In this document: piece after piece, positions 1 to 40,079 of the stretch
Layout of the letters: every line of letters starts with the position of its first letter
Numbering within the stretch: position 1 is the first letter of the stretch
Virus record (IMG/VR): IMGVR_UViG_3300033407_000050
Location: 1 to 40,079 of that record
DNA length: 40,079 nt
DNA from: a virus
Lineage: Duplodnaviria > Caudoviricetes
Reading direction: 5' to 3' (one strand)
Translations under genes and position numbers: made by a program
Notes under the pieces: model-generated
Told to the model about the DNA's origin: nothing
Databases searched by the model: none
The model's input: only the letters and a program-made list of their open reading frames with translations

Positions 1-87
1 TCGAATGTCTTAATTTGGATGCCGTTTGATGCACTTAGCGCTAGCTGTGTGTCTGTACTCATTGTCTGTATTCGGTTTTCGGTTACT
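1..87. repeat. 87-bp exact copy of 39095-39181 (5' end and leader of the recT-like gene)
   Basis: Direct base-by-base match; the copies diverge at position 88 vs 39182. Confidence 0.95.
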
Positions 88-150
88 TCGGTTTCTTGAT
101 TCTATCTAAAATGCGCTCCAGTCGGAGGAGGAGGTAGCGGAGAGTGGCTA

Positions 151-429
151 TCATTGGGAGCGGGCGGTTAGCATGGCGTCGGCGAACAGGTATCGGGCAT
201 GCTCCCTTGTCGGCCAATTCTTGTCCGGCCCGAGCCCGTCGCCAGCGTCCGTCCCCTCTATTGGAGTGGCGTATAAGTTGATCATGTGCCGTATATCATC
301 CTCGTTCGCCTGCCCCGCGAAGTGGTCACGAAGACTTAAGCCGCCAAATCCGGTGTGCCAAACAAGATGACCCATGCTGTCTGTTGTTTGCGGATACGCA
401 GGCCCACCGTCATCGATCGGCGTGCTCAT
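151..429 (-). CDS. Conserved small phage early protein (92 aa); present only in the left-end allele
   Basis: GGPAYP...GLSLRDHFAGQA...FADAML.AR pattern of a common phage hypothetical family; start overlaps the upstream stop (ATGA). Confidence 0.8.
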   Translation of the reverse strand: MSTPIDDGGPAYPQTTDSMGHLVWHTGFGGLSLRDHFAGQANEDDIRHMINLYATPIEGTDAGDGLGPDKNWPTREHARYLFADAMLTARSQ

Positions 430-713
430 GATTCCACCCCTGAGAGTTCTGCCTCCAGCTCGGCAACCCTGGCTTTGACTGCGGCGAGTTCGCGCTGTTT
501 GACTGTCGCGGGATCGATCAAGGAGGCCTCTGCTATAAGTTCCGCAAGTGATTTGGCGTCTACGGATTCAAGGCCAGTGCTTGCGTAAAATGTCACCCCA
601 CTGCCATGGCCTTCGTATACCGAGAAGTATTTCACTCCGAGCGGTTCGAGTTGGGCTTTCGCTTTCGCGACCCACCCCTTGACCTGCTCCTCCGTGGTTT
701 CGGGCGTGTTCAC
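426..713 (-). CDS. Hypothetical protein with C-terminal coiled coil (95 aa); allele of 39781-40065
   Basis: GTG start at 713 after GGAGG, overlapping the upstream stop; near-identical second copy with mostly synonymous changes. Confidence 0.8.
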   Translation of the reverse strand: MNTPETTEEQVKGWVAKAKAQLEPLGVKYFSVYEGHGSGVTFYASTGLESVDAKSLAELIAEASLIDPATVKQRELAAVKARVAELEAELSGVES

Positions 714-727
714 GATTCCACCTCCTT
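601..727. repeat. 127-bp exact copy of the window end (39953-40079); circularisation overlap
   Basis: Exact match; last mismatch is at 600 vs 39952. Confidence 0.95.
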
Positions 728-1414
728 GCGAGCCTGGGCGATCATTCGCAGTAGAGTCTTTCGTTGCCATTTGCGTTCAGCGGAATAAGCGGCGGAATCA
801 GCGGCGGAATAAGCGGCGGAACGAGCGGCGGAACGAGCGGCGGAATAAGCGGCGGAATAAGCGGCGGAATCAGCGGCGGAATAAGCGGCGGAATAAGCGG
901 CGGAATCAGCGGCGGAATCAGCGGCGGAATCAGCGACGGAATAAGCGGCGGAACGAGCGGCGGAATCAGCGGCGGAATCAGCGACGGAATAAGCGGCGTT
1001 TAGTTCGCTATCGCTAGCCTTCCCCTTAAGCCACAAACGCTTTATCTTTATCGCGTTCCAACACCGATCATCTGTGACTTTAGCAATGCGCAAAGCGCGA
1101 GCGGCGCAGCGACAGGCAAATTCGTGTAGCAGCTTATCGGCGTCGATGCGCCAGAGGATTTTGCGATACCGAGCGCACGCCTTGTCGCCACCCTGTTGGA
1201 TATTGCCACGGAGTTCGACCCGGCACAACACCGGACCCGGCGCGAATGACAGCGCGTCCATTATATCGCCGCTGGCGTGCATGCCATTGGAGCACAGCTC
1301 CAGCGGTCCACGGCTGGATTTTTGCCAGACGCCGATTTTAGCTTTCTGCCCCGTGTAGCGAAGCTTCATGTCGGCGGGCAGGAAATGCCAGGCCTCGAGA
1401 GTTTTGGCGCTCAC
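710..1414 (-). CDS. Phage protein with SAA(Y/D/R) tetrapeptide repeat (234 aa)
   Basis: ORF with LELCSNGMHAS and FACRCA motifs followed by an Ala-rich repeat; coupled to both neighbours. Confidence 0.8.
   Translation of the reverse strand: MSAKTLEAWHFLPADMKLRYTGQKAKIGVWQKSSRGPLELCSNGMHASGDIMDALSFAPGPVLCRVELRGNIQQGGDKACARYRKILWRIDADKLLHEFACRCAARALRIAKVTDDRCWNAIKIKRLWLKGKASDSELNAAYSVADSAADSAARSAAYSVADSAADSAADSAAYSAAYSAADSAAYSAAYSAARSAARSAAYSAADSAAYSAERKWQRKTLLRMIAQARKEVES
781..998. repeat. Coding minisatellite, 18 x 12 bp, CGGA(ATA/ATC/ACG)AGCG(G/A)
   Basis: Units counted directly at a 12-bp period from 781. Confidence 0.95.
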
Positions 1415-1659
1415 TTCGCACCCCCCATCACAAAATAAGGATGTTCCTGCACCGCCTGCTCAGCCTCATCACGGCTGACGTATCCGCCGACCTGATGCGA
1501 TGACTCTGAGAATTGGCTGCGAAGCGGAACGATTATCGCGAACGTGCCGTCTGTCTCCTCGCGAATGGTGACGGGCACGGGGTTGAGTCTGGGAGCAGCG
1601 ATGGCGTATAGCGTCGCTGCGAATGGCTGTTGACTTTGGGTATCCTGTATGGTTTGCAT
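1411..1659 (-). CDS. Hypothetical protein (82 aa, MQTIQDTQ...)
   Basis: ATG at 1659 preceded by the recurring AACCGAATA leader; stop overlaps the next start. Confidence 0.65.
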   Translation of the reverse strand: MQTIQDTQSQQPFAATLYAIAAPRLNPVPVTIREETDGTFAIIVPLRSQFSESSHQVGGYVSRDEAEQAVQEHPYFVMGGAK

Positions 1660-1679
1660 GGTTATTCGGTTTTTGATTT

Positions 1680-1715
1680 CGGGGTCGGTGCTTAGGCGTC
1701 GGCCCCGTTTTTTTT
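1680..1715 (+). terminator. Intrinsic terminator-like hairpin plus T8, antisense to the surrounding genes
   Basis: CGGGGTCGGTGC-TTAG-GCGTCGGCCCCG-TTTTTTTT; the G-U pairs form only on the + transcript. Confidence 0.55.
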
Positions 1716-1717
1716 GG

Positions 1718-2113
1718 TTAGGGGGTGGGTTGTTTGCTCCAGTCGCCGGATTCAATCTTGGGCTTCCTGAAGCCGGCGATCTTCCCATCGCCGCCGATCT
1801 TCAAAATGATGTAATCGCCGTACCCCCGAGCGCTGTTGTGACAAAGGAACGCATCAGGCACATAGTCGCCGCTGTACTTCAATCGCGTGCCGAAGGAGTC
1901 CTCTAGCCAGTATTCGCCAGCATCGCAGACCTTGTAATGCACGTCCGCGTCTAGGCCTATCGGCCAATCAATGACGGATCCGGTTTCGAGGTCGATGACT
2001 GGACACCAGTTGTCACCCTCGCGAAATGGTATGAGGTCGCCATTAATATCCTCAACGCCATCGACCGTCGCGTCTTCCCAGTAGCGGACGCCTGCCTTGA
2101 CTATCAGCTTCAC
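1718..2113 (-). CDS. Conserved phage hypothetical protein (131 aa)
   Basis: VRYWED, HYKVCDAG, YVPD and YGDYI motifs; coupled to the upstream gene. Confidence 0.75.
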   Translation of the reverse strand: MKLIVKAGVRYWEDATVDGVEDINGDLIPFREGDNWCPVIDLETGSVIDWPIGLDADVHYKVCDAGEYWLEDSFGTRLKYSGDYVPDAFLCHNSARGYGDYIILKIGGDGKIAGFRKPKIESGDWSKQPTP

Positions 2114-2565
2114 AACCCACCCCCTTCCGGAAGCTGGTTATCAGTCACCAAAACCCGCACCGGCTGGCGCGTCTTGATCGCCAGATCCTGCTCTTTGAGA
2201 AACCGCGCCGGAACCGCCTCGCATGCCTCGCCAATGGTTTTCACCGGGAATCGGCGGCCCTTCTTGGAAATGTTATACTCGTAGCTTGCGCGGGTGAGCT
2301 TATCGAGGGTTGCGGCGGTGTCGTCGTCTTCGGGGATCTGGGCGACAGTGGCGACGAACTCGTCAAGATCACGGTCGCTAATGATGCCCTCAGGGTCGTA
2401 GAGCAGCACAACAAACTGCTTCTTCTGCACCGGCTCCTTATGAGCCTTCTCCTCTTCCGCAGCCTGTTGGGCGCGGCGTTCGATCTCCTGTACGAGGTCG
2501 GCTGGCAATGGCGAGGGAAGCTGCTCGTTGGCGACTTCCGCGATGATTTCTATAGGGATCTTCAT
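2110..2565 (-). CDS. Hypothetical protein (151 aa)
   Basis: Clean ORF with AACCGAATACAA-ATG leader. Confidence 0.75.
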   Translation of the reverse strand: MKIPIEIIAEVANEQLPSPLPADLVQEIERRAQQAAEEEKAHKEPVQKKQFVVLLYDPEGIISDRDLDEFVATVAQIPEDDDTAATLDKLTRASYEYNISKKGRRFPVKTIGEACEAVPARFLKEQDLAIKTRQPVRVLVTDNQLPEGGGL

Positions 2566-2784
2566 TTGTATTCGGTTTTTGGTTACTGGAAAGGTTAGAC
2601 CCGGCTGGTATCTACCCCCAAGGCGCCCAGCCGGGCGGGTCTACTAGACCGCTTTGTTCTACTGACCTTGGGACATTTGGTTTATTTATTCTGGATAGGT
2701 GGGTTGTAGGCTGGCCGGGCTATTCCATTTGGCCCTGTACGGGAATCCTCCTGAAGCCGCCCAAGGCTCGCCAACCTGCAAAAG

Positions 2785-2964
2785 TTAGTACTCCGTCCCC
2801 ATCTGCTCGACCTCTAGCCGGTCGCTTGCCTTGCTGATCGAGCCGAGCTGGCGGGTGATGTTGGTTAGGGCGGCGTTGCGGCCGGACTCGTAGCCAATGC
2901 GGTAGATAATCCGGAGGGCGAGGGCGTGTGTGATAAGGATGAGGATGATGATGAAGACTTGCAT
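2785..2964 (-). CDS. Small membrane-anchored protein (59 aa, MQVFIIILILITHALALRIIYRIGYESG...)
   Basis: Hand-translated, below the ORF-track cutoff; N-terminal hydrophobic helix; fills a gap in the operon. Confidence 0.65.
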   Translation of the reverse strand: MQVFIIILILITHALALRIIYRIGYESGRNAALTNITRQLGSISKASDRLEVEQMGTEY

Positions 2965-2983
2965 GGGGTGGTTATTGGGTGGT

Positions 2984-3265
2984 TTAGAGTGGAAACCTCG
3001 CCAGGTTGCGGCTCATCATCGCGTCAAGGTCGGCGACTCTCACGATCGGCTTGCCGCCGTTGCCTGGCTTGTACTTCACGCCCTCTTCCGCGAGCAGGCG
3101 CTTGAGCTTGCGGAATTGGGAGTCGCTGCCCTCCATGCCGAGGTATCGAGCCGCGTCAGGCAGTGTCATCCATCGCTGGACAAGTAGCCCTCGGCTCAAT
3201 CCCTCGACGATTCGCTCCTGATTGCTCAGGATGCGGGAAAGCTGCTCTTCGAGAGTCGGGCTCAT
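2984..3265 (-). CDS. Excisionase-like helix-turn-helix protein
   Basis: RWMTLPDAARYLG motif and ...VADLDAMM ending typical of Xis/HTH_17; near the integrase. Confidence 0.7.
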   Translation of the reverse strand: MSPTLEEQLSRILSNQERIVEGLSRGLLVQRWMTLPDAARYLGMEGSDSQFRKLKRLLAEEGVKYKPGNGGKPIVRVADLDAMMSRNLARFPL

Positions 3266-3271
3266 GGCGGA

Positions 3272-3484
3272 TTACTTGCCAGCCTCGACGGGTTCTGGCT
3301 TCACGGACTCGGTGGGCTTGAATGCGAAGACATGGGCCTCCAGTTCACAGAGTTCGCGATACTCGGAGGATGATGGTTTGCTCGCCTTAATGTGTCGAAT
3401 AACCGCCGAGAACGTCTCGAGCGCTTTTGTCGTTGGGATTGTCATGTTGGTTGATAGAAAGGGTTTGTCGTTATTCTTCATCAC
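3272..3484 (-). CDS. First gene of the leftward early operon (Cro position)
   Basis: 70-aa ORF divergent from the repressor; called by position only. Confidence 0.45.
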   Translation of the reverse strand: MMKNNDKPFLSTNMTIPTTKALETFSAVIRHIKASKPSSSEYRELCELEAHVFAFKPTESVKPEPVEAGK

Positions 3485-3557
3485 AGTGTTACTTTTTTTG
3501 TCTCAGTCAAGTTTTTGTTTGATTTATTTTGAAAAGGTGTGCTTAAAAACGTCACAT
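3485..3557. promoter_or_regulatory. AT-rich divergent promoter/operator region (lysis-lysogeny switch)
   Basis: Lies between divergent genes; TTGACT on the minus strand at 3505-3510. Confidence 0.55.
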
Positions 3558-3977
3558 ATGAACAACCTAGCTCGCATGCTGTCCGCGCTATTAGACGCCA
3601 AGAACCTCAATCAGTCCTCTCTTTCGGAGGTCTCCGGGATCGACAGGACCCGAATAAACAGGATGCTCAGCGGCAATCCGGCTGGCCGCATCGGTCACAA
3701 GACGTTGATTGTCATCCTCGACGCCCTCGACCTAAGGGGCGTCGACCGCGCGGAAGTCGTCCGCGAATACCTCCGCGACATCGTCGAAACCGACATCCAG
3801 CTCGACCCCTCGCTGATCACTATGAAAGTGAGCAACGGGCAGACTGATGCGGACATCGAGAAGACACTAGAGATAGCTCGCCACTACTGCTACGCGAAGC
3901 CGACCTTTTTCGAAATCATTAAAGGCCTAGTGTCGCATGAGGAGCCTAGCCCTAAGCAGACTCGCCCCTCTGGCTAA
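3558..3977 (+). CDS. XRE-family HTH repressor (CI-like, 139 aa, no S24 peptidase domain)
   Basis: LNQSSLSEVSGIDRTRINRMLSG helix-turn-helix; ATG at 3558. Confidence 0.8.
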   Translation: MNNLARMLSALLDAKNLNQSSLSEVSGIDRTRINRMLSGNPAGRIGHKTLIVILDALDLRGVDRAEVVREYLRDIVETDIQLDPSLITMKVSNGQTDADIEKTLEIARHYCYAKPTFFEIIKGLVSHEEPSPKQTRPSG

Positions 3978-4114
3978 TGCGGATTCCCTTTGTGTCTCAT
4001 GGGGCGGCGATTGTCAACGGGACGTAAATTCATTCAAGCGCTCATTTACTATGAACGATACTCAACGCAAAGGAGTTGCCGAACCGTCGCGAAAGCAAGC
4101 GATGATCCGAGGTT

Positions 4115-4336
4115 GTGGAGTCTTTCGCGCACCGCTTACAGATCGAGCTCGACCGAATCGGCAGAACGCACGCTTGGGTCTGCCGGGAGCTGGGCAATCT
4201 GCCCGCTTCGAACCTCTACAACTGGCGCCACGGCAGAACGCAGCCGCCCGCGTGGGTCCAGCATCTCGTCCTGCGCGAATTGTCGCGGCATCCGCCCAGG
4301 GTCAGGACGCATCCGGACGTGCGCCCCTCTATTTAG
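4115..4336 (+). CDS. Small HTH DNA-binding protein (73 aa)
   Basis: THAWVCRELGNLPASNLYNWRHGRTQP resembles an XRE HTH; converges on the integrase stop. Confidence 0.55.
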   Translation: MESFAHRLQIELDRIGRTHAWVCRELGNLPASNLYNWRHGRTQPPAWVQHLVLRELSRHPPRVRTHPDVRPSI

Positions 4337-5529
4337 AGAGCCAAAAGCTCGAACCCCGGATAGATCCCGAAATACGCCCGCCCCTCGGCCTCGCTCCGGA
4401 GTTGCCCCATGTAGCTCTGCCAGAGCATGTCGGTTCCCCTGTGCTTGAGGATCAGGGCCGTAGCTGCCGGGTTCCTGAGCATGCTCATGTGGTAGGTGCA
4501 GAAGCTGTCCCGCCTGCAGTTGTGCGGCCACTTCTCCACCACGCCCCCGCGCTCGATCTGCGTGCGGAAGGTCTGCCAGAACGGGGCTTCTACAGGCCCC
4601 GACTTGCGGCCGTACTTCGCCACCCATGCCCAGAGGTTCGCCGGGGCCGCGTCGATCATCCAGCTATCCTCGGTCTTGGTGCCCTGCCGCATCTCGCCCG
4701 ATTCCGCGTCGAACCACCATCCAGGAATAACGACACGGCGGCTCTGCTGATCCATCCACTCCCAGCGGAACCGGGACGCCTCGGAGGCTCGCACGCCAAG
4801 GAAGAATTGCAGGGCCATCCACCCCGCCCACTTCGGGCGCTCGCTTTCCATGAATCGCATGATCCGCAGCACGTCTGCCAGCTCGAGCGGGTTCTTCCGG
4901 CTGGCCCTCACCTTGGGCAGATGCCTCGCGAGGATCGTCGCCGTCGGCGCTTCGGGGATAGCCCCCTCGTCCGCGAGATGCTGGAAGAACGCGTGCCACT
5001 CGCTGCGATGGTTCGCGACGGTTCGCGGACTCTTCCCCGCCTCCGCGAGCCCATTAAGCAGACTCATCACCAGCCGCCTATCCACCTGCGCCGGCTCAAG
5101 CTCGCCCGCCGATCCGCTCAGCGCCGCAAGTAGCCCCTCGATATTCTTGACTTGCCGAGATCCGACCCCTCGGGCGCGTTGCAGAGCGACATACCGGTCG
5201 ATCCGCTCGCGGATCACGCCTCCGCCCTTGGCTTGCCTGGCTACGAAGTCATCCACCGCGGCAAGCAGCGAGACGCCGAAAGGCCGGAGCTTTTCACGCG
5301 CCTGACTCAGCTCGCGCCAATCATCCTCGCGAAACTGCAGGGCGATCGATCCATGCTTCTCGACCTCCGCGAGTTTCGCGCGCTTGGCGGAGCGGGCCTC
5401 CTTGAGCGTCGCGAAACTCTCGAAGTGCTTCTCGCCCCTGATGGTCTGGCGCCACTGGAAAGGCTTTTTGCGCTTGCGTCCGTCGCTCGCCTCATAGATT
5501 CCCGGCTCGTGAGTTATCCATTTCGCCAC
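4333..5529 (-). CDS. int: Tyrosine recombinase / phage integrase (398 aa)
   Basis: GVRASE (R), TKT (K), HNCRRDSF (R), LKH and QSY (catalytic Y); N-terminal arm-binding-like region; adjacent att site. Confidence 0.92.
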   Translation of the reverse strand: MAKWITHEPGIYEASDGRKRKKPFQWRQTIRGEKHFESFATLKEARSAKRAKLAEVEKHGSIALQFREDDWRELSQAREKLRPFGVSLLAAVDDFVARQAKGGGVIRERIDRYVALQRARGVGSRQVKNIEGLLAALSGSAGELEPAQVDRRLVMSLLNGLAEAGKSPRTVANHRSEWHAFFQHLADEGAIPEAPTATILARHLPKVRASRKNPLELADVLRIMRFMESERPKWAGWMALQFFLGVRASEASRFRWEWMDQQSRRVVIPGWWFDAESGEMRQGTKTEDSWMIDAAPANLWAWVAKYGRKSGPVEAPFWQTFRTQIERGGVVEKWPHNCRRDSFCTYHMSMLRNPAATALILKHRGTDMLWQSYMGQLRSEAEGRAYFGIYPGFELLAL

Positions 5530-5535
5530 TCCCTA

Positions 5536-5802
5536 AAAGTGTGTGATAAAGTGTGAGGATCAAGCTGTAAAACAGTGAGTTTTAGTGACAAATGGAAGCA
5601 ACTATTGCCAATTTTCAGCACCAAAAACCGATAGTCAAATCCAACACAATCAACTGACAATCAACAAATTACGGAAACGACCCACGCAACCACACGCATC
5701 CCTTGCGGCTAGGTTCGAATCCTGTTCCCACCACCACTTCAAGGCGTTGATTGATAGAGGTTTAAGAGAGATTTGAGAAAGCTGTGTGCAAATAGTGTGC
5801 AA
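5536..5802. mobile_element. attP region with arm-type repeats and an IHF site
   Basis: AAAGTGTG x2 (5536, 5548), GTGTGCAA x2 (5784, 5795), IHF consensus AATCAACAAATTA (5659-5671) flanking a tRNA fragment. Confidence 0.7.
5711..5736 (+). other. att core: 3' fragment of a tRNA (tRNA-Tyr-like)
   Basis: AGGTTCGAATCCTGTTCCCACCACCA gives T-loop, 3' acceptor strand and CCA; the 5' part of the tRNA is absent. Confidence 0.8.
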
Positions 5803-5809
5803 GTCACGC

Positions 5810-7783
5810 CTAGAGCCGCGCTTCCCAGTACACGTTCTCGTCAACCGCGATGGCCGTCGATCCGTCCGCTTGGGTCAGTCCAATGGTGATATTCGTTCCA
5901 TCCCTACTAGCCGTCACGATTCGATCAGGAACGCTCGCCGTGACGTTCACCATGGAGGGCGTTCCGCTCAGTCCGTGGGCGATGGTGTCGCCGTTGGACA
6001 CGGAGGCCAGCCCCCAGGCGTGATCCTTGTACTCGCCTGAGTTGTCCCGCACCACGGTTGCGGCCCCGACCTTCACGATTCCGGTTCCGACCGCTTCGAG
6101 CAGGTTGCTGGAGATTAGGTTGTTGTTCGACGTGTTGCGTTCGCGGATGCCTACACCGGTCCCTGCGTTCGAATCGGCTACCATATTCCCGTCAATCACC
6201 GTCCAGTTGACATTGTTGAGATAAATCAGGCCGTCTCCCGATCCGCTGGCGTTGGCGTCCTGCACGAGGTTGGAGGACACGACCCCGTAATCGCCGCTAA
6301 CCTGGATTCCGTTGTCTCCAGAGTAGAGCACGGTGTTGCCGGTGATCGCGAAGTTACGCCCATTGGTTGGGGTAGTTACAGGGGAGAGCAAGATGCCATC
6401 GCCCTCGGCGTACTTGACCGCATTGCCGGTAATGGAGATTCCATCGTAGCCGCTCGCCGTAACGTTGATGCCGCGCAAAGGCCCGTCTGACGAGCTGATC
6501 CCACTGATCGAGTTCCCAGCGATGGCCACGTTTCGCAGCACACAAGGAAAGCTCGTGCGCTCGGCGACCGTGACTCCGCTCTCGACGCCGCCGCCCATGT
6601 AGACGGTATTCCCGCTGATCGCGCCGCCGAAGTGCGCCTGAAGCGTCGCGGGGACGGTCGGAGGAACCTCAAGCGCGTCATCGGCTTGCCTATTCGTCGC
6701 CGTGATGCCTGAGCCCCTGAGATGATTTCCGCTGATCGTCCACCTATTGCCCCGAACCTTGATCGCGCAGAAATCGCCATAGCCGTTGTTGTCGGTCACG
6801 ACGTTGTTCTCGCCGCTGGAGATGTAAAGCAGGTGCTGGCCGCAGAGGCTCGCTGCATTCCCGGCAACTACGCATCGGTTCGCGCTAAGGCTGAACTGGA
6901 TCATGTCCGTCCACCCCTTGCCGTAGTTTCCGCTGATTCTGCATCCCTCGCCGTCGTAGATGTGGATCATCGTCCAGTCTGCGGTGTTGACGCTAAGCCC
7001 GTCCAGGTACCCCACGCCACGGCATCCAGTAACCTCGGTGGTCTGGTTGGTTCCAGAAGCGTAGACCCCTTTCGGCTGGTGGTCGAACACACACCCCTCG
7101 ATACGGCATCTGTTAGCGGTGACAAAGACCGCCGCGCTGACGCCGAACAGAGTGTCATATGCAGTATCGTCTGCTGGCGGCGTGTCTAGGACCTCGTAAG
7201 GTTGGAAGTTGACGCCCGCAATCTCGCTGTCGTCTGCGGAAAGCAGGATGGCGCTCGTATCGTTCCCCAGCTCGTCCCAGTCGCAGACGATGGTTCCGGG
7301 GCCTTCGATTCTGACTTTGCTATCGAACTCTACTTGGCTGGTGACGCGGTAGGACTTGCCGGCGGGCAGTTTGACGAGTGAAACGCCCGTCGCCGCGATT
7401 CGAGTGAACGCGACCGTGTCGTCGGTCGCTCCGTCGCCAACCGCTCCGAAGTCCTCGGGGGTCTTTCCCGACTCCCGGAGCTTGTCGTTCGCAGGGCGGG
7501 CGACGGAGCCGGAGCCGGAGGCTTTGAAAGCGTTGGCGATGAGCCAGCGGCCGGGGTCGCTTGGGTCGTAGGCGTCGGGGCGGATTACGGTCGTATTATC
7601 GGGTGAGGTGGTCGATTCCTCGTCCCAGTAGTAGAGGTTCCCCGCCTGGTCGCCGAGCGTCGATGACCCGAGCATGCGGGCGGTGTCGCCGTCCTTAAGG
7701 TCTGTGTCGGGATGGGCTTGCAGGGCGGCGAGGGTCGCGAACTGCAAGCGGGCGTCGGTGGCTTGGGTGATGGATGCGGTCAT
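5810..7783 (-). CDS. Tailspike / receptor-binding protein, right-handed beta-helix (657 aa)
   Basis: PEDFGAVGDGATDDT pectate-lyase-3-like motif; many I(S/T)GN beta-helix repeats; last gene of the late operon. Confidence 0.85.
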   Translation of the reverse strand: MTASITQATDARLQFATLAALQAHPDTDLKDGDTARMLGSSTLGDQAGNLYYWDEESTTSPDNTTVIRPDAYDPSDPGRWLIANAFKASGSGSVARPANDKLRESGKTPEDFGAVGDGATDDTVAFTRIAATGVSLVKLPAGKSYRVTSQVEFDSKVRIEGPGTIVCDWDELGNDTSAILLSADDSEIAGVNFQPYEVLDTPPADDTAYDTLFGVSAAVFVTANRCRIEGCVFDHQPKGVYASGTNQTTEVTGCRGVGYLDGLSVNTADWTMIHIYDGEGCRISGNYGKGWTDMIQFSLSANRCVVAGNAASLCGQHLLYISSGENNVVTDNNGYGDFCAIKVRGNRWTISGNHLRGSGITATNRQADDALEVPPTVPATLQAHFGGAISGNTVYMGGGVESGVTVAERTSFPCVLRNVAIAGNSISGISSSDGPLRGINVTASGYDGISITGNAVKYAEGDGILLSPVTTPTNGRNFAITGNTVLYSGDNGIQVSGDYGVVSSNLVQDANASGSGDGLIYLNNVNWTVIDGNMVADSNAGTGVGIRERNTSNNNLISSNLLEAVGTGIVKVGAATVVRDNSGEYKDHAWGLASVSNGDTIAHGLSGTPSMVNVTASVPDRIVTASRDGTNITIGLTQADGSTAIAVDENVYWEARL

Positions 7784-7794
7784 GGGTGTTTTCG

Positions 7795-10656
7795 CTAAAG
7801 ATTCGTGTTTGGAAGATCGGCGCCGGGAATGGCGGCTTGCTGGGTGGCCTGGGTTCCAGTCCTGATCGCGTCGTCGAGAAGCCGCGAAAACGCGTCCACG
7901 GCCTGCGGAGTCTGACCCATGGCCCGGATGCGCGACATGCGCTCAAGCCATTTTTCGTCGTAGACCACATCGGCCAAGGCGCGGGCGTTTCGGTTGAAGA
8001 TCGTCTCGTCTCCGATGCCGGCCGCCGTGTCGATCGGACTGGTGATCCCCTGCTTGACGACGCGAAATCGGCCCATAAGCCGCTCCGCGATTCGCTGGAA
8101 TGGAGAGGTCGGGCTTCCGGCGGCTCGTCCGCTTTGCACGAAGTAAAGAAGGTCCTCAAGCGCGAGCAGGTTCTTGCGGGCCTCCCCGCTCGAAGCGTTC
8201 ATCAGCTTAAGGCGGCTCATGGGGTTGCCGTAGATCGAGCTCAAGAGCTTGTTGGCGATGTTCGGGATGGACTCCGCGCCCTTGTCGGTTGCGAGGGATT
8301 CGATGGGCGTGACTCGCTGTGTAAGCTCGGCCCTCAGGATCTTGTCCCATGCGTCCTGCCCTCCGTTCGCGATGATGATGTCGCGAACCTGCTCGATTTC
8401 GCCGGGATCGACCTTCGCGGAGAAGATCTCCTTGAGAACGCCGCCGATCTTCTCGTCTGGAATCTGCGCGATGCGTCCGATGCGGGTCGTTCCGTACTTC
8501 CTCTTAGCCTGTTCGAGCGTGACGCGAAGCCGCTGGAGGTTCTTGCGGGCCTCGTTGTCGGGAGCGAGGTCCAAGAGGCGTCGCATAGTTCCATCATCGG
8601 GAAAGAGCGCATCGAGATACTGTTGCGGTGTGGCGCTGGCTCGCGACAACTTCCCGATCTTGCTGTCGATGAAAGAGCGATAGAGGTCGCCGTAAGAGCC
8701 CTTCGGGATTGAGACCTTGAACCTCGCGATGTCCTCAGCCCCCCACTTTCCGCCGAAGACCTCCTGGGCGATGGTCTCTACGGTGGCGTCCTCCTTGCGG
8801 GCGATGGCGCCCACTAGGGACTCGTCAAGCTCCTCAAGATTTCTCTGATATCGAGAAAAAATCGAGTCCGCCTTGCGAAACTTGGGAGAAACCGCGCCTA
8901 TCTGGCTATTAAGGCTATCGCGAATCGACTTTAGTTCATTGATGGCCGATTGGGTTAATCGATTATCCCCATCCCAATTGATCCACTTGTCGAGCATCTC
9001 GCGAGCGTCATGGATCTGTTGCAGCGTTGGCGGAATCGGCTTTTTGCCTTTGAGTTCAACCTCGCCAAACCCAGGAACGCGCTTTTTCCGTGGGGCGCTC
9101 GCAAAATCATCCGTAAGCAGGGTTTTCGCTTTCTCAAGGTCCGGAATAGCATCGTGCCCCTTCTTGAATCTGGAAAGAGCATTTTCAATGCTGGCGCGTA
9201 TTGGACCAACGTTCACCTGTGGGCTTTCCGCATACGCTTCGCTGTAAAGCTTAGAGGTAAGGTCGAACTTTTCAGTATCGATCGACTCTCTAATCATCTT
9301 CGCCGCCTGCCTGGTGGACTTCGCGGAGTTCGCGGCGCCTTGAGTCGTGCCGAGCCCGTCGAGCGTCTCGGTGAGCGCCTTCATCAGCGGCCGGTCTACG
9401 GTCGAAACCATTTCCGCCTTGGCGGCTTGGCGTATCCCCATGGTCGCGTTTTCTATCGAGTCCATAGGGGCGATGGTGTCGAGAATCTTAATTGTGGCAT
9501 CGAATGCCTTTTCGTTCTGTCCGCGTAGGGCGTCAAGCGCTTTGCGCGAGGTCGGGTCGAGCTGGGCCAGGTAGCGCTGTTCGAGCATCTGGCTCGGGAG
9601 CTGCGTCGCCTGCCCGCGAAACACCGGAACCTCGACGCCAGTCGCGTCCTTGACGGTCTGCTGCGCCTGCTTGGCCCTGTCGGCTAGCTGCTGGAGCTTC
9701 TGCAGTTCCTCGGCCGATCCGACGCCGAGCTTGCGGATCTCGTCCACGCTCTTCGCGGCTAGGAGCTTTTCGCGGCCCGCCGGGCTGAGTCTGCCCCAGA
9801 TTCCGCGAAGGGCTGGAATAGCCACTTCTGCGGCCCCTCCGAAAAGGGCGGATATGCCGACCTCCGAGCCGTCGAATTCGCCGCCGAGCGCCTTTTCGAG
9901 CCCTTGCTTCGCGCTTTCCGTGAGGGCGGACGCGGCAGCGCCAACCACTACCTTTTTACCAATCCCAGTCACTGCGCGAACCGCTGGCCCAACGCCGGCG
10001 TACTGCAATGCGGTGGCAAGAAAGTCGGAAACGTCATTGCCTGAAAAACCGGGCTTATTGAGGGCGTATTCCTGCCCTGTCTCCGGGTTGGAGATCTTGG
10101 GAAAACCGTTTATCATCTCGACGTTCCACCCGGCGTTTTCGAGTATCGCGACCTTGTCCTTGTCCTCCGGCGCTAGGTAGCTCATTGCAAGGAGCCCGCC
10201 GTATTGCTTGCCAGCTGTCCTCTTGCCGGTTGGAGTGTAGCCACTGGTTGCATGCCCAACCGAGACCTCTGGCAGTGCGCTCAACTCCTCCGGGAACCCC
10301 TGGTTCCACTGCTTCTGATCGGCGCGGACCTGCTGCTCGCGCTTGCGGATGCCTTGGATGCGCTGCGAGAAGTCAGGCGGGCCGCCCTCCTTCATCAAGG
10401 CGTCCTCGTCGGATTTGATGGCGGCGGTTTCGTCATCGAAGTATGATTGGCCGGCAAAGTCGGGGGCTTTGTAGTAGGGCTGATCAGCGGCGGGCACATC
10501 TTCCACGCTCGGGAGCGCCCGAGCCCCTGGCAGCCGAGACGCAAAATCGATGTACCCTTTATTCGCGCCTGAGTCCTTCGGCTCCTGTTTAGTCGCTTCC
10601 TTGGGCGCCTGCTTGAGCTTGTTCAGCCTCGAAGCGAAATCGATGTAATCGGCCAT
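7795..10656 (-). CDS. Large DNA ejection / internal virion protein (P22 gp16-like position, 953 aa)
   Basis: Ala/Gly-rich helical protein with LNKPGFS..D motif; third of three ejection genes. Confidence 0.7.
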   Translation of the reverse strand: MADYIDFASRLNKLKQAPKEATKQEPKDSGANKGYIDFASRLPGARALPSVEDVPAADQPYYKAPDFAGQSYFDDETAAIKSDEDALMKEGGPPDFSQRIQGIRKREQQVRADQKQWNQGFPEELSALPEVSVGHATSGYTPTGKRTAGKQYGGLLAMSYLAPEDKDKVAILENAGWNVEMINGFPKISNPETGQEYALNKPGFSGNDVSDFLATALQYAGVGPAVRAVTGIGKKVVVGAAASALTESAKQGLEKALGGEFDGSEVGISALFGGAAEVAIPALRGIWGRLSPAGREKLLAAKSVDEIRKLGVGSAEELQKLQQLADRAKQAQQTVKDATGVEVPVFRGQATQLPSQMLEQRYLAQLDPTSRKALDALRGQNEKAFDATIKILDTIAPMDSIENATMGIRQAAKAEMVSTVDRPLMKALTETLDGLGTTQGAANSAKSTRQAAKMIRESIDTEKFDLTSKLYSEAYAESPQVNVGPIRASIENALSRFKKGHDAIPDLEKAKTLLTDDFASAPRKKRVPGFGEVELKGKKPIPPTLQQIHDAREMLDKWINWDGDNRLTQSAINELKSIRDSLNSQIGAVSPKFRKADSIFSRYQRNLEELDESLVGAIARKEDATVETIAQEVFGGKWGAEDIARFKVSIPKGSYGDLYRSFIDSKIGKLSRASATPQQYLDALFPDDGTMRRLLDLAPDNEARKNLQRLRVTLEQAKRKYGTTRIGRIAQIPDEKIGGVLKEIFSAKVDPGEIEQVRDIIIANGGQDAWDKILRAELTQRVTPIESLATDKGAESIPNIANKLLSSIYGNPMSRLKLMNASSGEARKNLLALEDLLYFVQSGRAAGSPTSPFQRIAERLMGRFRVVKQGITSPIDTAAGIGDETIFNRNARALADVVYDEKWLERMSRIRAMGQTPQAVDAFSRLLDDAIRTGTQATQQAAIPGADLPNTNL

Positions 10657-11774
10657 TATTGGGAAAACTCCTCCGCGAGGCGCTGCATGACCTCATCCTC
10701 GCCTAATCCTTCGTTCATAAGTTCCTGGCCTCTGGCGTTGATGACGGCGTTGCGCCAGTTGCTGTAGTGCGTCAGTACCTTCTGGAGATTCTTCTTGAGG
10801 CTCTCCGGCTTCTGTCGGGTGTCCAGATTCGCAAGGGTTGACTGCAGAAAGCCAAGCTCTCGCTCCGACACCTGCCCAAGAGCGCCCCCCGTCGGCGACG
10901 CGTCGCGCATCGCCTGCAGCTTGTCGAATCCGATGTTCGCCTGAATGGTCTGCACCGAGTTCGCGAGTTCTCGGGGGCCTGACTCCGGGATGAAGTCGAA
11001 CAAGGCCGCAAAGCCCGCCGTGCCCCGTCCCGTCACGCCAATCGCCTCATTGACGGTGTCAATGACGCCATCCATTGCAATGACGGCGCTGCTCGCCTTT
11101 AGCTCCTGCTTGAGGGCTTTGGCCTGCAGTTCGTTTTCAGCCGGGCCCCCTGCGATCGGCCGCATGCTACGCGCCTTGGTCTCGGGGTCGGTAAAGACCT
11201 CCCATCCAGGGGGGATCGTCCCGACCTTCGACGCGTTGTCGATGGTCACATTCGTAGCCCCCGCCTTCCGCTGCTCGGTCTGAAACTCCTGAAAGCTGCC
11301 CTGGTACCCTTGGCCTCGCGCGAACTCGTATTCCTTGATCGAGGACGGCTGTGTCGGCGCCTTCGGCTGCTCGGGAGCCTGCAGGTAGCCAGCCGCCTGC
11401 GCGTACTGCAGAACGGAGTTGATCGTCTGGTCCTGCACCTGTTGCGGCTGTCCGATCCCTTTTCTCCAGAAGTCTGCGTTCTGGCTCGTCTGGGCCAGCT
11501 TGTTAAGCGCTATGGCCCGGTCCTGGCCCGACAGGCTCGAAATCTCCATGACCTCCCGCGCGAGGGATGTCGTCTTTAGCCTGTCCTCCAGCGCGGCGAT
11601 GCTCGCCTCTCGCTGCTGATTGCTAAGCTGCATCTCCTTTTGGACGTACGGCTCTCGCTGGGCTGCGAACTCGCGGTTTTGCTGCGCCCCGGCAAGCTGC
11701 TCCTTCGCTGCCGCGAAAGCGGACGACCGGCTAAGCGGCGACTGGTAGGTGTTGTAATCTTGTGCTGATGGCAT
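10656..11774 (-). CDS. DNA ejection protein (P22 gp20-like position, 372 aa)
   Basis: Gln-rich; IKEYEFA and GGALGQVSERE motifs; synteny. Confidence 0.7.
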   Translation of the reverse strand: MPSAQDYNTYQSPLSRSSAFAAAKEQLAGAQQNREFAAQREPYVQKEMQLSNQQREASIAALEDRLKTTSLAREVMEISSLSGQDRAIALNKLAQTSQNADFWRKGIGQPQQVQDQTINSVLQYAQAAGYLQAPEQPKAPTQPSSIKEYEFARGQGYQGSFQEFQTEQRKAGATNVTIDNASKVGTIPPGWEVFTDPETKARSMRPIAGGPAENELQAKALKQELKASSAVIAMDGVIDTVNEAIGVTGRGTAGFAALFDFIPESGPRELANSVQTIQANIGFDKLQAMRDASPTGGALGQVSERELGFLQSTLANLDTRQKPESLKKNLQKVLTHYSNWRNAVINARGQELMNEGLGEDEVMQRLAEEFSQ

Positions 11775-11776
11775 GG

Positions 11777-12466
11777 CTATGCGTAGGCTCCTGCGTTGAT
11801 TTGCGGCGTTCCCTGCCAGGTGGAGGAGGCTCGGTTTCCGCCGCCTCCGAAGTTAAAACCCCCACTGGCTCCAATGGCTGCGAGGTCCGCGATGCCGCTT
11901 TGCAGCGCCGCCGAGCGTCCAAGTCGCGCGTTAGCCTGCTCCATCCCGTTGTTGGTGATGATTCCCGCCTGCGTAACCGCCGCGTTCTGCCCCACGCCCG
12001 CGATTGCGGAGTCAGCTGCCAGCCCGGTTCCCACGATGGCCCCGGCTTGATTGAAGTCGTTGCCCGAAAACTGCATCTCGAGCCCCTTTAGGAATTCGTT
12101 GATGGACTTAAGGCGGCTCCCACTCTTGAGCGTGCCGGTGAGCATGGCCTGTTGGCCCTGCGTCTTCATACCCTGGTCGCGCACGAACTGGAAGCGCGGC
12201 GAACTGCCGAGGCTCTCATAGTAGGCCGCCTGAGCCTCCGGGCCGTTCACTCCCGCGATGTCGCGCTGGACCTTCATGGCGTCGGCCACGTTCGCGGAAT
12301 ACGGGTCGAGCCGCTCGGCCGAGTCCTGATAGTTCTGGCGAACCACGTCGGAGGCTTCTTTGGAAGCTCCGGCCACCTCCTTGGCTGCGTCCTTAGTCCC
12401 CTTGTATGACAGCGCCGCTGAGCCCGCCGTCACGGCTAGTCCTGCCCATCCTAGTCCTGTAGACAT
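11777..12466 (-). CDS. DNA ejection protein (P22 gp7-like, 229 aa)
   Basis: Hydrophobic Gly/Ala N-terminus, LDPY and SP.FQF motifs; synteny. Confidence 0.72.
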   Translation of the reverse strand: MSTGLGWAGLAVTAGSAALSYKGTKDAAKEVAGASKEASDVVRQNYQDSAERLDPYSANVADAMKVQRDIAGVNGPEAQAAYYESLGSSPRFQFVRDQGMKTQGQQAMLTGTLKSGSRLKSINEFLKGLEMQFSGNDFNQAGAIVGTGLAADSAIAGVGQNAAVTQAGIITNNGMEQANARLGRSAALQSGIADLAAIGASGGFNFGGGGNRASSTWQGTPQINAGAYA

Positions 12467-13329
12467 TGCAGGCCTCCGTTTCCAATGGTTTTAATGAAGT
12501 TGTCGAGATAGTTCATGGTGATTTCATCCCCCTTGGGGATGTTCGTGAGGGCAATGGCGTTGACCCCCACTAGCTCCATATTCGGGGTGAATGAGTGGTT
12601 CGAGTACCGCGCTAGCTGTGTCCTCTCTCGGTTGATGAAGACCGGCAGAAACTCGCCCTTCAGGATGTCACGGGCCGCGAACAGCCCCCGGCCCTGAATC
12701 GGCGATTCGCGCAGGACCACCGAACCGCACTCCAGGGCGAGCGGTTCGCCCGCCTGCTCCATGTACTGATCAATCTGCTCCTGCCGGAGCCCGCAAATCC
12801 GTTTGAAGCACTCGAACTCGCCCGCCTGCTCGTGGGCTTTGGGCGGCTCGAAATACCGATCCGCGAGGGCGGCTTCGTCCCGCTCGTTGTCGGGGTTCGG
12901 GAAGACGTTGAGGAATTTCACGCCGCTGCGAGTGAAGCCCATTTTCCGAACTCCCGCGCTGGACGTGAAAACGTCGCCCGCGCTGAAGTGGATCGGCCCC
13001 CGCTCCGTGAACACGGAGACCTCCCCCTTGGCGACGATGTTCAGCGTGGGCGCCTTGTGGGTCGCTCCGGTCACGACGGCCATAGGCGAGAGGATCATCT
13101 CTTTTGTCGATACGCCTTCGGAGTGAATCCATCGCATCGCGCATTCCGCCCCGCCTAGGCCGAAGCGCTGCCTATCGAGCATGTGGGCCTCGATCTCGTC
13201 CAGTAGGCTATGAAACGTCGCGGATTCGCACGGATTCAGCAGCCGATCCAGCCGGGAGATGATGAACTGGTCGGCGATGTGCTGGGTGTCGGCGATCTGG
13301 AATTGCGGGGATTCGACTAGCGCGCTCAT
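12451..13329 (-). CDS. Cupin-like + SET-domain fusion protein (292 aa)
   Basis: SET motifs SPIQGRGLFA, RYSNHSFTPN and GDEITMNY; N-half has a cupin-like strand pattern; ATG at 13329 overlaps the upstream stop. Confidence 0.8.
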   Translation of the reverse strand: MSALVESPQFQIADTQHIADQFIISRLDRLLNPCESATFHSLLDEIEAHMLDRQRFGLGGAECAMRWIHSEGVSTKEMILSPMAVVTGATHKAPTLNIVAKGEVSVFTERGPIHFSAGDVFTSSAGVRKMGFTRSGVKFLNVFPNPDNERDEAALADRYFEPPKAHEQAGEFECFKRICGLRQEQIDQYMEQAGEPLALECGSVVLRESPIQGRGLFAARDILKGEFLPVFINRERTQLARYSNHSFTPNMELVGVNAIALTNIPKGDEITMNYLDNFIKTIGNGGLQCLQD

Positions 13330-13673
13330 GTGGTCCACTCCGTTCCATTTAGCGTGATCGCCACCGAAGTCGCGGCGCTGGCCTGCGCGTCGATGGTCCC
13401 GCCCTGTCCAAGCGAAAGCCCGTCGAGCTGCGCGAGAACCTTCGTTTCGTTGGCCGCGAGCGAAAGCGTGTCCGCGAGCTTGAAGTTGTCCGCCCGCGTC
13501 TGCCCGCTCTGCAGCGCCCAAACATCGATAGTGATCGCTCCCGCCGTGTAGTTGGTCACGCTCGCGAGCCCGATCTGTACCCTGTTCAGGCTCGCCGGCA
13601 CAGTGTAGACCACCGCCGCCGAGTCCGAGATGATCGATCCGTTTGCGAAATTCTTGCCGCCGTTAACTGCCAT
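13326..13673 (-). CDS. Virion/tail-associated beta-rich protein (115 aa)
   Basis: VYTVP and ITLNGTE pattern; position in the tail cluster. Confidence 0.65.
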   Translation of the reverse strand: MAVNGGKNFANGSIISDSAAVVYTVPASLNRVQIGLASVTNYTAGAITIDVWALQSGQTRADNFKLADTLSLAANETKVLAQLDGLSLGQGGTIDAQASAATSVAITLNGTEWTT

Positions 13674-14013
13674 AGGTCAAATTCTCCAAGTCGTTGATTC
13701 TCGCGTGCGCCTGATGGGTCGCCGCGCTGGTTCGCGCCTGCCTCGCCTCGATGTCGGCGAGCAGGTTCAGAAGATCGTTCGCCGTCCCCCGCATGGCTTC
13801 AGCCTGCGCGATGGATCGGCCGACGCTGGCCTGTAGATCCGCCGTCAGGTTCTCCTGATCGCTCACGCGGGCCAGTACCGCCGCCACGTCGGAAAGGTCC
13901 GCGTTGAGCCGCTGCGTGACCTCGCTTAGCCAGCGCTGCACGCGAAACGTCGGAGCGCCGCTTGCTTCCACTAGCGGCTCGCTCGCGCTTGGGGTTGTGA
14001 GGATTCCCGCCAT
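13663..14013 (-). CDS. Coiled-coil tail protein (gp26 needle-like position, 116 aa)
   Basis: ATG at 14013 overlaps the stop of the gp10-like gene; heptad pattern. Confidence 0.6.
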   Translation of the reverse strand: MAGILTTPSASEPLVEASGAPTFRVQRWLSEVTQRLNADLSDVAAVLARVSDQENLTADLQASVGRSIAQAEAMRGTANDLLNLLADIEARQARTSAATHQAHARINDLENLTYGS

Positions 14014-15515
14014 TAGTTGCCCTCCTCCAGTGTTGCGAGCAGCTTGAGAAACACCTGCTTGACCGGAGCCGAGCACGTAAACTTGAAGAGCCGCCCCTGT
14101 TCGCTGTAGCCCAGAGCGTCCCAGACCGTCCGGGCTGTGTAGTCCTGGAACACGCCAAGCTGCCGCGAGCCCGCCGAGTTGAAGGTGCGGCCGCCGTCGT
14201 CCGAAATCCAAAGCTCTATCTCCGGAGTCCTGCCGACCATGTGCCGATTCAGCCACTCCTTGCCGACGCCGCTCTCGCAAATCAGCTCGACGCGGTCGAT
14301 GAATACCGGCCTTCGCTGGTTGGCGAGGTAGTAGCCCGAGAACTCGCGCTCGGGAGTGACGCCGTATTCAGTGTAGATGTCCTTGTCGATGCGTCCGAGC
14401 CCGCCGTAATAGTCGGACGTGTAGAATTTGCCGTACGCCTCAGTGATAGAGGTGACCGTCCACGGCGTGATGTCGTCGGCGAGCGCCCCATATTTCCGCC
14501 TGTGCCACATGTGCCGGCCCTTGATGGCGCTGCTGGTCGCGTCGTAGACATAGGTCTCGCCGGTCAGGATACTGCCGAAGGTGAAACCGAAGTAGAAATG
14601 ACCGTCGAAGTTGAAGGCGAAGCTAGAGGTCGAGTAATGCCACTCCTCTGGATTGATAAGATCCGCGATCTTCGAATCGATGAACGGCGTCGAGATCTTC
14701 GAAACAGCCCCCGCTCCGAGCACGCGCCAGACATTGCTCTGCTCGTTTTGCCCGCCGCCGACAAAGACGAGCGAATTGTCGAAGCGCTGGATCGCGTACG
14801 GACTCGCGAGCCCTTTGTCGAATCCCGCGCCGCCGATCTCCGCGAAGGGGAAGCTGCCGGTTACCGCCACGCCGTACGGCCTGCACCGGTCGTTTCCGAA
14901 GACGTAAAGCTCGTCTCGCAGGTTGATGCCGCGCTGGATGTCGTCGTCAAGGAATGGCTCCACGAAGTCCAGCGCGTCGAAGTCCTGTCCCTTGTTGTCG
15001 GTTGCGATCGACCCACTAAAGAGCGTGCTCTTGGTCCAAAAGACGAAGACTCCGGACACGCGAACCACGCCGCGAACGCCGCCCTCCTCCCCTTCGTACG
15101 CCTGGAACGCAGGATCGGTGATTTGGACGATGCCGTTTTCCGTGTCGTAGAAGTAGGAATACCCGCCGGGGAAGACGATGGCCAGCGTCTCGCCGTTGTC
15201 CGCGACGAAAGGCGCGCCCTCGCCTCCGACAGACGGAAGGTTCCCAATGGTGGTCTCGGTATGGTCCTGCGCGATCTTCACAAGCGCGGCGGTGACGCTG
15301 TAGAGCTCGCCCTGAAAGTTGTAGAGCGTCCCGCTCCCGACCCCTTCAATATCCTCGATCCCGAAGCCGTAGCTCAGATACCCGCGCGTGCTCGTGCCTT
15401 CCGTCTGCTCCTGCATCGGCACCAGGTTCGTACAAACCTGATTGGCGACCGGGAGGCTCTCGGACTGGTAGGCACCTACGTCTATAGGAAGCTCAACTAT
15501 GCGGGATCGTGCCAC
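14013..15515 (-). CDS. Tail hub / packaged-DNA stabilisation protein (P22 gp10-like, 500 aa)
   Basis: Beta-propeller-like composition; KISTPFID, TYVYD and SDDGG.TF motifs. Confidence 0.82.
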   Translation of the reverse strand: MARSRIVELPIDVGAYQSESLPVANQVCTNLVPMQEQTEGTSTRGYLSYGFGIEDIEGVGSGTLYNFQGELYSVTAALVKIAQDHTETTIGNLPSVGGEGAPFVADNGETLAIVFPGGYSYFYDTENGIVQITDPAFQAYEGEEGGVRGVVRVSGVFVFWTKSTLFSGSIATDNKGQDFDALDFVEPFLDDDIQRGINLRDELYVFGNDRCRPYGVAVTGSFPFAEIGGAGFDKGLASPYAIQRFDNSLVFVGGGQNEQSNVWRVLGAGAVSKISTPFIDSKIADLINPEEWHYSTSSFAFNFDGHFYFGFTFGSILTGETYVYDATSSAIKGRHMWHRRKYGALADDITPWTVTSITEAYGKFYTSDYYGGLGRIDKDIYTEYGVTPEREFSGYYLANQRRPVFIDRVELICESGVGKEWLNRHMVGRTPEIELWISDDGGRTFNSAGSRQLGVFQDYTARTVWDALGYSEQGRLFKFTCSAPVKQVFLKLLATLEEGN

Positions 15516-15523
15516 TGGCTATG

Positions 15524-15964
15524 CTAGAGGGTGTAGAGGTTCGAGCCGTCGGAGTAGACGAGCTTACCGCCCGTGGAAATCACCTTGGAGCTGCCGGCGT
15601 CGATGGTCCCGCTCGTCGGCGTGATGGTGACATTCGAGCCGCCGGCCACCTTGTTGACCCAAAGCGGCGCCGTCGCGCTGTTCGTGGAGTCCCAGAGAAT
15701 CAGTGGATCGACATTGATGTTGACCGCGTTCGATGTCGTGTCCGCGTTTATAATGCGATCGGCCGCAACCGCGCTGTAGCTCGATGCGGTGACGGCTCGA
15801 ACCGCGAACGTCTGCGCTCCGGTTATCAGGGACGCGATGCTAGTCGCGAAGCTGCTCATCGTGATGCGCTTCACTAGCCCGCTGATCACTACGACAAGCG
15901 TGTCCGCCGCGCTCATCGAGGTTTCTATCGCCTTGTTGCTTACCTTGTCCGTGTAGTCTCCCAT
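15524..15964 (-). CDS. Putative virion structural protein (146 aa)
   Basis: Ser/Thr-rich, fibre-like C-terminus (LVYSDGSN); lies between gp4- and gp10-like genes. Confidence 0.6.
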   Translation of the reverse strand: MGDYTDKVSNKAIETSMSAADTLVVVISGLVKRITMSSFATSIASLITGAQTFAVRAVTASSYSAVAADRIINADTTSNAVNINVDPLILWDSTNSATAPLWVNKVAGGSNVTITPTSGTIDAGSSKVISTGGKLVYSDGSNLYTL

Positions 15965-15967
15965 AGT

Positions 15968-16486
15968 TCAATCCTCCAAAACTCTGCCCTGCTCGTCTCG
16001 CAGGAGTTCGCCGTTTCCGTCCTTGAGGTCGTCGCCGATCTCGTTTCCAAAGAAATGCCCGCCGACCGAATCGCCCAGCGTGCGGATGTCGAAAGCCCCA
16101 TTGCACTCGTTGCCCGCGCCGACTGGCATGGTCTCGGGCCAGTGAAGGACCGGATCCGCCGAAACGGTCATCTCCAGAACCGCCGCGCGGCCGTTGCGGT
16201 AGCGCTCGATCGTCATCGCCGAAATGTCCTTGCCGAACTTCGGGCCGAGCTGGATCGCCATTGCCGCGACGAGGTGATCTTCCGCCCAATCAGGTATCGT
16301 CACCGCGTCGCTCGAGGCGGAAACCGTGGTGTAGCCAAGCGAGCGATTGAACACCGCCTCGCGGGCCATAATGAGATTCATCGCGCGGATGCCCTTGGCG
16401 ATGTGGTCGCTCGCCAGCGGAATGCCGGTCGATTTGACCTTCAACTCCTCGAAGGCGTCCTCGATGAGTTCGAGTGCCGTGCTCAA
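15968..16486 (-). CDS. Head-tail adaptor (P22 gp4-like, 172 aa)
   Basis: TALELIEDAFEEL start, AIQLGPKFG and P.TMPVGAGN motifs. Confidence 0.82.
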   Translation of the reverse strand: MSTALELIEDAFEELKVKSTGIPLASDHIAKGIRAMNLIMAREAVFNRSLGYTTVSASSDAVTIPDWAEDHLVAAMAIQLGPKFGKDISAMTIERYRNGRAAVLEMTVSADPVLHWPETMPVGAGNECNGAFDIRTLGDSVGGHFFGNEIGDDLKDGNGELLRDEQGRVLED

Positions 16487-16905
16487 TTAGGAGCCCCCTC
16501 GTCCTCAAAGACCGCGACCGCGAAATTATCCTCGCTCCATTTGCCCTGCTTGCGGGCGACCCGCTCGACCTTTCGGACCATGGCCCGGCGGCTCATCTTC
16601 GGGTTAGGCGAGTAGTTTAGGAAGCGCTCGAAAAGCCTAGCGACCTCGCGCTTGCTCTTTTCGAGGTGCATATTCAGGAGCCCGTTGAAGCACTGGCAAA
16701 GCTCGTTTATCACGATTTCGGCCTGATGCGTCCTGGACTCCTCGGGTAGAAAATTGTAGGGCGTAAGCTCCCATCCCTGCCTCTGCAGGCTGTGGGCCGC
16801 CGTGTGTATGTCCACGATCACCGACTCGGTCTCTTGCGAGCCCTCCTTGCGGCGGTACATGTAGACCCGGTGAACGTCGGGCTTGCTGTCTGCTATGGCT
16901 GCCAT
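16483..16905 (-). CDS. Hypothetical protein (140 aa)
   Basis: ATG at 16905; stop overlaps the gp4-like start. Confidence 0.65.
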   Translation of the reverse strand: MAAIADSKPDVHRVYMYRRKEGSQETESVIVDIHTAAHSLQRQGWELTPYNFLPEESRTHQAEIVINELCQCFNGLLNMHLEKSKREVARLFERFLNYSPNPKMSRRAMVRKVERVARKQGKWSEDNFAVAVFEDEGAPN

Positions 16906-16927
16906 GTTTTTGAATGTTCGATTTTTC

Positions 16928-16959
16928 AAAAGAGGGGCCGGGCATTGGCCCAGCCCCTC
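16928..16959 (-). terminator. Intrinsic terminator after the coat operon
   Basis: GAGGGGCTGGGC-CAAT-GCCCGGCCCCTC-TTTT on the minus strand. Confidence 0.7.
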
Positions 16960-16986
16960 CGTCAGATAAACAATACCACTAAGAGG

Positions 16987-17169
16987 CTAGCTGGACTTTG
17001 CCGCGCCCTTGGCTTTCGCTTTGGTCGGGCAGTCGCAGTGACCCTTTTCCAGGAGCGCCTTGAGCGCATCTGGACTGCGGACCTTTACGGGCTTGCCGGT
17101 GCCGTTCTCGTAGGCGAAAGCGGCGTATCCGCTTGGCTTGGGCTGTTTGTTGGAGTTTTGCTTGATCAT
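16987..17169 (-). CDS. Small basic protein after coat (60 aa)
   Basis: ATG 3 nt after the coat stop; lies before the terminator. Confidence 0.6.
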   Translation of the reverse strand: MIKQNSNKQPKPSGYAAFAYENGTGKPVKVRSPDALKALLEKGHCDCPTKAKAKGAAKSS

Positions 17170-17172
17170 AGC

Positions 17173-18411
17173 TTACGAGGTGCGACGAACCGCCATCCAT
17201 GGGTTTTGCGTAACGACCGTAAACAGGATGTCGAAGCGGTTGATAGTCACGTCCGTGAGGATGTTATAACCCCGCAGGAAGCGGATAGCCACGTTGCCAT
17301 CTTCCTTATAGGAGCCGCTCGCGCCGCTGCCTTCTTCAGGCATGGCTAGACGCGCGAAGGCGACCGTGATCGCGTTCTCGGCAAACGACATGTTTTGCAG
17401 GTGCGAATCGCCCCCTGTTCCGGTAACGACGGTGATTTCCGCGTTGTCGGCTGGGGCCGCGTCGACCGTCTGATATGCGCCCGAGGTGATAATTGGGGGC
17501 GAGATGGTCAGCGTGGACGGGCCAGTCGAGGCGCCTGCATCGGCGTCTGCGGTGACCACGAAGGTCTGCAGTTCGCCGGTCGATTGCCGGGTGCGAGGAT
17601 TGACCGAGTAAACATCCGCGATAGTGATTACGTCGCCCGCTAAGAGGATGTCGTCGGTGTCATTGGTCCAGCCGTCGGTGATGAGTGACTGCGTCCACTT
17701 GTTGGCCACGTCGGCGTAATCAACGTCCTGGTCCGCGGCGTTCACAAGCGGTGTGCCAGTGGCGACCCCGACCGTATGAGAGACCAGTGACGCGCACTCA
17801 TAGATCGACATTCTCCCCATGCGATAGACAACGGCCTCCTCTATGGCGGTCTTAGCGATCTCCTTCGGGAATACAGCCTTTACAGCGTCGGCGAGGTCGG
17901 CGGCTTCGTCCGGGCCGAAAAAGGCGTTGATGGCCATCTTTTGAGGCACGCCGTGCTTGGTGAGATGAGCGCGGATCGCGCTCACATGCCGCACAGTCGA
18001 CGGGCCGGTGCCGGCCGTGCCCAAGAACCAAAAGATGTTCTTATACTGCGCGGCGATGGCGGATTCGACGACCTGAGACAACTCAGTGACAGCTGGGTCG
18101 ATGTATCGCTTGTCGAACTCCTCAACCTCAAGCGTGCGCTCTTGGCTGGAGAACTGAAAAGCCACGTTCTTGCGGTTGTCGAGCGTGACGGGGATTTCGC
18201 CTTCCTCTACGTCCTGGATTTGGGAGGTGATGTCAGCGCCGTCATTCGACACGAAGCGCACGCGCTTGCGAATCGAGATCGTGTCGCCGACCTTGTTGGT
18301 GAAGTCCGGGGAGAATTGCTTGTCGCATTTCTCATACAGGACTAGATCGTTGCGCAGCTTTGCGAGCATGCGGTTCGCGATTACGTCATCAGTGATGAGC
18401 GTGTTTGCCAT
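17173..18411 (-). CDS. Major capsid protein (P22 gp5-like, 412 aa)
   Basis: MANTLIT start; KVGDTISIR, GDVITIADV.SVNP, ISPPII and RFDIL motifs. Confidence 0.9.
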   Translation of the reverse strand: MANTLITDDVIANRMLAKLRNDLVLYEKCDKQFSPDFTNKVGDTISIRKRVRFVSNDGADITSQIQDVEEGEIPVTLDNRKNVAFQFSSQERTLEVEEFDKRYIDPAVTELSQVVESAIAAQYKNIFWFLGTAGTGPSTVRHVSAIRAHLTKHGVPQKMAINAFFGPDEAADLADAVKAVFPKEIAKTAIEEAVVYRMGRMSIYECASLVSHTVGVATGTPLVNAADQDVDYADVANKWTQSLITDGWTNDTDDILLAGDVITIADVYSVNPRTRQSTGELQTFVVTADADAGASTGPSTLTISPPIITSGAYQTVDAAPADNAEITVVTGTGGDSHLQNMSFAENAITVAFARLAMPEEGSGASGSYKEDGNVAIRFLRGYNILTDVTINRFDILFTVVTQNPWMAVRRTS

Positions 18412-18429
18412 TTTGTGAGCTTTCTACGT

Positions 18430-19275
18430 TTAGTCGGCCAGCATCCGCTCGCGGTACGTCTTGGCGTCGAGGTTGCCGTCGTATCTCCAGTCTCCTAGAC
18501 TGTTACGGCCTCCCCCTGCCACCGTCCCGACCGGCGCTGGCGCGTTGGTGATTGGTTTGGTTGCGCCCTTTTTCCTGGCCGCCCACGCGTCCGCCTTGGC
18601 TGATAGCTTGCCCAACTCCCGCAGCTTCACCCGGTCCGGAAGGGCCTTGATTCGCTCAAGCTCCGCTTCGTTGTCGGGGTGCAACAGGTAGTGGTCCAGC
18701 GCCGGATTGCCCTCCTCGATGACTGTCGCATCGATCAGGGGGTCTCCGAAGTTGGCGTTTTCGCGGTCCTGGATAAGCTTGTCGTATTCCGGCGCCTCGG
18801 CCGCGTACTTGGCGGCCCTCTGGTCGAAATCCGACGCCTTCGCGTTCCAGTCCCGGCTTTGCGCCTCCTTCTGCTCCTGCCGCTTCTCGAACGCCCGCAT
18901 CTCCTTGTAGAACTTGGCGGGGTCGTAGTCGCAGGCTTCGAGAGTCGGCTCTTGGTCGGGGTTGGATCGCGATTGGCCTTGAGTCTCCGCTTCGGCGCCC
19001 CTTTGGGGCGGTTCGGCAGGCTTGGCGGCCTTCTCCTCCAGTTCGCGAATCTTCGCTTTCAGCTTCTGGCGCTCAGCGATGTGCTGGGCCAGCGGAATAG
19101 ACCGGTCTTCGGGCTTGTCGGTGGTCTGTTCCGCGTTTGCGACTCTAGCGGCATCCGCCTGCTTGGCGTCGTTCGCCCCCGTGGACGACTCGGGGGCAGG
19201 GGTCGCAACCTCGGCGGCGGCTCCCTTGTTCACGTCCGTTTCTGAGGCCTGTTCGGCCTGTGTTTCTTCCGGCAT
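18430..19275 (-). CDS. Scaffolding protein (281 aa)
   Basis: Charged helical protein, ELGKL...ITNAPAP C-terminus; directly upstream of coat. Confidence 0.8.
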   Translation of the reverse strand: MPEETQAEQASETDVNKGAAAEVATPAPESSTGANDAKQADAARVANAEQTTDKPEDRSIPLAQHIAERQKLKAKIRELEEKAAKPAEPPQRGAEAETQGQSRSNPDQEPTLEACDYDPAKFYKEMRAFEKRQEQKEAQSRDWNAKASDFDQRAAKYAAEAPEYDKLIQDRENANFGDPLIDATVIEEGNPALDHYLLHPDNEAELERIKALPDRVKLRELGKLSAKADAWAARKKGATKPITNAPAPVGTVAGGGRNSLGDWRYDGNLDAKTYRERMLAD

Positions 19276-19345
19276 TTTACAACTGCTTGCTGTTGGTTCT
19301 TCCAGCTGCGGACGGATTGCCCGCGCATGTCGTAAATCCAGAGAG

Positions 19346-19384
19346 CTTAACCGTTAAGATTCAAGCTATTTTGACTAGTCAAAG
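19346..19384. promoter_or_regulatory. Two palindromic operator-like sites upstream of scaffold/coat
   Basis: CTTAACCGTTAAG (19346-19358) and TTTGACTAGTCAAA (19370-19383); each recurs before another late unit. Confidence 0.55.
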
Positions 19385-19460
19385 TCCGCGCATGGGGCGT
19401 TTCAAAGAGGTGTTTTGAGGTTGCCCAATAGGAAGGAGGGTGTTTTGATGGCGATTGGCC

Positions 19461-19703
19461 ATGGAAAACGATCAAATCAACGTGCGCTCAAAAGACAGGC
19501 CGCGATTCGTCGCCGTCCAAACAGACGACGGATGGACAAGCGGATTAGTGGACAATGACGGCTTAATCATGAGTAACATGAAAACAGTGAGCTGGGAAAG
19601 GTTCTGGGAAATCGGAGACGCAATAGCGTGGAGCCTTTACGGTGTGGGATGTTTGCTATTTGAGTTCATCGTTATCTACTGCACGTTTTTTAGGGGTTCA
19701 TAA
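19461..19703 (+). CDS. Moron-like small protein with C-terminal hydrophobic helix (80 aa)
   Basis: Opposite strand, visibly lower GC, inserted between portal and scaffold. Confidence 0.5.
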   Translation: MENDQINVRSKDRPRFVAVQTDDGWTSGLVDNDGLIMSNMKTVSWERFWEIGDAIAWSLYGVGCLLFEFIVIYCTFFRGS

Positions 19704-19741
19704 AGCACCCTTCCACCAATGATTAATCCCACCTCCATTCC

Positions 19742-19957
19742 ATGAGCCGCGAATCTATCATGAAGACTGGCGACAATGTGACGTTTGGGTTCGACCTCTA
19801 CGGACTCCCCGCCGGTACTGTTTTCACACTTGGCGAATCGTCATCTAGTGACGGTATTCGCATGATTGCGCTCACACCGCCCCCGCCATTTCCTGCGGCA
19901 TCGACTGGCCCTCCGGCAAGGCCGTCTGTCCGCCCTGCGGACCGTCGTTGCTCGTGA
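19742..19957 (+). CDS. Possible second moron ORF (71 aa)
   Basis: AC-rich leader and ATG; 3' end overlaps the portal gene antisense. Confidence 0.35.
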   Translation: MSRESIMKTGDNVTFGFDLYGLPAGTVFTLGESSSSDGIRMIALTPPPPFPAASTGPPARPSVRPADRRCS

Positions 19958-22034
19958 GCGCCTGCTGGATCTCGTGGAAGATGCCCTCTCTAGCCGCTTC
20001 AAGCGCCGACGAAAGCGGCATGAGATTGATCTTCTCTAGTGAGTCCACGAGCTTGGCGACGCGGTTGGCGACCGTCTCGTCGATCTTGGCCCCGCCCTCC
20101 ATCAGCTCGCTCTTCATGTTCTCGATCTGCATCTTCATCGCCATGGCCTGCATTGGATCCTCCTGCTGCTGAGGCTGGAGCGACTGCAGCGCCTGGCGGT
20201 TGGTCATAATCTTCTCGACAAGCTCCTTCGCCCGCTCCGGTCCAGGCGTTGAAACGCCCTGCATGAAGTTCATGATCTCGAAGCGGTCGCGCAGCTCGTC
20301 GGCCTTGGTGATATCCAACTCTCCGACAATCACGTCAGCGCCCACCTGTCCGAGCGCCGGGATTTGGCCCGCAAGCGCCGTCAGCGCGTTTAGATTCTCG
20401 ATGCGCTGCGTCGCGTAGGACGGGCCGATGTCGGTAACCACGTCATACTTCGGCAGGCGGAAATCCTTCAGGCGAATGACTTTGCCAGTCTCCTCGTCGG
20501 TGATTTCGCGGTTCACAAGCTGGATCTCCTCCGTCTTGCCGTCCTCGCGAAGAACGCGAAGCTGCGTCTCGGCGTCGAGGATACTCGGGAGTAGGTCGAT
20601 CAGCCACTCGGTCTCGTAGTTGATCGCGCTGGCGAGGTTGTCTTTGAGTACGAAGGTGCCGGTCTCGCCCTTGGCCTGCTGAGCCAGGATCGCGCGCCCG
20701 GACTCGTTGCCGTCGCTAGAGCCGACGCTCTGGTCCCAGATTCCGGAAGTCACCTTCAAAAACTCCGTGGACTGCTGAAGCTGCAGGTTAAGCCCGGACT
20801 GGAAGCTCGGCGGTCCAAGTCGCTTAGGCATGTCGCCGGGGCGGTTCGGATCAGGCTTGAAGGTCAGCACTGCCGGCGTCTCGACATTCGAGCGCATCCA
20901 CGCGGCCGGGTTGTCCGAAATCATCTCCTTAGTCGAGACGATCGGGTCGTTCGCGGCCTTCGCGCTGGCCTCCATAATGGCCCCGCACTCGTAGTTGAGC
21001 TTTCGCTGGGCATCCTGCATGTGCTCGGCGAGCCCGTAGTGGTGGATGCCCTCCTCGTCGCAGTAGCTAAAGCCGTAGACCATGAAGACCGGGATGTACG
21101 ACGATCCGGTCTCGTGCGGGCCTTCGAGGATCTCCGATCCGCTAAGGACGTAGTGGACCACCTTGTGGCTCTTGGATGTCTTCACGCGCGGCTTGCCGTC
21201 CGGCTGCATCACGAGCTCCAGGCCATCCGCCGCCATCTCGTCCATGATCTGCATCGTCTTCGGATCGATCTCGTATACGAAGCCATTGCCCTCCGCGTCC
21301 CGGAATTGCCCAATGGTCCGCTCGTGCGGCTCCTTGCGCCAAAAATCCGAGACTCGAAGCTCGCGGCTCGAGCTCCAGCCCTTATGAGGGCCGTTCTTTC
21401 CGACAAGACCCTTGTTGGCGGCCTTGGAGTCCGGCCAACGGCGCTCGACCTCCTCGCGGGTCATCATGGTATCAACAAAGCAGCCACTAGTGTCCCTGTG
21501 GAGCGCGTCGGTGCCGTCGTTGGTCCAGAACACGCAGGATCGGGCGTTGCGGATGATCTTGAGGCACGGCTCCACCGAAAAGCTGTCGTCGCTCTCGTAG
21601 CGCGTATTGCCGTAGTAGGCGCCAATTCCGCAATCCACCGCCTCCTCGAAAGCGTTGTTGCGGGCCGCCTTGGTCTCGTTGTTGGAGGTGATGGCCCGGA
21701 TATGGCCCTCGAACGCCTGGGCGATCTTTTCGCGTCCGCCGCCTCCTGTCGCCCGGATCTTGCTCGATACGCGGCTTTGTCGCTGGTCGCCCTTGACGAC
21801 CTCTAGTTTTTTAACCGTCGCGTTGATTTCCGGCATCGGTCGCTTGCCTCGGACTTTGCGTGCCCAGTCCGACCACTGCGCCCCGCGCTTATGGATGAAT
21901 CGCACGATCTCGTTCGCCTTCTCGCGGTCGGCGGAAACAGCCTCCTCTGCCGCGTCGTGGAGGCGCATGAATTCGGCGTGCAAATCCTCCATCTTGCGGG
22001 AATTTGGAATCTTAGGCTTTTTTTCGTCGTCCAT
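19872..22034 (-). CDS. Portal protein (P22 gp1-like, about 720 aa)
   Basis: GAQW, YIPVF.VYG, DAQR.LNY, ESGRAI and YDV..D.GPSYATQR motifs; ATG at 22034. Confidence 0.92.
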   Translation of the reverse strand: MDDEKKPKIPNSRKMEDLHAEFMRLHDAAEEAVSADREKANEIVRFIHKRGAQWSDWARKVRGKRPMPEINATVKKLEVVKGDQRQSRVSSKIRATGGGGREKIAQAFEGHIRAITSNNETKAARNNAFEEAVDCGIGAYYGNTRYESDDSFSVEPCLKIIRNARSCVFWTNDGTDALHRDTSGCFVDTMMTREEVERRWPDSKAANKGLVGKNGPHKGWSSSRELRVSDFWRKEPHERTIGQFRDAEGNGFVYEIDPKTMQIMDEMAADGLELVMQPDGKPRVKTSKSHKVVHYVLSGSEILEGPHETGSSYIPVFMVYGFSYCDEEGIHHYGLAEHMQDAQRKLNYECGAIMEASAKAANDPIVSTKEMISDNPAAWMRSNVETPAVLTFKPDPNRPGDMPKRLGPPSFQSGLNLQLQQSTEFLKVTSGIWDQSVGSSDGNESGRAILAQQAKGETGTFVLKDNLASAINYETEWLIDLLPSILDAETQLRVLREDGKTEEIQLVNREITDEETGKVIRLKDFRLPKYDVVTDIGPSYATQRIENLNALTALAGQIPALGQVGADVIVGELDITKADELRDRFEIMNFMQGVSTPGPERAKELVEKIMTNRQALQSLQPQQQEDPMQAMAMKMQIENMKSELMEGGAKIDETVANRVAKLVDSLEKINLMPLSSALEAAREGIFHEIQQALTSNDGPQGGQTALPEGQSMPQEMAGAV

Positions 22035-22064
22035 GGCTTCAGCTATTTCGTATCCATCCCCCAA

Positions 22065-22358
22065 CTACCCTTGTAAAACAAACCCGGCGATCTGAACCAG
22101 CGCAGTCAGGCCCCCTAGTCCAAACGTCAGAATCATCACCGTCCGCCGGTGGGCGAGTTCGCTACTGGACTTCACATCGGCGTTCATGGCCTGAATGCGG
22201 TCGTTTGTCGCCTTCTGGCTGTCTTGGATCGATTGCGCTATGTTCTCCATCTTCGATTCCATCACGGCGATTCGCTCCCCGGCGGTCTGTGTGACTCCGT
22301 AAAGCCGCTCAATACGTCGCTCGCATTCGCTGATTCGTCTTTCCTGCTCATCGCTCAT
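22065..22358 (-). CDS. Coiled coil plus C-terminal TM protein (XhlA/holin-like, 97 aa)
   Basis: Heptad region then hydrophobic VMILTFGLGGLTALVQIAGFVL. Confidence 0.6.
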   Translation of the reverse strand: MSDEQERRISECERRIERLYGVTQTAGERIAVMESKMENIAQSIQDSQKATNDRIQAMNADVKSSSELAHRRTVMILTFGLGGLTALVQIAGFVLQG

Positions 22359-22365
22359 GCCGCTA

Positions 22366-22542
22366 TTATTGTTTCTGTTCCCCCTTCGGGTTCACGATAG
22401 CGAATGCGAAGGCGGCGAACGCGCTTGCAATGACGGCCACCCACTCCATACCCTCGGGCGTCGCCTTGCCGTAGGCCACCGCCTGAGCGGCAAGCGTGGT
22501 GCATGCCGAGCCGAGGCCCATGAGTAGTTGGCGGGGTTGCAT
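22366..22542 (-). CDS. Two-TM holin-like protein (58 aa, MQPRQLLMGLGSACTTLAAQAVAY...)
   Basis: Hand-translated; two hydrophobic helices and a charged C-terminus; coupled to the upstream stop. Confidence 0.6.
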   Translation of the reverse strand: MQPRQLLMGLGSACTTLAAQAVAYGKATPEGMEWVAVIASAFAAFAFAIVNPKGEQKQ

Positions 22543-22706
22543 CAGTCGGCGAGCTCCTCGCGTAGAGCGTCGATGCGAGCCTTCTGTTCGGACTGCTCCT
22601 CGACAGTTATAAGTCCTTCAGCTTTCGCTCTGGCGACCATCTTGGAAAGATGCTCGACGGTGGTAAGTGCCGCATCAACGGCGGCGATCAGTTGCAATGG
22701 GTCCAT
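22542..22706 (-). CDS. Small amphipathic protein (54 aa, MDPLQLIAAVDAALTTVEHL...)
   Basis: Hand-translated; TGATG overlaps at both ends. Confidence 0.65.
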   Translation of the reverse strand: MDPLQLIAAVDAALTTVEHLSKMVARAKAEGLITVEEQSEQKARIDALREELAD

Positions 22707-23143
22707 CAGTTTGCGTTCTCCAGTGTTTGGGTTGCGTGCGTGCGGTAGAGCGCGAGCGCCCTAGTGAGTATCGCGAGCTTGCCATCAAGCGTGCTGAGCT
22801 GCTCTGGGCCGCGTATCAGCTCGTAGGCGTCGCGAGCGGCGATGGCGTCCCTGAGCCACTGCTTGCGGTTGTCGCGGACGCTGGCCACGAATTCCGCCGC
22901 GCTCTCATCGCTGGCGATGTAGCCCGCGTTTCGCGCAGCCCATTCGAGGATCATGCCGAAGGCGTCCTTGGCCTCGAGGATCGCCCGATCGGCCTCATAA
23001 AGCGGACGGTCGCCAGCGTAGACGCCAGCCGGGTCGAGATCACGGGTGGTCGAGCACCCTTGCGGAAGGATCAGCAAGAATGTAGACGCGACAAGGGCCA
23101 CGAGGGCCGCAGGGAGGATTACGAAAAGTCGTTCAGGTTTCAT
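22706..23143 (-). CDS. Putative lipoprotein (145 aa)
   Basis: Hydrophobic signal peptide ending in lipobox-like PQGC; helical mature part. Confidence 0.65.
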   Translation of the reverse strand: MKPERLFVILPAALVALVASTFLLILPQGCSTTRDLDPAGVYAGDRPLYEADRAILEAKDAFGMILEWAARNAGYIASDESAAEFVASVRDNRKQWLRDAIAARDAYELIRGPEQLSTLDGKLAILTRALALYRTHATQTLENAN

Positions 23144-23150
23144 AGATTGG

Positions 23151-23555
23151 TTACTGATTGGTTGTGGTCTTAGTGGAAATCGATCCGTCGGATGAGATGG
23201 TAACCTCGACGGTGATCACGAGATCACTTGGATCGGCGTCTGGCGGACGGTAGTCCTTACTAGCTTCGTTCGTGTAGTCAGTGCTGCCGAATTCATTATA
23301 CGCTCGAACGCGGTAGGTGTAGACGGCTCCCGGCAAGACTTGATCGGTCCAAGAGACTTTGCCAGTGGTTGCCGGGTCTTCACTCGGGATCTCGGCGACA
23401 ACTACGAAGTCAATCGAGCTAGTCTTTCGCTCCAGCGTGAAGCCGGTCTCGTTAGTGGAGTTGTCGCTCCACGTGAGGGTGATTGGGATCGAGTCGGCTG
23501 CGGACGCCATAGGCGCTAGGGCCGCGAGAAGGATGATGGTGAGTAGTTGTTTCAT
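23151..23555 (-). CDS. Secreted fibronectin type III domain protein (134 aa)
   Basis: Sec signal (ASA cleavage site), LTWSDNSTNETGF.LER and YTYRVRAYN FN3 motifs. Confidence 0.8.
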   Translation of the reverse strand: MKQLLTIILLAALAPMASAADSIPITLTWSDNSTNETGFTLERKTSSIDFVVVAEIPSEDPATTGKVSWTDQVLPGAVYTYRVRAYNEFGSTDYTNEASKDYRPPDADPSDLVITVEVTISSDGSISTKTTTNQ

Positions 23556-23568
23556 GGTTACGGAGCGG

Positions 23569-25137
23569 CTAATACGGCCACGGGTCGGCGAGTTCGGTAT
23601 TGGTGATTGTAGCTTCCCCATCGAAGACCGTGTTGGTTAGATCGCCTTGCGCGAATGTATCCAAAAATGTGATATCCCCGTAGTCGAGCTGCACGGTCTC
23701 GGGCGATGTGATAGAGGAGCCGTTGAGCAGACAGTCCTTGTCCTCGAAAAGCGGATCGCCGATTGAGCAGGAGAAAACATAGGCGTGGCTATCATGAACG
23801 TCGTGGACAGTGCGGGATCCGCCTCGATACGTGCCGCCCACTCGCAGAACCTTGCTGTCCTCGTGGCAGGTCGATGCGTTATCGGCGAGAGCGCTACCTG
23901 GCCAACAAGAGGTGACCCCCACCTCGACGCCAATTGCGGTGTCTTGGTAGTCTATATTGTCCTCTGGGGAGCCAGCGACTCGGGTATCGAAAGATATAAG
24001 CGTGCCGGAATCCTGGCACCAGACGGTTTGCCCGGCTGATCCGTAAACCTCGCAGCCATCGAGTACAACAGTACCCGTGCCCGTGCAAAGAAGAGCGGCG
24101 GACGCGTGGTAGTTGGCGATTATAATACCAGGGCCGATGTAAGCACCAACGCCGGTCGGGAATGTAAGATTCGTGGTCGAGTCCTGCTTCCACATGTAAA
24201 CCGCATCGGCAGCCACGAGATCCGGCAACGATTCCGCCGTGCCGAGCGCCACATTCGCAGATGAGCCCGCCGCCTGTATCGCCATGATGCCGAGATTTTG
24301 GTATGCGGTCCCGTCTGCGGAAACCGGCGACCATGCGGTTGCCTTGACTCCAGCGACGTTAGTCCCGTCGCGTCGCACAAGCCCTGCCCATAGCACGCCG
24401 CCGATATTGTCCACATTCCAACGCACCGCATCGGCAGCTGGATCGATCTGCGCCGTCGAAAGATCGTCAAAGGCGCCTATGAATACCCCGCCAGAGGGCG
24501 CGAGAAACGCTAGCGATTTAGTCACGCTTCCGGGAGCCGCGTAGATGCCGGGCGACATACTCACGCGGTCGAGAGCCGTCGCTTCAGCAATGGCCTTGGA
24601 GATCGTCCGCCATGGGGTTCCACTGGTGCCGTCGCCGGTCGTGTCGTCTCCGGACTCGGAAAGGTAATGCGTCGCGCCGGTGTGGTCCGCTAGCCAGTCG
24701 GCTCCGGTCTCTGCGATGGAGTACTCAGTGTCGTTGCGGCGAAGAGTGACCGGGAAGGTGTCTGGAAGTGTCAGGGTTTCGAACTCGGCGCCGCCCGTAA
24801 CCTCCTCATCGGTGAATGTGTCTCCCGTCGCCGTGACGGTTTCCCATGCGTATACCACCCGGCTGAGCGAAAACACATGATTCGCCGTCCCCGCTCCGCT
24901 TGATGCCGTGGCCGTCACCGCGCCGCCTGAAGCGGTCAGTGTGATGTCCTCGTAGTCGGCCACCGCGCCCGTGTAGGCTGCGGTCAGCTCGTCGCCTGCG
25001 GCGTTGATGGTGAGGGAGGAGAGGGTGGGGGAATCGGAGGAGCTGCTCGCGAACTGATACGCCGCCGGAAATCCAGCGATCAAGTTACCCACTGGCGACC
25101 AGAGCGCGTTGCCGATGCGGTTGCCAAGATTGCCCAT
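23569..25137 (-). CDS. Acidic beta-helix (pectin-lyase-like) protein (522 aa)
   Basis: HYLSESGDDTTGDGTSGTPWRTISKAI motif that typically opens beta-helix domains. Confidence 0.65.
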   Translation of the reverse strand: MGNLGNRIGNALWSPVGNLIAGFPAAYQFASSSSDSPTLSSLTINAAGDELTAAYTGAVADYEDITLTASGGAVTATASSGAGTANHVFSLSRVVYAWETVTATGDTFTDEEVTGGAEFETLTLPDTFPVTLRRNDTEYSIAETGADWLADHTGATHYLSESGDDTTGDGTSGTPWRTISKAIAEATALDRVSMSPGIYAAPGSVTKSLAFLAPSGGVFIGAFDDLSTAQIDPAADAVRWNVDNIGGVLWAGLVRRDGTNVAGVKATAWSPVSADGTAYQNLGIMAIQAAGSSANVALGTAESLPDLVAADAVYMWKQDSTTNLTFPTGVGAYIGPGIIIANYHASAALLCTGTGTVVLDGCEVYGSAGQTVWCQDSGTLISFDTRVAGSPEDNIDYQDTAIGVEVGVTSCWPGSALADNASTCHEDSKVLRVGGTYRGGSRTVHDVHDSHAYVFSCSIGDPLFEDKDCLLNGSSITSPETVQLDYGDITFLDTFAQGDLTNTVFDGEATITNTELADPWPY

Positions 25138-25140
25138 CGC

Positions 25141-25383
25141 TTACGAGCTCGGAGTGACTGTAAACTCAATAAAGTTGCCGTCCGAGAAGCCCGAGCATTT
25201 GAATCTGCCCCTGAAATTCTGGAAGAGGTTCAGCCCGCCCGCTAGATCCTCGGCTGTGCCGAAGTTCGCCGAGCCATCCAACGCGAACTGAATCGACCCG
25301 GGCGTCGTGTGGTCAGTGTTGATGACCACGGCCGCGCCCTGCTCGACCTTGTACTCCGTTCCTGAAACTATCGTCGTCGCCAT
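25141..25383 (-). CDS. Small beta-rich protein (80 aa)
   Basis: ORF with GAGGG RBS; first gene after an intergenic regulatory region. Confidence 0.6.
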   Translation of the reverse strand: MATTIVSGTEYKVEQGAAVVINTDHTTPGSIQFALDGSANFGTAEDLAGGLNLFQNFRGRFKCSGFSDGNFIEFTVTPSS

Positions 25384-25400
25384 AGTGTTGCCCTCTTGTG

Positions 25401-25438
25401 GTTTGACACGCCAAACGCGTCTCTTTGATGAGTCAAAA
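25401..25438. promoter_or_regulatory. Operator-like palindromes downstream of terL
   Basis: CTTTGATGAGTCAAAA (reverse complement matches 19369-19384 at 14/16) and GTTTGACACGCCAAAC. Confidence 0.45.
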
Positions 25439-25484
25439 CAGGAGGGCAGGGCAGAGTCAACGCCTTTTGCTTAACTGTTGAGCC

Positions 25485-26795
25485 TTAGCCCCACTCAGAG
25501 ATGGCGAGGGATGAGTAGTCGGCGGCTGGCGTGCTTGTTGGCTCGCGGTAGTCGATGCACAGCAACCCAAACGCGTCGGCCCCATGCGAGCTCCAGTCGT
25601 GATCCGGCCCGAGCCCAATGCTTCGCTCTTTGTCGATCTTCTCGTGGTACCAGCCGAGCGCCTTCCGTCCGGGCTCAGTGCGGCGCTCATCGAACCAGAT
25701 TCGCGGAAATCGCTGCCTCGCCGCCTCGATTCGCAGCTTTGCCGCGCCGGCTCCCTGGTTTGGCACAACGCGCACCTCGAATCCTGCAGCCCTCAGGGCG
25801 CTCTCATAGCTCACATCATGCACCTTGTCGCCAGCAACTCCATCGTGAGGGAGGATGCAGTTGGCTTTGTCGTAGCCCTTGGCCCTCAGCCAAGCGATAT
25901 GCGTCGCCAGCGGCTGGCCTTGAGCCTCGTAGTAGTCAAGGATACGGATCTCGCCGCCGATGAACTGGCTTATCCAAATCGAGCACGCATCCGCCTTGGC
26001 TCCCGTGCCGCCTATGTCCCAATGGGCGTAGATCGACATAAGTGGATCGATCGAGAGGCTGGCGATTCGCCCATCAGCCTTGCACTCCAGGAGCTGCTTG
26101 GAAAAGTAAGCGCCCTCGACCACCGACACGTAATCGCCTTCCCAGATGTGAGGGTAGTGTTCCGGGCGCTTCTCCAGATCCTCCAGCCGCGTGCGGTTGA
26201 GTGTTTCAGGGAACCATGGATTATCCCTCCAGTTGAGTTCGACCACCATCGCCCCATTAGGGGGAGTCAGCCGAAAACGCTTATTCGTAGCGCTCTCCTT
26301 GCGTTCCGGGTTCCAGGTCACCCAAATTTCGCTGCCCTCCTCTCGCACAGTCGGTACCACCTTCTGCCAAGCGGCCTCGCTCACCGACTCGCCCTCATCC
26401 ACCCAGAGCAGGCGGATGCGGCTCTTGCTCTTGATGGAGTCTAGGTTGTGCCTGAGCCCGCAAAACGCGAATTCGATGCGCCGGTCTCGAGTGCGAATGA
26501 ATCGCTCTCCAATCTCGTAGCGCTCGGCAAGCCAAGGCTCCTCCGTGATCGCCTGCTTTACCTCGGCCATAGAGGAGTCGCTGAGCGAGTTCATGAATTC
26601 GCGCCCGCATACGATCACGCCTGGCTTATTCGCCTGGGCGAACCTAAGTCCAAAGACTGCCGACATTTTGGCGAACGAGCGCGACTTGGCGGAACCTCGC
26701 CCGCCATAGGCGCAGCGATACATGACACCCTCGATCGTAAAGACAGGGATCAGCTTTGGCGGAAGCTGGATCTCGACTTCTACGGACTCACTCAT
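25485..26795 (-). CDS. terL: Terminase large subunit (PBSX-type)
   Basis: YGGRGSAKS Walker A, LWVDEGE Walker B, TWNP, WDIG and HDWSSHGADAF nuclease motifs. Confidence 0.95.
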   Translation of the reverse strand: MSESVEVEIQLPPKLIPVFTIEGVMYRCAYGGRGSAKSRSFAKMSAVFGLRFAQANKPGVIVCGREFMNSLSDSSMAEVKQAITEEPWLAERYEIGERFIRTRDRRIEFAFCGLRHNLDSIKSKSRIRLLWVDEGESVSEAAWQKVVPTVREEGSEIWVTWNPERKESATNKRFRLTPPNGAMVVELNWRDNPWFPETLNRTRLEDLEKRPEHYPHIWEGDYVSVVEGAYFSKQLLECKADGRIASLSIDPLMSIYAHWDIGGTGAKADACSIWISQFIGGEIRILDYYEAQGQPLATHIAWLRAKGYDKANCILPHDGVAGDKVHDVSYESALRAAGFEVRVVPNQGAGAAKLRIEAARQRFPRIWFDERRTEPGRKALGWYHEKIDKERSIGLGPDHDWSSHGADAFGLLCIDYREPTSTPAADYSSLAISEWG

Positions 26796-27063
26796 TGCCA
26801 GGAGCGACAAACCGAATCACTCCAATCGTCGGCAGCGGGTTCTCTTCATCGCTTCCGAGCATCTGAGTCGGTCGGCCGTAAGCTCGGTCCAGCAACGCGA
26901 CTGCCGCGTTTAGCTGAATTTGGTCGGTTTCGCCGGTCTCCATAAGGCGAGCAAGCTTCCTGATTGCACCCTCCCCATGCTCAGCGGCGGCGGCCTTTAT
27001 TTGAGCCGTAGACTTATTGGGAGTCCCTTTTTTACGCCCGCCTGTTTTCTTTCCTAATGCCAT
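26788..27063 (-). CDS. terS: Terminase small subunit
   Basis: GGRKKGTPNK and LLDRAYGRP motifs; overlaps the terL start. Confidence 0.75.
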   Translation of the reverse strand: MALGKKTGGRKKGTPNKSTAQIKAAAAEHGEGAIRKLARLMETGETDQIQLNAAVALLDRAYGRPTQMLGSDEENPLPTIGVIRFVAPGNE

Positions 27064-27083
27064 CTATTTGCATCTAGGTTAGA

Positions 27084-27290
27084 TCACTCAATCCAAGCGG
27101 CCCCACGCCTGTCTCCACTCGCCGAAGCCTTGCTCTTAAGCGTCGCCGCCGCGATGTCGCCCGGCTCCTTAATTGACTCGGCAACAGCCATCGCCCGCTC
27201 CTTGCTCTCGCAACCCTGCCGCTTGATCAGCCGCTGCAGCCCGCTCGGTCCGCGTCGCATCAAAACCGGGTAGTAGATCTCGCTCGCCAT
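27084..27290 (-). CDS. Hypothetical protein (68 aa)
   Basis: ORF with GAGG RBS downstream of a promoter-like region. Confidence 0.55.
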   Translation of the reverse strand: MASEIYYPVLMRRGPSGLQRLIKRQGCESKERAMAVAESIKEPGDIAAATLKSKASASGDRRGAAWIE

Positions 27291-27323
27291 AGACTCAACC
27301 TCTAGGCCAAGTGGCGGCCACCC

Positions 27324-27359
27324 GTCAACACTTAACGGTTAAGCCAATTCCGTAAATCC
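27324..27359 (-). promoter_or_regulatory. Candidate late promoter with palindrome
   Basis: CTTAACGGTTAAG (27331-27343) just upstream of TTGACG on the minus strand; CGTAAATCC also shared with 19331. Confidence 0.5.
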
Positions 27360-27463
27360 GCCGCTGCGCAAATATCTCAAATCCCCTGAGATCCTTGTAC
27401 CCCTTATCTCGCTACCAGCCAACGCCAAAATTCCGAGCTTGACAACCTGCCGGCCCCGAAGGC

Positions 27464-27667
27464 CTATCGAACGTAGTGAGATGGATGGGCCTCCAACGCC
27501 CTCCCAATCCTAGCCATCGCCCCCTCCTGCGCGATCTTCGCGGGCTCAGTCTTGCCTGACTCCCACTCCCAGTAGGTGCGGGCGGGGACTTCGAGCAGGG
27601 CCGCAAGCTCGTCCTGGGTGAGGGCGAGCGAGCGGCGGGCGGTTTTGAGTTGCTGGGCGAAGGTCAT
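27464..27667 (-). CDS. XRE-family HTH protein (67 aa)
   Basis: LKTARRSLALTQDELAALLEVPARTYWEWESGKTEP. Confidence 0.85.
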   Translation of the reverse strand: MTFAQQLKTARRSLALTQDELAALLEVPARTYWEWESGKTEPAKIAQEGAMARIGRALEAHPSHYVR

Positions 27668-27963
27668 ACGGGTTGGCTGTATTTTTCCCGGTACCAGTCC
27701 GGCGCGGATACGAACTGATCCGCCGTCAGATTTTCCGCCCGGTAGAGATTTTTGCCGCCTTGCGAGGCGTCCACATTATCCAGCCACGCGGGCATTATTA
27801 CACTGCTCGCGATACGCTTGGCGTCGAGGTGTGTGGCGTCGTCCGGTAAGCCGGTGACGGCGATTGTCATGCATCCATTGCGGTAGCCGGGCTTGGCTCC
27901 ATCTTGCTGGGGCATGAGGTTTCCGCCGCTGGCGAGTGAGTGCTTGAGTTTTATCGTTTTCAT
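27664..27963 (-). CDS. Hypothetical protein (99 aa) co-transcribed with the HTH gene
   Basis: AACCGAAAAACCGAAAT-ATG leader; ATGA overlap with the HTH gene. Confidence 0.7.
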   Translation of the reverse strand: MKTIKLKHSLASGGNLMPQQDGAKPGYRNGCMTIAVTGLPDDATHLDAKRIASSVIMPAWLDNVDASQGGKNLYRAENLTADQFVSAPDWYREKYSQPV

Positions 27964-28018
27964 ATTTCGGTTTTTCGGTTTCTCTCTCCAGGGCTCATCC
28001 CCTTCGATGCAACCACTC

Positions 28019-28067
28019 TCGCAGATTCAGCGAACGCCGTCAAGAACCTTTTTCGCAAAATCTGCGA
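28019..28067 (-). promoter_or_regulatory. Sigma70-like promoter flanked by two TCGC-N7-GCGA operators
   Basis: TCGCAGATTCAGCGA (28019-28033) and TCGCAAAATCTGCGA (28053-28067) on either side of TTGACG (28038-28043, minus). Confidence 0.65.
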
Positions 28068-28078
28068 TTTATTTTGAT

Positions 28079-28258
28079 TCAAGACTTCGCCTTCTTCTTC
28101 GGCAGCGCTCTGATTGCAAGCTCAGCCTCCCTGCCGATCTTCGCGGCCCCGCTTTCGCGACGGACCACGGTTTCCCGAGCGACCCCGAGGAGAGCGGCAA
28201 GCTCGGGTTGTTCGTACCCGAGCTTGCCGCGAAATTGGCGGTATTCGATATTAGTCAT
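28079..28258 (-). CDS. Small HTH protein (59 aa)
   Basis: RGKLGYEQPELAALLGVARETVVRRESG; ATG at 28258. Confidence 0.75.
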   Translation of the reverse strand: MTNIEYRQFRGKLGYEQPELAALLGVARETVVRRESGAAKIGREAELAIRALPKKKAKS

Positions 28259-28439
28259 TAGCCTCCTCGAACGCATCGGGATTTCCAGCCCTGATTGTGT
28301 TGTAGCTCGATTCGGTGATCTCGCCAGCGCCTCCAGTCTCTCGAACCCCATCGGCTGCCGACTCGCGTGCGTCTGGTTCGCTGCCGTCGCGAAACAGCCG
28401 GGACGCGATACGCGAATCGATCTTTGCCGCGATGTCCAT
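28251..28439 (-). CDS. Hypothetical protein (62 aa)
   Basis: Overlap-coupled at both ends. Confidence 0.45.
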   Translation of the reverse strand: MDIAAKIDSRIASRLFRDGSEPDARESAADGVRETGGAGEITESSYNTIRAGNPDAFEEAND

Positions 28440-29086
28440 TACCCTATGGTCCGCGTTATAAAGTAGGATTTCCTTAAAAGATTCACCTTATGCGGTTCCA
28501 CTAATTCCCAAGCCGGGTGAGTCTGAGCTAGAAGAGATAATGGATTCCCGACCTGAATACAATTATCATCCCATTCGTGCATGCCGTCGCCTTCGGACAT
28601 ATAGATTAATGATTCCACCGGGTCCCAGCTTTTATTAACGATGTAATCCGCAATCTCTTCCGCCTTTTCGCGATCATAAATTGAGTATGGGTTTCGCAAG
28701 TACGGGTACCAGCTATGTAGAGCGCTTTTGACAGCCCCCGTGAAATAAAATAGAGCGCCCGCTGGAATCCTTACAATCGAATCTACTAAATCGGATTCCA
28801 AGATCTCAGCATCCCTCTTCTCGTCTTGCTCTGGATCGTGCCATTCCTTGCCGTCAATCTCGACCGTCACCTTGCCCCAGCAATCCATGAGAAAATCCAA
28901 ACGCCTGCGACCAACCCAAACTTGTTGCCTGTATTCGAGGTCGTGTTTGTTCATTTCGTGCACGAAAGCCCTTTCCGCTGGAGACTCGCACATCTCAAAA
29001 GATCCCCGTTTCTTTAAAAGGGATTCCATGATGTCGAACTTATTAAAATTAAACGCTTCCATTTGATCGTCGCTGATATCAACCAA
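28439..29086 (-). CDS. DUF559/Vsr-like endonuclease-domain protein (215 aa)
   Basis: ESPAE, Q..VG.RRLDF, VEIDGKEWH and D.KRD motifs; lower GC. Confidence 0.78.
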   Translation of the reverse strand: MVDISDDQMEAFNFNKFDIMESLLKKRGSFEMCESPAERAFVHEMNKHDLEYRQQVWVGRRRLDFLMDCWGKVTVEIDGKEWHDPEQDEKRDAEILESDLVDSIVRIPAGALFYFTGAVKSALHSWYPYLRNPYSIYDREKAEEIADYIVNKSWDPVESLIYMSEGDGMHEWDDNCIQVGNPLSLLAQTHPAWELVEPHKVNLLRKSYFITRTIG

Positions 29087-29759
29087 ACCTCAAAACCTCG
29101 CAATGCTCGCTCAACCTCCGAGCAATCGCCCCACCTCGCTCGTGCCCATACTTTACATACATCCGCTTCGCCCCGTAGTTGGTCGTCACGATCATCGGCA
29201 GCCCCTTGACGCATCGCTTGTCGATCAGGGACAGCATCCACGCCTGCACCCGGTCGCGCTGGCTGGCGTTGACCTCCTCCTGTCCTAGGTCGTCGATCAC
29301 GAGGCATCGGGCATCGCTAAGGGCGTCGATGAATTTGCGCGCCTCGTCAACGCCGTACTCGACCTCCTCACAGATCCGGCCTGCCAAGTCCTGCGCCGTC
29401 CACCAATCCACATTTAAGCGGTCATGGGTCATTAGCCGCTGGACCAAGGCGAAGGCCGATCGCGTCTTGCCGCCGCCGTGCTCGCCGACAAGCAGCAAGC
29501 CCTTCGGCCCGTATCGCCAGCCGACCACCGCCGCGCATTGAGCGCGGGTGGCTTCGAGTTTGGAATGGGCGATGTCGAAATCGACGACGCCCGGGTATCG
29601 CTCTCGCAGCCGTCTCGCTCTCGCCGCTCTAGTGGCGTCCAAGGCCCTCGCGGTATACTCGGCTTGGACTTGCGCCCAATCGACGGAAATCGGCCCATCG
29701 GGGGCGTCGAAATCGGGCAGTTGGCTAGAAAGCGTCTTTGTAGTTTCCGGGTCGTGCAT
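29079..29759 (-). CDS. DnaC/IstB-like AAA+ ATPase (helicase loader)
   Basis: GEHGGGKT Walker A, LVIDDLG Walker B, IVTTN and IARRL.E motifs. Confidence 0.88.
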   Translation of the reverse strand: MHDPETTKTLSSQLPDFDAPDGPISVDWAQVQAEYTARALDATRAARARRLRERYPGVVDFDIAHSKLEATRAQCAAVVGWRYGPKGLLLVGEHGGGKTRSAFALVQRLMTHDRLNVDWWTAQDLAGRICEEVEYGVDEARKFIDALSDARCLVIDDLGQEEVNASQRDRVQAWMLSLIDKRCVKGLPMIVTTNYGAKRMYVKYGHERGGAIARRLSEHCEVLRFG

Positions 29760-30471
29760 TGTGGCTGTGGTCCGTGCTCCATCTTTGTCCGTTTTGGGCC
29801 TTGGCGAGCCATGCGTTTATGTGGCGAGTCATTCCGCCGACGGTTTTGCGTTTCTGCGGGTTGCCGACGTTCCAGCCTGCGCAGTTCCGCAATTCGGCTC
29901 GCACGTCGATGCCTGGGTAGTAGGTTTCGAAGCCCTTGATTTGGTTTTCAGTGACCGGATACGGCTTAGCGCCCCTACCCACAGTTGGAATTTCGATGAA
30001 AACCGGGTTGTCTGGTTGCTTGGATGCTGGCTCGCCCAGCTCCGAGCTATCCTCGTCTCCGTCTCCGAAACTCGTCTCCGTCTCCGAGCGCGGATGTCCG
30101 GCGCATGACGGGCGCATGTCTGACAAATGCCCGTCAATCGTCTCGCATTCGCCCGGATTGGGAAACTTGCTATCTTTCGCCCGAGTGCGTTGGTTGAAGT
30201 TGGCGATTTCAATAAACTCGCGTCCGCGCCTGTCTTGGTAGAGTGCCAGAAGTCCGGCAGTCGTACACTCGTCGCGCCATTTGCGGACCGCCTGTAGGCG
30301 CACGTCGGCAAGTAGCGGGAATAGCGCGGCTTTGAGCAAACGCTCGTCGCCATGAAATCGGCCGTAGTCGTCGGCCTTCATGATCAGCCGGACGAAGAAT
30401 CGCTCGCCCTCAGGTGACAAGTCAGCCAAGGGAAGGGAATCGGTCCAGTCTCGTAAAATTCGTGTGGGCAT
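29725..30471 (-). CDS. Phage replication initiator (248 aa)
   Basis: ADDYGR N-terminal motif, YPGIDV..EL...W C-domain; directly upstream of the DnaC-like gene. Confidence 0.8.
   Translation of the reverse strand: MPTRILRDWTDSLPLADLSPEGERFFVRLIMKADDYGRFHGDERLLKAALFPLLADVRLQAVRKWRDECTTAGLLALYQDRRGREFIEIANFNQRTRAKDSKFPNPGECETIDGHLSDMRPSCAGHPRSETETSFGDGDEDSSELGEPASKQPDNPVFIEIPTVGRGAKPYPVTENQIKGFETYYPGIDVRAELRNCAGWNVGNPQKRKTVGGMTRHINAWLAKAQNGQRWSTDHSHNARPGNYKDAF
30052..30133. repeat. Candidate replication-origin iterons inside the initiator gene
   Basis: CTCGTCTCCGTCTCCGA x2 (30052, 30071) and four degenerate 11-mers from 30090. Confidence 0.5.
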
Positions 30472-30474
30472 ATC

Positions 30475-30636
30475 TCAGTCTCTCGAAATAAAGTAAAAGC
30501 ACGTCCCACCCCTCGACTCCTTGGTGCACGGCCAAACCTTGCACTTCCCAGCCGGCGGGCTCTTGCGGGCGCATCGCGAGGCCAGCGGGCAGTTGAGGCC
30601 CTGGCAGCGGAAGTAGGTTTCGGGGAGGGGTGTCAT
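30475..30636 (-). CDS. Small Cys-rich protein (53 aa, MTPLPETYFRCQGLNCPLASRC...)
   Basis: Hand-translated; ATGA overlap with the MTase stop. Confidence 0.6.
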   Translation of the reverse strand: MTPLPETYFRCQGLNCPLASRCARKSPPAGKCKVWPCTKESRGGTCFYFISRD

Positions 30637-31589
30637 AGAGCTAGCGCTTCCTCGCAGGCTTGGATGAATTGCGCGGCGAGTTCCGGCACGATCGCATTGC
30701 CGTAGCCCCGCAAGAGCCCCACTCTGCCGGGTACCCCATCAGCCAGCGGGAATGTTCCGGGTTCAACACGCCGCGCTTTCCCGTCGGTGCAGGGGAGTAG
30801 GTCGAGGGAATCCCAAGAGTTGCCTCGCAGTTGAGCGGGAGACTGTTGCGTCGAAACTGCGATGGGCCTGCGTTGTTCGTTGAGTCCTGCACAGTCGGCG
30901 TCGCCCAGCCTGCCAACTCCACCGTCTTGCGGCTGCTGTCGTTGTTGCCCGCCTCGCTGTTGCCGTTGCGAGCAGGGGTTCCCGCCATTGGCGTTGGCCA
31001 GCCGGCTAACTCGCTCGCTACTGCAAGGCATGAGTTGCGCCCTCCCCTCTCCCTTGTTCCGAGTCCCGGTTTCTTGGAGTCGTGTGTTGTTGGCGTAGGC
31101 CACCCAGAACAATCGCTGTCTGATATGCGGCGCGCCGACGCTCGCAGCGCACAGATCGGCGACCCCGACTGCATATCCCAGCTCTTCCACTTGAGCGCGT
31201 ACTCCGGAGAGCCATCCACGTCCAGCCTTGCTCGCAACCTGCTCTCCAAAGACGACTGCAGGCCGGCACTCGTCAATGAGATCGCGGAAGACCGGCCAAA
31301 GGTGGCGCTCGTCGGCCTCGCCCTTTCCTTTTCCCGCCACGCTGAAAGGCTGGCACGGACAAGAGCCCGACCATACCTCCCGATCCCTTGGCCACCCTGC
31401 AAGCTGGAGAGCCAGCGGCCAGCCTCCAATGCCTGCGAAGAAATGACATTGCCGGTATTCCACAAGGTCAGTTGCTCGCACGTCGGCGATGCTTCTAGTG
31501 TCAATGTCTCCATTTGGTATCAGTCCCGCGTTTATTAGTTCCTGCAGCCATGCGGCGGCTTTGGTGTCGAATTCGTTGTAGTAGTTCAT
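30633..31589 (-). CDS. C5-cytosine DNA methyltransferase, alpha-type chain (318 aa)
   Basis: FFAGIGG (I), SCPCQPFS (IV), EQV (VI), PHIRQRLF (VIII), GYGNAIVP (X); no motif IX in this frame. Confidence 0.9.
   Translation of the reverse strand: MNYYNEFDTKAAAWLQELINAGLIPNGDIDTRSIADVRATDLVEYRQCHFFAGIGGWPLALQLAGWPRDREVWSGSCPCQPFSVAGKGKGEADERHLWPVFRDLIDECRPAVVFGEQVASKAGRGWLSGVRAQVEELGYAVGVADLCAASVGAPHIRQRLFWVAYANNTRLQETGTRNKGEGRAQLMPCSSERVSRLANANGGNPCSQRQQRGGQQRQQPQDGGVGRLGDADCAGLNEQRRPIAVSTQQSPAQLRGNSWDSLDLLPCTDGKARRVEPGTFPLADGVPGRVGLLRGYGNAIVPELAAQFIQACEEALAL
30641..31513 (-). CDS. Nested alternative-frame beta-type chain of the C5 MTase (up to 290 aa)
   Basis: Stop-free over 873 nt; three W(P/A)TP repeats and motif-IX-like LNPEHSRWLMGYPAEW. 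Confidence 0.72.
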   Translation of the reverse strand: METLTLEASPTCEQLTLWNTGNVISSQALEAGRWLSSLQGGQGIGRYGRALVRASLSAWREKERARPTSATFGRSSAISLTSAGLQSSLESRLRARLDVDGSPEYALKWKSWDMQSGSPICALRASARRISDSDCSGWPTPTTHDSKKPGLGTRERGGRNSCLAVASELAGWPTPMAGTPARNGNSEAGNNDSSRKTVELAGWATPTVQDSTNNAGPSQFRRNSLPLNCEATLGIPSTYSPAPTGKRGVLNPEHSRWLMGYPAEWGSCGATAMRSCRNSPRNSSKPARKR

Positions 31590-31756
31590 GCCGCCCCAAT
31601 CTCCCGCCGATGCTCCGCAACCTGTGTGCAGCCCTCGCGATGCCCGAGATAGTAGGCCTTCGCGTCGTCGCTGCCGCGTGGATACGGGTTGGTTCCAAAC
31701 GGTTCGGCTCCGGTGTCCCATGCGTGGCAGAGGCCTTGATGGTAGGGTGCGTTCAC
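31586..31756 (-). CDS. Rmf-like small protein (56 aa)
   Basis: Hand-translated MNAPYHQG...NPYPRGSDDAKAYYLGHREG; GTGA/ATGA overlaps at both ends. Confidence 0.55.
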   Translation of the reverse strand: MNAPYHQGLCHAWDTGAEPFGTNPYPRGSDDAKAYYLGHREGCTQVAEHRREIGAA

Positions 31757-31959
31757 TTCCCCATCCCCCTAAAGCAGTCATCCAAATCCGGTTGTCTCCA
31801 CCGCAAAATAAACGGCGGCAGATTAGGCGCGAGCTGCTCGGCATGCCCCTTGTGGACCCATGCGACGCCGATCTTTTCCCATGGCGAGTTGACGAGGCTG
31901 TCGGCGCATTGGCGGTATAGGTCGCATGCGTTGTTGGCGCAGTAGGTGCGGGGTGTCAT
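31753..31959 (-). CDS. Small Cys-rich protein (68 aa)
   Basis: C-x4-C-x5-C pattern; overlap-coupled. Confidence 0.65.
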   Translation of the reverse strand: MTPRTYCANNACDLYRQCADSLVNSPWEKIGVAWVHKGHAEQLAPNLPPFILRWRQPDLDDCFRGMGK

Positions 31960-32264
31960 AGCCAGTTCACCTCCGCGTAGCCTTCGAGCTTCCGCCAGAT
32001 CGCTAAATTCAAAACCGCCTCACGCTCAGTGCGACCGTAGCAGCATTCGCCGTCATACGTCGCCTCATCCAGATCTTTGTTATTATTATGCTTCGCGTAG
32101 TAGTAGTGATCGTCGTCGCTATCTGGATACTTGCCGTGTTCCTCCGCAACCTGACTGTCTGGATAATCTTTGCGAAAATCGCCGGTCACGATCTGGTAAC
32201 GCTCCACAAACCGCAGATATGGCGAGAGCTGGACGGCTTCGGGGAATAGGTCTGGTTGTGTCAT
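31956..32264 (-). CDS. Hypothetical protein (102 aa)
   Basis: Overlap-coupled ORF. Confidence 0.7.
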   Translation of the reverse strand: MTQPDLFPEAVQLSPYLRFVERYQIVTGDFRKDYPDSQVAEEHGKYPDSDDDHYYYAKHNNNKDLDEATYDGECCYGRTEREAVLNLAIWRKLEGYAEVNWL

Positions 32265-32632
32265 TCCGCCTTCCTCCTCGCCGCCGCTACGAACCGCTCC
32301 AGCTCCCCAAGTGTCGGCTCGCAGCTCCCGAAAATAGTATAGAACAAATTCGCCAACGCGCTGCCATCGCGACCAGCCTCACGGGAGAGCTGCTTTAGCG
32401 CTCCCGCTCCCAGTCGTTGCCCGTCGCGCATCCGCTGCAGCAACTCCTCATAGAGCGGCAAATCGCGCAAGGTAGGCTCCCTTCGAAGGCGCGTTACCCG
32501 CGTCTCGATATTATCCCGGCGCGGCGTGTTGAGAGCGGCGCGGACCATGGCGGCGGATAGGCCGCACAAGCGCAGGATGGGGTTCGGCTCGCGGGCGATT
32601 TCGGCTCGTTGGGTTAGGTTTAGGTTGGTCAT
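32261..32632 (-). CDS. Hypothetical basic protein (123 aa)
   Basis: ATG at 32632 overlaps the MTase stop. Confidence 0.6.
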   Translation of the reverse strand: MTNLNLTQRAEIAREPNPILRLCGLSAAMVRAALNTPRRDNIETRVTRLRREPTLRDLPLYEELLQRMRDGQRLGAGALKQLSREAGRDGSALANLFYTIFGSCEPTLGELERFVAAARRKAE

Positions 32633-33282
32633 AGCGCTAGCACTTCTTGGGCGCATCTTCGTGCTGCTATCTCGCAGTAGCGCTCCTCGCGTTCGATGAG
32701 CGTGCATTTCTTACCGAGGTCTTTGGCGGCACGGCCTGTTGTGCCAGAGCCTGCGAAGGGGTCGAGGATGGTGGATACGTCGCCCGCGAGGCTGATGCAC
32801 CACGCGATTACATCGAGGGGCTTCTGTGTCGGGTGCTCGCGGAATTCGCCACCCTTGCGGAGCATGCCGTTCCAGAGGTGGCGTTTGATCCGTAAGGCAG
32901 ATCCAAGGTTATTCCAAGCCATTTCACCGTCTGCGAAATCACCTGTGTTTTCTTTGTCCCAAACTAGCGGACCTTTGCATGGTGGTAGACTATAGTAATT
33001 TCCACCCCAAATGATCTGCTTAACACAGACAGAGCGAATCAACTCTATCGTAGCTGGATCAATGGGGGTTTGATCCCAGTTGTATTCTCCATAGTCTCGC
33101 ACATAGGCTTTCCCTTTCGAAAAAACAGAGCCCCGACCTCTTGTTGCGTTCTTTTTGGAGCTTTCACCAATCCCATACGGCGGATCAGTCAGCAGCAAAT
33201 CGAAGCGCCCGAGCTGCGGAACGATCTCCCTGCAATCGCCGCAATACAGCGTGACCGCATCATCCTGATAATAAGGCCTCAT
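32629..33282 (-). CDS. Beta-class N6-adenine/N4-cytosine DNA methyltransferase (217 aa)
   Basis: DPPY precedes HPTQKP and DPFAGSGTT. Confidence 0.92.
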   Translation of the reverse strand: MRPYYQDDAVTLYCGDCREIVPQLGRFDLLLTDPPYGIGESSKKNATRGRGSVFSKGKAYVRDYGEYNWDQTPIDPATIELIRSVCVKQIIWGGNYYSLPPCKGPLVWDKENTGDFADGEMAWNNLGSALRIKRHLWNGMLRKGGEFREHPTQKPLDVIAWCISLAGDVSTILDPFAGSGTTGRAAKDLGKKCTLIEREERYCEIAARRCAQEVLAL

Positions 33283-33488
33283 ACTCCAATCCCTCCCTGA
33301 ATTTCCACCTTCACCGCATCCTTTATCTCCCCCCACAACTCCAGAGCGTCAGCCACCGGAGCGAAGTCCACGCCGTCATATTCGACGCTTTCGATTTCGA
33401 TCTCCTCTTCAATGGGAGGCTCGGCGTATTGGTAGGGGTGGTAGGTGGCTTGCACGTCGAGGGGGATGCCTTTTAGGTTGATTGTCAT
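33279..33488 (-). CDS. Small acidic protein (69 aa)
   Basis: Overlap-coupled ORF. Confidence 0.65.
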   Translation of the reverse strand: MTINLKGIPLDVQATYHPYQYAEPPIEEEIEIESVEYDGVDFAPVADALELWGEIKDAVKVEIQGGIGV

Positions 33489-33775
33489 GGGTGGTCGTTG
33501 TCCTCTGTAATTCCGTCCAAAATCTCATCGACGATGCTCAGGTCATGCGCTCCAGAGTTCCAACGGGCCACAGCCTTTTCTCTGCCGACGCCGGTCGCTA
33601 TTCTGCCGCAGATTTGGCAGCATACTGCGTAAAGGTATGGATCGCCGAAATTATACTCCATCACGTAGATCTCGGGCTGATCCTCAATAGCTAGTTCCTT
33701 TGGGTTAGCTCCACATTGCGAGCACTCTGCGAGGTATAATCCAAATAAGTCGGGGTCTTTTATAATCCTATCCAT
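33485..33775 (-). CDS. Lar-like restriction alleviation protein (96 aa)
   Basis: CxxCG...CxxC...AVARWN pattern. Confidence 0.65.
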   Translation of the reverse strand: MDRIIKDPDLFGLYLAECSQCGANPKELAIEDQPEIYVMEYNFGDPYLYAVCCQICGRIATGVGREKAVARWNSGAHDLSIVDEILDGITEDNDHP

Positions 33776-33956
33776 TTGTATTGTGGTTTAAATTCTTTAA
33801 AATCGTGACACCGCCTTTTGAACTCGGCAGCGTAATAATATTCTCCGGTCGTGTAGAGGCGTGGCTTGTGGCCCTTCGCGCAGAGGACGGCGGTTCTGAA
33901 ATCCGGGGCGAAGTGCTCGCAGTTGCCGCATAGGGAGGCTTGCGGGGTGGGTTCAT
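33760..33956 (-). pseudogene. Small Cys/His protein with an apparent frameshift just after ATG
   Basis: The coupled ATG at 33956 is out of frame with the protein-like LCGNCEHF...C.KGHKPR...RRCHDF frame. Confidence 0.45.
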
Positions 33957-34288
33957 GCCAGAAACCCTCCGACAATCCCGATCCACACGGCATGCATCGC
34001 TTGATCGACAAATAACGGCCCCATCGGCCATTGCTCGGGGGTTGTCTGCTTTATAAGCCTCATCCATTTGAGGTGCAGAGCGAACCGATCCTGCAGCCAG
34101 TGCTGTCCGACAATGAGGGCGAATTGCCACCATGCCAGATCTCCAAATACAGAGAGAAGGATAAACGGGACTGAGTACGCGGCCACATGCGCCGAGCACA
34201 CGAACGACGATTGAGCCTTCCGTTGCATCCAGTGGTTTTGCAGCAGGAAGTCCCCCACTAGGTGTGTGATTAGTAGTTGTGCTACCAT
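33953..34288 (-). CDS. DUF3307-like membrane protein (111 aa)
   Basis: HLVGDFLLQ, H...Y, HWLQD and DQAMH motifs. Confidence 0.8.
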   Translation of the reverse strand: MVAQLLITHLVGDFLLQNHWMQRKAQSSFVCSAHVAAYSVPFILLSVFGDLAWWQFALIVGQHWLQDRFALHLKWMRLIKQTTPEQWPMGPLFVDQAMHAVWIGIVGGFLA

Positions 34289-34548
34289 GATTCTGACTCC
34301 TCCCCCTTCATCCAGGCCACGCCACGTTCCATTGATCCGAGCTCCCACCCATCCGACATCCATGGGTGATTACTCTTTTGCAGGGCCTCCTTGCATTCAG
34401 GGTGCTCGTAGCCGTAGTTAAAATCGCCCTCGAACATCCAAGCGGCCTTGAATGCGCGCGAGCCAACGTCTATCAACTCATTACACCATGAGCAGTGGTG
34501 AGGCTTGCGGGTGGCTTTGACTTCAGTGTGTCCAAAATGCTGGCTCAT
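34282..34548 (-). CDS. Zn-finger-like protein (88 aa)
   Basis: RKPHHCSWC...HPEC. Confidence 0.7.
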   Translation of the reverse strand: MSQHFGHTEVKATRKPHHCSWCNELIDVGSRAFKAAWMFEGDFNYGYEHPECKEALQKSNHPWMSDGWELGSMERGVAWMKGEESESW

Positions 34549-34925
34549 ACCGCTCTCCCCTCCTCTATAATCCGCTCCGACACCCACCTCGAAACGTGCG
34601 CCTGTATCACCGCCATAAACGCGTCAAGCGACCGCACGATAACATACTCAAACCCAGCCCGCTCGACTAGCTGCTGCCAGGCCTTTTGCGTCTTCTGCTG
34701 CCTGCCGGATGGCGTCTTTACCTCGATTAGCAGCGTGTGTCCAAGGCTCAGGAATACTAGGTCGGCGACTCCAGCACGAACGCCGGTCGCTTTAAGGATG
34801 CGGCCCGTCGCTGCAGTGCGGGCTCCTCCGTTTGGCACTGCGAATAACAAACCCCGGAGCTTGGGGTATCGGAGGTCGAACCAGCGGACCATTGAGGACT
34901 GTAGGCGGTCTTCGGCGGATTTCAC
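34545..34925 (-). CDS. VRR-NUC domain nuclease (Holliday-junction resolvase-like)
   Basis: E..LQ, VPNGG, GV.DL and IEVK...Q...Q motifs. Confidence 0.88.
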   Translation of the reverse strand: MKSAEDRLQSSMVRWFDLRYPKLRGLLFAVPNGGARTAATGRILKATGVRAGVADLVFLSLGHTLLIEVKTPSGRQQKTQKAWQQLVERAGFEYVIVRSLDAFMAVIQAHVSRWVSERIIEEGRAV

Positions 34926-35188
34926 TTGGAGTCCTCCTCCAATTCCTCTTCCGCTGCCAACTGCTCGCCTAGCATTTCGCTCGCTGACAATAGCAGAGAT
35001 GTCTCAGCGCGCGATCGCGTAGTGCAGACGGCTTGCGCTTGCATCACGTAAAAGCGTTCGCCGACGCGATTAAAATCTAGTCCAGCTAAACGCTCGGCTT
35101 CCTTGATCGCCGAATCCCAATTGTCATGCCTTACGGTCGGATTGCCGCCTGTTGGGCTCCAGACGATCCAGAATTCTTGCTCGTTCAT
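34922..35188 (-). CDS. Conserved phage hypothetical protein (88 aa)
   Basis: FWIVW...PT.RH...A..EAERLA pattern. Confidence 0.7.
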   Translation of the reverse strand: MNEQEFWIVWSPTGGNPTVRHDNWDSAIKEAERLAGLDFNRVGERFYVMQAQAVCTTRSRAETSLLLSASEMLGEQLAAEEELEEDSK

Positions 35189-35472
35189 TTCTCCTCCTCC
35201 AATTCCGCAATCCGCTTCTTGAGCTTGGTGATCTGGCCTTTGGCTGCGGAGAGCCTGCGAATAAGCCACGCTTCGGTTTCTATCGCGCGGCTGCAAGTCT
35301 GCTTATAGAAATTGCTTTGCGACTCCAAGCGCTCCTTGTCCTTCGCCATCATCTCGCAGGCGTCGGCGATGCGTAAGAGTGCACCAGTTTTGAGTTCGCT
35401 TTGATCAAACCCTCTGCCTTTTTCGCAATGGTAATCCTCGCGGGACTCGACTCTGTATGATGCTAGGCTCAT
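35185..35472 (-). CDS. Hypothetical coiled-coil protein (95 aa)
   Basis: GALLRIADACE...KGQITKLK; overlap-coupled. Confidence 0.7.
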   Translation of the reverse strand: MSLASYRVESREDYHCEKGRGFDQSELKTGALLRIADACEMMAKDKERLESQSNFYKQTCSRAIETEAWLIRRLSAAKGQITKLKKRIAELEEEK

Positions 35473-35771
35473 CGCACCCCACCCCCATTCACCCCGCGAT
35501 GCCGGAGCAGCTGAGCGCGCGACCGGCACAGGCTGACGTTCTCGGCTCGCAGCCGCTGATTGGTTTCCGCCATGCGGGCCAATGCCTTGATCTGCGATTC
35601 GATGGTCGATCTCTGGCGATCGGCGAGTGCCTGCAGCCTCGCGACCTTCTGCTCGTTGCGCAGCCAGCCTGTAATCGCTAGGCGGATACGGCGGGCAAGG
35701 CCTGGGCGTGGGAGGCGGCGGGAGACGGGGGCGTCTAGGTCGTGGGTGTTGGTTATGGTGATTGTGTGCAT
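35469..35771 (-). CDS. Hypothetical coiled-coil protein (100 aa)
   Basis: AC-rich leader; stop overlaps the next start. Confidence 0.6.
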   Translation of the reverse strand: MHTITITNTHDLDAPVSRRLPRPGLARRIRLAITGWLRNEQKVARLQALADRQRSTIESQIKALARMAETNQRLRAENVSLCRSRAQLLRHRGVNGGGVR

Positions 35772-35783
35772 GGTGGTGGATGG

Positions 35784-36383
35784 TTAGGCGCGGATCGGCA
35801 TCAGGAGCCCGCACCCATAGCGGAAGCGAAAGAGCAGCGGCATGAGTGGCTGCGGGTCGCCCTCGTATGCAAAACCAGGAAGGCCCGCGATGAGGTTGAT
35901 ATAAAAGCGGCCGACGTAATAAGGGCGCTCGACGGTCGGTAGACGGAAAGGTTCAGTAGAATCGTTTCGCGGATCATAGCCAGGAAACCCGAACTCGCCC
36001 CGACCGTCGCACTTGCTGCAGTCGCGCTCGTGTCCGCATTCGCAGCACTCGATTAACCCTTCGCCGTTGCATTCCTGGCACGGCTTGAGATTGCCCTCTT
36101 CGCGGGGCTCGTGTTTCGGCAGCTCAAAATCGACCGTGCGCCATAACGTGGGGTCGCTTGCCAGTTTCGAATTAGCAGAGCTACCGACAACCCCAAGGTA
36201 TTGCTCCCGAACTCCAGCGATAGCGTTTGCCAGCCGGATATAAACACGCCCATCTGTCGCGCAAGTGTGGCCGTTCTCACTGAATGGAGTCGCTATCTTT
36301 CCGCGGGCTGGATCTGGCGAGCAAAACGGCTGCAGTAGTTCGAGCAGCTCGGCGTCTGTAATCTTTTCGGTTTCGGTATTCAT
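35784..36383 (-). CDS. Protein with beta-clamp-like ATDG motif and inserted CxxCxGxG zinc finger (199 aa)
   Basis: ATDGR motif, four CxxC pairs, GLLMPIR ending. Confidence 0.65.
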   Translation of the reverse strand: MNTETEKITDAELLELLQPFCSPDPARGKIATPFSENGHTCATDGRVYIRLANAIAGVREQYLGVVGSSANSKLASDPTLWRTVDFELPKHEPREEGNLKPCQECNGEGLIECCECGHERDCSKCDGRGEFGFPGYDPRNDSTEPFRLPTVERPYYVGRFYINLIAGLPGFAYEGDPQPLMPLLFRFRYGCGLLMPIRA

Positions 36384-36457
36384 ATTTCGGTTTCTCAAAG
36401 TGGTGCTGCCGCCCGTACCCCTACAGGCGGCAGCGGTTTCTCCTCCTGATGTGAGCG

Positions 36458-38512
36458 CTAGGCGCTCAAAGTCTCCTCGGGTTGAGGCTGCATTTGCTCG
36501 GCTACCATAAACGACTGAAACCGCACGGTATCGTTGTATTCCGGCGAGCGGAAAAGCCCGTCGCCCTTGCCTGAGAGCGATTCCGCACCGTCCTCATCGA
36601 GCACGACTCGCGAGTCGATGGCCTTCGGTACACGAAAGCATACCTGAACCGGAAAGTTCGCCTTGGCGTCGCCCGTAATCACTTTGACCGATGCGCGCTG
36701 AGTCGCGGCGATGATGCGCAATCCGCAAGAGCGGCCCTTCTGGAGCAGTATCTTCAGGTTCTCCTCAAGCGATTTCTCGTAGCCTATAACTTTCCCTTCA
36801 CCGTCTCGGATCGCCAATTCCTTGCCTTTCCGTGACTGCGCTACCGCGTCGGCGAATTCATCGAAAACCACGAGAGTATTCAAAACCTGTCCACGCTCGA
36901 CGGCCGCGTTCATCTCGTTAACAAGATCGGCCATTCGACTTTCAATCCCATCGATATCATTCACCGATCCGAACTCGCGGAATTCATACTTCGGATCAAA
37001 TAGCTCGATCCGCCATCCGCCAAGCGCTCTCACGCTCTCGATGATCGAGCGGATATGGACGCTCTTGCCGCTGCCGGTCGCCCCGCAAACGAGCATGTGC
37101 GGAGTCGATGGGTTGCCCATGTCCCACGTCACCAGCTCGCCAAAGTTATCAAACCCCATTGGGATCTCCAGCGAGCCTTTTTCGATATGCTCACGGCTCC
37201 AATACAAGGGCTCGCGTTGCGATTGGTCCTTGTTCGCGTCGATGGCCACGTAGGAGCGGCCATTGTAGACCGAAAGCTTTTGGCCAATGCGGATCGATTC
37301 GAGGTTGAGCGCGTTCGCAATATCGAGCCGAAACTTGAAGATGTCGTTGATGCGACGCCCGTTCTGGAGTTCAAGTAGGTAGGTCTCACTGCTGTATCCG
37401 CTCAGGCAGTGCTCGACCTTCACGGGCAGTCCGAGCGTCATTAGGCGGGTTTCGATTCGTTGGGATGGTGTCATGTCCTCTATGGATGCGTAGCTTATGA
37501 AGCGGTTCGCTTCGGTTTTGAATTTGGCGATGATCTGCGGATCGATCGCGGAAAGGTTCGAGTCGCGAATCTTTCGCGTCCGCTTGGCTAGTAGAGCGGA
37601 CTTCTCCGCGCTGATTTCCGGGTTGATGTCCTGGATCTCCTGCGTCTGCCATGCTATCCAGAAGTTGAGCAGCTCTGCCTTTTCCTCGCCCTGAATAAAC
37701 ATGTCATTCGGGTTGGCGAGATACACCTTATCGGGATCGCGAGCGGCGTTGTAGACTTCGCGAACGCCCTCATAAAGCAGGGCTTCGTACATGCGGCGAT
37801 TCTCCAAATTCAAAGGGATCGGCACCTTGCGAATCTGCGCCATGCCCGCGTTGGCGCCGCGCGAGTTCTGAGAGGTCTTGTTTTCGAAAAAGTTGAATAT
37901 CTCTACCGGCTCGCCTAGCGCCTTTTCGATGCCTACGAGGTAGGTTACAGCCTGCCCTGAGTATTTGTAGATAACCTCGTCTTCGCTCGTGTAGCCATAG
38001 ACCGCCTTGTGATCGAGCACGGCCAACCTGCCGCCCTTGCTCCAGTAAACGAGATCGGGGACGAATACACAGGGGATGGGGATTCCGACGCCGTTAAGAG
38101 TAACGACTTCCTTGAATCGCTTATTGATAAACAGAATCTCGCCGATGTCCGCGAGGTAGGTGTCCACCTCTTCGAGAAAACTCTTGATCACAAAAGGAAG
38201 CTTGCCGGCCACGTGCTGAAATACGGCCTCGACGGTCGGCGTTGTGGCTCCGGTCTTGATGCGGTTGGCAGGCGTATTGTAAACCGCCTCCATGCCGACG
38301 CGCACCATCTCCTCCAGTGTGATCGAGCGGCCCTCTCTATGCAGCGCGAAGAAGGCTTGCAACGCCTCGTCGTAGCCGGTGCCGATCAGGGAGGATGGGG
38401 AGCTTTTATAGTCCTTGATTCCCGCGATGTAGGAGCGGCAGAAGGCGAGTTGGTTTCGCTGGTAGGTCTGCACCATCGAGTGCGACCAATGATCAATGAG
38501 GCAGTCGCTCAC
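36458..38512 (-). CDS. PD-(D/E)XK nuclease - FtsK/SpoIIIE ATPase fusion (684 aa)
   Basis: N-part: SHS..., PDLV...LDHK, Q...Y. C-part: FtsK alpha (DIANAL...IRI), PHMLVCGATGSGKS, VFDEFAD, GR..G, ATQR, DSRVVLD..GAE.L.GKGD. Confidence 0.88.
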   Translation of the reverse strand: MSDCLIDHWSHSMVQTYQRNQLAFCRSYIAGIKDYKSSPSSLIGTGYDEALQAFFALHREGRSITLEEMVRVGMEAVYNTPANRIKTGATTPTVEAVFQHVAGKLPFVIKSFLEEVDTYLADIGEILFINKRFKEVVTLNGVGIPIPCVFVPDLVYWSKGGRLAVLDHKAVYGYTSEDEVIYKYSGQAVTYLVGIEKALGEPVEIFNFFENKTSQNSRGANAGMAQIRKVPIPLNLENRRMYEALLYEGVREVYNAARDPDKVYLANPNDMFIQGEEKAELLNFWIAWQTQEIQDINPEISAEKSALLAKRTRKIRDSNLSAIDPQIIAKFKTEANRFISYASIEDMTPSQRIETRLMTLGLPVKVEHCLSGYSSETYLLELQNGRRINDIFKFRLDIANALNLESIRIGQKLSVYNGRSYVAIDANKDQSQREPLYWSREHIEKGSLEIPMGFDNFGELVTWDMGNPSTPHMLVCGATGSGKSVHIRSIIESVRALGGWRIELFDPKYEFREFGSVNDIDGIESRMADLVNEMNAAVERGQVLNTLVVFDEFADAVAQSRKGKELAIRDGEGKVIGYEKSLEENLKILLQKGRSCGLRIIAATQRASVKVITGDAKANFPVQVCFRVPKAIDSRVVLDEDGAESLSGKGDGLFRSPEYNDTVRFQSFMVAEQMQPQPEETLSA

Positions 38513-39156
38513 AGCAGGTCCTTCCCTTCGGATTCGTTGGACTGCTTCAACTCAGCAACCTTCTTTTTGGCTTCAGCGACGGATTGCTCCACTGGTTTCG
38601 CTCTCTCGACCAGCTCCTCTTCCGTGTAATCGGCCAGCTCCTCAGTGGTCCGAAAACCCTTGAGTACGTCGCCGAACTGGTCGCGCAGAAGGAACCCACG
38701 CGCCCGGAACATGAGCATGCGCTTCGGGTACTGCTTCCATGGTCCGGCCTTGTCCCAGAGCCCCGCCGTCTTGGCGTCCTTGACGGTAAACGTCTCTGTC
38801 GCGGGCTCGAAGTTGCGGCGCTTGACGGTGACCTTTACGCCCTTCTCGTCGCCCTCGCCTACGATTTCCTCCTTGTACTGCTCAAGCAGTCCGGAGGCTC
38901 GTACGACGGCAAGAGCGGCATCGCCATAAATGCCAGGGCGACCGTTGATCACCGCGATATTTTGTAGGCCCGCGAGCGGAGGGAGTCCGAGCTCCATGCC
39001 GCACTGCAGGGCGATCAGCACGTCACCCGCGTTCTCAAACCCCTTGGGTTTAAACGGGCTCTTGGCGATGTATTCGGCGAGCTTTAGGGCGTCCTCGAAT
39101 GTCTTAATTTGGATGCCGTTTGATGCACTTAGCGCTAGCTGTGTGTCTGTACTCAT
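38509..39156 (-). CDS. recT: RecT/Red-beta-like single-strand annealing protein (215 aa)
   Basis: GMELGL.P, IAVINGRP and GPWKQYPKRML..RA motifs; upstream of the nuclease. Confidence 0.8.
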   Translation of the reverse strand: MSTDTQLALSASNGIQIKTFEDALKLAEYIAKSPFKPKGFENAGDVLIALQCGMELGLPPLAGLQNIAVINGRPGIYGDAALAVVRASGLLEQYKEEIVGEGDEKGVKVTVKRRNFEPATETFTVKDAKTAGLWDKAGPWKQYPKRMLMFRARGFLLRDQFGDVLKGFRTTEELADYTEEELVERAKPVEQSVAEAKKKVAELKQSNESEGKDLL

Positions 39157-39182
39157 TGTCTGTATTCGGTTTTCGGTTACTC

Positions 39183-39710
39183 TTAGAAATTCAGGGTTAC
39201 GTGCGTTATGTGTCCGCCCTCGATGGCGGCGACTACCAACAACGCCTCTTCGGTGCTGATCTCGCGGGGCAATCCACTGGATGGAGCGGTGAAATCCTCT
39301 GCCGCCTCTAGTCTCACCCGCTTACGATGCTCCTCACTCGCCGCCTTCGCATCCGCCAACTCCTTGGCTTTGCGCGCTTCGTATGCCGCCTGAGCCGCGA
39401 TACGCTCCGCTTCGGCGGCGACCTTCGCCTGCTCGGCTTCGATGCGGTCCCGCTCGCTAGTCACCTTGGTAACGATAGCGCGGTGCTGCTCGACTGAGGC
39501 GTTGGCCAGCTTGACCAAATGCGTCTTGGCCTGGCTGACCTTGTACGCTTGGCTCTTGAGTTGCTCGCGGCCAACGCGGGTTTCAGGATCGGCTACCAGC
39601 GAGAGCGCTTCCTCGCGGATGCGGCTGATTAGGGGGTCAACGCTGTTCGCGTCGAATACAGTTAGGTCGCTGATTAGCTCCAGCGAGAGAGCGGTTTCTG
39701 TGGTACTCAT
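39183..39710 (-). CDS. Phage coiled-coil protein (175 aa); present only in the right-end allele
   Basis: GREQLKSQAYKVSQAKT and I..G.I.HV ending typical of a common phage early family. Confidence 0.75.
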   Translation of the reverse strand: MSTTETALSLELISDLTVFDANSVDPLISRIREEALSLVADPETRVGREQLKSQAYKVSQAKTHLVKLANASVEQHRAIVTKVTSERDRIEAEQAKVAAEAERIAAQAAYEARKAKELADAKAASEEHRKRVRLEAAEDFTAPSSGLPREISTEEALLVVAAIEGGHITHVTLNF

Positions 39711-39780
39711 TGTATCGGTTTCTTGGATTTCAGTTTGTCTAAAATGCGCTCCAGTCGGAGGAGCAGGTAGCGGAGGGCGG

Positions 39781-40065
39781 CTAGCATTGGGTCGAGAGTT
39801 CGGCCTCCAGCTCGGCGACCCTGGCTTTGGCTTCGGCGAGTTCGCGTTGTTTGACTGTCGCGGGATCGATCAAGGAGGCCCTTGCTATAAGCTCTGCAAG
39901 TGATTCGGCGTCTACGGAGTCAAATCCGGTGCTTGCGTAAAACGTCACCCCGCTGCCATGGCCTTCGTATACCGAGAAGTATTTCACTCCGAGCGGTTCG
40001 AGTTGGGCTTTCGCTTTCGCGACCCACCCCTTGACCTGCTCCTCCGTGGTTTCGGGCGTGTTCAC
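39781..40065 (-). CDS. Hypothetical protein (94 aa); allele of 426-713
   Basis: Near-identical protein with a different last few residues (STQC vs SGVES). Confidence 0.8.
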   Translation of the reverse strand: MNTPETTEEQVKGWVAKAKAQLEPLGVKYFSVYEGHGSGVTFYASTGFDSVDAESLAELIARASLIDPATVKQRELAEAKARVAELEAELSTQC

Positions 40066-40079
40066 GATTCCACCTCCTT

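Follow-up and report, generated by a model that had tools for sequence, protein, structure and literature searches.

The window analysed here, whose 40,079 bases make up an entire virus record, carries a C5 DNA methyltransferase gene with two overlapping reading frames on one strand, both of which are open and under selection. The outer frame carries the catalytic body and the nested frame carries motif IX, preceded by a run of short cassettes whose types are exchangeable and have been swapped among related phages. The two frames very probably give two translated chains that assemble into a single methylase. The position of the cassettes, after the motif VIII junction and before motif IX, suggests that they are likely to act as target-recognition domains, and from that same position it may be, more tentatively, that several specificities are active in one enzyme.

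Genomic setting

The record is estimated to be 98% complete and is the genome of a temperate phage, in which integrase, repressor, portal, major head, ejection and tail-spike genes were recognised. Small early and replication genes surround the methylase, a replication initiator (30471-29725) and a DnaC-like loader lie downstream of it, and no restriction nuclease was recognised among the neighbouring open reading frames (ORFs) that were scanned. About 1 kb upstream lies a second DNA methyltransferase gene, of the N6/N4 type (32629-33336, minus strand; PF01555, E 7.5e-18). Elsewhere on the minus strand, 36458-38512 encodes a 684-residue fusion of a PD-(D/E)XK exonuclease domain with an FtsK-like ATPase, and a RecT-like annealing gene (38509-39156) adjoins it. 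A search of sequencing runs for the window matched one DNA run and listed no RNA run; a contig of the matching run is identical to the window over 30000-32200, possibly comes from the same source and is not independent.

Some 6-bp palindromes are avoided throughout the genome (window 1-40079), with 5 of 40 occurring at less than 0.3 of expectation as against none of 3,070 other 6-mers. The observed and expected counts are 0 and 10.5 for GACGTC, 1 and 9.9 for GGGCCC, 3 and 24.7 for CCGCGG, 3 and 17.2 for GTCGAC, and 2 and 9.5 for CCCGGG. This avoidance shows either restriction pressure or the loss of methylated sites and says nothing about the target of the enzyme; it fits restriction pressure and fits incomplete protection equally well. 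Cassette type was also compared, at 80 loci, with how strongly 36 short palindromes are depleted in the flanking DNA; not one of the 216 tests survived correction (best p 0.0014, threshold 0.00023), the power of the comparison being low.

The outer chain

The outer, or alpha, chain runs from the ATG at 31589 to the stop at 30633 (30633..31589; 957 bases, 318 residues) on the minus strand, as do all features of both chains given below. It matches PF00145 (E 2e-16; 60.8 bits, cut-off 22), belongs to phrog_363 (3e-80) and also matches M.HhaI; against TIGR00675 it scores 40.6, under the cut-off of 100.65. The best structural match of its predicted model is again M.HhaI (10mh; Z 13.7, rmsd 3.1, 169 residues aligned), and the top 17 structural rows are all chains of the C5 methyltransferase family; a Foldseek comparison gave E 2e-8. 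ORF callers extend the gene upstream, to 31844; we rejected this start, as the extension overlaps other small ORFs and homologues align from ATG 31589. An antisense frame open for 245 codons was also rejected as a gene: antisense frames hold 272-497 stops in homologues, and no Pfam family matched the 235-residue antisense ORF over this DNA (30831-31538, plus strand).

Motifs IV (PC), VI (E) and VIII (RxR) of the class and the SAM motifs I and X are all present in alpha. Motif I (FxGxG) occupies residues 49-56 (31422..31445), motif IV with the catalytic Pro-Cys residues 76-83 (31341..31364), and motifs VI-VIII residues 112-163 (31101..31256); P78 and C79, like E116, R157 and R159, are invariant in 88 of 88 chains. 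The core of motif X lies at residues 294-301 (30687..30710), with G297 and N298 invariant. The predicted model is ordered over residues 1-170 and from about 260 to 318, and what separates these parts is a bridge of residues 166-255 (30825..31094) that is unconserved (mean conservation 0.18-0.33) and predicted to be disordered (pLDDT below 50 across most of residues 181-255). The bridge is kept open so that motif X remains in frame. The initial annotation had described a main frame lacking both a target-recognition region and motif IX, and the comparison upholds it on both points, motif IX being found only in the nested frame.

A nested frame under selection

The second same-strand frame of 290 codons that had been proposed to lie wholly inside the main one is borne out as the nested, or beta, chain, a +1 frame running from ATG 31513 to the stop at 30641 (30641..31513; 290 residues). 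Its translation belongs to phrog_1008 (9e-28); no Pfam or NCBIfam family matched it, and Atlas gave only unnamed viral clusters. A beta profile found no relative among solved structures, and a fold search with the beta model returned nothing above Z 4.2, the mean pLDDT of 58 making that search silent on the novelty of the fold.

Taking the window alone, synonymous recoding of the outer protein yielded a +1 frame this long in 31 of 10,000 trials, and the longest +1 frames of 13 control genes of the window span 51-182 codons. The conservation of the frame was examined in two sets of loci. The nested protein retrieved 29; of the 591 that the outer protein retrieved, the best 80 were taken, and this second set is the unbiased test. 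The nested ORF stands in the +1 frame at all 80 viral loci of the outer-protein set (80-276 bits) and at all 29 viral loci of the other, so that the interruption by stops in close homologues that had been named in advance as refuting the idea did not occur. Later counts leave out one locus with an outer-frame stop (L035), duplicates and alpha chains outside 240-400 residues.

Over the central part of 94 loci (the window included; 19,895 codons) there are 5 stops in the +1 frame against 763 in the +2 frame, and the 5 sit in two loci where the fixed counting window overran an intact nested ORF. Among 89 genes, outer codons 46-70 hold 3 +1 stops where 28.8 are expected, and outer codons 101-165 hold none where 130.7 are expected. 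In the codon alignment of these genes, fourfold sites of the outer frame have a third-base entropy of 1.73-1.83 bits over residues 1-100, which drops to 0.86 over residues 101-165 and 256-300. This pattern divides beta into a stop-free leader followed by two constrained parts, a helix-hairpin and the motif IX region.

The leader, residues 1-81 (31271..31513), shows little amino-acid constraint. Residues 82-127 (31133..31270), which overlap outer motifs VI-VII, are predicted as a helix and a beta-hairpin (pLDDT 72-87) and are marked by the low third-base entropy; it is likely that this element docks on the alpha chain. The motif IX-like sequence that had been placed in the nested frame was found there as a 16-residue segment, beta residues 250-265 (30719..30766, read from 30766 to 30719), in which W257 is invariant and nine more residues are at least 90% conserved. 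It aligns with motif IX of the M.EcoHK31I-type beta chain with an E value of 0.04.

An ATG precedes the conserved beta domain in 88 of 89 genes, and the position of the start codon varies from gene to gene. ATG 31513 is the best candidate in the window; its ribosome-binding site is weak (-4.0 kcal/mol against a median best of -6.5).

Exchangeable cassettes in the nested chain

Between the hairpin and motif IX, beta carries units of the form W-x-T-P-x-x-x-D ... L-x-x-x-A-x-L-A-G with a median length of 35 residues. Cassette boundaries were set by profile, and a W-x-T-P in the beta hairpin was not counted. The window has three, the first of which begins where outer motif VIII ends. Cassette 1 (beta residues 138-171, 31001..31102; WPTP at 31102) is of a type seen only here among 774 cassettes. 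Cassette 2 (residues 172-202, 30908..31000; WPTP at 31000) is of the commonest type, with 66 of the 774, which stands at positions 1 to 6 elsewhere, and cassette 3 (residue 203 to about 234, 30812..30907; WATP at 30907) is of a type with 7 members. The initial annotation had read these units as one triplicated WPTP module; three W-x-T-P units are indeed there, as three different types that share only the junction motif rather than as a triplication.

The modularity that had been proposed holds and goes further, the units being exchangeable types. The 774 cassettes come from 209 nested chains, 89 of them from the loci and 120 being the database proteins with the highest scores, among which chains with many units are over-represented. 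Each chain has 1-10 cassettes and none of the 209 lacks one, and chain length grows by 36.5 residues per cassette (r 0.96 over the 209 chains). In the outer-protein set, which comprises 70 non-redundant loci, one cassette is present at 8, two at 29 and three at 33. As many as 677 of the 774 cassettes fall into 87 shared types, and the 209 genes display 201 architectures. Alpha chains that are 96-98% identical over residues 1-165 carry different and even wholly unshared cassette types (L042 and L098; L064 and L084), and the window shares types with enzymes that are only 58-76% identical. Some types prefer an end position. The same type occurs twice in a gene in 3 of 209 cases, where shuffling predicts 27.8 (lowest value 12 in 2,000 shuffles); this rarity could stem from deletion between identical copies rather than from selection.

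Within types, synonymous and nonsynonymous codon changes number 3695 and 2583 when read in the nested frame and 430 and 6094 when read in the outer frame. In 375 same-type pairs the substitutions fall mostly on the nested third base (5046 against 2388 and 1710); these pairs are not independent and were selected by their identity in the nested frame, so the comparison is tilted towards that frame. The outer frame over the cassettes is only a bridge, so cassettes can be gained and lost, and whole-codon changes that add no stop to either frame are tolerated in this region. The beta model is of low confidence over the cassettes (pLDDT 47-59).

Motif order of the outer chain

The main frame had been credited with motifs I-VIII and X. 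These motifs are present; their order appears to be II-III-I-IV-VIII, X, a local transposition rather than the canonical succession. A motif II/III-like segment occupies residues 4-37 (31479..31580), at the N-terminus before motif I, and its assignment draws on the structural alignment, a gap and a profile. In the structural alignment, residue 1 of the model corresponds to residue 35 of M.HhaI. If that alignment is taken as ungapped, Glu6 sits on M.HhaI Glu40, the ligand of the SAM ribose. Alignment with the M.EcoHK31I-type alpha chain opens a gap of 36 residues between motifs I and IV, the usual place of II and III. The profile of residues 2-17 matches canonical motif II with E 0.0012 and a probability of 20%, which is modest support; in a shuffle test of motif II, one canonical segment out of five scored above every one of 200 shuffles. 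Motif III was assigned by eye.

The arrangement recurs among homologues. Motif I stands 28 residues ahead of motif IV in 77 of the 79 alpha chains in which both patterns were found, and the II/III-like segment precedes motif I in all 78 in which all three patterns were found (101 examined). Four distant loci (L026-L029) have the nested chain and its cassettes, and the three complete ones among them are canonical in motif order, so the transposition is a feature of the subfamily to which the window belongs and not of the two-frame design. At L026 the outer frame ends before a motif X, and one of the cassettes there resembles cassette 3 of the window.

Naturally permuted C5 methyltransferases of the M.BssHII and M.Alw26I type resemble the alpha chain in having a non-canonical motif order, and differ from it in being circular permutations, whereas II-III-I-IV is a local transposition. 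All 27 natural permutants in the available text of PMC5944983 are circular permutations with IX-X ahead of I-VIII; as described there, that survey could not have found the II-III-I-IV order, because only X before I was sought.

Relation to known methyltransferases

The closest precedent in layout is M.EcoHK31I (E. coli, YGGCCR), in which, according to the accessible parts of PMC2836561 and PMC3404938, a different frame within the alpha gene encodes beta, beta contributes motif IX and is required for activity, and the recognition domain is assigned to alpha. We made the comparison through a near-identical allele (locus L113; NZ_CP024886.1, WP_001328257.1), located with a primer from the supplement of PMC2836561. 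This locus has an alpha chain of 309 residues, an unannotated +1 beta chain of 176 residues that begins at alpha codon 104, and a convergent nuclease gene. In both systems beta lies wholly within alpha in the +1 frame, with motifs I-VIII and X in alpha and IX in beta, and the spans are similar, alpha codons 104-280 of 309 in the M.EcoHK31I type, while in the window the constraint extends from about codon 104 to codon 300 of 318. The alpha chains are homologous (probability 97.7). A Trp and a Gly under motif VII lie in similar register in the two beta chains, and may be a shadow of the outer frame.

The M.EcoHK31I-like layout that had been suggested for the window thus stands in frame offset, span and division of motifs, and does not extend to the place of the recognition domain or, as it appears, to the order of the alpha motifs. 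The M.EcoHK31I type has the canonical motif order, a recognition domain in alpha, a 176-residue beta without W-x-T-P cassettes and a partner nuclease gene. Its beta aligns with that of the window only at motif IX (probability 1.3%), and no sequence link was found between the cassettes and its chains. In the window, the sequence at the recognition position lies in beta as exchangeable cassettes, in a phage orphan, and a recognition domain was not found in alpha: the selection over residues 166-255 lies in the nested frame. An M.EcoHK31I-type alpha start occurs in 81 of 5,426 E. coli genomes, and a gene of this type was not found in plasmids.

M.AquI differs in that its small chain also holds motif X and its two genes are separate rather than nested. 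It is alike in having two chains, the small one holding the distal variable region and motif IX, as the text available from PMC3404938 has it.

In C5 methyltransferases, recognition lies between motifs VIII and IX (PMC5944983 and PMC3404938, in the parts available), and temperate Bacillus phages array several recognition domains in one polypeptide (from the text at hand of PMC12707154). The SPR and SPbeta MtbP type is likewise a temperate-phage orphan in which short units are arrayed between motifs VIII and IX, and such arrays are described, in the portion of the source available, as protecting against several restriction systems. SPbeta MtbP (locus L114) differs in being a single chain of canonical order whose other frames, with 41 and 61 stops, provide no nested one, and its two T-L/V units, 47 residues apart, gave no match to the cassette profiles; this was the one enzyme compared, and such domains are short and diverge fast. 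The window enzyme is therefore M.EcoHK31I-like in layout and probably Bacillus-like in logic, and fails a defining feature of each.

The two nested ORFs of Escherichia phage K1ind2 stand in GenBank as a 'C-specific methylase' and a 'Mte8-like protein'. No statement that these form one enzyme was found, and the accessible text of PMC5582158 names 'Mte8-like' once. A literature search, with subscription journals, REBASE notes and bioRxiv supplements outside its reach, found nothing on cassettes in a nested methylase chain or on the II-III-I-IV order.

Proposed mechanism and alternatives

On balance we favour a two-chain orphan C5 methylase that serves anti-restriction and uses the cassettes as target-recognition domains. 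One mRNA would give two proteins, the catalytic outer-frame chain and a partner from an internal +1 start near outer codons 26-45. Beta would supply the small domain, with the recognition region and motif IX, and would dock through the helix-hairpin and motif IX. Each cassette of about 35 residues would be an alternative target-recognition domain, as in the multispecific enzymes of Bacillus phages, and the orphan enzyme would methylate the phage DNA at several sites and so let it escape host restriction. The system may have arisen from a single-chain ancestor whose recognition region and motif IX moved to another frame through two compensating shifts, which is plausible because cassette 1 starts just where motif VIII ends.

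It is also conceivable, though unlikely, that the two-chain enzyme has one specificity, with a single cassette, such as the neighbour of motif IX, reading the DNA or the cassettes folding into one recognition surface, and the rest serving as a stock for recombination. Single-cassette genes do exist (8 of the 70 loci mentioned above), and some types prefer an end position. The commonest type, however, occurs at positions 1 to 6, and same-type cassettes are constrained in the nested frame in the pooled pairs, where spare copies should decay.

Somewhat less likely still, the methylase could be of relaxed specificity, its cassettes binding host or phage proteins, acting as decoys or being self-propagating loop inserts. 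The cassettes have no homology to known recognition domains and are predicted to be disordered, and out-of-frame selfish inserts are documented in phage methylases in the available part of PMC11855218. Inserts or accessory modules of this kind are hard to square with 209 beta chains that all have a cassette, and the cassettes are too short for a nuclease; moreover, the outer frame is without a conserved recognition region, so the enzyme would have none.

A single polypeptide made through two ribosomal frameshifts, from the outer frame up to motif VIII into +1 for the cassettes and IX and back for X, would explain why cassette 1 starts at the end of motif VIII and IX precedes X on the DNA, the normal single-chain order. 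We consider it very improbable. From about outer codon 46 onwards the nested frame is free of stops, and at codons 101-165, upstream of any such shift, it is constrained; the outer frame is open across the cassettes, and the related M.EcoHK31I layout gives two chains (available text of PMC2836561). Stop depletion from about outer codon 46 and the upstream ATGs fit independent initiation rather than frameshift entry after motif VIII.

A reading of the nested ORF as a by-product of codon bias at 59% GC, and not a gene, is refuted by the 5 against 763 stops in homologues, the frozen synonymous sites and a motif IX found only in the nested frame, even though a stop-free +1 frame under outer residues 26-165 alone has a probability of 0.06 and an antisense frame is also open for 245 codons.

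Distribution, annotation and implications

Standard gene callers had been expected to miss the nested chain, which holds only in part. The chain is often called: its profile matches 7,866 of the 7,995 called proteins that were scored as candidates, and the records of K1ind2 and Xanthomonas phage PhiXhv-18 list the two ORFs. RefSeq does omit it at the M.EcoHK31I-type locus, where the 176-residue beta ORF (L113, 2808-3338) is absent from the annotation. Two features lie under the match in 6 of the 38 annotated phage rows shown. The family spans 222 phage records and 29 plasmid or secondary-replicon records, and the nested chain is matched by 29,396 representatives (50% identity) at E 0.001 or better. 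One locus (L007, 1-2785) holds two two-frame methylase genes in tandem, with a nested ORF in each.

Neither the two-frame design nor the tandem arrangement of recognition domains is new in itself. The enzymes described here may, as we tentatively suppose, form a very large phage family of two-chain multispecific methylases, whose plug-in arrays draw on a shared pool of over 80 cassette types that each have a target of their own, and whose SAM-binding lobe is rearranged. If so, phages would possess in them a naturally recombining collection of minimal modules for recognising DNA in anti-restriction. The apparent II-III-I-IV order would add a new topology to those that occur naturally in the C5 methyltransferase class. 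Should the cassettes set specificity, thousands of phages would switch methylation targets through swaps of 100-base units, and a readable code from cassette to site, small programmable recognition modules and the prediction of phage escape from restriction would come into reach. The layout, established for a single E. coli enzyme, is widespread in phages, so that most annotations would give only half of the enzyme.
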